From an uncultured Gemmatimonadales bacterium (GTDB lineage: Bacteria; Gemmatimonadota; Gemmatimonadetes; Longimicrobiales; RSA9), in assembly GCA_963708135.1 (NCBI GenBank), contig OY970192.1, positions 1,376,001-1,440,000 on the forward strand: a stretch of 64,000 bases of DNA. The letters run 5' to 3'. The notes under the pieces are model-generated. The model worked only from the letters and a program-made list of their open reading frames with translations, had not been told where the DNA came from and did not search any database. Positions 1 through 64,000 of the stretch are shown piece after piece. The position numbers were made by a program, and so were the translations under genes. Each line of letters opens with the position of its first letter. The first letter of the stretch is position 1.

Positions 1-513
1 GACGTGGGCGACCTCGAGGACGGCACGGCGATCGGCACGGCGATCGCCACGGCCGCCAACCGGCTGCGCAAGGCGCCGGGCAAGTCGAAGGTCATGATCC
101 TCATGACGGACGGAGAGAACAACCGCGGCGAGATCGATCCATTGACGGCGGCCAAGGCGGCGGCCGCGTTCGGCGTGAAGATCTACACCATCGGGGTCGG
201 CCGCGAGGGCGTGGCGCCGATCCCGGTGGCGCGGGGGCTGTTCGGCTACGAGTACGCCAACCTGCCCGTCCACATCGACGAGAACCTGCTGCGCAACATC
301 GCCGGCACCACCGGCGGACAGTACTTCCGCGCGACCAGCGCGGCCGCCCTCGACAGCATCTACCACCGCATCGACACGCTCGAGCGCTCACCCGTCAAGG
401 TGCACCGCTACGTGGACTTCACGCCGTGGACGCTGCCGTTCCTTCTCTTCGCCATGGGCATGCTGGTGGGCGAGTGGGGGCTCAGGGCCAGCCGCTGGGG
501 ACGGGTGCCGTGA
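1..513 (+). CDS. batA: BatA-like VWA domain protein, C-terminal part (5' end outside window)
   Basis: DGTAIGTAIATAANRL..SKVMILMTDGENNRGEIDPLTAA..KIYTIGVG is typical of BatA; C-terminal TM segment; first of the Bat-like genes here. Confidence 0.85.
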   Translation, partial: DVGDLEDGTAIGTAIATAANRLRKAPGKSKVMILMTDGENNRGEIDPLTAAKAAAAFGVKIYTIGVGREGVAPIPVARGLFGYEYANLPVHIDENLLRNIAGTTGGQYFRATSAAALDSIYHRIDTLERSPVKVHRYVDFTPWTLPFLLFAMGMLVGEWGLRASRWGRVP

Positions 514-1589
514 GCTTCGGGCGGCCGGTGCTGCTCTGGCTGGCGCTCGCGCTGCCGCTGGCGCTCGTGCTGGCCGTGCTCGCCTGGCAGCGGCGCAGGC
601 GCGCCGTGGCACGCGCGCTCGGCGAATCCGCGCTCGTCCGCCGCCTCGGGGCGACGGGGATCGACCGCTTCCCCTGGCCGCGGCTGCTGCTGCTGGCGAT
701 CGCGGGCGCGGCCCTCGGCCTGTCCGCCGCGGACCCGCGCTGGGGCACGGAAAGCGTGGAGACCCACGGACGCTCGCTCAGCATGGTGCTCGCGCTGGAC
801 GTGTCCCGCTCGATGTACGCGCAGGACGTGAAGCCGGACCGGCTGGAGCGCGAGCGGATCATGTCGCGGATGCTGCTGCGCGAGCTGCCCGGGGACCGCA
901 TCGGCGTCGTCGTCTTCGCGGGACGCGCCTACGTGCTCTCGCCCCTGACCGGGGACCACTCGGCGCTCGAGCTCTACCTGGATGCGCTCGGCCCCGACAT
1001 GGTCAGCCAGGGCGGCACCTCCCTCGCCTCCGCCATCGGCCAGGCCGTGGACCTCGTGCGCGAGCGCGCCAGCCCCGGCGCCGATCGCGTCGTCGTGCTC
1101 ATGACCGACGGAGAGGCGCTGGAGGACCAGGGGCAGGTCACGGATGCGGCCCGAAACGCGGCCTCTGCGGGCGTGACGATCGAGACCGTGGGGCTCGGCA
1201 CCACGGCCGGCGCGCCCGTGCCGGACGAGGATCCGACCTCCACGCCGCCGCGGGGGTACAAGCGGGATCCGGCAAGCGGACAGGTCGTGATCTCGCGCCT
1301 CGATCCCACGCTGCTGCAGCAGGTGGCGCGAATCACGCATGGAGACTACGTGCAGCTCGAGCAGCCGGGCGCGACCTCGGCGCTGCTGGCCACGCTCCGT
1401 GCCCTGCACCGCAGCGAGGGCCCGGCCGCGCGCCACCTGCAGCAGAAGGAGCAGTACGAATGGTTCGTCGCGATCTCTCTCGCCTGCCTCGCCCTCGATG
1501 CCCTGCTCGGCCGCGTGCGCGCGCGGCGCCAGGCCGCCACGCTGGCGCACGAACGGGTCGCGCCCGAGGCCGCGAGGGGGGAGGCGTGA
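510..1589 (+). CDS. batB: BatB-like VWA domain membrane protein
   Basis: GTG start overlaps batA stop (GTGA); N-terminal BatA-type TM region, MIDAS LDVSRSM, PLTGD, TDGE motifs. Confidence 0.8.
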   Translation: MSFGRPVLLWLALALPLALVLAVLAWQRRRRAVARALGESALVRRLGATGIDRFPWPRLLLLAIAGAALGLSAADPRWGTESVETHGRSLSMVLALDVSRSMYAQDVKPDRLERERIMSRMLLRELPGDRIGVVVFAGRAYVLSPLTGDHSALELYLDALGPDMVSQGGTSLASAIGQAVDLVRERASPGADRVVVLMTDGEALEDQGQVTDAARNAASAGVTIETVGLGTTAGAPVPDEDPTSTPPRGYKRDPASGQVVISRLDPTLLQQVARITHGDYVQLEQPGATSALLATLRALHRSEGPAARHLQQKEQYEWFVAISLACLALDALLGRVRARRQAATLAHERVAPEAARGEA

Positions 1590-2293
1590 GCGTGCGTCGC
1601 CTGCTGCTGCTCGCCTCGCTGGCGGCCCTCGTCGGCTTCGGCATCGGCGACCTCGAGCGCGGCAACCGCCTCTACCGGGCCGGGCGCTTCTCGGAGGCCG
1701 TACAGGCGTACGAGCAGGCGCTGCACGACGGGGGCAGCTCCCCCGAGCTGCAGTACAACCTCGGGACGGCGCTGCTCCAGGTCGGCCGCTATGCGGAGGC
1801 GGAGCAACACCTGCGCGCGGCGCTTTCCGACGTCGATCCGGCGCTGCGACAGCGTGCCTTCTACAACCTGGGCAACCGCTTCCTCACCGATGCGCGCAAG
1901 GCGGAGGCGGGCAAGCAGGCGGGCCCACTCCTCGACAACGCCATCCAGTCCTACAAGCAGGCACTGCGCCTCGCGCCGGCGGACCGGCAGGCCAAGTGGA
2001 ACCTGGAGCTGGCCATCCGCGATCGCGACAAGCAGCGCCAGCAGCAGTCGCAGTCGGGCGGTGGTCAGTCCAACCAGCAGCAGCAGAGCAAGAGCAAGGG
2101 GCAGGGCGGCGGCGGTGGCGGCGCCCAGCAGCAGGGCGGGAGCAGCACGCAGGGCGGCGCGTCCGGCCAGCAGGGGCTGAGCAAGGAGCAGGCGGAGCGC
2201 ATCCTGGCGGCTGCGGATCAGGACGAGCGCCAGCTCTACCGGCAGCGGATGCAGAAGGGTCAGCGGGAGACCCGCGTCTCGCGGGACTGGTGA
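1586..2293 (+). CDS. batC: BatC-like TPR protein with Gln/Gly-rich linker
   Basis: GTGA overlap start; signal-like N-terminus, TPRs (GNRLYRAGRFSEA, YNLGN, AKWNLELA), Q/G-rich tract, LSKEQAERIL..RDW end. Confidence 0.8.
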   Translation: MSVRRLLLLASLAALVGFGIGDLERGNRLYRAGRFSEAVQAYEQALHDGGSSPELQYNLGTALLQVGRYAEAEQHLRAALSDVDPALRQRAFYNLGNRFLTDARKAEAGKQAGPLLDNAIQSYKQALRLAPADRQAKWNLELAIRDRDKQRQQQSQSGGGQSNQQQQSKSKGQGGGGGGAQQQGGSSTQGGASGQQGLSKEQAERILAAADQDERQLYRQRMQKGQRETRVSRDW

Positions 2294-2294
2294 C

Positions 2295-4775
2295 GTGTCC
2301 CGCTGCGCCGTCCTCCTGCTCGCGGTCCTGACTGCGGCCGCAGCCGCGCCCCGCCGCGGCACGGCCCAGCAGGACGACGTCCGGGTCGAGGCGTCGCTGT
2401 CCGAAACGGTGGTCCGCGCGGCCGAGACCTTCACGCTCGAAGTGAGCGTCAGCAGCCACGGCGGCGCGCCCGACGATATCGCGCCGCCGCCGCTCCCCCA
2501 GGGGCTGCAGGTGATCGGGACGCAGGATTTCTCCGAGTACCAGTTCTCCCTCCCGGGCGGCCGCACCCGGAGCGTGCGCCGCCAGTTCCAGGTGCTCGCG
2601 TCGGCGCCGGGCCGCTACGCCATTCCCCCCGTGGCCGTGACCATCGACGGGGTGCGCTACCACACGAACGCGCTGCTGCTCACGGTGAGGCCTGCCGCCG
2701 CGGCGTCGCGGGGCGGCGAGCGGGTGGGCTCGACCGGCCCCGGAGACGAGGTCGTCCTGAACGCCTGGCTCACCCCCGACACCGTCTGGGTCGGGCAGCA
2801 GGTGACCATGCGCGCGGAGGCGCTGTTCTCCGAGGACGTCCGGATGCGGCTCGGCAGCGTGCCCCAGTACCAGGCGCCGACGCCGTCCGGCTTCTGGACC
2901 TACGACCTCGGCGGTGGCGCGGGCGTCGAGCTCCGCTACGTCCACGGGCATCTCTACGAGGTCCAGACGTTCCGGCGCGCCTACTTCCCGCTCAGCGCCG
3001 GCAGGTTCGAGATCCCCCCGGCACAGCTCAGCTACGACGTGCGGCGGGGGTTCCTCGGATCACCCCAGACGCAGGAGCTGAAGAGCAATCCGCTGGCCGT
3101 GACGGTGCGGGCGCTGCCCGACGCGGGCCGGCCGGCCGACTTCGACGGCGCGGTCGGCGAGTACAGCGTGCGCGCCTGGATCCAGCCCGACCGCGTCTCG
3201 GCGGGCGAGGCCGCCACCCTGACCGTGGAGGTGCAGGGCGACGGCAACGTGAAGGCGCTGCCACCCCCGACCCTGCCCGCGCTCGCGGACGTTCAGGTCT
3301 ACCCCCCGACCGAGGAAGCGGAGGAGGACACCTCGGGCGCCGCGGTCTCCGGTGTCAAACGCTTCAGCTGGGTGATCGTCCCGACGCGGGAGGGCCCGCT
3401 CACCATTCCTTCCGTCCGCTACCCTTACTTCGACCCCGCCCACGCGCGCTACGATGTCGCGCGCAGCGGAGCGGTGGGGCTGCGCGTCGAGCACGGCGCC
3501 GCGGTGGCGGCCGCGGCCGGCCCGCTCCAGATCGCGGGACCCGCGCGTCGCCCCGCCGGCGACCCGCTCTCCTGGGTGCGATCCCCACTCTTCGCCATGC
3601 TTCAGGCGACGCCTCTGCTCGCCTTCGCCGGCGTGCTCCTCGTGCGTCGCCGCCGCCGCCCGCGCCGGCCCTCGCGCGCCGAGCTGCGGGGCGGGCGGAT
3701 GCGTGCGCTGGCCGCACTGCGCGAGCGGGACGACGACGGTGACCCGGAGGTGCTCCACGCGCTCGAGGAGCTGCTGCGCGCGCGGCTGGCCGCCTTTCTC
3801 GGGGATGCCGGGATCACCTCCCGCTCCCGCCAGGCACTCCTGCCGGCCCTGGAGGAGGCAGGCCTCTCTCCGGAGCTCGCCGCCGGCGCGGCGACGCTCG
3901 TGGCCCGGATCGACGAGGCGCGCTACCGCCCGGAGCCGCCCGGCGCGGACGAGCGCGCGGCTCTCATCGATCAGGTCGAGCACCTCCTCGAGGAGATCGA
4001 GGGAGGCTCGCCACGGCGCCTCCGCACCCGCGCCGGCGCGGGCCTCGTCGCGGCGCTCCTTCCGACCGCCGCGCTCGCGCTGGGAGGGCTGCGCGTCGCG
4101 AGCCCGGGCCCTCCGCCGGCCGCGGCCGCGGCCCCCGCCCCGGATGCGGCCTTCGGCCGCGGGATCGAGCGCTATGACGCCGGGGCGTACCGCGCGTCAG
4201 CGGCCGAGTTCGGCGCCTGGGTGCGGCGCCACCCGCGGGATGCCGCCGCCTGGTACGACCTGGGCAACGCATGGTACCGGCAGGGACGGCGGGGACGCGC
4301 CGTCTGGGCATGGCTGCGCGCCCTCGAGCTCGCGCCCCGGTCGCAGGATGCCCGCCGCAACCTGGCCGTGGCGGGGGTCGACCCGGCCGTGGTGAGTGCG
4401 GCGCTGCCGGCCGTGCCTCTCTCGCAGCGTGAGCTGCTGCTGCTCGCCTCGCTCGGCTGGCTGGTCGGCGGCTGCGCGCTGGCGGCGTTCGTGCTGCGCG
4501 GGCGCCGCGCCCTCCTCGGCGGCGGCGCGGCGGCGCTGGTGCTGGCCGCCGCGGCGCTCGCGGTGCTCGGCCTGGCCCGCATACGGCCCGACACGCGCGT
4601 GGTCCTCGAGGGGGCGCCGCTTCGCGTCGCGCCGGACATCCGCTCGGAGCGGCGCGGTGCGCTCGGGGCGGGCGCCGCCGTCCGGGCCGTGGAGAGCAGG
4701 GACGGCTGGGTCCGCGTCCGCGCGGGCGCCGGCGTGGAAGGTTGGATGGAATCCCCCGCGCTCGGCTCGCTCTGA
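2295..4775 (+). CDS. batD: BatD-family protein fused to a BatE-like TPR/SH3 module
   Basis: Signal peptide; BatD beta-sandwich repeats (PADFDGAVGEYSV, VRYPYFDP); TM segments; TPR (AWYDLGNAWYRQG); terminal SH3b-like DGWVRV..EGWM. Confidence 0.75.
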   Translation: MSRCAVLLLAVLTAAAAAPRRGTAQQDDVRVEASLSETVVRAAETFTLEVSVSSHGGAPDDIAPPPLPQGLQVIGTQDFSEYQFSLPGGRTRSVRRQFQVLASAPGRYAIPPVAVTIDGVRYHTNALLLTVRPAAAASRGGERVGSTGPGDEVVLNAWLTPDTVWVGQQVTMRAEALFSEDVRMRLGSVPQYQAPTPSGFWTYDLGGGAGVELRYVHGHLYEVQTFRRAYFPLSAGRFEIPPAQLSYDVRRGFLGSPQTQELKSNPLAVTVRALPDAGRPADFDGAVGEYSVRAWIQPDRVSAGEAATLTVEVQGDGNVKALPPPTLPALADVQVYPPTEEAEEDTSGAAVSGVKRFSWVIVPTREGPLTIPSVRYPYFDPAHARYDVARSGAVGLRVEHGAAVAAAAGPLQIAGPARRPAGDPLSWVRSPLFAMLQATPLLAFAGVLLVRRRRRPRRPSRAELRGGRMRALAALRERDDDGDPEVLHALEELLRARLAAFLGDAGITSRSRQALLPALEEAGLSPELAAGAATLVARIDEARYRPEPPGADERAALIDQVEHLLEEIEGGSPRRLRTRAGAGLVAALLPTAALALGGLRVASPGPPPAAAAAPAPDAAFGRGIERYDAGAYRASAAEFGAWVRRHPRDAAAWYDLGNAWYRQGRRGRAVWAWLRALELAPRSQDARRNLAVAGVDPAVVSAALPAVPLSQRELLLLASLGWLVGGCALAAFVLRGRRALLGGGAAALVLAAAALAVLGLARIRPDTRVVLEGAPLRVAPDIRSERRGALGAGAAVRAVESRDGWVRVRAGAGVEGWMESPALGSL

Positions 4776-4833
4776 TCTTGCGCGGGAAGTTCCACCCCCG
4801 CCCGGGCCGGCCGTCTCGACATGTGCGCCGCGC

Positions 4834-4862
4834 TTGACCGGCTTCGCGCCCGCCTGTACTCT
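4834..4862 (+). promoter_or_regulatory. Putative sigma70 promoter of upp
   Basis: TTGACC-17 nt-TACTCT. Confidence 0.5.
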
Positions 4863-4901
4863 CCGCCCCGACAGGCGATCCCCCGGACCCGCGGACCGAC
4901 C

Positions 4902-5540
4902 ATGCGCGACTTCCCGAACCTCACGCTCATCGCCCATCCGCTGGTGCAGCACAAGCTCGCCGTGCTGCGCGACCGGCACACATCGAAGAAGACGTTCCGC
5001 GAGCTCGTGGACGAGATCGCGATGCTCATGGGCTACGAGGTGACGAAGGACCTTCCGCTGGAGACGGTCTCGATCGAGACGCCGCTCGAGCGGACGGAGG
5101 CCCACGTGGTCGGCGGCAAGAAGCTGGTGCTCGTTCCGATCCTGCGCGCCGGGCTCGGCATGGTCGAGGGCTTCCTGCGCCTCATGCCCGCCGTTCGCGT
5201 CGGCCACATCGGCCTCTACCGCGAGCACGACACGCTCCAGCCCGTGGCCTACTACTTCAAGATCCCGCCCGACCCCGAGGCCCGCGACTTCATCATCCTC
5301 GATCCCATGCTCGCCACCGGCGGCTCCGCCGCTGCCGCCATCCAGCAGCTCAAGGACAACGGCGCGTCCCGCGTCCGCCTCGTCTGCCTCGTGGCCGCGC
5401 CCGAAGGGATCCGCCACCTGAACGAGCTGCACCCGGACGTCCAGGTCTTCGCCGCCGCGCTCGACCGGGAGCTCGACCAGAACGGCTATATCCTGCCCGG
5501 CCTCGGGGACGCCGGCGACCGCCTTTTCGGCACACGCTGA
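4902..5540 (+). CDS. upp: Uracil phosphoribosyltransferase
   Basis: [50 protein letters not shown]. Confidence 0.97.
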
Positions 5541-5565
5541 GCCGACATCAGGCCGCCGCGGCCCG

Positions 5566-5594
5566 TTGTTCGCCGTCGCTGGCGCCGCTACCTT
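5566..5594 (+). promoter_or_regulatory. Putative sigma70 promoter of tRNA-tatC
   Basis: TTGTTC-17 nt-TACCTT, ending 10 nt before the tRNA. Confidence 0.45.
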
Positions 5595-5604
5595 TCGATC
5601 TCGC

Positions 5605-5678
5605 GGGCCCGTAGCTCAGTTGGTCAGAGCACCGGACTCATAATCCGAGGGTCGCAGGTTCGAGTCCTGCCGGGCCCA
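5605..5678 (+). tRNA. tRNA with CAU anticodon, most likely tRNA-Ile2 (lysidine-modified) rather than tRNA-Met
   Basis: Cloverleaf: acceptor GGGCCCG/CGGGCCC+A, D arm GCTC/GAGC, anticodon loop CTCATAA, T arm GCAGG-TTCGAGT-CCTGC; C4-G69/C5-G68 match TilS determinants; lacks fMet C1:A72 and the three anticodon-stem GC pairs; CCA not encoded. Confidence 0.9.
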
Positions 5679-5711
5679 TGACGCAATCGGGCGCAGTGAG
5701 GCCGTTGGCAC

Positions 5712-6512
5712 ATGACGTTCTGGCGCCGGGGCGGGAAGTCCGACGAGATGCCGTTCCTCGAGCATCTCGAGGAGTTGCGCTGGCGTATCATCTGGAGCCT
5801 GCTCGCGCTCGTGGCCGGCGCCCTCGCGGGCTTCTTCCTCGTCACCCACTTCGACGTGCTCGGGCTGCTCATCCGGCCCGTGCGCCCGTTCCTCCAGGGC
5901 GGCAAGCTCAAGTACCTCGGCCCGGCTGACCCCTTCTTCGTCACGCTGCACCTCGCCGTCATCACCGGCCTGCTGCTCGCGTTCCCCATCGTCGCCTACC
6001 AGATCTGGTCGTTCGTCTCGCCCGCGCTGCTGCCGGCCGAGAAGCGCGCCATCCTGCCCGCGCTCTACTTCGGACTCCTCCTGTTCGCCGGCGGGATGGC
6101 GCTGGCGTACTTCGGCGTGCTGCCGATCGCGCTGCGCTTCTTCAGCGGGTTCCAGCAGGCCGACCTCGAGCAGAACATTACCATCGACGCCTATCTCGCC
6201 CTCGTCCTCAAGCTGCTGCTCGGCTTCGGGCTGGTGTTCGAGACCCCCGTCGTCATGCTCGTGCTCGCTGCGCTCGGGATCGTCACCTCCAGCATGCTGC
6301 GGCGCACCCGGCCCTTTGCCATCGTCATCATCTTCGTCGTGGCCGCGCTGCTCACGCCGCCCGACGTCTTCTCCCAGATGCTCATGGCGCTGCCCCTGCT
6401 CGTCCTCTACGAGCTCAGCATCTGGATCGTCAAGATCACCGAGCGGCGGCGGGCCGCCTCCATCGCCGCCGCTGGCGACGACGAGCCGATCGAGCCGAGC
6501 GGCACCGCCTGA
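5712..6512 (+). CDS. tatC: Sec-independent translocase subunit TatC
   Basis: EMPFLEHLEELRWR, YQIWSFVSPAL, FGLVFETP, AALLTPPDVFSQ, LYELSI; six TM pattern. Confidence 0.97.
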   Translation: MTFWRRGGKSDEMPFLEHLEELRWRIIWSLLALVAGALAGFFLVTHFDVLGLLIRPVRPFLQGGKLKYLGPADPFFVTLHLAVITGLLLAFPIVAYQIWSFVSPALLPAEKRAILPALYFGLLLFAGGMALAYFGVLPIALRFFSGFQQADLEQNITIDAYLALVLKLLLGFGLVFETPVVMLVLAALGIVTSSMLRRTRPFAIVIIFVVAALLTPPDVFSQMLMALPLLVLYELSIWIVKITERRRAASIAAAGDDEPIEPSGTA

Positions 6513-6525
6513 GCCGGTCCCGCCC

Positions 6526-7314
6526 TCAGCCCTCCACCTCCCGGGCTCCCGTCCCCGCCCGCTCCGCGTTCGCCCGCATCGCTCCCGCGACGTACTCCGC
6601 CAGGCCTTCCGCCCGCTTCTCGTAGGTCGCACGGAAGCGCGGGTCCGCCACGTACATTTCGCCCAGCGCCCGGTGCATGGATGGGCTGCACGGATAGAAC
6701 CACCGCTCGATGTGCTGCCGGTGCTCCTCCGCCGCGTCCATCGCCGCCTCGCTCTCCGGCGCCTCGCCCGACGCCTTGATCTCCGCCCAGCGCCCCATCT
6801 GCGCCTCCGTCTCCTCCTTGATCCGGGACCACTCCGCCTTCCCGTAGCCGCGGGTGCGCCGCGCCGACTCGCGGTACGCCTCCGTCTTCCCCCAGCGCTC
6901 CCGCACCTCCGCCTCGTGCTCGCCCGGGTCGAAGCTGTCGAAGCCCTCGAACATGCCGTTCACGTCCATCTCGGTCCCTCCTTCCAGGGTTTCCAGCGTC
7001 CGCTCCACGGCCCGCCGCACCGCGTCGAGTCTCCGGATCCGCTCCTCCAGCAGCGCACGCTGCGACTCCAGCGCCGCCCTCCGCTCGAACGCAGGGTCGT
7101 CCAGCAGCCGCCGGATCGAGTCCAGCGGGAACCCCAGCTCCCGGAACAGAAGGATCTGCTGCAGCCGCGCGAGCTCCGTCTCACCATAGCGCCGGTAGCC
7201 GTTGGCGCCGCGCTCCGCGGGGTGGAGCAGCCCCACCTCGTCGTAGTGGTGCAGCGTGCGCACGGTGACATGCGACATCGCGCTCACCTCGCCCACCGTC
7301 CACGGCCTGCTCAT
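6526..7314 (-). CDS. MerR-family regulator with TipAS antibiotic-binding domain (TipA/Mta-like)
   Basis: WTVGEVSAMSHVTVRTLHHYDEVGLL HTH; EAEVRERWG, HRALGEMYVADPRF TipAS motifs; GGAGG SD before ATG 7314. Confidence 0.92.
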   Translation of the reverse strand: MSRPWTVGEVSAMSHVTVRTLHHYDEVGLLHPAERGANGYRRYGETELARLQQILLFRELGFPLDSIRRLLDDPAFERRAALESQRALLEERIRRLDAVRRAVERTLETLEGGTEMDVNGMFEGFDSFDPGEHEAEVRERWGKTEAYRESARRTRGYGKAEWSRIKEETEAQMGRWAEIKASGEAPESEAAMDAAEEHRQHIERWFYPCSPSMHRALGEMYVADPRFRATYEKRAEGLAEYVAGAMRANAERAGTGAREVEG

Positions 7315-7357
7315 CGCGTCCTCCATCCCGTCCGGCGTTCCCGTGCCCGACCCTCCG

Positions 7358-7388
7358 ATGGTAATACCTCCCGTAACGTGAGGGTCAA
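7358..7388 (-). promoter_or_regulatory. MerR-type promoter with 19-bp spacer and TipA/Mta-like operator
   Basis: Minus strand TTGACC-19 nt-TACCAT; the dyad CCTCACGT-T-ACGGGAGG spans the spacer. Confidence 0.85.
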
Positions 7389-7490
7389 GAGTCGGCTGGC
7401 GCGGCGCGGCGCACATCCGCATCATGCGGGAGCGCGGCCGCGATCCGCGCGCTCCCGTACATCTTCAGTCGGTCCGCACGGAGGTCCTGC

Positions 7491-8738
7491 ATGAGGGCGA
7501 TCCGCACCCGCCTGTCGGCGATGATGTTCCTCCAGTACTTCGTCTACGGCGCCTGGTTCGTCACCATGGCGACGTACCTGACGCAGACGCTGCACTTCTC
7601 CGGCTCGCAGGTGGGTACGTGGGTGTACGGCTCGCCGGCGCTGGCCGCGATCGTCTCGCCGTTCTTCGTGGGGATGGTGGCCGACCGGTTCTTCTCGACG
7701 GAGCGGGTGCTGGCTGTGCTGCACCTGGCGGGGGCGGCCCTCCTCTGGCTGGCCTCGATCCAGACGACGTTTCTGCCGTTCTATCTGGCGATCCTCGGCT
7801 ACACGCTCTGCTTCATGCCGACGCTGGCCCTGACGAACTCGCTCTCCTTCGACCACGTGAGCGACACCGCGCGCGACTTCCCGAAGATCCGGGTGCTCGG
7901 CACCATCGGCTGGATCGTGGCGGGGCTGATCATCGGCGGGATGCACTGGGATGCCACGGTGCTGCCGCTGCGCCTGGGTGCGGTCGCGTCCCTGGCCATG
8001 GCGCTCTACTGTCTGACGCTGCCGCACACGCCGCCGCACGCCGCCGGCAAGCCGCTCGGCGCGCGCGACGTGCTCGGGCTGGACGCCCTTTCGCTGCTGA
8101 AGGACCGCTCCTTTCTGATCTTCGTGCTCGGCTCGTTCCTGATCTGCATCCCGCTCCAGTTCTACTACACGTGGACGAATCCCTTCCTGAACGAGGTGGG
8201 GATGCAGGCGGCGGCGTCGAAGATGACGCTCGGGCAGGTCTGCGAGATTGGCTTCATGCTGCTCATGCCCTGGATGCTGGTGCGGCTCGGGGTGAAGCGG
8301 ATGCTGCTCCTGGGCATGGGCGCGTGGGTGTTCCGGTATGTGATGTTCGCCTTCGGCAACACCGGCTCGCTGGTGTGGATGCTCTATCTCGGCATCATCA
8401 TTCACGGCGTCTGCTACGACTTCTTCTTCGTCACGGGCCAGATCTACGTGGACCAGCAGGCCCATCAGCGCATCCGCGCCGCGGCGCAGGGCTTCATTGC
8501 GCTCGTGACGCTCGGGGCGGGGCAGTGGGTCGGCGCCCTGCTGGCCGGGCCGATCGCGCAACTCTACACGACGACCGGCCCGAACGGCATCCAGCACGAC
8601 TGGCGGGCCATCTGGCTCACGCCCGCCGCCATGGCGGCCGTGGTGCTCGTGCTGTTCGCGATCCTCTTCCGGCCGCGGGCGGCCCGCGCGCCCGTCAACG
8701 GTGCCGTGGGGGTCTCGCCGGTCGTGCCCGCCGCGTAG
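7491..8738 (+). CDS. MFS nucleoside:H+ symporter-family permease (NupG/XapB/YegT-like)
   Basis: [63 protein letters not shown]. Confidence 0.9.
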
Positions 8739-8765
8739 CCGACCGCGCGCCGGCCTGCTCCGGAC

Positions 8766-8794
8766 TTGCCAGACCCGAGCCCTTGAACCATCTT
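8766..8794 (+). promoter_or_regulatory. Putative sigma70 promoter of the large coiled-coil gene
   Basis: TTGCCA-17 nt-CATCTT. Confidence 0.4.
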
Positions 8795-8936
8795 GGGGAC
8801 GTTGGTTCGCCTCACGGCCGCGCTCGCGGCACGGAGCAATCCTCCCGATGGCAGGTTGCGCACTCCCGCGCGGCCCTCTCCTGCGTTCCCCACCGCACCG
8901 CATCCTGCCCGGGCGTTCCCTCCTTCGGAGCAGTGT

Positions 8937-11900
8937 ATGCGCGCCCCGCCGTTCGTACCCTCGGTTCACGGATTCCCGTTCGCCAACGAGTTCACGGTGG
9001 CGGGCGGGCTGTTCGGCCTGTCCTCTCCGCTGGCGCCGTCGTTCGGGCTGGCGGCGGGCATGTGCTGGGCGGCGCTGGATCGGTACGTCTCGGGGCGTCG
9101 CATTCCGCGTGACCTGACGCGTCCCGACGCCGGCGATGCGCTATACCTCGAGTTCGTGCAGCGGCAGACCAACGCGCTCTCCGGCCTCGGCTGGGACGTG
9201 CTCCGCCGCGTCCAGCAGGAGCCCGAGGTTGGCATCGTGCGCTCTCTCGCCGCGCGCTCCCGCCGCTCCTGGCGCTCCATCCGGCGCGAGATCGACTCCG
9301 GCCGCCCCGCGCTCCTGCTCGCCCTGCGTGCGGACGGGGTCTTCGGGGATCCGTCCACGAGCGCGCCGGTCCTCGCGCACTCCTATTCCATAGACCGGCG
9401 TATCGGCCGCGCCTCGCTCTCCGTCTATGACCCCAACCGGCCGGGGAGCGACTCGGTGCGGCTCACCTTCCGGCTCGGCGGCCCGCGCACCCCTCTCGGC
9501 GCCACGCTGGCGGCGGAGCCCGTGCGCGGCTTCCTCCACGTGCCCTACGATCGCGGAGTGCCGGCGTGGCTCACGTGGGAGGCGGCAGGCGACGTCGCGC
9601 GCAGCGGTCCGGCGCCCGTCGGCGCACCCATCGCCGCATGGGACCGGCGCGGGACGCTCCACGTCCTGGATCGGACGGAGGGGCCGGAGCTCGTCACCGT
9701 CCGGCGCGACCGACGCGGCCGCTGGACGGCCGCACGGCTGCCCCTGGCGGGCGCCTCGCCGGAGGGGGAGGAGCGCCTCGACGATCTCGCGGTGATCGAA
9801 GGGCCGCGGGCCATCGGCCGCACCGCGGCGGGGGACCTCGTCGAGCTGTACCGGTCTCCGCTCGGGCGCTGGCGCGCCCGCAACGTGACGCAGCGCCGCG
9901 GCATCGGAGACGGGTTCCGGGTTCAGACGGCGCCCTGCCTGCTGCGTGCGCCGCGGGGGCGCCTGGACGCCTTCGCCTGCCGCGAGGGACACCTGATCCA
10001 CTACGAGCGTCGCCCGGGAGGGCAGTGGCGGGCGCAGAACGTGACGGCGCGCCTGGGCCTTTCCGCCAGCCACGAGCTGTCGGGCGTTCCCGTGGCGATC
10101 CGTACGGGCGAGGGGACGCAGCACGTTCTCGGCCGCAGCGGCCAGGGCGACCTGATCCACTTCCGACGCGGCCGGGACGGGCGCTGGGGCGCGAGGAACG
10201 TGACCGCGGGACTCCCGGGCGCGGCCCGCATCCGCCTCGCTGGCGACCCCGCCGCCGTCGCCTGGCCCGACGGCAAAGAGCTCACCGTCTTCGCCGTGGA
10301 TGGGTCGGGCGGCGTGGCGCACCTCCGCTGGACGCCGCGCGCGGGCTGGCGGGCTCGCTCGCTCCTTCCCGATGCTGCGGCCGCCGAGGTCGCCTTCCCG
10401 TCGGAGGGTCCGCTGCAGCCGGTCGCGGGCGAGGACGGAACGCTCCACCTGTTCGCCAGAGCGGCCGATGGCCGGCTCATGCACGCGTGGGCGGCCCGTT
10501 CGCAGGCCTGGCGCCTCAATGTGCTCACCGGAACGCGCCCGACCACGCCGGCCGATCTCGGCCTCGAGCAGGGACCGTGCGCCGTGCGCGGGACCGGCGG
10601 CGAGTTGCGCGTCTTCGGACGCCTTGCCGGAGACCTCGTGCTCTACCGCTGGCACCCCGGCGCCGACTGGGTGGCGGAGAGCTTCGCGCGGGAGCGCTGG
10701 ACGGAGGCGGGCGGCGGCATTGCGGGTCCGGTCGTCCGCGTGGAGGGCCGTGCCGGCGGCATCGTCGCCTGTGACCTGCGCGGCGGCCCGATCCTGGTGC
10801 GCGCGACCCCGCTCGGCGCCGGCCGCACGCTCCTCCTCGGCACTTTGGCGGCGGTGCGGGCCGGCGGCGGCCTGCTGCTCGACTGGGCCGCGGCGCCCGC
10901 CCGGCTGGCCTCGCGGGTCGCGGATCTGCGCCGGGCCGAGCCGGCCGCGGAGGACGCGACCGGCCCCGCCGCCTCGGCAGTCATCGAAGCTCCGGAGATC
11001 CGCGAGCCGGCCCCGGAGGAGGGCCTCCTCCCCGGCGGCTGGACCGGCGAGTCGCGCGAGGTTCGGGAGCTGCGCCGCGAGCGCCGTCGGCTGGAGAGCG
11101 AGCGGGAGGAGCTGAGCGCCGACCGCGAGGCCCTCGTCGCGGACCGCGAGGAGCTCGGCTCGGAGCGGGAGCAGCTCACGTCCGACCGGGAGAGCGTTTC
11201 GGCGGAGCGAGACCGGGTGGCCGGGGAGCGCGAGCTCCTTGGCCTGGAGGAGGAGCGGCTCACCACAGATCGGCAGCAGCTGGCGGCGGAGCGCGACGAC
11301 CTGGCCGCCGAGCGGGCGCAGGCCGCGGCGGAGCGCGAGCGGCTCGACGCCGACCGGCATCGCATGGCGGTGGAGCGGGAAGAGCTCGCGGCGGAGCGCG
11401 ACGGTGTTAGGGCCGAGCGGGACGGTGTTACGGCGGAGCGGGATGCGTTCGCGGCGGAGCGGAATGCGCTCGCGGCGGAACGGGAGCGGCTCTCGGCGGA
11501 GGCCGAACGGCTGAGGGCGGAGCGGGAGCAGGTCGAGCGCGAGCGCGTGGAGCTGGCGGGCGACCGCGACCTGCTGGCCGGGAAGCGAGAAGGCATTGCG
11601 CCGGAGGCGGGCCGGGGGACCTCGGACTGGGAGCGCCCCGAGTACGACGAAGGAGCGATCGCGGAGCTCGAGGCGGAGCGGCAGCGGCTCACGGACGAGC
11701 TCGCGGGCGCCCGGCAGGCACGCGAGGAGATCGATCGCCGCCTGGCCGCCGCCGCGGCGGACGCGGACGCGCTGGCGCGCGAGAGAGCGGCGGTGGCCGA
11801 GGAGCGCGACCGGCTGCTGGACGAGGCCACGGCGGCCGCGGACGAGCGCGACCGCTTCGATGCCGAGCGCCGGCGCTTCGAGGCGGAGCGGGACCGGCTC

Positions 11901-13109
11901 GAGGCTGTGCGTGGGCGCCTGCAGGGCGACCGCGACGAGATCACCCGCGAGGAGGCGAGGACGGACGCGGCCCGCGAAGCCCTGGAGGCCGAACGGGATG
12001 GGCTCGCGAGCCAGGCCGCGGCGCTCGTCGAGGAGAAGAAGGCGCTTGCCGCCGAGCGGGAGGCGGAGGCGGTACGCCAGAAGGCGGCCAGGGAGGCGCT
12101 CGAGGCCGAGCGCGAGCAGCTCGCGACCTGGCGGAGCGCCCTGGAGGCGGAGATGGAGGAGGCGGCAGAGCGTCGCGCGGCGCTCGAGAAGGAGAGCGGC
12201 AAGCTGGCGGCCATGGCTGCGGAGCGCACGAGCCTGGGGGCGGAGCGCCCACCCGCCGGCGACGATCAGTCCCGGCTTCATGCGGCCCGCGACGCGCTGG
12301 AGGCGGAGCGCGAGCAGCTCGCGACCTGGCGTCGCGCGCTCGAGGGCGGGATGGAGGAGGCCGCGAAGCGGCGGGCCGGCCTGGACGAGGAGCGCGCCGC
12401 GCTGGAGCAGGAGCGCGCCGCGCTGGAGGAGAGCCGGGCGGCCGTGGAGGCGGAGCGCGGCGCCATCGAGGATGCCCGCAGCACGCTCGAGGAGCAGCGC
12501 AGGGCGCTGGAGGAGGAGCGGTCGCAGCCGAAGGCGCCCCCGGCGACGCCTCCCGCGCCCGTCGCCCTGGCGGAGGAGTCAGCGGCCGGGGACGAAACGG
12601 CCGAGGCCGCGGCCGAACGGATCGCGAGCGAGCTGGAGGAGGCCGCCGCGGTCGGCGAGGCCCGGCGCGCCGCCCGGGAGCAGGACAACGGGCGGTCGAA
12701 GAAGCAGGAGCGGAAGAAGGCCGGGAGGTCGCGTCGCGACATCGCCGCGCACGCGAACGGCAAGCCGGAAGCGAACGGTAAGGTGGACTCCGGGCCGGCG
12801 GCAGCGCCCGCGAGCGGCTTTCCGGCCCGGGGTGCTACGCCCGCCCGGCATCGGAGCCCGGCGCTGGACGGCCTCCCGCTCTTCGATCCGGACGAGCCGA
12901 TCACGCCGCACGAGCCGCCCGAGGCCGGGGCGCAGCCCGGAGAGGCGGCGGCGCAGGCGGCGCCGGCCCCGCAGCAGAGCGAGGTGCAGAAGCGGCACAA
13001 GGAGAGCCGGGCGCTCAAGCGGATCCTCGCGCTCTCCGACCGCTACAGCCCGAAGATCTTCTCGCCCGGCGAGGACCCTGCGCAGGAGGAAGGAGACCGG
13101 GCCGGCTGA
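8937..13109 (+). CDS. Large hypothetical protein: papain-like N-terminal domain (apparently inactive), beta-propeller repeats, long coiled coil, Pro/Ala-rich tail
   Basis: ATG 8937 preceded by GGAG; FVPSVHGFPFANEF..GLAAGM..VYDPN domain; about 7 GxLxH(Y/F)..W.A.NVT repeats; several hundred aa of E/R/A heptads. Confidence 0.75.
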   Translation: MRAPPFVPSVHGFPFANEFTVAGGLFGLSSPLAPSFGLAAGMCWAALDRYVSGRRIPRDLTRPDAGDALYLEFVQRQTNALSGLGWDVLRRVQQEPEVGIVRSLAARSRRSWRSIRREIDSGRPALLLALRADGVFGDPSTSAPVLAHSYSIDRRIGRASLSVYDPNRPGSDSVRLTFRLGGPRTPLGATLAAEPVRGFLHVPYDRGVPAWLTWEAAGDVARSGPAPVGAPIAAWDRRGTLHVLDRTEGPELVTVRRDRRGRWTAARLPLAGASPEGEERLDDLAVIEGPRAIGRTAAGDLVELYRSPLGRWRARNVTQRRGIGDGFRVQTAPCLLRAPRGRLDAFACREGHLIHYERRPGGQWRAQNVTARLGLSASHELSGVPVAIRTGEGTQHVLGRSGQGDLIHFRRGRDGRWGARNVTAGLPGAARIRLAGDPAAVAWPDGKELTVFAVDGSGGVAHLRWTPRAGWRARSLLPDAAAAEVAFPSEGPLQPVAGEDGTLHLFARAADGRLMHAWAARSQAWRLNVLTGTRPTTPADLGLEQGPCAVRGTGGELRVFGRLAGDLVLYRWHPGADWVAESFARERWTEAGGGIAGPVVRVEGRAGGIVACDLRGGPILVRATPLGAGRTLLLGTLAAVRAGGGLLLDWAAAPARLASRVADLRRAEPAAEDATGPAASAVIEAPEIREPAPEEGLLPGGWTGESREVRELRRERRRLESEREELSADREALVADREELGSEREQLTSDRESVSAERDRVAGERELLGLEEERLTTDRQQLAAERDDLAAERAQAAAERERLDADRHRMAVEREELAAERDGVRAERDGVTAERDAFAAERNALAAERERLSAEAERLRAEREQVERERVELAGDRDLLAGKREGIAPEAGRGTSDWERPEYDEGAIAELEAERQRLTDELAGARQAREEIDRRLAAAAADADALARERAAVAEERDRLLDEATAAADERDRFDAERRRFEAERDRLEAVRGRLQGDRDEITREEARTDAAREALEAERDGLASQAAALVEEKKALAAEREAEAVRQKAAREALEAEREQLATWRSALEAEMEEAAERRAALEKESGKLAAMAAERTSLGAERPPAGDDQSRLHAARDALEAEREQLATWRRALEGGMEEAAKRRAGLDEERAALEQERAALEESRAAVEAERGAIEDARSTLEEQRRALEEERSQPKAPPATPPAPVALAEESAAGDETAEAAAERIASELEEAAAVGEARRAAREQDNGRSKKQERKKAGRSRRDIAAHANGKPEANGKVDSGPAAAPASGFPARGATPARHRSPALDGLPLFDPDEPITPHEPPEAGAQPGEAAAQAAPAPQQSEVQKRHKESRALKRILALSDRYSPKIFSPGEDPAQEEGDRAG

Positions 13110-13135
13110 GCGGAGGAACCGCCGGTGGGGGCTAG

Positions 13136-14401
13136 CTAGGTGGTGCCCGGCTCCGGCCCGGCGCCGGGCCGCCACATGCCCTTGGCGACCGCGGGCACGA
13201 ACGCGTCCAGCCCCGGGGGCGGGAACTGGAGTGTGCGTCCCTCCTCCGCGCTGCGGTACGCGGCCATGAGCAGTTGCACGACCTCGAGCCCGTCCTCGAA
13301 CGTCAGGCGGGGGGGCTCCTTGCCCAGGAAGGCCCGCACGAAGTGGCGGTCCTCCGCGGCATACCCGTAGGCGGCGGCTTCATCGGCCACCACCGGCATG
13401 AGCCCCGTCTCGGCGTTCTGCTTCTCGACCAGGTCCTCCCCCGCATCCCCCGCCACCCTTCGCGAGAAGAAGAGCCGCAGCCCGGTGTCCAGGCTGCTCC
13501 AGGCCATCGAGTACTCCGGGCCGAGGCATTCGGCGGAGAGTCGCAGGCCGGGGCCGACGAAGCTCCACGAGGTCGTCGCCTCGCCGAGCACCCGGTGCCC
13601 ATCCTCGGTCTCGAACTCGACGGTGATGCTGGCGAAGTCCTCCGCCGGCGCGTGCCCGTAGTCCACGGCCGCGCCCATCATCTCGGAGAGCCGCCCCACG
13701 TACTCGGGGCGGGTCCACTTGAGGCTGGCGATGTGTCCGGTCACGCGGACCGGGCGGACGCTCGAGAGCGGCCGATCGGGGCTGGTGAGGAGGTGCCGGA
13801 TGACGAGCGCGGAGTGGCACATCATGTCGTTCAGCACGCCGCCACCCTGCAGGCTGCCCTGCCAGAACCACGGCTTGTGCGGGCCGCTGTGCTCCTCCGC
13901 CGCTCGCGCGAGGTACGGGCGCCCGGTGGTGGCGGCGCCGCGTCGCCAGAGGAGCGTCCGTCCGCGCTCGATGGCCGGCGCGAAGACCTGGTTCTCCAGG
14001 TAGCCGGTGACCAGCCCCGCGCCGCGCGCGAGCTCGACGACCCGGCGCGCCTCCGCGACGTTGCGCGCGAGCGGCTTCTCGCACGCGAGCCCCTTCAGCG
14101 CGCCGCGCCCGCTCTCCAGCGCCCGCACGATCTCCTCCACGTTGCCGACCCGGGAGTGGTTCGGACCACACAGCCAGATCGCGTCGATCGCGGGATCCTC
14201 GACCATCTCCGTGATCGAGCCGTAGGCGCGCCCGCTCCCGATGTCCAGCCGCCGGGCCTCCTCGGCCGCGGACGCGGCGTTCTCGGCGTTCGGGCTCCAC
14301 ACGCCGCGCACGTCCGCGTCGCGCACGGAGCGCCACGCCTCCATGTGGAAGCGCGCGTTGAAGCCGCTGCCAATGAAGCCGACGCCCAGCCGCTCACCCA
14401 T
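13136..14401 (-). CDS. Gfo/Idh/MocA-family NAD(P)-dependent oxidoreductase
   Basis: VGFIGSGFNARFH Rossmann start, CEKPLA, GGGVLNDMMCH. Confidence 0.88.
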   Translation of the reverse strand: MGERLGVGFIGSGFNARFHMEAWRSVRDADVRGVWSPNAENAASAAEEARRLDIGSGRAYGSITEMVEDPAIDAIWLCGPNHSRVGNVEEIVRALESGRGALKGLACEKPLARNVAEARRVVELARGAGLVTGYLENQVFAPAIERGRTLLWRRGAATTGRPYLARAAEEHSGPHKPWFWQGSLQGGGVLNDMMCHSALVIRHLLTSPDRPLSSVRPVRVTGHIASLKWTRPEYVGRLSEMMGAAVDYGHAPAEDFASITVEFETEDGHRVLGEATTSWSFVGPGLRLSAECLGPEYSMAWSSLDTGLRLFFSRRVAGDAGEDLVEKQNAETGLMPVVADEAAAYGYAAEDRHFVRAFLGKEPPRLTFEDGLEVVQLLMAAYRSAEEGRTLQFPPPGLDAFVPAVAKGMWRPGAGPEPGTT

Positions 14402-15017
14402 CGCCGATCTCCTCGTAATGCACGCCCAGCTTGCGCAGCGCGGGCTCCGGACAGCCCTTCCATTCCGGCACCACCTGGTTGCCCAGGAAGCGGATGTCCT
14501 CGATCCCGATCCGGCTCGTGTAGAAGCCGGTCGCCGTCAGGTCCCGGAAGCGGTTGAAGAACGCCACGCCCTGGCTCATCTCCGGGCGCGCCCGCTCCGG
14601 CCAGGCAATGTCATCCAGGATCGCGGTCCGCTGCGCCTGCTTCGCCCCCGCGAACGACTGCCCGAAGCGACGCCGGCTCTCCTCGTCTAGCCAGCGCAGC
14701 CCGCCGCGCATCGGCGTCTGGAGCTCCGGCCGGTCCACGAGCGTGAAGTCCATGAACTCCGGCACCCCCGCGTCCGTGGCGCTGCCCGAGCGCTCGTCGC
14801 GCGGGATCACCAGATCCGCGAGCAACCGCACCGTGCGCCATTCGTGTGGCGAGAAGAAGCGGGGCGCGAACGCGACCCCCGTCTTCTCCTGCTCCACCAC
14901 CGCCCGCTGCGCCGCTTCCGCGGCGCGGCCGAGCACGGTCGGCCGGCCGTCCAGCGCCGTCGTGAGCGGGACGGCGGCCATGAGGGCGAGCATCTGACGC
15001 CGGTTGATGTCGCTCAC
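14394..15017 (-). CDS. Gluconate 2-dehydrogenase subunit 3-family protein (Tat-exported GMC partner subunit)
   Basis: INRRQML twin-arginine motif; FFSPHEW..LADLVIP..SATDAGVPEFMD; FFNRFRDLTATGFYTS. Confidence 0.88.
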   Translation of the reverse strand: MSDINRRQMLALMAAVPLTTALDGRPTVLGRAAEAAQRAVVEQEKTGVAFAPRFFSPHEWRTVRLLADLVIPRDERSGSATDAGVPEFMDFTLVDRPELQTPMRGGLRWLDEESRRRFGQSFAGAKQAQRTAILDDIAWPERARPEMSQGVAFFNRFRDLTATGFYTSRIGIEDIRFLGNQVVPEWKGCPEPALRKLGVHYEEIGDG

Positions 15018-16708
15018 AGCTCCCCCTTCTTCATCAGGTCCGCGATGATGCCGGATGTGCGCGCGGACAGCGCGAGGATCGTCCAGGTCGGGTTCTTGTC
15101 CGCCTGCGAGACGAACGGAGCGCCATCCGCCACGAACAGGTTCTTCACGTCGTGCGCCTGGCAGCGCGCGTTGAGCACCGAGCGCTTCGGGTCGGTCCCC
15201 ATCCGGGTCCCGCCCACCTCGTGGATGATCGTGCCGCCGGGCGCGATGCCGTAGCCCTCCTCCTTCGTCGGCATCGGCTGCCGCACCACCCCGCCCATGT
15301 CGTCCATCAGCGCGCGGAAGGTCTCCTGCATGTGCTTCACCTGCTGATACTCGTGCTCCGTGAACTCCCAGTGGAAGCGAAGCACGGGGATTCCGTAGCG
15401 ATCCACGACCTCCGGATCGACCTCGCAGTAGGAGCCCTCGTTCGGGATCATCTCGCCCCGCCCCGAGAAGCCGACGTGCGCGCCGTAGTAGCGCCGGTAG
15501 TCCTGCTTCAGCGCCTTGCCGTAGCCACCCCCGGATGGATAGTGCTGGATCCCCCCCATGAAGCCGTAGGACGGCATTCCCATCCCGCCCCAGATCTCGA
15601 TGTGGTAGCCGCGCGGGAAATCCAGCTTACGGTTGTCCAGCCACCACGGCATGTAGAGGTGCATGCCGCCGACGCCGTCCTCGTTGTGCGCCACCGGGTC
15701 CACCATGCGTGGGATGAAGCCGGACACGTCCGTGCCCAGCGTGTCCGTGAGCGAGCGCCCGACCTGGCCGCTCGAGTTGGCCAGCCCGTGCGGAAACAGC
15801 GAGGAGCGCGAGTTCAGGAGCAGCCGGCTCGTCTCGCACGCGCTCGCCGCCAGCACGACAATGTGCGCGCGCACGTGCTCGTCCGCACCCGTCTTCTTGT
15901 CGATGTAGGAGACCCCGGTCGCGAGACCCTGCGGGTTCGTGGTCACCTCCCGCGCCATCGCGTTCGTGATCAGCGTCAGGTGCCCCGTCCCGAGCGCGGG
16001 CTGGATCAGGACCGGGGGGCTGGAGAAGTTGGAGTTCGTGCCGCACCCCCGGCCACATTCGCCGCAGTAGTGGCACGCAGGCCGGTCGTGGATCGAGCGC
16101 GTTATGATCGAGAGACGGGAGGGGATGCACGTCACGCCCAGCCGGTCCGCCGACTCCTTGATCATGAGCTCGTAGCAGCGCGGCCGCGGCGGCGGCAGGA
16201 AGATGCCGTCCGGATCGTTCGGGAGCCCCTCCCTGCTCCCGAACACGCCGATCAGGCGGTCCACCGCGTCGTAGTGCGGCTTCAGGTCCTCGTAGCCGAT
16301 CGGCCAGTTCTCGCTCAGCCCGTCCAGGTCGCCTCGCCGGAAGTCGTCCGGCCCGAAGCGCAGCGAGATCCGGCCCCAGTGGTTCGTGCGCCCGCCCAGC
16401 ATTCGCGCGCGCCACCAGTTGAACTCCGTGCCCGGCGCCGTGGTGTACGGCTCGCCATCGATGTGCCACCCCCCAATGCAGCCGTCGAACTCGCCGAACG
16501 GCTTCTCCCTCGTGGATGCGCCGCGTCGCGCAGACTCGTAGGGCCACTTCAGCATGGCGCTGTCCCGGGTCGAGTACCATTCCGGCCCGGCTTCCAGGAG
16601 GACGACGTTCGCGCCCGCACGGGTGAGCTGGTAGGCGGCCATGCCGCCTCCCGCGCCCGAGCCGACGATGCAGACGTCGTAGAGCCTGCGTCGCGACACT
16701 TGCATCAT
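15014..16708 (-). CDS. GMC-family FAD oxidoreductase (glycoside 3-dehydrogenase-like)
   Basis: DVCIVGSGAGGG, RMLGGRTNHWGR, CHYCGECGRGC Fe-S-type motif, IHEVGGTRMG, KNPTWTILALS. Confidence 0.9.
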   Translation of the reverse strand: MMQVSRRRLYDVCIVGSGAGGGMAAYQLTRAGANVVLLEAGPEWYSTRDSAMLKWPYESARRGASTREKPFGEFDGCIGGWHIDGEPYTTAPGTEFNWWRARMLGGRTNHWGRISLRFGPDDFRRGDLDGLSENWPIGYEDLKPHYDAVDRLIGVFGSREGLPNDPDGIFLPPPRPRCYELMIKESADRLGVTCIPSRLSIITRSIHDRPACHYCGECGRGCGTNSNFSSPPVLIQPALGTGHLTLITNAMAREVTTNPQGLATGVSYIDKKTGADEHVRAHIVVLAASACETSRLLLNSRSSLFPHGLANSSGQVGRSLTDTLGTDVSGFIPRMVDPVAHNEDGVGGMHLYMPWWLDNRKLDFPRGYHIEIWGGMGMPSYGFMGGIQHYPSGGGYGKALKQDYRRYYGAHVGFSGRGEMIPNEGSYCEVDPEVVDRYGIPVLRFHWEFTEHEYQQVKHMQETFRALMDDMGGVVRQPMPTKEEGYGIAPGGTIIHEVGGTRMGTDPKRSVLNARCQAHDVKNLFVADGAPFVSQADKNPTWTILALSARTSGIIADLMKKGEL

Positions 16709-16792
16709 GTTCTCCAGATGGGGTCCCTGCGTGGGGCTCTGATCCTGATGTAATCCGCGAGAGAAGGCGATGCAAGCCGGCGCCGTTGTGCC

Positions 16793-17779
16793 TCAGCCGT
16801 CCTCCGGATCGAGGAGATCCACCAGTGCCCGGCCATCGGTGCTCAGCTCGTAGTAGACCCGCCGTCCGAGCCGTGTGCGATCGACGAGGCCCGTGTCCTT
16901 CAGCCGGCCGAGCACCTGCGAGGCGCCTCCGGGCGTGCAGCCCAGGCGCGTCGCCACCTCCACGGTCGTGGCGGGGTTCCCGAGCTGCCGCAGCACCCGC
17001 GCGCGGGCACGGCCCACCAGCAGCGCCAGGCGGTCCCGCTCGGCTCCGCTCGCCGTCCGCCACGGCGCGCTCGCGTCGCGGGCCGGGAAGACCAGCGTCG
17101 GCCGGCCCGGGGCATCACAGAACACCTGCACGTCGGGCCAGGCGAACACCGAGGGTACCAGCAGCAGGCCATCGCCGAGCGTCAGGTACCGGTCCTCCGC
17201 CGCCTCGACCTCGATCGTCCGGCCGTCGTAGCGGATCGACGGGTGGAGTCGGCCGAGCAGCCCGCTCGCCCCATCCTCCGCCAGCTCACGCGATCGATGG
17301 AGCAACTCCGCCTCCAGGAGTCCCGCGAGCCGTGTCCACTCCGGCGCGAGCACGCGCGCCCAGTAGCTCTCGAGCAGGCGGACCAGATCCTGCACCGCAC
17401 GGGTCGGCTCGCGGAGGAAACGGTCCATCTCGGGCGGCCGCTCGAGCCCGCCGGCGTAGGCGCGCAGCGCCTCGCGGCGCGCGACCTCGGCCGGCGTGCG
17501 GCGGACCTCCTCGAGCTGCTGGTCGAAGCCGGGCGTCGCCCTGCCCGGAGGCGGCGCAACGAAGCGGGCGACGTAGCGCCCGTCCAGCGGCACGACCACC
17601 TGAAGCAGGGAGAAGTCCAGCCCGCGGGCGCGTCGTCTCGCCCGCCGCACCCAGGGCAGGTGCAGCGCGTGGCGCGCTGGATCGGCCAGCACCCGCGTGC
17701 TCGCGACGCATTCCCACAGCGGGCTGCAGGCGAGGCGCAGGTGAGCGGCGGCGCTCTCGGGCAGTCGCATGCGGATCAT
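16793..17779 (-). CDS. ArsR-like wHTH regulator with N-terminal DUF5937-type domain
   Basis: RLACSPLWECVAS, LLLVPSVFAWP, LLVGRARARVL..TTVEVATRLG..GLVDRTRLGRRVYY. Confidence 0.8.
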   Translation of the reverse strand: MIRMRLPESAAAHLRLACSPLWECVASTRVLADPARHALHLPWVRRARRRARGLDFSLLQVVVPLDGRYVARFVAPPPGRATPGFDQQLEEVRRTPAEVARREALRAYAGGLERPPEMDRFLREPTRAVQDLVRLLESYWARVLAPEWTRLAGLLEAELLHRSRELAEDGASGLLGRLHPSIRYDGRTIEVEAAEDRYLTLGDGLLLVPSVFAWPDVQVFCDAPGRPTLVFPARDASAPWRTASGAERDRLALLVGRARARVLRQLGNPATTVEVATRLGCTPGGASQVLGRLKDTGLVDRTRLGRRVYYELSTDGRALVDLLDPEDG

Positions 17780-17951
17780 GGTTTACATTTTCCTGAATCG
17801 TCGGGAGACGCGCAAGCCTCTCGCGCAGAACGGCTGTCGAGGGGACGCCGCCCGGCCTCGACGCACCCGGTGTGTGCCGGGTCCGTGTCCGTTACGCCAC
17901 GCCGGCCCGCACCGCCGCGCGCCGGAACCCCTGGCGAGGAGGGTTGATCGC

Positions 17952-18614
17952 GTGAGTCGTTGCCGAGCGTGCCTGCTTTCCGGCGTCCTGCTGGTCGCGC
18001 CCCTGCTCCTCTCTGCGTGCCATCACCGCGCGCCCCCAACGCACCCGGCGACCCGGCCGCCCACGACCGCCTCGCCCACTCCCGCGCGGCCCTCAGAGGC
18101 GCCGCCGGCGGCGGGGCCGCGCGTGGACGAGATCGCCCTGTGCGCGCTCGACCCGAGCTCTCCGCGGGGGCTGGGGCTCGTCCGTGCCGTGCACGTGCAG
18201 GGCACGGCCGACACGCTGGGGGTGGTGGATGGCCGGCGGGTTCCCTTGGAGGAGGCGTCCCGCGGCGGGACGTTGCGCGAGGCGGAGTGGTACAGGGCGC
18301 ACGAGCCGTTCGTGCTCGAGATGGGAACGGCGCGGCTCCGCTACGACATCTATGGGACGGGCCGGATCATCGACCCGACCGACCTCGCCTACCTCGGGGA
18401 GGCGGACGGTCTTCCGGTGTTCGCGGCGGCGAGCGAGGTCTCCGCCGTGGCCGGCCTGCTCCGACAGGCGCTCGCTCGCGACCCGCACCTGTCCGCCGTG
18501 CTGGCCTCGAGCCCCCGTATCCGGCAGGTCGTGGGCGGGCTGCAGGTACTTTACGTGCCGCTGCGGCGCACGCGGTGCGTGTTCCAGGGGCTTCTGCGCC
18601 GGAGCGGATCGTAG
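17952..18614 (+). CDS. Hypothetical lipoprotein
   Basis: GAGGAGG SD, GTG start, lipobox LLSA-C, Pro-rich linker, globular C-terminal domain ending YVPLRRTRCVFQ. Confidence 0.6.
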   Translation: MSRCRACLLSGVLLVAPLLLSACHHRAPPTHPATRPPTTASPTPARPSEAPPAAGPRVDEIALCALDPSSPRGLGLVRAVHVQGTADTLGVVDGRRVPLEEASRGGTLREAEWYRAHEPFVLEMGTARLRYDIYGTGRIIDPTDLAYLGEADGLPVFAAASEVSAVAGLLRQALARDPHLSAVLASSPRIRQVVGGLQVLYVPLRRTRCVFQGLLRRSGS

Positions 18615-18650
18615 CTGGCGCGGGACGTCTCCGGGCGCTCGCTTGTCCAC

Positions 18651-19742
18651 TTAGGGCGCGCGCGAGCCGTCGCTGCCCCGGCTCGACGCCCGCTCCGGCC
18701 CCGGTTCGAGCGGCGGCATGCTCTCGCGGATCCGCAGGAAGGCGTCCGAGACCAGCGGGTCGAAGTGCCGGCCGGTCTGCGCCTCGATCTCGGCGGCGAC
18801 CTTCTCCGGCGGCCATGCAGGGCGGTAGGGGCGGGTATGGGAGAGCGCGTCGTAGACGTCGGCCACGGCCACGATGCGCGCGGGCAGCGGCGTCTCGGCG
18901 CCCCTCAGGCCGGCGTAGCCGGCGCCGTCCCATCGCTCGTGGTGGTAGAGTGCGATCTCCTCCGCGAGCTGGAGCAGCGGGGAGCGGCTTCCCGAAAGCA
19001 TGCCGGCGCCGATCACCGTGTGGGCCTTCATCTCCTCGAACTCCTCCGGCGTCAGCTTGCCGGGCTTCAGGAGAATGGTGTCGGAAATGCCGATCTTGCC
19101 TATGTCGTGGAGCGGTGCCGCCTGGCGGATGAGGTCCACCTCGCTGCCGGCGAGCCCTATGGCGGCAGCCAGCAGCGCCGACACCTCGCCCACCCGCTGC
19201 GCGTGCATGCCGGTGTCGAAGTCGCGGTATTCCGCCGCGCGCGCCAGCCGCTCCAGGATCTCGAGGCGGGCCTCCTCCAGCTCCACGGTCCGGTCCCGCA
19301 CCTTCTCCTCGAGCACCAGGTTGTGCCGCCGGAGCTGCAGGTGCAGGAACCGCGTCTCGAGCAGGTTGTGGATCCGCAGCACGATCTCGGTGGCGTCGAG
19401 CGGCTTGATCAGGAAGTCCTTCGCCCCGTTGGAGAGGGCGCGCTTCTTGGCCTGGGAGGTGATGTCCGCGGTGAGCACCAGGATCGGCAGGTAGTCGTCC
19501 GCCTGGATGCGCGGCCGCAACTGCTCCATGACGGCGAAGCCGTCGAGGTGCGGCATGTGCAGGTCGAGCAGCACGAGGTCCGGCCGGAACTCCAGGAACA
19601 ACGGCAGCACGTGGCGCGGATCCGTCGTCGTCCGCAGTTGGCTGTACCCGGCGCGCTGGAGGATTCGCTCGAGGAGCAGCACGTTCGGCGCCTCGTCATC
19701 GACGATGAGGACGCGTCCTTCGTGAACCGCCGGTTCCGCCAA
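18651..19742 (-). CDS. Response regulator with REC and HD-GYP phosphodiesterase domains (RpfG-like)
   Basis: [18 protein letters not shown] receiver motifs; [34 protein letters not shown] start with GAGGAGG SD. Confidence 0.9.
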
Positions 19743-20051
19743 GTGCGAGGCCTCCTCGCCGTGCCGGGTCGAACGAGCTGAATGGGCACCGCCGGGCGAG
19801 GCAACTCCAAGCACGCGCAAGCGCCGCCTGCCCTCGCCGTGCCCCGAACGCAGCGGTGGATTGGGTACTGCCTCAGCGGTCCTGATCGGCCTAACGCTAA
19901 GTACGACAACATCGGAAATCAAGATCGCATCGGGCGCCGAAGGCCGCCCGGGCGGCCGCCGGAACGACATCCGCGGTTGACGCCGTCCCGCGCCAGCCGC
20001 ATCCTTGGCGCCGGCGCCGGCCCCTACCACGAAACAGCCAGGAGAGGTTCC

Positions 20052-21356
20052 ATGCGACGCCGTCCGTTCCGCCGTCCGGCCCCCTTCCGCCTCCTCCTCG
20101 CGGCGCTGCTCGCCGGGGCCGCCGCGGCACTCGGCGCCGCGCCGCCGCGAGCGGCCGCGCCGCCGCGCTGCGCGCAGGGGAACGGGGGCATCACGTTGCC
20201 ACGTGGCTTCTGCGCCGTCGTGGTCGCCGACAGCCTCGAGGGTCCCCGGCACCTCGCCGTCGCGCCGAACGGCGACCTCTACGTCGCCCTCGTGGGCCGG
20301 CGGGGACAGGGCGGCGGCATCGTCGCCCTGCGCGATACGACCGACGACGGCCGGGCCGACGTCGTGCGCCGCTTCGGCACCGTCGGTGGGACCGGTCTCG
20401 CGTTGCGCGGGAACCATCTCTACTTCGCGCCCAACGGCGCGGTGCTGCGCTACACGATTTCCGCCGACGCGCTGGCGCCCACCGCGCCGCCGGACACGAT
20501 CGTGGCGGGACTGCCGGCCCAGCACGGGCATACGATGAAGGCGATCGTGCTTGGGCCGGACGACGCACTCTACGTCAACGTCGGCTCCCCCAGCAACTCC
20601 TGCCAGGCGGCCGACCGCGAGCTCCGCTCGCCTGGCCACGACCCCTGCACGCAGCTCGAGACGCGCGCCGGCATCTGGCGCTTCCACGCGGATCGCACCG
20701 GTCAGACGCAGGCCGATGGGGTCCGCTTCGCCACGGGCATCCGCAACGCCGTCGGGCTCACCATCGGAGGGGACGGCGCGCTCTGGGCTACGCAGCACGG
20801 GCGCGACCAGCTCTTTCAGAGCTGGCCCTCTCTCTACAATGCGCGCCAGGGCGCGGAGCTGCCCTCGGAGGAGCTGCTCCGCGTCACCCGCGGGGCCGAT
20901 TTCGGCTGGCCCTACTGCTACCACGACTGGCACAAGGGCCACCTCGTGCTCGCCCCCGAGTACGGCGGCAACGGGACGCGCGTCGGGCGCTGCGCGGACA
21001 AGCAGGAGCCCGTCGTCGCATTCCCCGGCCACTGGGCGCCCGACGGCCTCCTCTACTACCGTGGCGACGCCTTCCCCGAGCACTACCGCGGCGGCTTCTT
21101 CATCGCCTTCCACGGCTCCTGGAACCGCGCGCCGGAGCCGCAGGCCGGCTACAAGGTCGTCTTCGTCCCAATGCACGGGAACAGGCCGGGACGCTACGAG
21201 ACCTTCGCCGACGGCTTCGCCGGCGCCAGCGTGCAGCCGGGCACCGCCGCCCACCGGCCGACGGGGCTGGCGGAGGGCCCGGACGGCTCGCTCTACGTCA
21301 GCGACGACCTGGGCGGCCGCATCTGGCGAATCATGCCCCTGCCGGAGGAGCGCTGA
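20052..21356 (+). CDS. Secreted glucose/sorbosone dehydrogenase-family (PQQ-type) beta-propeller protein
   Basis: Signal peptide; [49 protein letters not shown]. Confidence 0.88.
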
Positions 21357-21474
21357 CCCCCGCCCTGGGGCCACGGGGCACGCGTATGGAAACCGCTCCG
21401 AGGGGGCGGTGTACGCAGGTAAAGGCCGCCCGTCGGTGGCCTCTCGCGGCGCTGCGCGCGGCGCCCGCGGATCG

Positions 21475-21503
21475 TTGACAACGCGTTGGTCTCGTGCCAG
21501 CTT
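21475..21503 (+). promoter_or_regulatory. Putative sigma70 promoter of secDF
   Basis: TTGACA-17 nt-CAGCTT. Confidence 0.5.
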
Positions 21504-21569
21504 ACGGGCTTGTTCCCGAAACGCGGCTGACCCGCGCGAAGCTCGCGAACTCTCACCGGAAGACGGTTC

Positions 21570-23240
21570 ATGTTCGGCACGCTCAAGGGCCGGATCCTCG
21601 TCATCCTGGCCGTGCTGGCCGTGGCGGGGTTCTACCTCTACAGTCACGGCCTGAAGCTCGGCCTGGACCTGCAGGGCGGGATGCACCTGGCCCTCGAGGT
21701 CTCGGATCCGAACCACACCATGACACCGAAGGTGCGCGCGGACGCCACGGACCGGGCGCTCGAGATCATCCGCAACCGGATCAATAGTTTCGGCGTGCAG
21801 GAGCCGCTCGTGCAGAAGGTCGGCTCGGACCGCATCCTGGTGGAGCTGGCGGGCATCCGGGACCCGGCGCGCGCCAAGAAGGTGATCGAGCAGACGGCAT
21901 TTCTCCAGTTCGAGTTGGTGAAGAAGGGCGGGGAGGTGATGCAGGACCTGCCGCGGATCGATCGCGCGGTGCTCGCCTCGGTCGGGCCGGAGGGGGTCAA
22001 GGCCGGCGCGGCCGGGACACCCGCGGGCAAGCAGGGCGCGCCGCAGCAGACGCTGAACCTGATCTTCGGGCGCAAGGACTCCGCCGCCGCGGGCAAGGAC
22101 ACGACGGCGGGCGGGAGCGACACGACGAAGGCCGGCGCCGCCGCGACGGCCTCGGACACCGCGGCCGGCGCGCAGGACACGGTCGCCGCCCAGCGGCCCT
22201 TCAGCAGTCTCCTCCTGGAAAGCGGGTCGGAGGGCGAGTTCCTGGTGGCGGAAAACGATGTGCCGGCGGTGACCAGGTACCTGTCTCTGCCGGAGGTGCA
22301 ACGCTCGCTGCCGCGCAACACCACGCTGCTCTGGTCGGCGCACCCGGAGGGGAAGGGTGCCAGCCTCTACCGCCGGCTGTACGCGCTCGATGACCGGCCG
22401 TTCCTCACGGGCGACCAGCTCGAGGACGCGCAGGCGGGCCGCGATCCGCAGTTCAATCAGACGATCGTCAGCTTCCAGCTGAACCGGCGCGGCGGGCGCA
22501 CGTTCCAGAACGTGACGAGCCAGCACATCGGGGACCTGATCGCGATCGTGCTGGACAACAAGGTCTACAGCGCGCCGGTCGTGCAGTCGGAGATCGGGGC
22601 GCGCGGTCAGATCGAGATGGGCCAGTCGCCGATGACGGAGGCGCGCGACCTGGCGCTCGTGCTCCGGGCCGGCGCGCTGCCGGCGCCGCTGCACGTGGTG
22701 GAGGAGCGCACGGTGGGCCCGTCACTCGGCGCGGATTCGGTGAGCAAGGGCAAGCTGGCCGGGATCGCCGGCATCCTGATCGTGATCCTGATCATGCTGG
22801 GCTACTACCACTTCGCCGGGTTCCTGGCGGTCACGGCGCTGTGCAGCTACGTGCTGGTCGTGCTGGGCGGGCTCGCGGCCTTCAACGCCACGCTGACGGC
22901 GCCCGGGATCGCCGGCTTCATCCTGTCGATCGGGATGGGCGTGGACGCGAACGTGCTGATCTTCGAGCGCATCCGCGAGGAGCTCACCGGGGGCAGGACC
23001 GTGCGCGCGGCCGTGGATGCCGGCTTCCAGGAAGCGATGTCGGCCATCATCGACACGCACCTGACCACACTGATCACGGCGCTGATCCTCTACTACGTCG
23101 GGACGGGCGCGGTGCGCGGCTTCGCCGTCACGCTCTCGGTGGGTATCGTCGCTTCCTTCTTCTCCTCGGTCTTCGTGACCCGCACGCTGTTCCTGCTCTA
23201 CATGGAGCGGCGGGCGTCCACGGAGCCGATCAGCATCTGA
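21570..23240 (+). CDS. secD: Protein translocase subunit SecD
   Basis: [49 protein letters not shown]. Confidence 0.97.
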
Positions 23241-23259
23241 CGCCAGGACGGGCACGGAC

Positions 23260-24225
23260 ATGCGACTCTTCGGGCACGCCAGCTTCAAGTTCATCGAGAG
23301 CCGGAAGAAGGCCTATATCGGCAGCGCCATCATGCTCAGCCTGGGCATCGCGATGGCGGTCTTCTGGCAGATCCAGAAAGGCTCCTGGCTGAACTACGGC
23401 GTGGACTTCACCGGCGGCACGCTGGTCCAGGTCCACTTCAATCAGCCGGTACAGGTTTCGAGGCTGCGCGACGTGGTGAATTCCACGCTGCCGGGCACGG
23501 AGATCACCAAGTTCGGCGCGGAGAACGAGTTCCTCATTCGTGCGCCGCAGTTCACGGCCGGAGGCGAGAGCGGCGCCGTGGGCGAGCGGGTGAACACCGC
23601 GCTTACGCAGACGTTCGGGCAGCAGGCGTTCCGCGTGGTACGCACGGAGGCGGTGGGCGCGAAGGTCGGCGGCGAGCTCCAGAGCAGGGCGCTGCTCGCC
23701 GTGCTGGTCTCCTTCTTCGCCACGCTGCTCTACCTGGCGTTCCGCTTCGAGTGGCGCTTCGGGCTGGCCGCGACCCTGGCCACGTTCCACGACATCATCT
23801 TCACGCTCGGCTTCATTGCCGCGTTCCGGGTGGATGTGTCGCTGCCCACCGTGGCGGCGGTGCTGACGATCGTCGGCTACTCGCTGAACGACACGGTCAT
23901 CATCTTCGATCGGATCCGCGAGAACCTGAAGAAGTACGGGCGCAAGAAACCCTACATCGACATCCTGGACGAATCCATCAACGAGACGCTGCCGCGCACC
24001 GTGCTTACGGCGGGTACCACGCTGGCCACCCTGTACGCGCTGTTCTTCCTGGGCGGCGAGACGCTGAGGGCGTTCGCCGAGATCCTCATCGTCGGCATCA
24101 TGACGGGGACCTACTCCTCGATCTTCGTGGCATCCCCGATCCTGCTGGAGATCGAGAAGCGCTGGGGGGAGTCGACCAAGCGCAGCCGCGCCCGGCCCTC
24201 GCCCGCCACGGCCGCGCGGGTTTGA
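23260..24225 (+). CDS. secF: Protein translocase subunit SecF
   Basis: YGVDFTGG, FHDII, GYSLNDTVIIFDRIREN, GTYSSIFVA. Confidence 0.97.
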   Translation: MRLFGHASFKFIESRKKAYIGSAIMLSLGIAMAVFWQIQKGSWLNYGVDFTGGTLVQVHFNQPVQVSRLRDVVNSTLPGTEITKFGAENEFLIRAPQFTAGGESGAVGERVNTALTQTFGQQAFRVVRTEAVGAKVGGELQSRALLAVLVSFFATLLYLAFRFEWRFGLAATLATFHDIIFTLGFIAAFRVDVSLPTVAAVLTIVGYSLNDTVIIFDRIRENLKKYGRKKPYIDILDESINETLPRTVLTAGTTLATLYALFFLGGETLRAFAEILIVGIMTGTYSSIFVASPILLEIEKRWGESTKRSRARPSPATAARV

Positions 24226-24250
24226 GCCGCGCGCGCCGGCACGGCGCCCG

Positions 24251-24282
24251 GAAGGCCGCCTCCGCCGGGGGCGGCCTTCTTC
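24251..24282 (+). terminator. Hairpin after secF (probable terminator)
   Basis: GAAGGCCGCCTCC-GCC-GGGGGCGGCCTTC followed by TTC. Confidence 0.55.
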
Positions 24283-24295
24283 GCGCCCGGAGGTC

Positions 24296-25069
24296 GTGAT
24301 GCTCTTCGATTCGCACTGTCACCTCACGGATGAGCGCCTCATCGGCGAGGTGGACGATGTGGTCGCACGCGCCCGCGCGGTCGGCGTGGACCGCATGGTC
24401 ACGGTCGGTACCGGCCCCGACGACGCCGAGGCGGCCGCGTCGCTCGCGGCGCGCCTGCCGGGCGTCTGGGCGAGCGCCGGCATCCATCCGCACGACGCGG
24501 CGGGCGCGGACGACGCCTCGCTCGGCCGGATCCGTGAGCTGCTCTCGAGACCCCGCATGGTCGCGCTCGGTGAGATCGGCCTGGACTACCACTACGACCA
24601 TTCGCCCCGCGACGCGCAGCGGCGCGCGTTCCGGCGTCAGCTCGAGATGGCGGGGGAGCTCGACCTGCCGGTGATCGTCCACTCGCGCGAAGCCGATGCC
24701 GACACGGCGGCCCTGATCGCCGAGGCAGCCGGTTCCGTTCGCGGCGTGCTGCACTGCTTCGCGGGCGGAAAGGCGCTGCTCGACGCGGGGCTCGCCGCCG
24801 GCTGGTCGATCTCCTTCTCGGGGCTGATCAGCTTCCGCAACTACGACGGCGCCGACCTGGTCCGCGCCGTCCCGGCCGACCGGCTCCTGATCGAAACCGA
24901 CAGCCCGTACCTCGCGCCCGTTCCCCGCCGCGGCAAGCGCAACGAGCCCGCGTTCGTGCGCCACGTCGCGGAGGCGGCCGCGACGCTCCGGGACGAGCCC
25001 TTCGAGACCCTCGCGCGCCGCTCGTCGGCGAACGCGGCGGAGTTCTACGGCCTCGCGCCGGGCGAGTGA
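24296..25069 (+). CDS. tatD: TatD-family DNase
   Basis: DSHCHL, GIHPH, GEIGLDY, HSREA, HCF, ETDSPYLAP. Confidence 0.93.
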   Translation: MMLFDSHCHLTDERLIGEVDDVVARARAVGVDRMVTVGTGPDDAEAAASLAARLPGVWASAGIHPHDAAGADDASLGRIRELLSRPRMVALGEIGLDYHYDHSPRDAQRRAFRRQLEMAGELDLPVIVHSREADADTAALIAEAAGSVRGVLHCFAGGKALLDAGLAAGWSISFSGLISFRNYDGADLVRAVPADRLLIETDSPYLAPVPRRGKRNEPAFVRHVAEAAATLRDEPFETLARRSSANAAEFYGLAPGE

Positions 25070-25192
25070 TTTTCGTGCCCGGATCCCGTATCTTTCCACG
25101 TCGCGGAGCGACGCCCCGTGCGTCTCACCGCCGCGGTCGTCGCGGTCGCTCGTGAACGTGAACGCATGCGAAGGCCGGGTCGAGATTCCCTG

Positions 25193-26969
<1,777 letters not shown>

Positions 26970-26977
<8 letters not shown>

Positions 26978-27929
26978 GCCGGTCGGGGGCGGCCGGCCGG
27001 ACGCCCTGGCGATCACCGGCGCCACCGCCACCGGCAAGACGGCGCTCGCCCTCGAGGTGGCCGCGCGGCTGGACGGCGAGGTCGTCTCCGCGGACTCCCG
27101 GCAGGTCTATCGCGGGATGGACATTGGCACGGCCAAGGCGACGGCGGCGGAGCGCGCGGCCGTGCCGCACCACGGGCTGGACCTCATCTCGCCCGCCGAG
27201 CGCTACAGCGCCGGACGCTTCGCGAGGGAGGCGCGCGGCTGGGTCGCGGGCATCCGGGCGCGCGGCCGCGTTCCCCTCCTGGTCGGCGGGACGGGCTTCT
27301 TCCTGCGCGCGCTCACGCACCCGCTCTTCCGCGAGCCCGCGCTGGAGGCCGAGCGGCGCCGCGCCCTGGAGCGCTGGCTCCGGCCGCTCAGCGATGCGAA
27401 ACTTCTCGCCTGGCTGCGCGCTTTGGATCCTGCGACGGCGTCCGTCCTCGAGCGGGGCGGCGGACGGCAACGCAGGCTGCGCGCGCTGGAAGTTGCCCTG
27501 CTGAGCGGGCGTCCGCTATCGTGGTGGCACGCCCACGCACCCGCGCCGGAGCAGCCGCTCGATCTGCTCGTGTTCGTCCTCGAGATGCCGCGCGAGGCGC
27601 TCTACCGCCGCATCGATGCGCGCGTCGACGCGATGCTCGAGGCCGGCCTCGTGGAGGAGGTGCGGCGGGTCGTGGCGGCGTGGGGAGAGGGCGCGCCTGG
27701 GATGAGTGCCACCGGCTACGCCGAGCTCGCGCCGTACCTGCGCGGGGAGACGTCGCTCGCGGTGGCGGCGGACATGGTCCGGCGGGCGACGCGCCGCTAC
27801 GCGCGCCGCCAGCAGACCTGGCTCCGGCACCAGCTGCCGGCCGGCGCCGTTCGGCTGGACGCGACCCGTTCCGTTGCGGAGCTCGCCGATGATATCGCCG
27901 CACGCTGGCGGCGGGAGGAGGCATCCTGA
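26970..27929 (+). CDS. miaA: tRNA dimethylallyltransferase
   Basis: GATATGKT, SADSRQVYRGMDIGTAK, VGGTG, TRRYARRQ. Confidence 0.96.
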
Positions 27930-29047
27930 AGATCGGCATCACTTGCTACCCCGTCTACGGCGGCTCCGGCGTCGTGGCCACGGAGCTCGGGCTGCAGCTC
28001 GCGGCTCGCGGCCACGAGGTCCACTTCATCAGCTACGCCCAGCCGTTCCGCCTCCCCTACTTCGTGGAGCGCGTCTACTACCACGAGGTGGACGTCCCCA
28101 CCTACCCCCTCTTCGACTACCCTCCGTACGCCGTGGCGCTCACGGCCGCCATGCACAACACGGCCGTGAAGCGGGGGCTCGACCTGCTCCACGTGCACTA
28201 CGCCGTGCCGCACGCGACCTCCGCCTGGATGGCGCGCGAGATGCTCGGGCGCGACGACTTCAAGGTCGTCACCACCCTGCACGGCACCGACATCACGCTG
28301 GTCGGGCAGGACCCATCCTTCTACTCGATCACCCGCTTCTCCATCCAGAAGTCGGATGGGCTCACCGCGGTGTCGAACTACCTGAAGCGCGAGACCGTGG
28401 TGCGCTTCGACGTGGCGCCGGAGCGCATCCGCGTGGTCCCGAACTTCGTGGATCTGGACAAGTACCGGCGCGACCAGTACCCCTGCCACCGCGCCAAGCT
28501 GGCGGAGGAGGGCGAGAAGATCCTCATGCACATCTCCAACTTCCGGCCGGTCAAGCGCATCACCGACGCCGTCCGCATCTTCGCGCGCGTGAACCGCCGC
28601 ATGCCATCCCGGCTCGTGCTCATCGGCGACGGGCCCGAGCGCGGCCGCGTGCAACAGGTGGCGGAGGAAGAAGGGATCTCGGATCGTGTCACGCTGCTCG
28701 GGAAGCAGGAGTCGGTGGCGGAGCTGCTGTCGTGCGCGGACCTGCTGCTGCTGCCGAGCGAGTCGGAGGCCTTCGGACTCGTCGCCCTCGAAGCCATGGC
28801 GTGCGGGGTCCCGGTCGTCGCCACCGCGGTCGGCGGCCTGCCCGAGGTCGTGCCGCAGGGGCATGGCGGGTTCCTCGCCCCGGTGGGAGCGCTGGAGGAG
28901 ATGGCGCAGGATGCCGTCTACCTGCTCGAGAGCAGGGAGCGGTGGAACGAGGCAAGCGCCGCGGCCAGGCGGGCGGCCGAGCGCTACGATGCGAACCGCG
29001 TCGTGCCTCTCTACGTGGAGTACTACGAAGAGGTGCTCGGACGGTGA
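27926..29047 (+). CDS. bshA: N-acetyl-alpha-D-glucosaminyl L-malate synthase (bacillithiol synthesis), CTG start
   Basis: KIGITCYPVYGGSGVVATELG, HVHYAVPHA, TTLHGTDITLVG, HISNFRPVKR, ESEAFGLVALEAM; the conserved N-terminus requires the CTG at 27926. Confidence 0.92.
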   Translation: MKIGITCYPVYGGSGVVATELGLQLAARGHEVHFISYAQPFRLPYFVERVYYHEVDVPTYPLFDYPPYAVALTAAMHNTAVKRGLDLLHVHYAVPHATSAWMAREMLGRDDFKVVTTLHGTDITLVGQDPSFYSITRFSIQKSDGLTAVSNYLKRETVVRFDVAPERIRVVPNFVDLDKYRRDQYPCHRAKLAEEGEKILMHISNFRPVKRITDAVRIFARVNRRMPSRLVLIGDGPERGRVQQVAEEEGISDRVTLLGKQESVAELLSCADLLLLPSESEAFGLVALEAMACGVPVVATAVGGLPEVVPQGHGGFLAPVGALEEMAQDAVYLLESRERWNEASAAARRAAERYDANRVVPLYVEYYEEVLGR

Positions 29048-29910
29048 GCGCCCCCGTGGCCCCGGGCGGCGACCTCGTCGCCGACTCCTGGGAGGGCGAG
29101 ACCCGCGCCCACTGGCAAGCGTTCTGGGCGGTCCCGGCGCTCCACATCTACCAGCGCGCCGGCTCGACGAACGACATCGCCCGGCGGCTGGCGGAGGCGG
29201 GCGCGCCGGCCGGGACCGTCGTGCTGACCCGGGAGCAGCCGGCTGGACGCGGGCAGCACGGACGCGTCTGGCACGTCGCGCCGGGGAAGGCGCTGCCGCT
29301 CTCCATCGTGCTGCGCCCCCGGCCGGTGGTCGGGCCGGATGCGAGTCCGGCCGTGGTGCCGCTCCGCGTGGGCATGGCCCTGGCCCGCGCCCTCGAGCGG
29401 GCCACCGGCGCCGCCATCGGCCTCAAGTGGCCGAACGACATCGTGCTGCAGGACCGCAAGGTCGGGGGCATCCTGTGCGAGGGTGCGCTCTCCTTCGCCG
29501 GCGACGGCTTCATCGTGGCCGGCATAGGAGTGAACGTCCGCCAGGCGCCGGCCGACTGGCCGGAGGCCGTCCGGCCCCTGGCCACCTCGCTCGAGATGGC
29601 GACGGGCGCCCCGGTCTCGCTTCCGGGCGTGGCCGGCGCCATCATCGCCGAAGTGCTCGCGCTGGGAGCCGGCGCCGCGCTGCCGCTCTCGGCGGATGAG
29701 GTGGGGGAGTTCGCCCGCCGGGACGTGCTCCGCGGCCGCGCCGTCACGCTCGATGGCGAGCCCGCGGGCACCGCGCTCGGCCTCGATCGATCCGGCGCGC
29801 TCCTCGTCCGCTCGCCGGGTGGCGCCGTCCGGGTCCTCCGGTCGGGGACGGTCCGACCCGCCTGCGTCGCCGCGCTGGCGGACGTCCACAGACAGCCCAC
29901 GAGTCCATGA
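29044..29910 (+). CDS. birA: Biotin-protein ligase without HTH domain
   Basis: GTGA overlap; STND, QPAGRGQHGRVW, KWPND, KVGGILCE, GIGVN. Confidence 0.92.
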   Translation: MSAPVAPGGDLVADSWEGETRAHWQAFWAVPALHIYQRAGSTNDIARRLAEAGAPAGTVVLTREQPAGRGQHGRVWHVAPGKALPLSIVLRPRPVVGPDASPAVVPLRVGMALARALERATGAAIGLKWPNDIVLQDRKVGGILCEGALSFAGDGFIVAGIGVNVRQAPADWPEAVRPLATSLEMATGAPVSLPGVAGAIIAEVLALGAGAALPLSADEVGEFARRDVLRGRAVTLDGEPAGTALGLDRSGALLVRSPGGAVRVLRSGTVRPACVAALADVHRQPTSP

Positions 29911-30731
29911 CCCTCGTCTTCGACATCGGCAACACCGAGACCGTGATCGGCCTCTTCGAGGCCGCGGAGCTCCTCGACCACTGGCGGATCTCGACCGCCC
30001 CGGAACGGACCGTGGACGAGCTGGGGCTCCTCGTGCGCTCCCTCATCCGCGAGTCCGGCTTCGAGCTCCACCACCTGAGCGGCGCCGCCATCGGCTCCGT
30101 CGTTCCCCAGGTCAACGCGATCTTCATGGAGGCCTGCCAGCGCCACCTCGGCCCCACCCCCGTCCTCGTGGACGCTCGCTCGCCTCTCCCGATCCGCCTC
30201 GACGTCGAGGAGCCCTTCTCCGTCGGCGCGGACCGCATCGTCAACACGCTCGCCGCCTCCCGTCTCTACCAGACCGACACCATTGCCGTCGATTTCGGCA
30301 CGGCCACCACCTTCGACTGCATCTCGGCTGACGGCATCTTCCGCGGCGGCGTCATCATGCCGGGCGTGCGAACCGGCGCCGAGACGCTCGTGCGCCGCAC
30401 CGCCAAGCTGCCGCGGGTCAACCTCTCGCCCCCCGAGACCATCATCGGCCGCCGCACGGAGGCCTCGCTCCGCAGCGGCATCTTCTACGGCACCGTCGAT
30501 GCCATCGACGGGATCGTCCGCCGCATCCGCGAGGAGTGGGGACGACCCCACGCTCTCGTCGTCGCCACCGGCGGGCTGGCGCCGCTGGTCGCCCCGCACT
30601 GCCGCTCCGTGGACCGGATCGAGCCGTTCCTCACCCTCTACGGCCTCGACCTCGCCCACGACTTCATCGTCCACGGCCCCGGCGGCCGCGTGACCTCGCT
30701 CAAGCCACCCCCCGGACGGGGACGCCGCTGA
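29907..30731 (+). CDS. coaX: Type III pantothenate kinase
   Basis: FDIGNT, VGADR, VDFGTATTFD, ATGG. Confidence 0.96.
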   Translation: MTLVFDIGNTETVIGLFEAAELLDHWRISTAPERTVDELGLLVRSLIRESGFELHHLSGAAIGSVVPQVNAIFMEACQRHLGPTPVLVDARSPLPIRLDVEEPFSVGADRIVNTLAASRLYQTDTIAVDFGTATTFDCISADGIFRGGVIMPGVRTGAETLVRRTAKLPRVNLSPPETIIGRRTEASLRSGIFYGTVDAIDGIVRRIREEWGRPHALVVATGGLAPLVAPHCRSVDRIEPFLTLYGLDLAHDFIVHGPGGRVTSLKPPPGRGRR

Positions 30732-30875
30732 GCCCGCTGAGCCCGCGTCCCACTGGAAATCGGCCCCGCCCTCGATTAGCTTCCGCCGTTGCTCGCCGCC
30801 GGGGACCGCCCCCGGGCCCCCGCTCCGGGGCCGGCGGACGGGCAGACCACCGCGCCTGAAGGGGGTGAGTTCCGC

Positions 30876-31076
30876 ATGATCGAGGTGACGCTCGGCGAGA
30901 GCGACCGGCTGGACTGGGCGCTCAAGCAGTTCCGCCGAAAGCTGATCCGCTCCGGCCTGCTCAAGGAGATCAAGAAGAAGCGCTTCTACGAGAAGCCCAG
31001 CGAGGCCCGGAAGCGCAAGGCCGCTGCCGCCCGCCGCCGCGGCGGGCGCGCGCGCCGGAACGCCGCGCGAGGCTAG
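30876..31076 (+). CDS. rpsU: 30S ribosomal protein S21
   Basis: ALKQFRRK..GLLKEIKKKRFYEKPSEARKRK. Confidence 0.93.
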   Translation: MIEVTLGESDRLDWALKQFRRKLIRSGLLKEIKKKRFYEKPSEARKRKAAAARRRGGRARRNAARG

Positions 31077-31128
31077 GCACACTCCGCGCGCCGGACGGCC
31101 CGGGCGATGCCCAACGGCGCGCACCAGC

Positions 31129-31170
31129 CGCGGGAGGGAGGCGACGAGCTCGCCTCCCTCCTGCGCGTTC
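31129..31170 (+). terminator. Hairpin after rpsU
   Basis: CGCGGGAGGGAGGCGA-CGAGC-TCGCCTCCCTCCTGCG; weak U tract. Confidence 0.5.
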
Positions 31171-31414
31171 CTGCCTCCGCCCGCCGGGATCGGCGCCCGC
31201 ACGGGCCAACATCCTCTCAAGACCCCCGCCCCTGACCGCTTTCAGACCACCCGCCTCCGCCGGGACGAGCCGGATTCCGCCGCACCAACTCGGCTTCGTC
31301 GTCATCGCCCGATCCCTCCGCGCCGGGAGCGTCAGATCGGCAGGCGCAGGTGTCGTTCTGGCACCCGCGCCGGGCATGCGGGGTGCAACGCGCGCGCGGG
31401 CCGCGGCGGCCTGC

Positions 31415-31442
31415 TTGACAAGGCCGGCCCGTGCGCTATGTT
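31415..31442 (+). promoter_or_regulatory. Sigma70 promoter of groESL
   Basis: TTGACA-16 nt-TATGTT directly upstream of CIRCE. Confidence 0.7.
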
Positions 31443-31454
31443 ACCGACGGCCTG

Positions 31455-31481
31455 CTAGCACTCGGTGGACGTGAGTGCTAG
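31455..31481 (+). promoter_or_regulatory. CIRCE element (HrcA operator)
   Basis: CTAGCACTC-N9-GAGTGCTAG versus consensus TTAGCACTC-N9-GAGTGCTAA, upstream of groES. Confidence 0.93.
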
Positions 31482-31527
31482 CGGAAAGATCCAGCCGACC
31501 AACACCAACCAACGCGGAGGAGCCACC

Positions 31528-31839
31528 ATGGCGACTGCGGCGAAAAGCAAGACGGCGGTCCGGCCCCTGGCCGATCGGATCGTCATCAAGCCGCTGGAGG
31601 ACACGGAGACGATGCGGGGCGGGCTCTACATCCCGGACACGGCGAAGGAGAAGCCGCAGCAGGGGGAGGTAATAGCGGTGGGCCCGGGCAAGACGGAGGA
31701 CGGCAAGCGCGTGGCGCCGGAGGTGAACGTGGGCGACCGCGTGCTGTACGGGAAGTACAGTGGGACCGAGGTGACGGTGAACGACGAGCAGTACCTGATT
31801 CTGCGCGAGTCGGATGTGCTCGCGGTCATCGAAGGCTAA
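31528..31839 (+). CDS. groES: Co-chaperonin GroES
   Basis: RPLADR, GGLYIPDTAKEKPQQGEV, GKYSGTEV, LRESDVLA; GGAGGAG SD. Confidence 0.98.
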   Translation: MATAAKSKTAVRPLADRIVIKPLEDTETMRGGLYIPDTAKEKPQQGEVIAVGPGKTEDGKRVAPEVNVGDRVLYGKYSGTEVTVNDEQYLILRESDVLAVIEG

Positions 31840-33507
<1,668 letters not shown>

Positions 33508-33534
33508 CGGCGGAGAGGTTTCCGCGGTCGGCGG

Positions 33535-33568
33535 GGCCCCCGGTGGGATCTGCACCGGGGGCCTTCGT
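33535..33568 (+). terminator. Hairpin after groEL
   Basis: GGCCCCCGGTG/CACCGGGGGCC stem followed by TTCGT. Confidence 0.6.
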
Positions 33569-33571
33569 CAT

Positions 33572-33638
33572 GGAGTGGAGGGTGAGGATTCGGGTGAGGG
33601 TGAGGGTGAGGACGGGTAGGGGAGTGGGGGCGGGCGGG
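33572..33638 (+). repeat. G-rich degenerate hexamer tract (GAGGGT/GGGTGA)n
   Basis: Nine runs of three or more G within 59 nt (33580-33638), ending just before a TTGACC-17 nt-CACTTT promoter candidate at 33640. Confidence 0.7.
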
Positions 33639-33707
33639 CTTGACCGTGTCCGGAGGGGGCGACACTTTCGGCGGGCGAGCCTCCGCTACCACCAACCGGA
33701 ATCCGCC

Positions 33708-35141
33708 ATGCGACGCACCCGCAGAACGCCGGCGCTCCCGGCAGCCCTGGTCGCCTGCCTCCTCGGGCCCGTGTCGGCGCGCGCACAGGGCGGCGCGCCG
33801 CAGCCGAAGACGCCGATCGACTGGGGCGCGTACGGCAACGAGAGCGTCCGCGTGCTCTCGAACTACCTGAAGATCAACACCACGAATCCGCCCGGGAACG
33901 AGCTCGAGACGGCAAGGTTCCTCAAGGCGATTCTGGACCGGGAGGGGATCCCGGCCGAGATCCTGGACACGATGGAGCTGGGGCCGAACCGCGCGAACCT
34001 CTACGCCCGCCTGAAGGGCGCCGGGGCGAAGCCGGCCATCGCGCTCGTCAACCACATGGACGTGGTGCCGGTCACGCCGGAGTTCTGGCACGTGCCGCCG
34101 TTCTCGGGCGAGATCCGGGACGGTTACCTGTGGGGCCGCGGCGCGCTGGACATGAAGGGCAACGGCATCGCGCAGCTCATGGCGATGATCGCGCTCAAGC
34201 GGAGCGGGGTGCCGCTCGAGCGCGACATCGTCTTCATCGGCAACGCGGATGAGGAGGTGGGCTCGAAGGGCGCCTACACCTTCGTGGAGCGGCACCCGGA
34301 CCTCCTGAAGGACGTGGGCTTCCTGCTCACGGAGGGCGGCGCCAACGTGGTCCGGAACGGCAGGCTCGACTACTACGGCGTGAGCGTCTCGGAGAAGCGG
34401 ACGTTCTGGCACCGCATCACGGTGCACGGCGTGCCGTCCCACGGCTCCCAGCCCACGAAGGAGAACCCGGTGCCCCGGCTGGTGCGGGCGCTGGACCGGA
34501 TCGCGGCCTATGAGACGCCCCTCGAGGTCACGCCGGCGGTGGAGAAGTTCTTCCACGACATCTCGCGTAACTATGCCGGCGAGCAGCAGGTGTGGCTGGC
34601 GGACGTGAAAACGGCGCTCTCGGCCCCCCGGGCGCGCGCGTGGATCCTCTCCGATCCCTACCGCAACGCCATCCTCCGCAACACGATCTCGGAGACCGCG
34701 CTGTCGGGCTCGAACAAGACCAACGTGATCCCGCCCGAGGCCACGGCCGACCTGGACATGCGGCTGCTGCCGGACCAGGACCCGGATGCGTTCATGGCCA
34801 CGCTGAAGGGGATCGTCGCCGACACGGCCGTGCACTGGGCGCCGCTCATCACGCCGGCACCGCCGATGGACAACCCGATCGACACGCCGCTCTTCCACGC
34901 CATCGAGCGCGCGGCCCACGACCGCGACCCGGACGCGCTGGTGACGACGGTGATGCTGACCGGAGGCACCGACCGGCCGGCGTACCGCCAGCTCGGCATC
35001 GTGACCTACGGCTTCTCGCCGTTCAAGATCGACGCGGAGGAGAGCCACCGGGGCGTGCACGGCAACGATGAGAGGATCCCGGTGGCGCAGGTCGGCTGGG
35101 GGGTGCACCTCCTCTACGACGTGCTCCGCTACGCACAGTAG
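33708..35141 (+). CDS. Secreted M20/M25/M40-family metallopeptidase
   Basis: Signal peptide; TTNPPGNE, HMDVVP, GRGALDMKG, ADEE, GGTD, HGNDER. Confidence 0.9.
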   Translation: MRRTRRTPALPAALVACLLGPVSARAQGGAPQPKTPIDWGAYGNESVRVLSNYLKINTTNPPGNELETARFLKAILDREGIPAEILDTMELGPNRANLYARLKGAGAKPAIALVNHMDVVPVTPEFWHVPPFSGEIRDGYLWGRGALDMKGNGIAQLMAMIALKRSGVPLERDIVFIGNADEEVGSKGAYTFVERHPDLLKDVGFLLTEGGANVVRNGRLDYYGVSVSEKRTFWHRITVHGVPSHGSQPTKENPVPRLVRALDRIAAYETPLEVTPAVEKFFHDISRNYAGEQQVWLADVKTALSAPRARAWILSDPYRNAILRNTISETALSGSNKTNVIPPEATADLDMRLLPDQDPDAFMATLKGIVADTAVHWAPLITPAPPMDNPIDTPLFHAIERAAHDRDPDALVTTVMLTGGTDRPAYRQLGIVTYGFSPFKIDAEESHRGVHGNDERIPVAQVGWGVHLLYDVLRYAQ

Positions 35142-35274
35142 TGGGCCCTATGCGAGGTTCGGTGGAAACGATCCATCGGCGCACCCCATCGCTCCCTCGG
35201 GTACGCTCCCTCGGGCGACGTCGGCGGCCGCACCCCGCCGGCGCGCCACGACATCCACTCCGCCGGAGACGCCC

Positions 35275-37209
35275 ATGAAGCCCGCCCTTCGCCTCGCGAC
35301 GCCGACCGTGCTCCTCTCCTGCCTCGCCGTGCTCACGCCCGTGACGCCGCTCCTCGCCCAGCGGGGCGGCGTGGCCGCCGTGGCCGACACGTCGGCGTTT
35401 CGGCCGCTCGACCTGCCGGCGCCGAACGTCTATCGCACGGGCTCCGGCCGCCCGGGGCCGGATTACTGGCAGCAGCGCGTGGACTACGGCATCGAGGCCA
35501 CCCTCGACCCGGCGGCCAACGTGGTGCGTGGCCAGGAGCGGATCCACTACTACAACCACTCCCCGACTCCGCTCGGCTACATCTGGATGTTCCTCGAGCA
35601 GAACATCTGTGCGAGGAACAGCGTGACCAACCAGCTGAACCAGCCGCCGCTCGTGTTCCAGGACGCGACGTTCGACTTCTCCTGCAAGGGGTTCGAAGGC
35701 GGGGACGTGCTCGAGTCGATCACGAGCGCAGGTCGGGCCGTCGCGCACGAGGTCTACGGCACCACGGTCCGCGTGGAGCTGCCCCGGCCACTCCCGAGCG
35801 GCGGCGAGGTGACGCTCGACGTCGCGTGGCATTTCTCCGTGCCGCCCTACGGCGCGGGGCGCATGGGGCACGATGGACCGCTGTACGAGGTCGCGCAGTG
35901 GTACCCGCGCGTCGCGGTCTACGACGACGTGCGCGGCTGGAACCACGAGCCCTACATCGGCGCGGGCGAGTTCTACCTCGAGTACGGCCACTTCGACGTG
36001 GCGTTGACGCTGCCCGCCTCCTACCTCGTGGCCGCGACCGGCCGGCTGACCAACCCGGACGAGGTGCTCACCGCGGCCGAGCGAGAGCGGCTCGCCCGCG
36101 CCCGCACCAGCGACTCGCCCGTCGCGATCGTCACGGCGGCGGAGGCCGGCAAGCCGTCCAGCCGACCGGCCGCCTCCGGCACGCTCACGTGGCGCTTCTC
36201 CGCCGACAGTGTGCGTGACTTCGCGTTCGCCGCCGCTCCCACGCTGCGCTGGGACGCCGTGAACTACGACGGGATCCTGGTGGCGACAATGTACCGGCCG
36301 TCCGCGACGTTGTGGACCGAAGCCATCAAGATGGCCCGCTCCGCGATCCAGCATTTCAGCGAGCAGTGGTTCCGCTACCCCTATCCGCATGCCACGACCG
36401 TCGAGGGGCCGATCGAGGGGATGGAGTACCCGATGCTCACCTTCGTCCCCGCCGGTCCGACCCGCTTCGATCTGGAGTGGACGCTCATGCACGAGTTCGG
36501 GCACGAATGGTTCCCGATGGTCGTCGGCTCGAACGAGCGGCTCTATCCGTGGATGGACGAGGGCTTCAACACCTTCATCGACATCGGCGGCGCCGAGACG
36601 TACTTCAGGGGCACGCCCTACGGCGACACGCTCGGACTGACGCCCCTGCACCTCTACCCGGAGCACGCCATCCCGGGCGAGGAGCAGCCGCTCATCGACC
36701 GCCCGGTCGAGCAGCGCGACCTGTTCTGGACCGGCTACCGCAAGCCCGCCCTCATGCTGCGCACGCTGCGCTACGAGGTCCTGGGCAAGGAGCGTTTCGA
36801 CCGCGCGTTCAGGACCTACATCCGCACGTGGGCGTTCAGGCACCCGACGCCGGCGGACTTCTTCCGCGTGATGCGGGACGAGTCCGGCGTCGACCTGGAC
36901 TGGTTCTGGCGCGAGTGGATCTACGAGACGGCCCGCCTCGACCAGGCCGTGGACTCGGTCGGCACCCGGAAAGGCGGCGGCTCCGCGGTGTTCCTCTCCA
37001 ACCGCGGCACCATGGTCATGCCGCTCGAGCTGCGCCTCACGTTCCAGGATGGCACTGCCGAGACCGTCCGGCTGCCCGTGGACATGTGGAACCTCGGCAA
37101 CCGCTTCGAATACCGCGTACCGGGAACGAAGGCGGTCAGGGCGGCCGAGATCGACCCACGCCACGTGCTCCCCGACACGGACCCTGCAAACAACCGCTGG
37201 CCCCGCTGA
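35275..37209 (+). CDS. Secreted M1-family (gluzincin) aminopeptidase
   Basis: Signal peptide; YRTGSGRPGPDYWQQR, GMEYP, HEFGH..WMDEG. Confidence 0.9.
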   Translation: MKPALRLATPTVLLSCLAVLTPVTPLLAQRGGVAAVADTSAFRPLDLPAPNVYRTGSGRPGPDYWQQRVDYGIEATLDPAANVVRGQERIHYYNHSPTPLGYIWMFLEQNICARNSVTNQLNQPPLVFQDATFDFSCKGFEGGDVLESITSAGRAVAHEVYGTTVRVELPRPLPSGGEVTLDVAWHFSVPPYGAGRMGHDGPLYEVAQWYPRVAVYDDVRGWNHEPYIGAGEFYLEYGHFDVALTLPASYLVAATGRLTNPDEVLTAAERERLARARTSDSPVAIVTAAEAGKPSSRPAASGTLTWRFSADSVRDFAFAAAPTLRWDAVNYDGILVATMYRPSATLWTEAIKMARSAIQHFSEQWFRYPYPHATTVEGPIEGMEYPMLTFVPAGPTRFDLEWTLMHEFGHEWFPMVVGSNERLYPWMDEGFNTFIDIGGAETYFRGTPYGDTLGLTPLHLYPEHAIPGEEQPLIDRPVEQRDLFWTGYRKPALMLRTLRYEVLGKERFDRAFRTYIRTWAFRHPTPADFFRVMRDESGVDLDWFWREWIYETARLDQAVDSVGTRKGGGSAVFLSNRGTMVMPLELRLTFQDGTAETVRLPVDMWNLGNRFEYRVPGTKAVRAAEIDPRHVLPDTDPANNRWPR

Positions 37210-37227
37210 AGCGGGAAGGAGGACCGG

Positions 37228-38025
37228 ATGAATGCGGATGATCCGGATGGCCGCTGGGCCGAAGAGCCGCCCGACCGGCGCCGGCGGCGGCTGCGCAGCC
37301 GGCTCGGCACGGGTCCGCTCGGCCGGCTCGACCGACCCCGGAAGATCGTGCTGCGCGACTTCGTCGTCTACGAGGTGAAGCTGCTGCTCGACGGTGCCAA
37401 GAGCTTCGCGATCACGTGGGCCGCGCTCGGTGCGGTGGCGCTCGACATGATCGCCCCCGGAGAGCGGCCGGGGCGTCGCTTCTACGCCGTGATGCGGCTG
37501 GGCGAGCGGCTGGATCGGTGGCTCAGCCTGTACGGCATCGCGGAGGCCGCCGAGGCCGACGAGGACGGGATGTTCGGAGTGAGCCGCGCCGGCAGCCCGA
37601 CGCTCCTCGGCCACCTCGAGTCGTTCGTGCACCGGGCCGTGGTGGGAGAGGCCGGGGACCTCCAGGACAATGTCGCGCCCGGGCCGCGACCGGACGCCAG
37701 CGGGACGCCGGCCGCACAGGCCTGGCCGCGTCCTGCCGAGGATGTCTCCGGCGAGCCGGCGCTCTCCCCCTACGTACGGGCGGAGCGCGCCACCCGGTTG
37801 GCCTCCGACCTCTTCGACCGGGCCCTCGCCGCGCTCGACCGCGGCATGGACGCGCTCGACACCGACCGCGAGGCCGGGGAGGAGGAGCCCGCGCCCGACC
37901 GGCCCGAAAGCGCCGCCGGCGCAGCCGGACCGGGCGCGAAGCCCGAGTCCGGGGCTTCTTCCTCCGTGGACGCGGGACCCGCGCCGCCTTCTGGCCTCGA
38001 GACGTCGCCGCCTCAGAGCTCCTGA
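37228..38025 (+). CDS. Hypothetical protein
   Basis: GGAGG SD; ordered helical N-terminal half, low-complexity acidic/Pro tail; 3' end overlaps the convergent ABC permease. Confidence 0.6.
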   Translation: MNADDPDGRWAEEPPDRRRRRLRSRLGTGPLGRLDRPRKIVLRDFVVYEVKLLLDGAKSFAITWAALGAVALDMIAPGERPGRRFYAVMRLGERLDRWLSLYGIAEAAEADEDGMFGVSRAGSPTLLGHLESFVHRAVVGEAGDLQDNVAPGPRPDASGTPAAQAWPRPAEDVSGEPALSPYVRAERATRLASDLFDRALAALDRGMDALDTDREAGEEEPAPDRPESAAGAAGPGAKPESGASSSVDAGPAPPSGLETSPPQSS

Positions 38026-38777
38026 CGGCCGAACGCCCACACGGCCGCTCCCGCCGCCACGCACACGGCCGCGAGCGCGGTGGCGACGGGCCAGAGCACG
38101 GGGACGCGGCTTCGGCCGGCGAGCTGTATCGCCGCCCCGGGGAGGCCGGCGAACGTGTAGCGCGCGACGGGCGCCCAGATCGTCCCCAGCATGCACAGGA
38201 AGTAGAAGGCGAGCCCCGCCCCCGCCGCGCCGCCGGTTCCCGGCACCAGCACGGAGAAGAAGGTCGTCACGGTCACGAGAAGCGCGGCGAACGGCAGCCA
38301 TGCCCCCACCGCGGACGCGAGCGGCGCCAGCGCCGCGCCGGTGAAGAGCAGGCTGGTGACGGCCTCGCACACGACGGTGCCCGCCACCGTGGCGCCGGCC
38401 AGCAGAAGGACCTGCCAGGCGAGCTTGGCGGCTACGAACCCGGCGCGGGAGAGCGGCTTGGTGAGCATGAGGACGGCCGTCCCGGACCGCCGCTCCCCCG
38501 CCACCGCGCCCGCCGCCGCCAGGACGAGCGCGATGGCCACGATCTGGTCCAGGCTCTTCACGAACTGGCGGTACGCATCCGGCGCGACGGCGGGCGGGAG
38601 CACGATGGCGACCCCTGGCTGTGAGCCCGCCATGGAGGACACCAGCGCCGGCGTGAGCTGCGCGAGCACCGGGCTCACGATCCCGAACAGGACGAACATC
38701 CCGACGATCACCGGAAAGTGCCACGTCCGCAGCGACTCGGTCCTCTCCTTGCCCAGGAACGCCCCGAACGCGCTCAC
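38013..38777 (-). CDS. ABC-2-type transporter permease
   Basis: [22 protein letters not shown], six TM segments. Confidence 0.88.
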
Positions 38778-39706
38778 GCCGCCCCCCCGCCGACCAGCGC
38801 GACGAACGCATCCTCCAGCGTGAGGCGAGCCGCGACCATTCGCCGCAGCGGAAGCCCGGCCGCGGCGACGGCGCGCGGGATCCCGATCTGCGCCGTCTCG
38901 AGGTCCGTGACCCGCACCCGCAGCATGCCCGCCTCCCGGTCCACCTCCCGGACCCAGGGCATGGCCATCAGCGCCGCCTCCAGCGGGGCACCGTCCCCTC
39001 CCACCTCCAGCTCGACCATCGGACCGCCGGTCCGCGCCGCCAGCTCCTCCACGCCTGACTGCGCCACCACCCGACCGCGATCCAGAATCGCCACGCGGTC
39101 ACACACCCGCTCAATGTCGGCCAGGATATGGCTCGAGAAGAAGACCGTCGTCCTGCCGCGCAGAGACGCGATCATCTCGAGGACTTCACGGCGGCCGATC
39201 GGGTCGAGCGCGCTCGTCGGCTCATCCAGCAGCAGCAGCCGCGGCGCATTCACGAGCGCCTGTGCGATCCCGAGCCGCTGCTTCATCCCTCGGGAGAACC
39301 CGCCGATCCGCGTCCCGACCCCGGCGAGCCCCGCCATCTCGAGCAGGACCCCCACGCGTTCCGTGAGGGCCTGCCCCTCCAGCCCGAACAGCCGCCCCGA
39401 CAGCGTCATGAGCTCCCGCGCCGTCATCCACGGGTAGAAGCCCGGAATGTCCGGCAGGAACCCGACCTCCCGCCCCGGCGCCGCTCCGCGCGTCGCGTCC
39501 CGGCCGAGGACGCGCGCCGTCCCCGAGGTCGGGCGGGCGAGCCCCATCAGGATGCGCAGCGTGGTGGTCTTGCCCGCGCCGTTCGGCCCCAGGAACCCGA
39601 ACACCGACCCCTCCGGCACGAACAGTCCCACGCCATCCAGCGCGCGCGTGCCGCCGAACGTCTTGACGAGGCCGGCCGCCTCGATCGCGGCCCGGACCCC
39701 CGTCAC
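38774..39706 (-). CDS. ABC transporter ATP-binding protein
   Basis: [27 protein letters not shown]. Confidence 0.95.
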
Positions 39707-40020
39707 CCGCCCTCCTCGCCGCCGTACAGCGCATCGACCGCCCGCCGGGTCCGTTCTCCCCCGCCCGGCTCCGCCTTCGCCTCCGCTCCACCGCCTGGCG
39801 CCGGGCTACCTCGCCCCGCGGCGAAGTAGATGAGCGGTCCAACCAAGTTCAGCAGCACGATCACCGCCACCCAGAACCCCTTGCTCACCGGCACCCGCCC
39901 CCGTCGCGCCAGGTCCACGAGCGCCCACGCCTGGAGCATCACCTGGACCACCGCGAGAACCGTCAGCGCCACGAGCGCCCCCGTCGAGAGCCCCGCCACC
40001 ACGTCCATGAACCTCTGCAC
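39703..40020 (-). CDS. Small membrane protein with PLDc N-terminal-type domain
   Basis: WALVDLARR..FWVAVIVLLNLVGPLIYFAAGR; GGAGG SD. Confidence 0.8.
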   Translation of the reverse strand: MQRFMDVVAGLSTGALVALTVLAVVQVMLQAWALVDLARRGRVPVSKGFWVAVIVLLNLVGPLIYFAAGRGSPAPGGGAEAKAEPGGGERTRRAVDALYGGEEGG

Positions 40021-40054
40021 CGCGTGTCCTCCGGGAAGGGAAGTGTGGCTGCCG

Positions 40055-40085
40055 AATATTTAGGCAATCGTCTAAATATTGTCAA
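40055..40085 (-). promoter_or_regulatory. Promoter of the ABC operon overlapped by an AT-rich palindromic operator
   Basis: Minus strand TTGACA-17 nt-TAAATA; perfect inverted repeat AATATTTAG-N8-CTAAATATT (40055-40080). Confidence 0.75.
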
Positions 40086-40125
40086 CGGGACGCGCTGGAG
40101 CCGGGGGGACAACGGACGGGGCGGC

Positions 40126-40155
40126 TTGACCGTTCCGCGGCCCGCGGGGTATACT
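40126..40155 (+). promoter_or_regulatory. Sigma70 promoter of leader-thrS
   Basis: TTGACC-18 nt-TATACT. Confidence 0.7.
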
Positions 40156-40184
40156 TCTTCCGACGGTCAACCGGAGCGAACGGC

Positions 40185-40265
40185 ATGCGCGCGAAGCGGA
40201 TTCGGACCACCACGACGACGACGCGGCCCCCCTCGGGAGGCGGCGGTGCGGGGTGCGTCGAATAG
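40185..40265 (+). CDS. Thr-rich leader peptide MRAKRIRTTTTTTRPPSGGGGAGCVE (thrS attenuator)
   Basis: GGAG SD at 40173-40176, ATG 40185, six consecutive Thr codons at 40206-40223, TAG 40263-40265; too short for the ORF track. Confidence 0.85.
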   Translation: MRAKRIRTTTTTTRPPSGGGGAGCVE

Positions 40266-40285
40266 ACGCGAGCTCCGACGATCCG

Positions 40286-40321
40286 ACGCGGCCTCTCGAG
40301 AGCGGGGGGCCGCGTTTTTTT
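40286..40321 (+). terminator. Attenuator (intrinsic terminator) in the thrS leader
   Basis: ACGCGGCCTCTCG-AGAG-CGGGGGGCCGCGT ending in a run of 7 T, about 80 nt before the thrS ATG. Confidence 0.9.
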
Positions 40322-40402
40322 ATGGCAGCGGCCGCGGCGGTGCGCCGGTTGCGGGCACTGCGGCGTCGCCTAAGTTGAGCGCACCCTGAACGGTACCGGA
40401 AC

Positions 40403-42331
40403 ATGGCGAACGACGACAGGATCAGAGTCACCCTCCCGGATGGGTCGGTGAAGGAGATGCCGGCGGGCTCGACCGCGCGCGATGTGGCGGAATCGATCGG
40501 CCCGGGGCTGGCCAGGGCGGCGCTGGCGGCGCGGGTGGATGGAGGGGTGGTGGACCTGTCGCGGCCGCTCGAGGGGGACGTGTCGCTCGAGATCATCACC
40601 CCGAAGAGCCCGGGCGCGCTGGACGTGCTCCGGCATTCGGCGGCGCACGTGCTGGCGACCGCCGTCCGGCAGGTGCGGCCGGACGCGCAGATCGGCTTCG
40701 GCCCGGCGATCGAGAACGGCTTCTACTACGACTTCGATGTGGACCACCCCTTCACGCCGGAGGAGCTGGAGGAGATCGAGCGGCACATGGCGCAGGTGGC
40801 GGACGCGGACGATCCCTTCGAGCGGCGGGTCGTGACGGTGGAGGAGGCGCGCGAGCTGTTCGCGGATGACCCGCTCAAGCTGGAGCGGCTGGCGGACTTC
40901 GACGAGAACGAGGTGATCACCGTCTACCGCAACGGCCCGTTCCTCGACCTGTGCCGGGGGCCGCACGTCCCCTCGACCGGGAAGGTGCGGTGCGTGAAGC
41001 TGCTGAACACCGCGGGCGCGTACTGGCGCGGCGACGAGAAGCGGCAGATGCTCCAGCGCATCTATGGCACCGCGTTCTTCAGCGAGCAGGAGCTGAGCGC
41101 GTACCTGCACCAGCTGGAGGAGGCCAGGCGGCGGGACCACCGGAAGGTCGGGCGCGAGCTGGATCTCTTCTTCTTCAGCCCGCTGGCGCCCGGAGCGGCG
41201 TTCTGGACCGGTCGCGGGACCATCCTGTACCACGAGCTGGTGGACTTCATGCGCGGCGTGCTGGCCGGCCGCGGCTACGAGCAGGTGAAGACCCCGCTGC
41301 TCTACAACAAGGCGCTGTGGGAGCAGTCGGGGCACTGGGGCAAGTACCGGGAGAACATGTTCCTGGTCCTGGACAAGGACACGGGCGAGGCGGACGTGTC
41401 GCTCAAGCCGATGAACTGCCCGTCGCATTTCCTGATGTATCTGCGGCACAAGCACAGCTACCGCGAGCTGCCCATCCGCTACGCGACGCAGGACGTGCTG
41501 CACCGCAACGAGGTGACCGGCGCGCTCTCCGGGTTGACACGCGTGCGCCAGTTCCAGCAGGACGACGCGCACATCTTCATCGCCGAGAGCCAGATCGGCG
41601 ATGAGGTCCGGCGCCTCGTCGAGGAAATGCAGCTCGCCTACGGCACCTTCGGACTCGAGTATCGAGTCAAGTTCGGCACCAGGCCCGAGGTGCGCGTGGG
41701 CGACGAGGCGCTCTGGGACCGCGCCGAGAGCGACCTCCAGGCGGCGCTCGACGGCACCGGCGTGCCGTACGAGCTGAACCCGGGCGACGGCGCCTTCTAC
41801 GGCCCGAAGGTCAACTTCCACGTGGCGGACGCGATCGGCCGCACCTGGCAGCTCGGCACCATCCAGCTGGATTACAACAACCCGGAACGCTTCGACCTCA
41901 CCTACGTGGGCGAGGACAACGCCGAGCACCGGCCGGTCGTGATCCACCGCGCCGTTTTCGGGTCCTTCGAGCGCTTCATCGCGATCCTGATCGAGCACTT
42001 CGCCGGGGCGTTCCCGCTGTGGCTCGCGCCCGAACAGGTGCGCGTGCTGCCGATCACCGATGACCTGGCCGCCCCTGCCGGCGAGCTCGCCGCCGCCCTG
42101 CGCGACGCCGGCATCCGCGCGGATGTCGACGCTCGCTCCGAGACCCTCGGCTACCGCATCCGCGAGGCGGAGACCATGAAGGTCCCCTACATGGCCGTCA
42201 TCGGCCAGCGCGAGGCGCAGGCCGGCACCGTGGCCGTGCGGGCGCGCGGCGAGGGCCGGAAGCAGGAAGTGATGGACCGGGAGGCGTTCATCGCACGGCT
42301 GGCGGAGCAGATCTCGGCGCGCAGCCTGTGA
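40403..42331 (+). CDS. thrS: Threonine-tRNA ligase
   Basis: TGS domain, RHSAAHVLA, DLCRGPHV, RDHRKVG, KPMNCP, GDGAFYGPK, IHRA. Confidence 0.98.
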   Translation: MANDDRIRVTLPDGSVKEMPAGSTARDVAESIGPGLARAALAARVDGGVVDLSRPLEGDVSLEIITPKSPGALDVLRHSAAHVLATAVRQVRPDAQIGFGPAIENGFYYDFDVDHPFTPEELEEIERHMAQVADADDPFERRVVTVEEARELFADDPLKLERLADFDENEVITVYRNGPFLDLCRGPHVPSTGKVRCVKLLNTAGAYWRGDEKRQMLQRIYGTAFFSEQELSAYLHQLEEARRRDHRKVGRELDLFFFSPLAPGAAFWTGRGTILYHELVDFMRGVLAGRGYEQVKTPLLYNKALWEQSGHWGKYRENMFLVLDKDTGEADVSLKPMNCPSHFLMYLRHKHSYRELPIRYATQDVLHRNEVTGALSGLTRVRQFQQDDAHIFIAESQIGDEVRRLVEEMQLAYGTFGLEYRVKFGTRPEVRVGDEALWDRAESDLQAALDGTGVPYELNPGDGAFYGPKVNFHVADAIGRTWQLGTIQLDYNNPERFDLTYVGEDNAEHRPVVIHRAVFGSFERFIAILIEHFAGAFPLWLAPEQVRVLPITDDLAAPAGELAAALRDAGIRADVDARSETLGYRIREAETMKVPYMAVIGQREAQAGTVAVRARGEGRKQEVMDREAFIARLAEQISARSL

Positions 42332-42520
42332 GCCGCGCGCCCGTCCGCTTGCGGGACGGGTTGGATGGTTGGACAGCCCGTGGCGGCGCCCTCCCTGACA
42401 CGGCCTCCGCGTCCGCTCCGGGCCTGCTTCCGCAATCGCTGGTGCCCCGCCTGCCCCGCCGCCCCGCGTTGACCCGTGCCCCCCCGCGGCGGTAGTTTGT
42501 TCCGCTCTCTGGGAGGCACG

Positions 42521-43405
42521 ATGATCCGAAGCATGACGGGGTTCGGCAGCGCCGAGCAGGTGACGGCCGTAGGCCGCCTGCGCGCGGAGGTGAGGACCGT
42601 CAACCACCGCTTCTTCAGCCCGCAGGTGCGCCTGTCGCCGGCGCTCGAGCGCTTCGAGCCGCAGGTCCGGGAATGGCTGCGCGCCTACCTGCCGCGCGGG
42701 CACGTCACGTGCGCCCTCAGGCTCGATCAGGAGCGTGCGGACGAGGCGGCCGGCGTGCGGCTCGATCTGCCGCGGGCGCGTGCCTACCACCGCGCGCTGC
42801 GTGAGCTGAAGGAGGCGTTCGACCTGCCCGGGGAAGTGGACCTGGCGCTCCTCGGCCGGTTCGGCGACCTGCTCGTCCCGGCCCCGCCCGAGCCCGTCGA
42901 AGTACCGGAGGAGGACGTACGGACGGTGACGGAAGGCGCGGCGCGCGCCGCGGCGGCCATGCGCGAGGAGGAGGGGCGGCGGCTGCTCGCGGACCTGGAG
43001 GAGCGGCTGCGTGGCATCGAGGCGGCCCTGGAGCTGATCTCGGAACGTGCCCCCCGACGGCTGGAGGCGGAGCGCGACCGGCTCCGCTCTGCCATCGCGG
43101 ATCTGGTGGGCGAGATCGGGGTTGATGAGGAGCGCGTCGTGCGGGAGGTGGCGTTCATGGCGGAGCGGTGGGACGTGAGCGAGGAGCTGGTCCGGCTCGC
43201 GTCGCACATCTCGCTCTTCCGCGAGACCGTGGAGAGCGATGCGGTGGAGCCGGTAGGAAAGCGGCTGGGCTTCCTCGTCCAGGAGATGCACCGGGAGACC
43301 AACACCATCGGCTCCAAGGCCAACGACGCCCCCATCGAGCACCAGGTGATCGCCATAAAGAACGAGGTCGAGCGGCTGCGAGAGCAGGTCGAGAACGTGG
43401 AGTGA
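42521..43405 (+). CDS. yicC: YicC/YloC-family endoribonuclease
   Basis: MIRSMTGFG, VRTVNHR, DVSEELVRL, QEMHRETNTIGSKAN, REQVENVE; promoter candidate TTGACC-18 nt-TAGTTT at 42469-42498. Confidence 0.94.
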   Translation: MIRSMTGFGSAEQVTAVGRLRAEVRTVNHRFFSPQVRLSPALERFEPQVREWLRAYLPRGHVTCALRLDQERADEAAGVRLDLPRARAYHRALRELKEAFDLPGEVDLALLGRFGDLLVPAPPEPVEVPEEDVRTVTEGAARAAAAMREEEGRRLLADLEERLRGIEAALELISERAPRRLEAERDRLRSAIADLVGEIGVDEERVVREVAFMAERWDVSEELVRLASHISLFRETVESDAVEPVGKRLGFLVQEMHRETNTIGSKANDAPIEHQVIAIKNEVERLREQVENVE

Positions 43406-44052
43406 GCGTGGCCTGCCGTGCCTTCCCCGTCGTGATCGCCGCACCGAGCGGGGCAGGGAAGACGTCTCTCGCGCACGCGCTCGTGGCGCGTCACGCGGAC
43501 CTCGTTTTCTCGATCTCCGCCACCACGCGGGCCGCGCGTTCCCACGAACGTGCCGGGATCGATTACATTTTCACGGATGAGCCCGGCTTCGAGCGCATGG
43601 TCGCGACCGGCGAGCTGCTCGAGTGGGCGGTCGTCCACGGCCGCCGCTATGGCACGCCGCGCAGCGCGGTCGAGAGTGCGCTGGCCGGCGGGCGGAGCGT
43701 CCTGCTCGACATCGACGTGCAGGGCGCGCGGCAGGTCCGCCGCGCCTTCCCGGATGCGGTGCTTATCTTCATCCTCCCGCCCTCGGCCGAGGAGCTCCAC
43801 CGCCGCCTCGCGGGGCGGGGCAGCGAGGGCGGATCGGAGCTGCGGCGGCGCCTGGAGAACGCGCGCGCCGAGCTCGCCTGCGCGGACGAGTTCGATTACG
43901 TGGTGGTGAACGACGAGTTCGAGCGCGCGCTCGGCGCGCTCGAGGCGATCCTGACCGCCGAGCGGCATCGCTGGCGCCGCGCGGCGGACGGCGCGCAATG
44001 GATCGGTCGCCTGGAGGGCGATCTTGCAGACATCCTCAGCAGGAGCGAGTAA
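43402..44052 (+). CDS. gmk: Guanylate kinase
   Basis: APSGAGKTS, SISATTR, YGTP, LDIDVQGA. Confidence 0.96.
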   Translation: MSVACRAFPVVIAAPSGAGKTSLAHALVARHADLVFSISATTRAARSHERAGIDYIFTDEPGFERMVATGELLEWAVVHGRRYGTPRSAVESALAGGRSVLLDIDVQGARQVRRAFPDAVLIFILPPSAEELHRRLAGRGSEGGSELRRRLENARAELACADEFDYVVVNDEFERALGALEAILTAERHRWRRAADGAQWIGRLEGDLADILSRSE

Positions 44053-44055
44053 CCC

Positions 44056-44271
44056 ATGCAGGTATTCACGCCGGGAGAGACCGCGAAGGCGGCCAAGAGC
44101 AAGTACCTCGGTGTCCTCGTCGCGGCCAAGTACGCGCGAGAGCTGAACGCGCTGCCGCGGGAGGCCGTTCCCGCCGGGCTGGAGAAGAAGCTGACCACCC
44201 GGGCGCTGGAGGCCATTACCGGCGGCGAGATCGAGTTCGAGATCACCAAGCGGCACGTGCGCGGAGCCTAG
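44056..44271 (+). CDS. rpoZ: RNA polymerase omega subunit
   Basis: SKYLGVLVAAKYARELN..KLTTRALE; located between gmk and coaBC. Confidence 0.85.
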   Translation: MQVFTPGETAKAAKSKYLGVLVAAKYARELNALPREAVPAGLEKKLTTRALEAITGGEIEFEITKRHVRGA

Positions 44272-44278
44272 GCGGTCC

Positions 44279-45517
44279 ATGGGCGGGGCGGCGCTGGCCC
44301 CGCGGCGGCCGTGGCGCGGGCGCCGCGTCGTCCTCGGCGTGAGCGGCGGGATCGCGGCGTACAAGAGTGTCCAGCTCGCGCGCGACCTGACGCGGCTCGG
44401 GGCCGAGGTGGATGTCGTCCTGACCCGGGCCGCAGGCGCGTTCGTGGGCGCGCTCACCTTCGAGGCGGTGACCGGCCGCCGCGTGCACGCCAACATCCTG
44501 GCGCCCGGCTACGCGCTCGACCACATCCGCATCGCCCGCGAGGCCGATGTGGTGTGCGTCGCCCCCGCGACCGCCGACCTGCTCGCGCGCGCCGCCCACG
44601 GCGAGGCGGGGGACATGCTCACGGCGGTGCTGCTCGCTACCCGCGCGCCCGTGCTGCTCTGCCCGGCCATGAACGACCGGATGTTCGCCCATCCGCAGAC
44701 GCGGGCAAACCTGCGTCATCTTTCGGATGCTCTCGGCTACCTGATCGTCGGCCCGGCCACGGGGCCGCTCGCCTACGGAGAAGGGGAGGGGCCTGGACGG
44801 CTCGAGGAGCCCGGGACCATCCTGGAGCACATCGGGCGTGCGCTCGCGGGGACCACGGTGCTCTCCGGCCTGCGCGTCGTCGTGACCGCCGGACCGACGC
44901 GGGAAGCGGTGGACCCGGTGCGGTTCCTGTCCAACCGCTCGTCGGGCCGGATGGGCTTCGCGCTGGCGGCGGCGGCCTGGCGCCGCGGCGCCGACGTCCG
45001 GCTGATCGCGGGACCCACGGCCATCGCGCCGCCGGATGGACCGGAGCTGATCCGGGTGGAGAGCGCCGCCGAGATGGAGAGCGCCGTTCGCGCGGCGCTG
45101 CCGGAGGCGGATGTGCTGCTCATGGCCGCCGCGGTCGCCGACTTCCGGCCGTCACGCGCGGCCCCGCAGAAGCTGAAGAAGGAGACGAACCTGGACGCCC
45201 TGCCGCTGGAGCCGGCTGCCGACATCCTGCGTGCCACCCGCGACGCTCGCCGGCCCGGCATGCTCGTCGTCGGATTCGCGCTGGAGACGGAGAACGCACG
45301 TGCGAACGCGCGCGCCAAGCTGGAATCGAAGGGGTTGGACCTCGTGGTGCTGAACGATGCCACGGAGCCGGGCGCCGCCTTCGAGGTGGATACCAACCGG
45401 GTCACGATCCTGGCACGTGAGGGCGGGGAGGAGCCGTTGCCGCTGCTCTCGAAGGACGAGGTCGCGGAGGCGATCCTCGACCGCGTCGAGGCGCTGCGGG
45501 CGCGGCGGGCGTCCTGA
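44279..45517 (+). CDS. coaBC: Bifunctional phosphopantothenoylcysteine decarboxylase/ligase
   Basis: GVSGGIAAYK, PAMN, TAGPTRE..DPVRFLSNRSSGRMG, AAVADF, GFALET. Confidence 0.96.
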   Translation: MGGAALAPRRPWRGRRVVLGVSGGIAAYKSVQLARDLTRLGAEVDVVLTRAAGAFVGALTFEAVTGRRVHANILAPGYALDHIRIAREADVVCVAPATADLLARAAHGEAGDMLTAVLLATRAPVLLCPAMNDRMFAHPQTRANLRHLSDALGYLIVGPATGPLAYGEGEGPGRLEEPGTILEHIGRALAGTTVLSGLRVVVTAGPTREAVDPVRFLSNRSSGRMGFALAAAAWRRGADVRLIAGPTAIAPPDGPELIRVESAAEMESAVRAALPEADVLLMAAAVADFRPSRAAPQKLKKETNLDALPLEPAADILRATRDARRPGMLVVGFALETENARANARAKLESKGLDLVVLNDATEPGAAFEVDTNRVTILAREGGEEPLPLLSKDEVAEAILDRVEALRARRAS

Positions 45518-46342
45518 ATGCTCGACCGTACGCTCCTTCTCCGCTACCTGCGCCAGCGCGCCGAGCTCGGCGAGCGAGACCTGTTCCTGGACGAGCTGAG
45601 CGCCGCCGAGGTGGTTCGGCTGCTCGGCGGCGCGGACGGCCCGGGGCGGGACTCGGCTCGGCCGGCGCCGAAGGCCCGGACTGCCGCGAAAGCGGCCTCG
45701 GCCGCTTCGGTTCCGCCCGCACGGGCAGTGGCCTCCGCGGCTCTTTCAGCCGCGCCGGGCCGGTCGGCGGAGCCGGTGTCCGCGGGCGCGCAGCCGCTCC
45801 GCGTTCTTTCGGTCGAGGCCGCGGAGTGCACGCGCTGCAGGCTGCACGAGGGGCGCCGCAACGTCGTCTTCGGGGAGGGCAGCGCGTGCGCGCAACTGGT
45901 CGTGGTCGGAGAGGCGCCGGGCGGGGAGGAGGACCGTACGGGGCGGCCCTTCGTGGGGCCGGCCGGCAAGCTTCTCGACCTCCTGCTACTGAGCGCCGGC
46001 TTCGCGCGCGAGCGGGTCTACATCTGCAACGTGCTCAAGTGCCGGCCGCCGCAGAACCGCAACCCGCTCCCGGACGAGGTGGAGCAGTGCGCGCGCTATC
46101 TGCGGGCGCAGCTGGACGTGATCTCGCCCAGGGTGCTGCTTGCGGCCGGCAAGTTCGCCGCGCAGAGCCTGGCCGGCAGTGAACAGAGCATCGGACGGCT
46201 GCGCGGCCGCATACACTCGTACGCAGGGATTCCCCTGGTCGTGACCTACCACCCCGCGTTCCTGCTGCGCAGCCCGCAGTGGACGCGCACGACGTGGGAG
46301 GACTTCCAGCTCGCTCGCAAGGTGCTCGATGAACAGGCGTGA
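45518..46342 (+). CDS. Family 4 uracil-DNA glycosylase (Fe-S)
   Basis: CTRCRL, GEAPG..ED..GRPFVG, KCRPPQNR, YHPAFLLR. Confidence 0.92.
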   Translation: MLDRTLLLRYLRQRAELGERDLFLDELSAAEVVRLLGGADGPGRDSARPAPKARTAAKAASAASVPPARAVASAALSAAPGRSAEPVSAGAQPLRVLSVEAAECTRCRLHEGRRNVVFGEGSACAQLVVVGEAPGGEEDRTGRPFVGPAGKLLDLLLLSAGFARERVYICNVLKCRPPQNRNPLPDEVEQCARYLRAQLDVISPRVLLAAGKFAAQSLAGSEQSIGRLRGRIHSYAGIPLVVTYHPAFLLRSPQWTRTTWEDFQLARKVLDEQA

Positions 46343-47717
46343 AGCTTCGGGCGTGGCGACGATGCCCGCCCCCGACCGTCAGCCGCCCTACGCGGCGGAG
46401 GCCGAGATCAGCGTGCTCGGCGGCATGCTGATCGATGGCGATGCCGTGGCCAAGGCGGTGGAGGTCGTCGACGAATCGATGTTCTACCGCGAGGCCAACC
46501 GGCGCGTCTACCGCGCGATGGCCCGGCTGTTCGAGCGCGGGCAGGTCATCGATCCGGTCACGGTCAGCGAGGAGCTGAAGAAGACGGAGGAGCTGGATGT
46601 GGCCGGTGGGATGGCCTACCTGTCCGATCTCCTCGACGCCGTGCCGACGGCCGCCAACGTCGAGTACCACGCGCGCATCGTCCGCGAGCGGGCGCTCCTG
46701 CGCCGGCTGATCGAGGCCTCTTCGCAGATCATCCGCGACTCCTACGAAATCGGCGAGAAGACGGTCGAGGAGATCCTGGACGAGTCGGAGCAGCGCATCT
46801 TCCAGGTCGCGCAGTCGCACGAGCGCGAGGGCTTCGTCTGGATCAAGCGGATCCTCTACTCCGCGTTCGAGCAGATCGAGAAGTGGCAGGCGGTCAAGGG
46901 TGGCATCACCGGCGTCCCGACCGGCTACACCGACCTCGACGAGATGACCGGCGGCTTCCAGCGCGGCGACCTGGTCATCATCGCCGCGCGCCCGAGCATG
47001 GGGAAGACCTCGCTCGTGACCGGCATGGCGCTGCACGCCGCCATCGCGCACCAGACGCCCGCGGCGATCTTCTCCCTCGAAATGTCCAAGGACCAGATCG
47101 TCCAGCGCATGCTCTGCCACGAGGCGCTCGTGGACCTCGGCCGGCTCCGTCGCGGCCGCCTCTCCGACGACGACTTCGTCCGCCTGGCCCAGGCCGCCGG
47201 CCACCTCAACACCGCGCCGATCTGGATCGACGAGTCCGGTTCCCTGAACGTGCTCGAGATGCGCGCCAAGGCCCGCCGCCTCAAGGCGGACCAGCCCGAG
47301 ATCGGCATGATCATCGTCGACTACATCCAGCTCATGCAGTCCTCCGGCAAGTCCGAGAACCGGCAGCAGGAGGTGAGCGACATCAGCCGCGGGCTCAAGT
47401 CGCTGGCCAAGGAGCTCAACGTCCCGATCATCGCCCTGTCCCAGCTGTCTCGCGCTCCCGAGCAGCGCACCGACCACCGCCCGCAGCTCTCCGACCTGCG
47501 CGAGTCCGGCTCGATCGAGCAGGATGCCGATCTGGTCATGTTCCTGTACCGCCCCGAGCGATACGTTACGGACATGGAAGCGGAGGAGAAGGGCATTGTC
47601 GGCCGTGCCGAGCTGATCATCGGCAAGCAGCGCAACGGGCCCACCGGCACGGTCGAGCTGTTCTTCCGGAAGGAATGCACCCGCTTCGAGTCGTTCACCC
47701 GCCGCGAATCGCCGTAG
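46329..47717 (+). CDS. dnaB: Replicative DNA helicase (start may be ATG 46362)
   Basis: AARPSMGKT, FSLEM, VDYIQL, LSQLSR, DLRESGSIEQDAD, KQRNGPTG; no intein. Confidence 0.98.
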   Translation: MNRREASGVATMPAPDRQPPYAAEAEISVLGGMLIDGDAVAKAVEVVDESMFYREANRRVYRAMARLFERGQVIDPVTVSEELKKTEELDVAGGMAYLSDLLDAVPTAANVEYHARIVRERALLRRLIEASSQIIRDSYEIGEKTVEEILDESEQRIFQVAQSHEREGFVWIKRILYSAFEQIEKWQAVKGGITGVPTGYTDLDEMTGGFQRGDLVIIAARPSMGKTSLVTGMALHAAIAHQTPAAIFSLEMSKDQIVQRMLCHEALVDLGRLRRGRLSDDDFVRLAQAAGHLNTAPIWIDESGSLNVLEMRAKARRLKADQPEIGMIIVDYIQLMQSSGKSENRQQEVSDISRGLKSLAKELNVPIIALSQLSRAPEQRTDHRPQLSDLRESGSIEQDADLVMFLYRPERYVTDMEAEEKGIVGRAELIIGKQRNGPTGTVELFFRKECTRFESFTRRESP

Positions 47718-47739
47718 CGCCCGCCGGCGCGCTCCCGCC

Positions 47740-49116
47740 ATGGCGAAGGTCCGGACCGTCTTCTTCTGCACCCAGTGCGGCAACGAGGCCCCGCGGTGGC
47801 AGGGCCAGTGCGCGGCCTGCGGCGAGTGGAACACGCTCGTCGAAGAGCCGGCCGGCGGACGGCGCCGCAAGGCGACGTCTTCCCCCGCTGGCCACCGCGC
47901 CGCCGCGCCGGCCGCGGCGCCGATCCGGCTCGCCGACGTCGATGGCGGCGCCACGGCCCGCTGGCGCACCAGCCTGGACGAGTTCGACTTCGTCCTGGGG
48001 GGCGGCCTCGTTCCCGGCTCGCTGATCCTGGTCGGCGGCGAGCCCGGCATCGGCAAGAGCACCATCCTGCTCCAGTGCGCGGCGCGGCTGACCGCGGCGG
48101 GCCGGGCCACGCTCTACGTGTCCGGCGAGGAGAGCGCGGCGCAGGTCCGGTTGCGGGCGGATCGCCTGGCGGGTGGCGCCGGCGACGTCGCCTTCGTGGC
48201 GGAGACGGAGCTCGAGCGGATCCTGGCCCACGCGGAGTCGGCCGCGCCCGCGGTCCTCGTCATCGACTCCATCCAGACCGTGTTCACGACCGAGCTCGAG
48301 GGCGCCCCCGGCAACGTGGGCCAGGTCCGCGAGTGCGCCGCGCGCCTGCAGCGGTTCGCGAAGGAGACCGGCACGGCCATCTTCCTGGTCGGCCACGTGA
48401 CCAAAGGCGGGGTCGTGGCGGGGCCCCGGACGCTCGAGCACATCGTGGATACCGTCCTCTACTTCGAGGGCGCGGGCGGCCTGGATCACCGGGTGCTGCG
48501 CGCCACCAAGAACCGCTTCGGCGGCGTCGACGAGATCGGCGTCTTCCGGATGACCGAAGCCGGACTCGAGCCGGTGGCCAACCCGTCCGAGCTCTTCCTC
48601 GGCGAGCGCACGCGCGGCGTGAGCGGCGCCGCCGTGCTGGCCACGCTCGAGGGAACGCGCCCGCTGCTGGTCGAGGTGCAGGCGCTCTGTGCGCGCGCCA
48701 GCTACGGCGCGCCGCAGCGGGTCGCCACCGGGTTCGATCGGCAGCGCCTGTCCCTCCTCCTGGCGGTGCTCGAGAAGCGCGCCGGAATCGGCTTCGGCCA
48801 GATCGACGTGTTCCTGAACGTCGCTGGCGGCGTCCGCATCGCCGAGCCCGCCGGCGATCTGGCCGTGGCGGCCGCCCTCGCGTCCAGCGTCTTCGACCGC
48901 GCCCTGCCCGCCGACGCCGTCTTCCTCGGAGAGGTCGGGCTCGGCGGCGAGCTGCGGGCCGTCGGGCAGGTCGAGCGGCGGCTCGCGGAGGCCGCGCGGA
49001 TGGCGTTCCGGCGCGCGTTCGTGCCGAGCCGTGCCGTGCCGCCGCGGGTGCCCTCCGGGCTCGAGGCGGTCGGCGTCGGCTCGCTCGGCGAGCTGCTGGG
49101 GAGGCTGTTTCCGTGA
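47740..49116 (+). CDS. radA: DNA repair protein RadA/Sms
   Basis: C4 zinc finger, GGEPGIGKST, KNRFG. Confidence 0.97.
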   Translation: MAKVRTVFFCTQCGNEAPRWQGQCAACGEWNTLVEEPAGGRRRKATSSPAGHRAAAPAAAPIRLADVDGGATARWRTSLDEFDFVLGGGLVPGSLILVGGEPGIGKSTILLQCAARLTAAGRATLYVSGEESAAQVRLRADRLAGGAGDVAFVAETELERILAHAESAAPAVLVIDSIQTVFTTELEGAPGNVGQVRECAARLQRFAKETGTAIFLVGHVTKGGVVAGPRTLEHIVDTVLYFEGAGGLDHRVLRATKNRFGGVDEIGVFRMTEAGLEPVANPSELFLGERTRGVSGAAVLATLEGTRPLLVEVQALCARASYGAPQRVATGFDRQRLSLLLAVLEKRAGIGFGQIDVFLNVAGGVRIAEPAGDLAVAAALASSVFDRALPADAVFLGEVGLGGELRAVGQVERRLAEAARMAFRRAFVPSRAVPPRVPSGLEAVGVGSLGELLGRLFP

Positions 49117-49805
49117 TCACGGGCGTCGGCGTCGTGCTCGCCGCGGCCGGCTCCGGTCGCCGTCTGGGTGGCGCCCGCAAGCAGTACCGGGAGATCCTCG
49201 GCGTGCCCGCCCTGCTGCGCGCCCTGCGGCCGTTCCTCGATCATCCGGCGGTCGAGGCGGCCGTCGTCGCGCTGCCGCCCGAAGACGTGGCCGAGCCGCC
49301 CGGCTGGCTGCGCGGAATCGATTCGCGCGTCACGCTCGTGGGTGGGGGAGCGGAGCGGGGGGACTCGGTGCGGGCGGCGGTAGAGGCGCTCCCCCCTGGG
49401 ATCGCCACGGTCCTCGTCCACGACGCCGCGCGGCCGCTCGTGACCACCGCCCTGATCGAGCGCGTGCTCGGCGCGCTCCGCGAGGGGAGCGGGGATGGCG
49501 CGGTCGCTGGCCTGCCCGTGGCGGACACGATCAAGGAGGTCGACCCGACCGGCGCCGTCCTGTCCACGCCCGAGCGCTCCAGGCTGCGCGCCGTGCAGAC
49601 GCCGCAGGGATTTCCGCGCGCGGTGCTGCTCGAGGCCCACGCCCGGGCGCGGGCCGAGGGAATCGTCGCAACCGATGACGCCGCGCTCGTCGAGCGCTAC
49701 GGGGGACGGGTCATGGTGGTCGAGGGCGATCCGGACAACCTGAAGATCACCACCGCCCGCGACATTGTCATCGCGGAGGCGATCCTGAGGGCGAGGGGCG
49801 GGTGA
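49113..49805 (+). CDS. ispD: 2-C-methyl-D-erythritol 4-phosphate cytidylyltransferase
   Basis: AAGSGRRLG..KQY, VHDAARP, QTPQGF, TDDA, NLKIT. Confidence 0.95.
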   Translation: MITGVGVVLAAAGSGRRLGGARKQYREILGVPALLRALRPFLDHPAVEAAVVALPPEDVAEPPGWLRGIDSRVTLVGGGAERGDSVRAAVEALPPGIATVLVHDAARPLVTTALIERVLGALREGSGDGAVAGLPVADTIKEVDPTGAVLSTPERSRLRAVQTPQGFPRAVLLEAHARARAEGIVATDDAALVERYGGRVMVVEGDPDNLKITTARDIVIAEAILRARGG

Positions 49806-50461
49806 GCGCGCCGGTGATGGTGCCGTTCGCGGATCCCGCCGCCCGCGCGCAAGCCGCGGGACGTGTGGCGAACCACCTCCGGGCGGGAGGGCTGATCGCA
49901 TATCCGACCGAGACGGTGTACGGGTTCGGGTGCGCGCTGCGGGCACGGGCGCTCGCCGCACTCGGCGCGCTGAAGGCCCGCGACCGGGACAAGCCGTTCC
50001 TTCTTCTCGTGCGCGGCCGGCGCGATGTCGAGGGACTCCGCTGGTCGTCCGCCGCCCGCCGGCTCGCCGATGCGTTCTGGCCCGGGGCGCTCACCCTGGC
50101 CCTGCCGGCCGGCTCTGCACGGCTGCCGGCGCCGGTGATCGGGGCGGAGGGCGCCGTGGCGGTGCGTGCCTCGCCCCACCCCGCCGTGCGTGCGCTGCTC
50201 GATGCGCTGGGGGAGCCGATCACGTCGACGAGCGCAAATGCGCCCGGCCAGCCGCCGGCCGCCTCCGCGGCGGGGGCGGCCCGGGCGCTGGAGACGCTCG
50301 GCGGCATGGATGTCTGGGTCCTGGACGGAGGAAGCTTGCAGCCATCGCCGCCCTCCACCATCGTCGATTGCTCGGCGTCGCGCCCGCGGGTGCTGCGGGT
50401 GGGCGCCATCCCCGTGGAGCGCTTGCGCGAGGTCGTCGCGGAGATCGATGAGCGAAGCTGA
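49802..50461 (+). CDS. tsaC: Threonylcarbamoyl-AMP synthase (YrdC/TsaC)
   Basis: YPTETVYG, K.R..DKP, FWPGALT, STSAN, PSTIVD. Confidence 0.92.
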   Translation: MSAPVMVPFADPAARAQAAGRVANHLRAGGLIAYPTETVYGFGCALRARALAALGALKARDRDKPFLLLVRGRRDVEGLRWSSAARRLADAFWPGALTLALPAGSARLPAPVIGAEGAVAVRASPHPAVRALLDALGEPITSTSANAPGQPPAASAAGAARALETLGGMDVWVLDGGSLQPSPPSTIVDCSASRPRVLRVGAIPVERLREVVAEIDERS

Positions 50462-50993
50462 ACTGCCGGGATCCGACGAGACACGCGAAGATCCCCTGGA
50501 GCGACTCCCGACGGGGAGCGCACCCGCCACCTACAACCTCCTCTTCGTGTGCACCGGCAACACGTGTCGGAGCCCGATGGCGGCCGCGATCACGCGCCGG
50601 AAGCTGGAGGATCGCGGCTGGACGCAGGTGGCGGTCGCGTCCGCGGGCGTCGGTGCGGCCGAGGGGCTGCCCGCCGCGCAGAACGCCCTGGCGGTGACGG
50701 CGGTCCACGGCCTCGACCTGTCCGCTCACCGCTCCACTCCGCTTTCCCCCCACATCGTCGCCTGGGCGGACCTCATCCTCGGAATGGCGCCGGCCCACGT
50801 GGAGGGAGCGGTGCGTATGGGCGGAGCTGGACGAGCGGCGATGCTCACGGACTTTCTGGGCGGCCCGCTGGCGGGGCTTCCGATCGACGATCCGTTCGGC
50901 GGGAGCGAGGCCGAATACCGCTCCGCGTTCGAGCAGCTCGATGCGGCCATCGAGGCCGTGCTCAGCCGGCTCGAGCCGATCCTCGCACCCTGA
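50448..50993 (+). CDS. Low-molecular-weight protein phosphatase, YwlE-like (probable arginine phosphatase)
   Basis: P-loop CTGNTCRSPMA, SAG, IDDPFGG. Confidence 0.85.
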   Translation: MSEAELPGSDETREDPLERLPTGSAPATYNLLFVCTGNTCRSPMAAAITRRKLEDRGWTQVAVASAGVGAAEGLPAAQNALAVTAVHGLDLSAHRSTPLSPHIVAWADLILGMAPAHVEGAVRMGGAGRAAMLTDFLGGPLAGLPIDDPFGGSEAEYRSAFEQLDAAIEAVLSRLEPILAP

Positions 50994-51005
50994 GCGAGCG
51001 CACCC

Positions 51006-51854
51006 GTGCCCACTCCCAGCGCGGCCACCCGCCTCATCACCCTCCTCGGCGACCCGGTGGCGCATTCCCTCTCGCCGGTGATCCAGAACGCGGCCTTCCG
51101 TGCGGCCGGCGTGGACGGCGTCTACCTCGCGCTCCGCTGCGACGAAGCGGAGGCGCCGACGCTGCTCCGCGCCCTGGCCCACGCGGGCGCGGCCGGCAAC
51201 GTGACCCTGCCCCACAAGCGACGTGTCCTGGACGCGCTCGATGAACGCACGCCGGCGGTCGAGCGCACCGGGGCCTGCAACACCTTCTGGCTCGAAGCTG
51301 GTCGGATCCTCGGCGACAACACCAATGTGGCCGGCTTCGCGGCCGCCGTGCGCGCGCTGATCGGGGCGCCCGCGGGGGCTCGCGTGCTGCTGCTCGGGGC
51401 CGGCGGCGCCGCGCGCGCCGCGCTGCTCGCCCTGCTGGAGGCTCGCTCCGATGCCGTCGTGCTGCTCAACCGCACCCGCGAGCGGGCCGAGACGCTTCGC
51501 GATGCGTTCGACCCGCAGCACCGCCGCGTGCGGGTTGCCGCGGATGCTGCGGAAGTCCGGCGGGAGGGATTCGATCTCGTCGTGAACGCAACCTCCCTCG
51601 GGCTCCACGGCGACGACCCGCTCCCGCTCGATCCGGCGCACGTCCACCGCGCGGGCGCCGTTCTCGACCTGGCCTACGCCCCCGGCGGGACGGCGTTGGT
51701 GCGCCGCGCCCTGGCGCTCGGGCTGCCCGCCCGCGATGGCCGGGAGATGCTCCTGCACCAGGGCGCGGCCGCGTTCCGCCGCTGGTGGGGGCGGGAGGCG
51801 CCGCTCGACGCCATGCGCTCCGCGCTCGAGGCCGCCGCCGGCGACGACGCCTGA
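51006..51854 (+). CDS. aroE: Shikimate dehydrogenase
   Basis: GDPVAHSLSP, NVTLPHK, GACNT, GAGGAA, NATSLG, MLLHQG. Confidence 0.93.
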   Translation: MPTPSAATRLITLLGDPVAHSLSPVIQNAAFRAAGVDGVYLALRCDEAEAPTLLRALAHAGAAGNVTLPHKRRVLDALDERTPAVERTGACNTFWLEAGRILGDNTNVAGFAAAVRALIGAPAGARVLLLGAGGAARAALLALLEARSDAVVLLNRTRERAETLRDAFDPQHRRVRVAADAAEVRREGFDLVVNATSLGLHGDDPLPLDPAHVHRAGAVLDLAYAPGGTALVRRALALGLPARDGREMLLHQGAAAFRRWWGREAPLDAMRSALEAAAGDDA

Positions 51855-51980
51855 GCCCGGCCGTTCCCGCCATTCCCGCGCCCCGGGCCGCCCGCCACCC
51901 TGGAGGGCGTGTCCCACGTCCCCCTTCGCCCCGATCCCGCGCCGACGTCCCATCGACGCGCACCGGCGCGGCCGCCGCCG

Positions 51981-52745
51981 GTGCTCGCCCTCGCGGGGGT
52001 GCGCTCCGCGCTCCTGGACCTGGTCTTCTCGCCCGTCTGCCTCGGGTGCGACGCGCCGATGGAGGGGGGAGAGGGAAGCCGCCTCGTGTGCGTCTCCTGC
52101 CGCGCGCGCCTGGCGCCGCTACCCGGGCCGGTGTGCGCGCGCTGCGGCGCGCCGCGACTGGAGACCGGCCGCCTCGCCGGGCCGCGCTGCGGAGAGTGCG
52201 GTGAATGGCCGCCAGCGCTCAGGTCGGCACGTTCGGCGTGCCTTCTCGCGGCCCCCGCGGACCGGCTCGTGCATCAGTTGAAGTACCGCGGCTGGCCCGC
52301 GCTCGCCGGACCTCTGGCGCGGCGCATGGCGGAGGTCCCGCTCCCCGAGGATGTCGTCCGGGAAGCACGCATTGTGGTGCCCGTCCCGACTACCCGGGAA
52401 CGGCTGCGCGAACGGGGCTATAATCAGGCGGAACGCCTGGCGGCCGCCTACGCGTTCCGTACCGGCAGGCGGCTGGTCCCGGCCCTGGAGCGCGCCGGCT
52501 CGAGGCGCTCCCAGACCATCTTGCAGCCCGCCGCGCGCGGGGCTAACGTGGCCGGCGCGTTTCGGATCTCGGAGGTCGCCGGATCGGCCGTCCGCGGGGA
52601 GCACGTGCTGCTCGTGGACGACGTGCTGACCACCGGCGCCACGGTCGTAGAATGCGCACGCACGCTCGTCACCGCGGGCGCGCGCTGCGCCAGCGTGATC
52701 ACGTTCGCCCGCGCATGGAGCATCCGCCGGGCGCCAGGAACCTGA
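51981..52745 (+). CDS. comF: ComF-family phosphoribosyltransferase-like protein with zinc ribbons (start uncertain, 51909-51999)
   Basis: Four CxxC pairs, [25 protein letters not shown]. Confidence 0.88.
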
Positions 52746-52759
52746 CAGGGGAGTCGCTC

Positions 52760-53785
52760 ATGGCACAGCAAGGGAAGCCGAGGGCCCGCGTCGCGATCAA
52801 CGGCTTCGGCCGGATCGGCCGCAACATTCTTCGCGCCGCCAAGAAGGCCGGCGCTCCGCTGGACTTCGTGGCCGCCAACGACCTCACCGACAGCGCCACC
52901 CTGGCGCACCTGCTGCGCTACGACTCGGTGCACGGGCGCTACCCGGGTACCGTCGAGGTGAGCGGAAACGGTCTCATCGTGGACGGCGACGAGATCCGCG
53001 TCACGACCGAGAAGGAGCCAGGGGCGCTGCCGTGGAAGGACATGGAGGTCGACCTCGTGTTCGAGGCTACGGGCCGCTTCACCAAGCGGGCTGATGCGGC
53101 CAGGCACCTGGAGGCGGGCGCGCGCAAGGTGATCATCACCGCCCCCGGCAAGGGCGAGGACCTCACCATCGTCATGGGGGTGAACCAGGCCGCCTACGAC
53201 CCGGACCGCCACGACGTGGTCAGCAACGCCAGCTGCACCACCAATTGCCTCGTCCCGGTAGTCAAGGTGATCCTGGACTCGTTCGGCTTCGAGCACGGCA
53301 TCATGACCACGGTACATTCCTATACCAACGACCAGCGGATCCTCGATCTGCCCCACAAGGACCTGCGCCGTGCCCGGGCGGCGGCCATGTCGATCATCCC
53401 GACCACCACCGGCGCCGCGCGCGCCACCGGGCTCGTGATCCCGGAGATCGAGGGGAAGATCGACGGCATCGCCATGCGCGTGCCGACCCCGGACGTCTCC
53501 ATCGTGGACCTCACCGCCAACGTCACGCGCGACGTGAGCGTGGACGCCGTGAACGACGCGTTCCGCGCTGCCGCCGCCGGCCCGCTCGCCGGGATCCTCG
53601 CCGTCGCCGACGAGCCGCTCGTCAGCGTAGACTACACCGGCAACCCCGCCAGCTCGATCGTCGACCTGCCCTCCACTCTGGTGGTCGGCGACCGCATGGT
53701 GAAGGTGCTCTCGTGGTACGACAACGAGTGGGGCTACTCCAGCCGCTGCCTTGATCTCGCGCGGTACATGCTCGAGCGGATGTGA
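52760..53785 (+). CDS. gap: Glyceraldehyde-3-phosphate dehydrogenase (type I)
   Basis: [28 protein letters not shown]. Confidence 0.98.
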
Positions 53786-53831
53786 TTTTGCAGTAGCGGG
53801 TTGGGAGGTCGAGGTGATGTGACACGCGAAG

Positions 53832-53877
53832 CCGGCGCGAACCGCCATTGACGGGCGGTTCGCGCCGGTGTTACCGT
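53832..53877 (+). promoter_or_regulatory. Perfect 15-bp inverted repeat (possible gap terminator) overlapping a promoter candidate
   Basis: CCGGCGCGAACCGCC-ATTGACG-GGCGGTTCGCGCCGG; TTGACG (in the loop)-18 nt-TACCGT. Confidence 0.55.
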
Positions 53878-53994
53878 TCAGTCGCCATCACGTCATTGCC
53901 CGCGGTGCCTTCGCCCCCTGCGGAGGAGTCCGCCGGAACCCGGCTTGCATCTGGCGCGGCAGGTGAGCTCGCCCGCGCGCGCTGGAGGTGCGAA

Positions 53995-54195
53995 ATGGCG
54001 CTACAGAACAGGGAGTTGTCCGGTACCTATCGCTGCCCCGTCTGCGGGCACCGCGATGCGGCCGAGATCAACAGCGAGGAGTCCTACCGCCTCATCCCGT
54101 GCAGCTACTGCGCGACCCCGCTCGAGATCTGGTCACGGGGATCGGATTCCGTGCGCTTCTCGGTCCAGGTCGCGGAGCAGCGGGCGGTGGGGTGA
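53995..54195 (+). CDS. Small zinc-ribbon protein (66 aa)
   Basis: GGAGG SD; CPVC and CSYC motifs; followed by a clean terminator. Confidence 0.75.
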   Translation: MALQNRELSGTYRCPVCGHRDAAEINSEESYRLIPCSYCATPLEIWSRGSDSVRFSVQVAEQRAVG

Positions 54196-54228
54196 TCCGC
54201 GGAGGGGAAGCTCCCCCGGAGGCGGAGG

Positions 54229-54268
54229 GCGGCCATGGTGCGGCGACGCACCATGGCCGCTTTTCTTT
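54229..54268 (+). terminator. Intrinsic terminator after the zinc-ribbon gene
   Basis: GCGGCCATGGTGCG-GCGA-CGCACCATGGCCGC-TTTTCTTT. Confidence 0.9.
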
Positions 54269-54302
54269 GCGCCCCGGCCCCGCCGCCGCGGTGCGCGCCG
54301 CA

Positions 54303-55214
54303 ATGGTGCGTCTCCTCCGGCTCGCGGGGGCGGACGCGGCGTCGCGCACCGGCCGGGCCGGCGAGGCGCCCATCCATTTTCTGGACTCCGGCCGCGGGCC
54401 CGCGCTGGTCCTGCTGCACGGCGGCGGCGGTGGCGGGGCCAACTGGTACCGCCTCATCCCGGCGCTGTCGCCGACGCACCGGGTCCTTGCGCCGGACCTC
54501 CCCGGGTTTGGACTCACGCCTGCGCTCGCGCCCGAAACCGCCGGACCGCTGTCCCGCACTGGCGCCGCCCTTCTCCTGCGTTGGCTGGACGGGCTCGGCA
54601 TCTCCAGCTTCGATGTGGCGGGCACATCCTACGGCGGACTCCTCGCGTTGCGTCTGGCGCAGGCGCGGCCGCAGACGGTGCGCCGCCTCATCCTGCTCGA
54701 CAGCGCGGGCCTGGGGGCCGCCATGCCCTGGCGCGTGCGCCTGGCGACGCTGCGCGGGCTGCGCCGCCTGCTCGCGCGGCCCCGCCGCGAGGGCACCCGC
54801 TGGCTGTTCCGCTCGCTGCTCGTGGCTCGGCCGGAGGCCCTGCCCGCCGGCCATGCGGACGCGCTGCTGGAGTACCTGTGGGCCAGTGCGGCGGCGGCGC
54901 CCCCGGGCTGGCTCGCCCGCGTCCTCGCCGGCTTCGGTGGCCTGGGCGGCCAGAGAGAGGTGGTCCCGCCGGCGGAGCTCTCCGCCATCCACCAGCCTAC
55001 GCTCCTGGTATGGGGCGCGCGCGATGCCTTCTTCCCCCTCGCCCATGCGCGGGCCGCCGCCGAGGCGCTGCCGCGCGGGTTGCTCCGGGTCATCCCGGCG
55101 GCCGGCCACTCGCCCAACTGGGAGACGCCGGAGGAGGTCGCCGCGGCGGCCGGCGCCTTCCTGCCGACCAGGCCGCCGCCGCTTGATGCGAGCCTTCGGC
55201 CCGCGCTACGTTAG
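54303..55214 (+). CDS. Alpha/beta-fold hydrolase
   Basis: LVLLHGG, APDLPGFG, nucleophile GTSYGG, WGARD, AGHSP; start placed after the terminator. Confidence 0.88.
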   Translation: MVRLLRLAGADAASRTGRAGEAPIHFLDSGRGPALVLLHGGGGGGANWYRLIPALSPTHRVLAPDLPGFGLTPALAPETAGPLSRTGAALLLRWLDGLGISSFDVAGTSYGGLLALRLAQARPQTVRRLILLDSAGLGAAMPWRVRLATLRGLRRLLARPRREGTRWLFRSLLVARPEALPAGHADALLEYLWASAAAAPPGWLARVLAGFGGLGGQREVVPPAELSAIHQPTLLVWGARDAFFPLAHARAAAEALPRGLLRVIPAAGHSPNWETPEEVAAAAGAFLPTRPPPLDASLRPALR

Positions 55215-55274
55215 CCTTCCGGCCGCGCTCGGCGGCCGCCACACGACTGGATCGAGAGACGGGATGGGACGGGG

Positions 55275-56489
55275 ATGAACAGGAAGACGGTGAAGGATCT
55301 GCCCGATGCGGCGCTGGACGGGAAGCGGGTCCTGGTGCGGGTGGATTACAACGTGCCGCTGGAGGAGGGCCGGGTCACCGACGACACGAGGATCCGGGCC
55401 ACGCTACCCACGGTGGAGTATCTCACCGCGCGCGGTGCGCGCGTGGTGCTGATCTCCCATCTCGGCCGTCCCGGGGGCGAATGGAACGAGAAGTACTCGG
55501 TGCGTCCGGCGGCGGAGCGCCTCAGAGAGCTGCTCGATGCGCCGGTCCGGTTCGTCGCCGATGTCGTGGGCGCCGAGGCTCATGGCGCCGTGGATGCCCT
55601 CGAGCCCGGGTCGGTGCTCGTGCTCGAGAACTCGCGCTTCCTGGCCGGCGAGGAAACCAACGATCCGAAGCTCGCCGAGGCGCTGGCGGCCCTGGCGGAC
55701 GTGTACGTGGATGACGCATTCGGTGCCGCGCACCGGGCGCATGCCACCACGGTCGGCGTCGCGGAGGTCATGCGCGCCGAGGGCAGGCCAGCCGTGGCGG
55801 GACTTCTCATGGAGCGCGAGCTCCGTTTCCTGGGCGGCGTGCTCGAGAAGCCCGAGCACCCGTTCGTCGCGATTCTCGGCGGCGCGAAGATCTCCGGGAA
55901 GATCGACGTGATCGAGAGCCTCCTGCCGCGCGTGGACCGGCTGCTGATCGGCGGTGCCATGGCGAATACCTTCTTCCGCGCGCTCGGCCTGGAGACCGGC
56001 GCCTCGCTGGTGGAGCAGGATCGCGTGGACATGGCCCGCGCTCTCCTCGACCGCGCCGGGGACAGCCTGGCCCTGCCGGTCAACTGCGTCGTCGCCACCG
56101 AGGCCAGCGCCGATGCCCGCTCCTGGATCGTTCCGCGAGACGCGGTGCCGGCGGAGGCCAAGATCCTGGACATCGGCCCGCGCAGCGTGGCGACCTTCCG
56201 CGAGCTCATGCACGCCGCGCGCACGATCGTCTGGAACGGGCCCATGGGACTCTTCGAGATCGAGGCCTTCAGCCGCGGTACCGATGGCATCGCCCGCGCC
56301 GTGGCCGACGCGACGGAGCGCGGCGCCACCTCCGTGATCGGCGGCGGCGACACGGTGGCCGCGGTCGAGTCCGCCGGCCTGGCGGCACGGATGACCCACA
56401 TCTCGACGGGCGGCGGGGCTTCGCTCGAGTTCCTTGAGGGGCGGACGCTCCCCGGCGTGGCCGTCCTGGACGATCGGGAGGACGCATGA
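55275..56489 (+). CDS. pgk: Phosphoglycerate kinase
   Basis: RVDYNVP, SHLGRP, DAFGAAHR, GGAKISGKI, WNGPMG, STGGGASLE. Confidence 0.98.
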   Translation: MNRKTVKDLPDAALDGKRVLVRVDYNVPLEEGRVTDDTRIRATLPTVEYLTARGARVVLISHLGRPGGEWNEKYSVRPAAERLRELLDAPVRFVADVVGAEAHGAVDALEPGSVLVLENSRFLAGEETNDPKLAEALAALADVYVDDAFGAAHRAHATTVGVAEVMRAEGRPAVAGLLMERELRFLGGVLEKPEHPFVAILGGAKISGKIDVIESLLPRVDRLLIGGAMANTFFRALGLETGASLVEQDRVDMARALLDRAGDSLALPVNCVVATEASADARSWIVPRDAVPAEAKILDIGPRSVATFRELMHAARTIVWNGPMGLFEIEAFSRGTDGIARAVADATERGATSVIGGGDTVAAVESAGLAARMTHISTGGGASLEFLEGRTLPGVAVLDDREDA

Positions 56490-57274
56490 GCCCGCCGCAC
56501 AGGCGGCCGGTCATCGCCGGTAACTGGAAGATGAACAAGGGGCCGGGCGAGACCGCCAGCTTCTTCAATGCGTTCGGGGCGGCCGTCCCGCCGCACGAGG
56601 ACCGCACCATCATCTTCTTCCCGCCCGCCGTCAGCCTCGCTCCAGCGGCCCGCGCGCTCGTCAACCGGCCCGACCTTCTGCTCGGCGTCCAGAACATCCA
56701 CTGGGAGCCGTCCGGGGCCTTCACCGGCGAGACCGGCGGCCCCATGGCGCGGGAGGCGGGCGCCCGTTTCGCCCTCGTCGGGCACTCCGAGCGCCGCCAC
56801 CTGTTCGGTGAATCCGACGAGGACGTGGCCCGAAAGGCTGCCGCCGCCGCGGAAGCCGGCCTGACCCCGATCGTCTGCGTCGGAGAACTGCTCGAGGAGC
56901 GCCGTGCGGGGGCGGTCGAGGCGGTTCTGCTGAGGCAGCTCGGACCCGTGCTCGAGGCGGTGACGCCGGACGTCCTCGCCTCCGCGCTCCTTGCCTACGA
57001 GCCCGTCTGGGCGATCGGCACCGGCGTGAACGCGACCCCCAACGACGCATCCGAGGCGCACGCCATCCTGCGCGCGCGACTCGCCGAGCATCTCGGCCGT
57101 GACGCCGCGGATGCGCTCCCGATCCTGTACGGCGGCTCGGTCAAGCCGGACAACGCGGCCGCGTTGCTGGCGGCCGAAGGCGTCGATGGCGTCCTCGTCG
57201 GCGGCGCGAGCCTCGATCCGACGAGCTTCGCGGCCATCGCGACGGTGCCGGCTTCGCGGGACGCGTCGCCTTGA
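56486..57274 (+). CDS. tpiA: Triosephosphate isomerase
   Basis: AGNWKM, GHSERR, AYEPVWAIGTG, YGGSV, GGASL. Confidence 0.98.
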   Translation: MSPPHRRPVIAGNWKMNKGPGETASFFNAFGAAVPPHEDRTIIFFPPAVSLAPAARALVNRPDLLLGVQNIHWEPSGAFTGETGGPMAREAGARFALVGHSERRHLFGESDEDVARKAAAAAEAGLTPIVCVGELLEERRAGAVEAVLLRQLGPVLEAVTPDVLASALLAYEPVWAIGTGVNATPNDASEAHAILRARLAEHLGRDAADALPILYGGSVKPDNAAALLAAEGVDGVLVGGASLDPTSFAAIATVPASRDASP

Positions 57275-57340
57275 CGCAGCCCGAGGTCACCGCGATCTTT
57301 ACGGGTTGTCGTTCCCGGGAAAACACGGAGAAAAGTCACG

Positions 57341-57751
57341 GTGTTTACGGCGCTTCTGGTCCTGCTCATCCTCGATGGTCTGCTGCTCATGGTCATCATC
57401 CTCCTCCAGTCGGGGAAGGGCGATGGGCTCGCCGCGATGGGCGGCGGTGTGAGCACCACGGACAGCTTCATGGGCGGGCGACAGGCGGCCACCCTGCTGA
57501 CAAAGGCAACCTGGAGCATGGGCGCCCTGTTCATGGTGCTGGCGTTCGCGCTCTCGATCATGTCCTCGCGCGCGCAGCAGCCGAAGTCGATCCTGCGAGG
57601 CGAGTTCCAGCAGCAGACGGCGCCCGCTCCGCAGCCGGTGATCCCTGGAGCGCAGCCAGCTACGCCGAAGGGCCAGGCCGGTGCGGGTACGGCCCAGCCG
57701 AAGGCGGGCGCGACTCCGGCGCCACAGGGGGCGACTCCGCCGAAGAAGTAG
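57341..57751 (+). CDS. secG: Preprotein translocase subunit SecG
   Basis: ILLQSGKGDGLAAMGGG, LTKAT, two TM segments; follows tpiA. Confidence 0.93.
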   Translation: MFTALLVLLILDGLLLMVIILLQSGKGDGLAAMGGGVSTTDSFMGGRQAATLLTKATWSMGALFMVLAFALSIMSSRAQQPKSILRGEFQQQTAPAPQPVIPGAQPATPKGQAGAGTAQPKAGATPAPQGATPPKK

Positions 57752-57757
57752 CGGGCG

Positions 57758-57985
57758 TCAGGGCGCCGGCGGAGTTTCCGGGTAGCCGCGGGTGATGCTG
57801 TAGCGGGTCTCGTATGGGCCGAGCGCGCCGCGCCGCGCCCGCGTGAGGAAGGGATAGGGCTCGCTTCGAGCCGGCACGGACGCCTCGCCGGAGCCGGACT
57901 GGCTTCCGCGGGGCGTCGTCTCGCCGGGACGATTGTTCCGCTCGATGATCAGGCGGGTGCGCCGGTCCGTGAGCTTCCGTCTCAT
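57758..57985 (-). CDS. Small basic hypothetical protein (75 aa)
   Basis: GGAGAG SD, ATG 57985, fits the gap after secG without overlap, upstream promoter candidate. Confidence 0.5.
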   Translation of the reverse strand: MRRKLTDRRTRLIIERNNRPGETTPRGSQSGSGEASVPARSEPYPFLTRARRGALGPYETRYSITRGYPETPPAP

Positions 57986-58013
57986 GGCGCCGCTCTCCGT
58001 AGGATACAGACGA

Positions 58014-58047
58014 AAGGCGCCGGGACCCGCTCGGGTCCCGGCGCCTT
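58014..58047 (-). terminator. Perfect 15-bp hairpin in the leader of the small ORF
   Basis: AAGGCGCCGGGACCC-GCTC-GGGTCCCGGCGCCTT; on the minus strand it runs into TTTCGTCTGT. Confidence 0.65.
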
Positions 58048-58096
58048 CGCATGCGCGGCACGGCGCGCCTGCGCCGCCCGCTCTGAGCCACGCTCG

Positions 58097-58125
58097 AAGA
58101 TAGCGGATCGCAGGGGAGGTCTCAA
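58097..58125 (-). promoter_or_regulatory. Minus-strand sigma70 promoter candidate, divergent from the E1beta promoter candidate (TTGACT-18 nt-CATTAT, 58161-58190)
   Basis: TTGAGA-17 nt-TATCTT. Confidence 0.6.
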
Positions 58126-58240
58126 GGCCCGCCGGGGAACGCAAAGCGCGCCGTCGCGGCTTGACTGCCGGCTCCGCGGCCGCCCATTATGTCGCTCTCA
58201 CGCGGGGATTCGGGTCGCTGCGCCAGTCGAAGGAGCTCGC

Positions 58241-59293
58241 ATGGCCACCGTTTCTGGGCCGCGCACGCGCGTGGCGGAGAAACCGGAGCACGTCAGGCAT
58301 ACTGAGGAGGGCCGTCCGGTCACGTTTCTGGAGGCCATCCGCGAGGCGCTGTGGGAGGAGATGGAGCGGGATGCGTCGGTCCTCCTGATGGGCGAGGACA
58401 TCGGCGTCTACGGCGGCGCGTTCAAGATGACGGATGGCTTCCTGGCGCGGTTCGGCGAATCCCGAGTGGTGGACACGCCGATCAGCGAAGGCGGCTTCAC
58501 GGGAGCGGCGGCGGGCGCGGCGCACATGGGGCTCCGGCCGGTGGTCGAGATGCAGTTCATGGACTTCGTGGCGTGCGCGTACGAGACGCTGACGAACTAC
58601 ATCGCGACCTCGCGCTGGCGCGGCGCCGGCCCGCTCCCGCTGGTGGTCCGGGGTCCCGTGGGAGGTGGGGTGCGCGGTGGACCGTTCCACTCCCAGAACC
58701 CGGAGATGGCGTTCTTCCACACGCCCGGGCTCAAGATCGTCTACCCGGCCACCACGCGCGATGCCAAGGGGCTCCTCAAGGCGGCGATCCGCGATGACGA
58801 TCCCGTGCTCTTCTTCGAGCACAAGAAGCTGTACCGGATGCCCGCTCTGCGTGAGGTGCTGCCGCCCGGCGACTACGTGGAGCCGCTCGGCAAGGCGCGG
58901 CTGGAGCGCGAGGGTCGCGACGTCACCGTCGTCGCATACGGGATGATGGTGCACGAGGCGCGCAATGCCGCGGAACAGCTTGCCGCGGAGGACGGAATCG
59001 AGGTCGAGGTCCTCGACTTGCGAACGCTGCTCCCGCTGGATGAGGCGGCGATCGTGAAGAGCGTGCAGAAGACGGGGCGGCTCCTGATCGCGCACGAGGA
59101 CACGCGCACGGGAGGCCTCGCCGGCGAGATCGCCATGCGGGTGAGCGAGCAGGCGTTCGAATGGCTGGACGCGCCGATGCTGCGGGTCACCGCGATCGAT
59201 GCGCCCGTCCCGTACGCCGCGGCGATGGAGGACTACTTCCTCCCGCACGCAGCCGACATCGTGGATGCGTGCCGTTACCTGGCCCGCTACTAG
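58241..59293 (+). CDS. 2-oxoacid dehydrogenase E1 beta subunit
   Basis: GEDIGVYGGAF, DTPISE, EMQFMDF, HSQNPE, FFEHK, DLRTL. Confidence 0.93.
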   Translation: MATVSGPRTRVAEKPEHVRHTEEGRPVTFLEAIREALWEEMERDASVLLMGEDIGVYGGAFKMTDGFLARFGESRVVDTPISEGGFTGAAAGAAHMGLRPVVEMQFMDFVACAYETLTNYIATSRWRGAGPLPLVVRGPVGGGVRGGPFHSQNPEMAFFHTPGLKIVYPATTRDAKGLLKAAIRDDDPVLFFEHKKLYRMPALREVLPPGDYVEPLGKARLEREGRDVTVVAYGMMVHEARNAAEQLAAEDGIEVEVLDLRTLLPLDEAAIVKSVQKTGRLLIAHEDTRTGGLAGEIAMRVSEQAFEWLDAPMLRVTAIDAPVPYAAAMEDYFLPHAADIVDACRYLARY

Positions 59294-59315
59294 AGAGAAC
59301 ACTCCGGAGTCGAAC

Positions 59316-60707
59316 ATGGCCCGAATCGAAGTGTCAATGCCACAGATGGGGGAATCGATCGCGGAAGGCACCGTGTCGAAATGGCTCAAGCAGCCGGGCG
59401 ACGCCGTAGCGCGCGACGAGCCGCTGCTCGAGATCTCGACCGACAAGGTGGACGCGGAGGTTCCTTCTCCGGCCGCCGGAGTGCTCGCGGAGATCGCGGT
59501 GCAGGAGGGCCAGACGGTCGAGGTCGGCACCGTGGTCGGCTACATTGAGACCGAGAAGGGAGCCGCGGCCGAGAAGGCGCCGCCGGCCGCCGAGCCGCCA
59601 GCCGCCGAGCCGGAGCCCGCTCCCGCGGCGGCTGCGGCTCCGGCCGCGGCCGCGCCCCCCGCCGCGCCGGAGCCGGCGCCGACGGCGGCTGCCCCCGGAG
59701 GGCAGGGCGATGGGCGAACCGAGAGCGCGGAGGAACGCCTCCGCCGCCGGTCCACCCCGGTGGTGCGCCGGATCGCGGCGGAGCACGGCGTGGACCTGGC
59801 GCAGGTGACGGGCACCGGCCACGCGGGCCGGGTCACCAAGCAGGACATCATGGCCTTCCTCGAGAGCCCGGTCCAGGGGGGTGGAGCGCCGCCGCCTGTG
59901 ACCGCGGCGCCGCCCGTGCCGGCCAAGGCTGCCGGAGCGCCGGCCTCGATGGATCAGTTCTGGGAGGCGTTCTACGGTCGCGTGCAGCATCCGGAGTTCC
60001 CGGTGCGGGCGGGCGACCGGGTCGAGCCAATGGACCGGATCCGCAGGCTGACGGCGGACCACATGGTGCGGGCGAAGCGGATCGCGCCGCACGTGCACTC
60101 CTTCATCGAGATCGACTTCACGGCCATCGACCGGGTCCGCTCCGCGAACAGGGAACGCTGGGAGCAGCAGGGCGTGAAGGTGAGCTACACGGCCTTCGTG
60201 GCCTGGGCCTGCGCGCGCATGCTGCAGCGCTTCCCGATGGTGAACGGTACCATCTCGGGCGAGAACATCATCTACCGTGGCGACATCAATCTCGGCATCG
60301 CCGTGGACCTGAATCCCGGACTGATCGTGCCGGTGATCAAGAACGCCGACGAGCTGAACCTGATCGGGATCGCGAAGCGTGTGGCCGACCTGGCGCAGCG
60401 CGCCCGCAACCGGCAGCTCAAGCCCGACGAGATCCAGGGCGCGACCTTCTCGATCACCAACCCCGGGGTGCTCGGGACGATCGTCGGCATGCCAGTCATC
60501 CCGGAGGGCACCTCCGCCATCCTCGGGACCGGCGTGATCGAGAAGCGCGCGGTCGTGATCGATGTCGACGGGGCGGACGCGATCGCCGTGCGGAAGCGGG
60601 CGTTCTTCTCGCTGGGCTACGACCACCGGCTCGTGGACGGGGCGGACGCCGCCCGCTTCCTGGCCGAGCTGAAGGCCCTGCTCGAAGCGTTTCCCGAGGA
60701 CGCATGA
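59316..60707 (+). CDS. 2-oxoacid dehydrogenase E2 (dihydrolipoamide acyltransferase)
   Basis: Lipoyl domain STDKVD, E3-binding TPVVRRIAAEHGVDL..GRVTKQD, catalytic DHRLVDG. Confidence 0.93.
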   Translation: MARIEVSMPQMGESIAEGTVSKWLKQPGDAVARDEPLLEISTDKVDAEVPSPAAGVLAEIAVQEGQTVEVGTVVGYIETEKGAAAEKAPPAAEPPAAEPEPAPAAAAAPAAAAPPAAPEPAPTAAAPGGQGDGRTESAEERLRRRSTPVVRRIAAEHGVDLAQVTGTGHAGRVTKQDIMAFLESPVQGGGAPPPVTAAPPVPAKAAGAPASMDQFWEAFYGRVQHPEFPVRAGDRVEPMDRIRRLTADHMVRAKRIAPHVHSFIEIDFTAIDRVRSANRERWEQQGVKVSYTAFVAWACARMLQRFPMVNGTISGENIIYRGDINLGIAVDLNPGLIVPVIKNADELNLIGIAKRVADLAQRARNRQLKPDEIQGATFSITNPGVLGTIVGMPVIPEGTSAILGTGVIEKRAVVIDVDGADAIAVRKRAFFSLGYDHRLVDGADAARFLAELKALLEAFPEDA

Positions 60708-61468
60708 GCAGCCCGGCGGGCCTCGGCACCGCCCTCGCCCGGCGGCCCGAGCCGGCCGGGAACGCGATGCCGCGGGTCCTCGAGGTCTGTCGCCTCGGCA
60801 CGGTGGAATACGGCGAGGCCCTGGCGCTGCAGGACACGCTGGTCCGTCGCCGTCGCGCGCGGGAGATTCCCGACCAGCTGCTCCTCCTCGAGCATCCGCA
60901 CGTGATCACCCTCGGTGCCGCCGCCCGAGAGGAGCACGTGCTGCTCGATGCCGCCGAGCGCCGGCTCCTCGACATCGCGCTCTTCGAGACAGGGCGGGGA
61001 GGCGATGTCACCTACCACGGGCCGGGGCAGCTCGTGGGCTACCCGATCCTCGACCTCAAGCCCGACCGTCGCGACCTGCACCGCTACGTCCGCGACATCG
61101 AGGAGGCGCTCATCCGCGCCCTCGTGACCTTCGGGATTGCGGGCGGCCGGCGGCCGGGCCTCACCGGCGTCTGGGTCGGCGATGAGAAGGTCGTCGCCAT
61201 CGGGGTCCGCGTCTCCAGCGGCTGGATCACCTCGCACGGGTTCGCCTTCAACGTCGACCCCCGCCTCGAGTTCTTCGACGCGATTGTGCCGTGCGGGATC
61301 CGGGAGTTCGGCGTCACCTCGCTCGCCCGGCTGCTGGGGCGACCGGTCCCGGTCGACGCGGTCATGGAGCCGGTCATCGAGGCCTTCAGCGAGGTGTTCG
61401 GACGGGTCGCGCGCGCCGGGGGCCGAACTCCCCCCGAAGGACTTGAAGCCGGGGCCGATCTCGGCTAG
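60704..61468 (+). CDS. lipB: Lipoyl(octanoyl) transferase (start may be 60767)
   Basis: LLEHPHVITLG, RGGDVTYHGPGQLVGYP, HGFAFN, IVPCG. Confidence 0.95.
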   Translation: MSSPAGLGTALARRPEPAGNAMPRVLEVCRLGTVEYGEALALQDTLVRRRRAREIPDQLLLLEHPHVITLGAAAREEHVLLDAAERRLLDIALFETGRGGDVTYHGPGQLVGYPILDLKPDRRDLHRYVRDIEEALIRALVTFGIAGGRRPGLTGVWVGDEKVVAIGVRVSSGWITSHGFAFNVDPRLEFFDAIVPCGIREFGVTSLARLLGRPVPVDAVMEPVIEAFSEVFGRVARAGGRTPPEGLEAGADLG

Positions 61469-61471
61469 CTT
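61443..61471 (+). promoter_or_regulatory. Sigma70 promoter candidate at the lipB 3' end, facing a gene-free region
   Basis: TTGAAG-17 nt-TAGCTT. Confidence 0.55.
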
Positions 61472-61477
61472 GTCAGC

Positions 61478-61773
61478 ACGCGTTCGGGAGTCGCGGTCGA
61501 TCTCCTGGATGTGGCCGGGCCGGCGGACGTCGCCGGACGGCGTGCTCGGAAGGGAGTTCGGCCCTGACGAGACGGCTGCGGGGTCGCTGGTCGCAGCCGA
61601 AGCCCCACGAGCTCGGGGCGGCCTCGAACGCAGACCGCGCGCTACGAGGTGAGGGATTCGTTACCAGACCGCCGCACGCGGTGGTGAACCGGAACGAAGG
61701 AACGATCCCGCCAGCGGAAAGAAGCCCCCAGAACGCTGCGTGTCAGCGCCTGGGGGCTTCTCACATCCGGGAG
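61478..61773 (+). ncRNA. Candidate structured non-coding RNA, family not recognised
   Basis: Promoter candidate, several hairpins, two long-range helices, terminal hairpin; no credible ORF in the 360-nt gap. Confidence 0.55.
61720..61761. terminator. Possibly bidirectional terminator between the candidate ncRNA and rnhA
   Basis: AGAAGCCCCCAG...CTGGGGGCTTCT; U-rich tail is better on the minus (rnhA) strand. Confidence 0.65.
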
Positions 61774-61828
61774 GCACTCTCTCACCGCGCGGCCTCACGC
61801 CACCGGTGGCGCGCGCGCCCCTCCGCTG

Positions 61829-62419
61829 TCAGGGGGGCGGCGCCGGGTGGAAGGCGTCCCCGGGCGGCGGCGGGAACTCGTGGAACTCGAGGTAGCGCCC
61901 CTTCTCCCGCTCGCGCTCGAGCCAGGCGGTGAAGCCGGAATCCATGAGGCCGTTGGACTGGCTCTGCGTGCGCGCGGCGCTTACGGCCAGATCGTTGGCG
62001 TACTCGTTCTGGGGATGGCCGGCGTGGCCCCGGACCCAGCGCCAGTCCACCTCGTGGCGGGCGGCCGAACGGACGAGCCGTTGCCACAGCTCTGCGTTCT
62101 CCACGGGCCCGGTCTTCCGCTTCCAGCCACGGCGCACCCAGCCGCGGACCCACTCGCGCATTCCCCGCACGAGGTACTGCGAGTCGGAGGTGAAGATCAC
62201 GCGGCAGGGGGTGCGCAGCGCCTCGACCGCCTCGAAGGCGCTGCGGATCGCCATCCGGTTGTTGGTCGTGGCGGGCTCGCTCACCCAGTAATCGCGCCGT
62301 GCCCACGCGTTCCCGCGCCACTGCTCGATGAGGCCGGCCGCCCCGCCGGGCGAGTCGCGATCGGTGAACTGCACGCCGAGGCAGGACTCATCGGCGTAGA
62401 TGTAGACCAGGGGTCGCAT
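61829..62419 (-). CDS. rnhA: Ribonuclease HI
   Basis: YADESCLG, TTNNRM, SDSQYL, GWKRK..VENAELW, WVRGHAGHPQNEYAND. Confidence 0.92.
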   Translation of the reverse strand: MRPLVYIYADESCLGVQFTDRDSPGGAAGLIEQWRGNAWARRDYWVSEPATTNNRMAIRSAFEAVEALRTPCRVIFTSDSQYLVRGMREWVRGWVRRGWKRKTGPVENAELWQRLVRSAARHEVDWRWVRGHAGHPQNEYANDLAVSAARTQSQSNGLMDSGFTAWLEREREKGRYLEFHEFPPPPGDAFHPAPPP

Positions 62420-62528
62420 GGGGCGCCAAGTTCGCCTCGCCGGTCCCACGGCGCAACCGCTTGACAGGTGTTCGGGCCGGCGTAAATTCGCTCTGGAAAA
62501 CTCTTTGGCCATCCTGCACGGAGGCGAC

Positions 62529-63644
62529 GTGGCTCGGCCCGGCTATCTTCTGCTCGAGGACGGAAGGCGCTTCGACGGCACGCTCATCGGCTCCGAGGGC
62601 AGCGCGGTCGGGGAAGTGGTCTTCAACACCTCGATGACGGGCTATCAGGAGGTGCTGACCGACCCCTCCTACGCTGGCCAGATCGTCACGATGACCTATC
62701 CGCTCATCGGCAACTACGGCGTCAACGGCACGGATGAGGAGTCGGCGCATCCGCAGGTGGCGGGCTTCCTGGTTCGCGAGCTGCCGCCGCTGCACAGCAA
62801 CTGGCGGGCGGAATCGTCACTGGAGTCCTACCTGGAGCGGAGCGGCGTGGTCGGGCTGAGCGGTCTCGACACGCGGGCGCTGACCCGGCACATCCGCTCC
62901 GCCGGAGCGATGCGCGCCGCGATCGCCCCGGCCACGGCGGCGGAGACGGAGGTGGCCGCCCGCATCGAGGCGCATCCCCGCATGGAAGGCCTCGACCTGA
63001 CCGGTGGTGTCTCGACCCAGGCCGACTACGAGATCGCGGCGGCGGGGGAGGAGCGCTTCCACGTGCTCGCCTACGACTTCGGCGTGAAGAGCCATTCGCT
63101 GCGGCTGCTGGCCGAGCGCGGCTGCCGCGTGACGGCCGTCCCCGGCCATGCCGCTCCGGAGGCGCTGCACGAGCGGCGGCCGGACGGCCTGTTCATCTCG
63201 AACGGCCCCGGGGACCCGGAGGCCGTCGCGCACGCGCTCGAGGCGATCCGCCATCTGGCGGACCGCGGCGTCCCGATCTTCGGGATCTGCCTGGGCCACC
63301 AGCTTATTGCGCGCGCCTTCGGCGGGCGGACCTACAAGCTTCGCTACGGCCACCGCGGCGGGAATCATCCGGTGCGGCGGCTGTTGGACGGCGCGGTCGA
63401 GATCACGGCGCAGAACCATGGCTTCGCGGTCAGGGCTGAGGGGGAGACCGGCGTCGAGGGCGCTGCGTCGCTCGTCGTCACGCACGCGAATCTGAACGAC
63501 GGGACGGTGGAAGGCGTGGCGCACCGGGAGCTTCCGGTCTTCAGCGTGCAGTACCACCCGGAAGCCGCTCCGGGGCCCCACGACTCGCGCTACCTGTTCG
63601 ATCGCTTCGTGGATGCGCTCGCGCACGCGCGAGGAGAGACTTGA
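62529..63644 (+). CDS. carA: Carbamoyl-phosphate synthase small subunit
   Basis: GEVVFNTSMTGYQE..TDPSY, SNGPGDP, GICLGHQ, QNHG, QYHPE; promoter candidate TTGACA-16 nt-TAAATT at 62461-62488. Confidence 0.97.
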   Translation: MARPGYLLLEDGRRFDGTLIGSEGSAVGEVVFNTSMTGYQEVLTDPSYAGQIVTMTYPLIGNYGVNGTDEESAHPQVAGFLVRELPPLHSNWRAESSLESYLERSGVVGLSGLDTRALTRHIRSAGAMRAAIAPATAAETEVAARIEAHPRMEGLDLTGGVSTQADYEIAAAGEERFHVLAYDFGVKSHSLRLLAERGCRVTAVPGHAAPEALHERRPDGLFISNGPGDPEAVAHALEAIRHLADRGVPIFGICLGHQLIARAFGGRTYKLRYGHRGGNHPVRRLLDGAVEITAQNHGFAVRAEGETGVEGAASLVVTHANLNDGTVEGVAHRELPVFSVQYHPEAAPGPHDSRYLFDRFVDALAHARGET

Positions 63645-63862
63645 CTGGGAGGGGACGGCGGCATTAACGTATGCGCCCGTCCCTTCTCAACATACGAGCA
63701 CACGCCGGTGATGAATTCCGTGGATCGCGAGCGTCCTTCCCGACCGTCTTCCGGAGCCGGCGTGTTCGTGGGGCGTTGTCCCGTTCGGGGGCGCTATCGA
63801 CGGCATCGATGGGGGCTCGGCTCCCAGGAAACACCCACTCCAGCACCAGGCAGGGAGGTACC

Positions 63863-64000
63863 ATGACGAAAGCCGACCTCGTCGAGCAGGTAGCCAGCGC
63901 GATCGGGCCAGGCATCACGAAGAAGGATTGCGCTCTCGTGGTCGACGGGCTGCTCAACGCGATCAAGAACGCCCTCGCGGACCACAACCACATCGAGATC
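63863..64000 (+). CDS. HU/IHF-family DNA-binding protein, N-terminal part (runs off the window)
   Basis: GGGAGG SD; MTKADLVEQVASAIGPGITKKDCALVVDGLLNAIKNALADHNHIEI. Confidence 0.9.
   Translation, partial: MTKADLVEQVASAIGPGITKKDCALVVDGLLNAIKNALADHNHIEI

Follow-up and report, generated by a model that had tools for sequence, protein, structure and literature searches.

The window analyzed here, a stretch of 64,000 nucleotides within the 5.45-Mb, single-contig genome of an uncultured Gemmatimonadales bacterium (described as a soil-type bacterium), contains a gene for threonyl-tRNA synthetase (ThrRS) that is preceded by a short leader (table 1). The region 39900–40620 was read directly and every listed feature sits at its claimed coordinates. 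The initial annotation, which had placed a promoter, a Shine–Dalgarno sequence, a 26-codon open reading frame (ORF) with six Thr codons, and a GC hairpin with seven T residues upstream of thrS, was therefore correct in each of these features. The thrS gene (40403–42331) is the single full-length copy in the genome. The promoter is the sole sigma-70-like site within 39500–41000 (shuffled sequences yield a mean of 0.0) and transcription would start near 40162. The terminator hairpin (40285–40316) comprises 14 pairs, 10 of them G–C, and a loop of 4 nucleotides; the T tract ends 81 nt before the thrS ATG. Promoter to terminator would make up a self-contained RNA of about 158 nt. The upstream neighbor gene (39703–40020) lies on the opposite strand and the terminator can therefore not be assigned to an upstream gene. 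The thrS gene apparently stands alone after the leader.

Table 1. Coordinates of the thrS leader and its elements within the window.
Feature	Position	Strand	Remarks
Sigma-70-type promoter, TTGACC-18-TATACT	40126–40155	+	10/12 consensus matches
Shine–Dalgarno sequence, GGAG	40173–40176	+	8 nt upstream of the leader ATG; read directly
26-codon leader ORF, product MRAKRIRTTTTTTRPPSGGGGAGCVE	40185–40265	+	ATG 40185, stop UAG 40263–40265; translation of the sequence
Six tandem Thr codons, ACC ACC ACG ACG ACG ACG	40206–40223	+	Putative sensing site
Segment 1, ACGCGGCCCCCC	40221–40232	+	Start coincides with the last Thr codon; duplicates the terminator 5′ arm
Segment 2, CUCGGGAGGCGGCGG, antiterminator strand	40232–40246	+	Partner is segment 3 or, in a local hairpin, segment 1
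Middle hairpin, leader stop codon in the loop	40249–40277	+	Predicted folds; includes 40250–40260
Segment 3, terminator 5′ arm	40285–40298	+	Terminator prediction
Segment 4, terminator 3′ arm	40303–40316	+	Terminator prediction, repeat search
T7 tract of the intrinsic terminator	40315–40321	+	Read directly
thrS, threonyl-tRNA synthetase, 642 aa	40403–42331	+	Putative regulated gene; TGS, tRNA_SAD, tRNA-synt_2b (class II core), and HGTP_anticodon domains

A 10-nt direct repeat (CGACGCGGCC) had been reported for the leader, and its copies at 40219–40228 and 40284–40293 are indeed identical. The repeat lies inside a 25-nt repeat that is 72% identical (40219–40243 and 40284–40308). Taken alone, the 10-mer is not unusual in the window (5 matches compared with 3.1 expected). 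A repeat search also identified segment 1 (40221–40232) as a perfect 12-nt complement of segment 4. The Thr codons in the leader are the usual ones of the genome (ACG 55%, ACC 41%), and the comparison with the genome codon usage revealed no rare-codon bias within the Thr run. The ThrRS protein is not conspicuously poor in Thr (4.2%, genome mean 5.3%).

The whole genome (5.45 Mb) was scanned for small ORFs that are rich in one amino acid and are followed by a hairpin and a T-run. Among the 43 resulting rows only one contained at least five Thr codons in a 7-codon window, and this was the leader upstream of the single full-length thrS gene. A covariance model built from thrS leaders scored the window leader at 94.6 bits and the next match in the genome at 32.6 bits. 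A search of the region 39000–41500 against Rfam (cmscan, E ≤ 10) returned no leader family, Thr_leader (RF00506) included, and no T-box riboswitch; three matches to unrelated families were located at other coordinates and all scored below the gathering scores. As no match was obtained even at E ≤ 10, the window leader is not a member of RF00506, and the element belongs to no curated RNA family. An E. coli-type thrS operator would place anticodon-like loops of 7 nt beside the thrS start codon; by eye, the hairpin loops in the folds of the window leader read CUC, GAAUA, and AGAG.

The upstream regions of thrS were then compared among relatives. A leader was defined throughout as an ORF of 8–45 codons with its start at most 330 nt upstream of thrS, its end no closer than 20 nt to the gene, and at least four Thr codons within a 7-codon window. 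The named relatives of the window ThrRS belong to the Longimicrobiales and other Gemmatimonadota. In a first set, 21 out of 100 usable thrS upstream regions contained a Thr-rich leader, compared with 1 out of 100 on the reverse complement and 0–3 (mean 0.6) in 20 dinucleotide shuffles. When at least five Thr codons out of seven were demanded, 13 leaders remained in the first set and none in the controls. Arg-rich windows were as frequent as Thr-rich windows at the level of at least four out of seven (22 and 21, respectively, in the first set; 29 and 30 in the census described below), which is expected in DNA of 70% GC; the case for Thr is therefore carried by the two controls (reverse complement and shuffles) and by the level of at least five out of seven. 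Among metagenome contigs, 4 out of 68 thrS upstream regions contained a Thr-rich leader. The closest ThrRS (78% identity) is encoded on a metagenome contig and is preceded by the leader MSAMRGTTTTTTTRPSPRGAVRVLVR, which has seven Thr and the same context of a T-run followed by RPSP.

For a census of the order, an even sample of 151 Longimicrobiales genomes was used, in which the thrS N-terminus was matched in 143. A total of 130 upstream regions were taken and 129 regions from 127 genomes were usable. Sixteen places where the match started after query residue 14 (mostly ThrRS without the N-terminal domain) were excluded, as was one region (G080) with <200 nt of upstream sequence. The sample includes unpublished genomes, two with a leader (G016 and G148) and three without (G019, G026, and G102). 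A covariance model (R1) had been considered as the census tool and matched 120 of the 151 genomes, but it proved unspecific: it also matches other attenuators, reverse-strand terminators, and coding DNA, and the thrS upstream regions were therefore taken directly. A Thr-rich leader ORF was found in 30 out of 129 regions, compared with 1 out of 129 on the reverse complement; by family, the counts were 19/40, 7/37, and 4/52. All 30 positive regions contain a hairpin and a T-run between the ORF and thrS. About three quarters of the sampled Longimicrobiales thrS genes thus lack the element by the leader definition, which misses decayed leaders that keep the scaffold with fewer Thr codons (e.g., G041, G050, and G068). 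The expectation that the Thr-run ORF recurs upstream of thrS in relatives was borne out, and by sequence comparison the element is a recurrent and conserved one rather than a one-off.

Within the leader peptide, the Thr run is conserved and the remainder varies freely among relatives. A simple scan identified promoters similar to that of the window before 11 of 21 related leaders. A Shine–Dalgarno-like motif precedes 9 of the 21, and some of the others look leaderless.

The RNA structure was compared across a set of 21 loci, from which one locus with a Thr-rich ORF and no convincing terminator (L087) was dropped, another (L020) was left out, and to which one locus with only three Thr out of seven and the same terminator (L019) was added. 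From the first codon of the Thr run to the start of the antiterminator strand there are 22–52 nt, the strand ends 0–20 nt ahead of the leader stop codon, and the terminator hairpin begins 19–33 nt past the stop codon. In all 21 loci the 3′ part of the ORF contains a stretch complementary to the 5′ arm of its own terminator. The best duplexes between the two sum to −406 kcal/mol, compared with −300 ± 10.6 kcal/mol (lowest −334) for 300 dinucleotide shuffles of the ORF part. In 15 out of 21 loci the observed duplex was matched by at most 11 of 300 shuffles, and in one (L009) it was no better than its own shuffles. The mean duplex was also stronger for cognate (−19.3 kcal/mol) than for non-cognate pairs (−15.2 kcal/mol). 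The arm sequences differ between subgroups (GCCUCUC, CCCUCC, CCUUCCC, and GGCCCCC; GACAGGGC in the Thermoanaerobaculia), and the ORF strand and the 3′ arm change together with the 5′ arm: individual arm positions switch from U–A to C–G or from G–C to C–G in step across segments 2, 3, and 4. Some related leaders have poor T tracts.

Covariation was quantified in an alignment (A2) of 45 rows, two of which are reverse-strand terminator matches; two loci from unpublished genomes (L005 and L285) were left out. The underlying model knows only the terminator pairs, and the 91.2% of cells in which the terminator is paired are to be read with the alignment being fitted to that helix. The terminator displayed 47 double-change cells compared with 12.3 ± 3.8 in shuffles. 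An 8-bp antiterminator core, of which the model has no knowledge, was paired in 71.9% of cells (47.7–60.6% for slid partners) and displayed 29 double-change cells compared with 15.5 ± 5.5 in shuffles, a number that was reached by 12 of 500 shuffles; one of its pairs reads AU 14 times, GC 14 times, and GU 10 times. Complementarity between segments 1 and 2 did not exceed that of the shuffles across the 21 loci (−294 and −288 ± 11 kcal/mol, respectively), and the full 1:2 hairpin with all six pairs was found in 9 out of 45 rows, with five of the six pairs in two more. The putative 1:2 hairpin is accordingly only a trait of a subfamily. Among the three helices that the initial annotation had proposed for comparison, the 3:4 helix and, with segment 2 at its revised position (see below), the 2:3 helix covary among relatives with double changes above shuffles.

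The alternative folds of the window leader place the antiterminator strand differently than previously thought. Segment 2 had been assigned to 40250–40260, and this stretch can pair with either copy of the 10-mer as proposed (−14.8 kcal/mol each). However, the conserved antiterminator strand is 40232–40246, which pairs with the terminator 5′ arm (about 40286–40300) at −22 kcal/mol. As an antiterminator, 40250–40260 is not supported: its pairing is weaker and in every fold it is held in a local hairpin with 40265–40277 that has the stop codon inside. Segment 1 does exist in the window, where a local 1:2 hairpin (40222–40231 with 40235–40245) sequesters segment 2 and the region 40215–40250 folds at −17.4 kcal/mol; this is the subfamily trait mentioned above. 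The 1:2 hairpin (40219–40243) is a degenerate copy (72%) of the terminator (40284–40308). The putative off state would consist of the two local hairpins 1:2 and 3:4, which are rivaled by a long 2:3 helix with an additional 1:4 helix.

At equilibrium the naked full-length RNA adopts the 1:4 plus 2:3 form (−84.6 kcal/mol) with a terminator probability of 0.00, and masking the bases under a ribosome at the stop codon gives the same form and the same probability. When a stalled ribosome was masked in the window leader, a stall at Thr 1 lost the terminator, and stalls at Thr 4 and Thr 6 gave terminator probabilities of 0.86–0.94. In several relatives (e.g., L008, L015, L102, and L103) the terminator wins in every masked state. 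As the equilibrium folds favor the 1:4 plus 2:3 form and are mixed under the masks, the off state and the decision between the two forms would have to be kinetic. For stalls at Thr 1–4 the first free base would be 40219–40228, and the fold after an early stall of the RNA up to 40300 is the 2:3 antiterminator. With 16 nt between segment 2 and the stop codon in the window, a ribosome terminating there would barely cover segment 2. The spacings within the leaders are consistent with a stalled ribosome that frees the antiterminator and a terminating ribosome that blocks it, and the masked equilibrium folds are mixed. Folding the alternatives, as had been suggested, thus recovered the competing 2:3 and 3:4 forms but no clean on/off picture at equilibrium.

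Similar leaders are associated with other genes. Within the same genome, look-alike leaders precede hisG (His-rich), a DAHP synthase gene (Tyr/Phe-rich), and a RimK-like ATP-grasp gene (Cys/Met-rich). In relatives, near-identical scaffolds with Thr/Met/Ile codons precede GHMP-kinase (homoserine-kinase-like) and aspartate-kinase genes. Among the best 30 matches of the thrS leader model in the order, 23 are located before thrS, four before GHMP-kinase genes (three of the four assignments were confirmed by Pfam), one before an aspartate-kinase gene, and two before hisG (one of them in the unpublished genome G019). Although trained on thrS leaders only, the model detects the kinase leaders with E-values of about 1e-12 to 1e-13; for the three other leaders of this genome (His, aromatic, and Cys/Met) the E-values are 3e-4 to 3e-3. 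Within the same genus, the thrS and GHMP-kinase leaders share about 35 almost identical nucleotides (...ACCCGGCUCUCCCGGAGAGGCGGCGUGC...) and the peptide motif TRLSRRGGV. Judged from these sequences, the thrS leaders and the putative kinase leaders are paralogous elements. The occurrence of sister leaders on threonine-pathway, histidine, and aromatic genes suggests that attenuation is a general regulatory habit of the order.

A tentative extension of this observation, which we consider slightly less probable than its opposite, is that the thrS leader represents one copy of a modular, re-codable attenuator scaffold that was spread by duplication within the Longimicrobiales. The same terminator/antiterminator cassette (a GCGGCC-YCYC stem and a G-rich strand in the ORF) would have been kept and only the codon run rewritten, with Thr before thrS, Thr/Met/Ile before the homoserine-kinase-like and aspartate-kinase genes, His before hisG, Tyr/Phe before the DAHP synthase gene, and Cys/Met before the ATP-grasp gene. 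The evidence for such a scaffold is strongest for thrS and the threonine-pathway genes. If true, a synthetase and the pathway that supplies its amino acid would be wired to one signal via copies of one element.

The comparison with relatives strongly supports the core of the initial annotation, in which thrS is preceded by a ribosome-mediated leader-peptide transcription attenuator that ties its transcription to the supply of charged tRNA-Thr; we assign this reading a probability of roughly 0.8. What the sequences show directly is the anatomy of the leader and its conservation, together with covariation in the terminator and in the complementarity of segment 2 to the terminator 5′ arm. We infer that the ORF is translated, that ribosomes stall on it, when the helices fold, and that readthrough changes. 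In the proposed mechanism, RNA polymerase would start from the promoter at 40126–40155 and a ribosome would translate the 26-codon leader. When Thr-tRNA is scarce, the ribosome would stall early in the six-codon Thr run and cover segment 1 (40221–40232), the free segment 2 would capture the emerging terminator 5′ arm (40286–40300), and the terminator hairpin would be blocked so that RNA polymerase continues into thrS. With ample Thr-tRNA, the ribosome would proceed to the UAG at 40263 and sit between segments 2 and 3. With the RNA between these segments threaded through the ribosome, segment 2 would be able to fold back onto segment 1, the 3:4 hairpin would form locally together with the T7 tract, and most transcripts would end near 40320. 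The element most likely raises the output of the enzyme when charged threonine tRNA is short.

Several other explanations were weighed against this attenuator. Chance could have brought an (ACS)n run together with a spurious ORF and a terminator in intergenic DNA that is GC-rich. This view has some basis, as spurious ORFs and complementarity abound in such DNA (the duplexes of the shuffles alone sum to −300 kcal/mol) and the 10-mer repeat is nothing unusual for the window. The comparative data appear to make it very unlikely already, with control counts of 1 out of 100, 1 out of 129, and 0–3 per 100, a single instance in the whole genome that is located at thrS, and covariation in both the terminator and the antiterminator helix. 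A different view is that the promoter, ORF, and terminator delimit a small transcript of their own, either a small RNA or a small-protein gene, or that the terminator is constitutive and leaky; in both cases threonine would not be sensed and thrS would be expressed by a fixed level of readthrough or from a weak promoter of its own. The self-contained RNA of about 158 nt fits this view, and attenuator-derived trans-acting small RNAs exist, as described for rnTrpL (PMC6614838). However, what the relatives retain of the peptide is the Thr run, with the remainder varying freely, the element accompanies thrS in 30 of the 129 regions, and the same terminator/antiterminator scaffold carries other codon runs before genes of those amino acids. 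A constitutive terminator would leave the conserved complementarity between the ORF and the terminator arm without a role, and the scan of 39500–41000 revealed no other promoter-like site before thrS; a weak second promoter may nevertheless lie in the stretch from the terminator to thrS. We regard an independent transcript or a constitutive terminator as distinctly unlikely. A trans function of the small RNA could coexist with attenuation.

The Thr-rich ORF might also sense Thr-tRNA by another route, such as translational coupling or reinitiation, Rho-dependent termination, or mRNA stability. That the terminator often wins at equilibrium whatever the position of the ribosome, and that T tracts are poor in some related leaders, would fit such a route, and a role of leader ORFs in raising translation through reinitiation has been proposed (PMC4833913). 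The distance of 81 nt between the T tract and the thrS ATG is too large for simple coupling, though, and the terminator hairpin and T-run in 30 out of 30 positive loci, the tight spacing of 19–33 nt between stop codon and hairpin, and the covarying antiterminator complementarity all argue for transcription attenuation instead. We regard another route of sensing as distinctly unlikely.

The mechanism proposed for the window leader is a classical one, like those of pheM-pheST and thrL, and the target gene is unusual; the concept of attenuation itself is unchanged by the finding. To our knowledge, almost nothing is known about RNA-level regulation in the Gemmatimonadota. The family supplies natural compensatory variants of a terminator, its near-copy, and the shared complementary strand that would set a kinetic switch, and the leaders mark unannotated small ORFs that genome annotation misses.

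In E. coli, the pheM-pheST attenuator uses a leader peptide to control an aminoacyl-tRNA synthetase operon. As in the window element, a synthetase gene is preceded by a short ORF rich in cognate codons and by an antiterminator/terminator switch, such that output follows the charging of the enzyme's own tRNA. The two differ in amino acid, gene, and phylum and have no sequence relation, and unlike pheM-pheST the subfamily of the window would rely for its off state on a degenerate terminator copy, the 1:2 hairpin. The E. coli thrL-thrABC leader (RF00506) likewise combines a short leader ORF containing a run of Thr codons with an intrinsic terminator behind it, and sister elements with Thr/Met/Ile codons precede threonine-pathway genes in the relatives. 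In contrast to thrL-thrABC, the window element would control a synthetase rather than a biosynthetic operon and would sense Thr alone rather than Thr plus Ile. The resemblance of the leader peptide to E. coli ThrL, noted earlier, finds no support as homology: the Rfam search returned no match at E ≤ 10 and the N-terminal KRI residues are not retained in the closest relatives. The Gly-rich tail of the peptide is a footprint of the G-rich antiterminator strand that the ORF holds.

A search of the full-text literature returned no description of leader-peptide control of thrS in the Gemmatimonadota. The claim that such control is undescribed in this lineage agrees with this search and has to be qualified beyond the lineage, as a Thr-dependent attenuator has been proposed for a short ORF ("thrL") upstream of thrS in Streptomyces lividans TK24 (PMC8079986). 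This was the sole precedent of a Thr leader before thrS found in full-text literature; a 2010 survey of attenuation in amino-acid and aminoacyl-tRNA operons by Lopatovskaya, Seliverstov, and Lyubetsky, cited in PMC4833913, may already cover thrS attenuators of other phyla. The S. lividans peptide contains only two Thr, is leaderless, and is followed by no clear intrinsic terminator according to the authors. The window leader, by comparison, has six Thr codons in tandem and a canonical terminator, and its switch is supported by the comparison with relatives.

Four thrS leaders from the Thermoanaerobaculia (Acidobacteriota; L102, L103, L106, and L109) resemble those of the Longimicrobiales in their length of 21–25 codons, their 7–10 Thr, and in last codons that are complementary to the 5′ arm of a terminator that follows. 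They belong to another phylum and differ in an unrelated stem (GACAGGGC/GCCCUGUC) and a conserved peptide end (...PC(R/H)), and the two groups may have either a common origin or have arisen by convergence.

Other bacteria regulate thrS by different means. The thrS and thrZ genes of the Firmicutes carry T-box leaders, in which uncharged tRNA is sensed directly by RNA–RNA contact, and E. coli thrS has a tRNA-like translational operator that binds the ThrRS protein. Autoregulation of E. coli ThrRS is also mentioned in PMC2965389. As in the T-boxes and the E. coli operator, the element described here would match ThrRS synthesis to the charging of tRNA-Thr or to the level of ThrRS, but its proposed sensor is the translating ribosome. 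Control of thrS by the ribosome would represent a third solution beside the protein-binding operator of E. coli and the T-box of the Firmicutes.

Two further leader ORFs in the genome that contains the window (coordinates below) precede amino acid biosynthesis genes. The leader ORF of L221 is His-rich (MSSSGALQHGHHAHHHHGP...), is accompanied by a promoter-like TTGACC sequence and is followed by a terminator with a run of seven T and, directly downstream, by hisG, which was identified by the Pfam families HisG and HisG_C. L221 is probably a his attenuator with the same build as the thrS leader. The leader ORF of L224 is rich in Tyr and Phe codons (MHTQPRFYAYYFSYATHATGREASRVRV) and is followed by a terminator and then by a gene for a DAHP synthase whose N-domain is ferredoxin-like; this leader is a probable aromatic-amino-acid attenuator.

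Leader ORFs of the window's own genome and the long candidate ORF of the window
Feature	Location	Strand	Placement
L221, His-rich leader ORF with hisG downstream	G000:C1:5427957-5428121	minus	outside window
L224, Tyr/Phe-rich leader ORF and terminator	G000:C1:3917648-3917793	minus	outside window
L222, Cys/Met-rich leader ORF and terminator	G000:C1:5014946-5015051	minus	outside window
1262-codon candidate ORF	35023-38811	minus	window

Leaders of threonine-pathway genes were identified in relatives of the same family, upstream of a GHMP kinase (L203, L204, L207, and L210) and of an aspartate kinase (L218). The codons in these leaders are a mixture of Thr, Met and Ile (e.g., MMRFCPITTTMTIITRLSRRGGVLAFVR). 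Within the same genus, the kinase leaders and the thrS leaders have approximately 35 nt and the motif TRLSRRGGV in common; the attenuators are thus paralogous. A scan of the window's own genome found no Thr/Met/Ile leader before a threonine-pathway gene.

The ThrRS match starts at query residue 73-74 in one genus (G028, G032, G034, G038, G060, G070, G116, G135, G138, and G144, and second places in G052 and G108), suggesting a form of the enzyme that lacks the N-terminal TGS domain. Thr leaders are present at three other late-starting thrS places, where the match begins at residue 14 (G052, locus L206/L357), 62 (G108, L201) and 95 (G124, L200). A small ORF coding for a hydrophobic peptide (...LWPWAL...FF.YVPR; about 35-45 codons) separates the upstream region from thrS in one of the order's families (L245/L220 in G093, L251 in G089, and L240 in G054); in G093 it stands between the Thr leader and thrS. 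A Pfam comparison at E ≤ 0.001 gave no match for the 1262-codon candidate ORF of the window, which may be a true gene or a shadow frame in GC-rich DNA.

In a different phylum, genomes of the Thermoanaerobaculia (L102, L103, L106, and L109) also have Thr-rich leaders before thrS that are built like the one in the window; the likeness may reflect shared ancestry or convergence. Their stem sequence is unrelated to that of the window's leader and determines a conserved peptide end, ...PC(R/H).

L222, also located in the window's own genome, consists of a leader ORF rich in Cys and Met codons (MCACCMCMRGSP...) and a terminator with a run of eight T, with a RimK-like ATP-grasp gene downstream. Both the codon set and the target gene are unusual for an attenuator.
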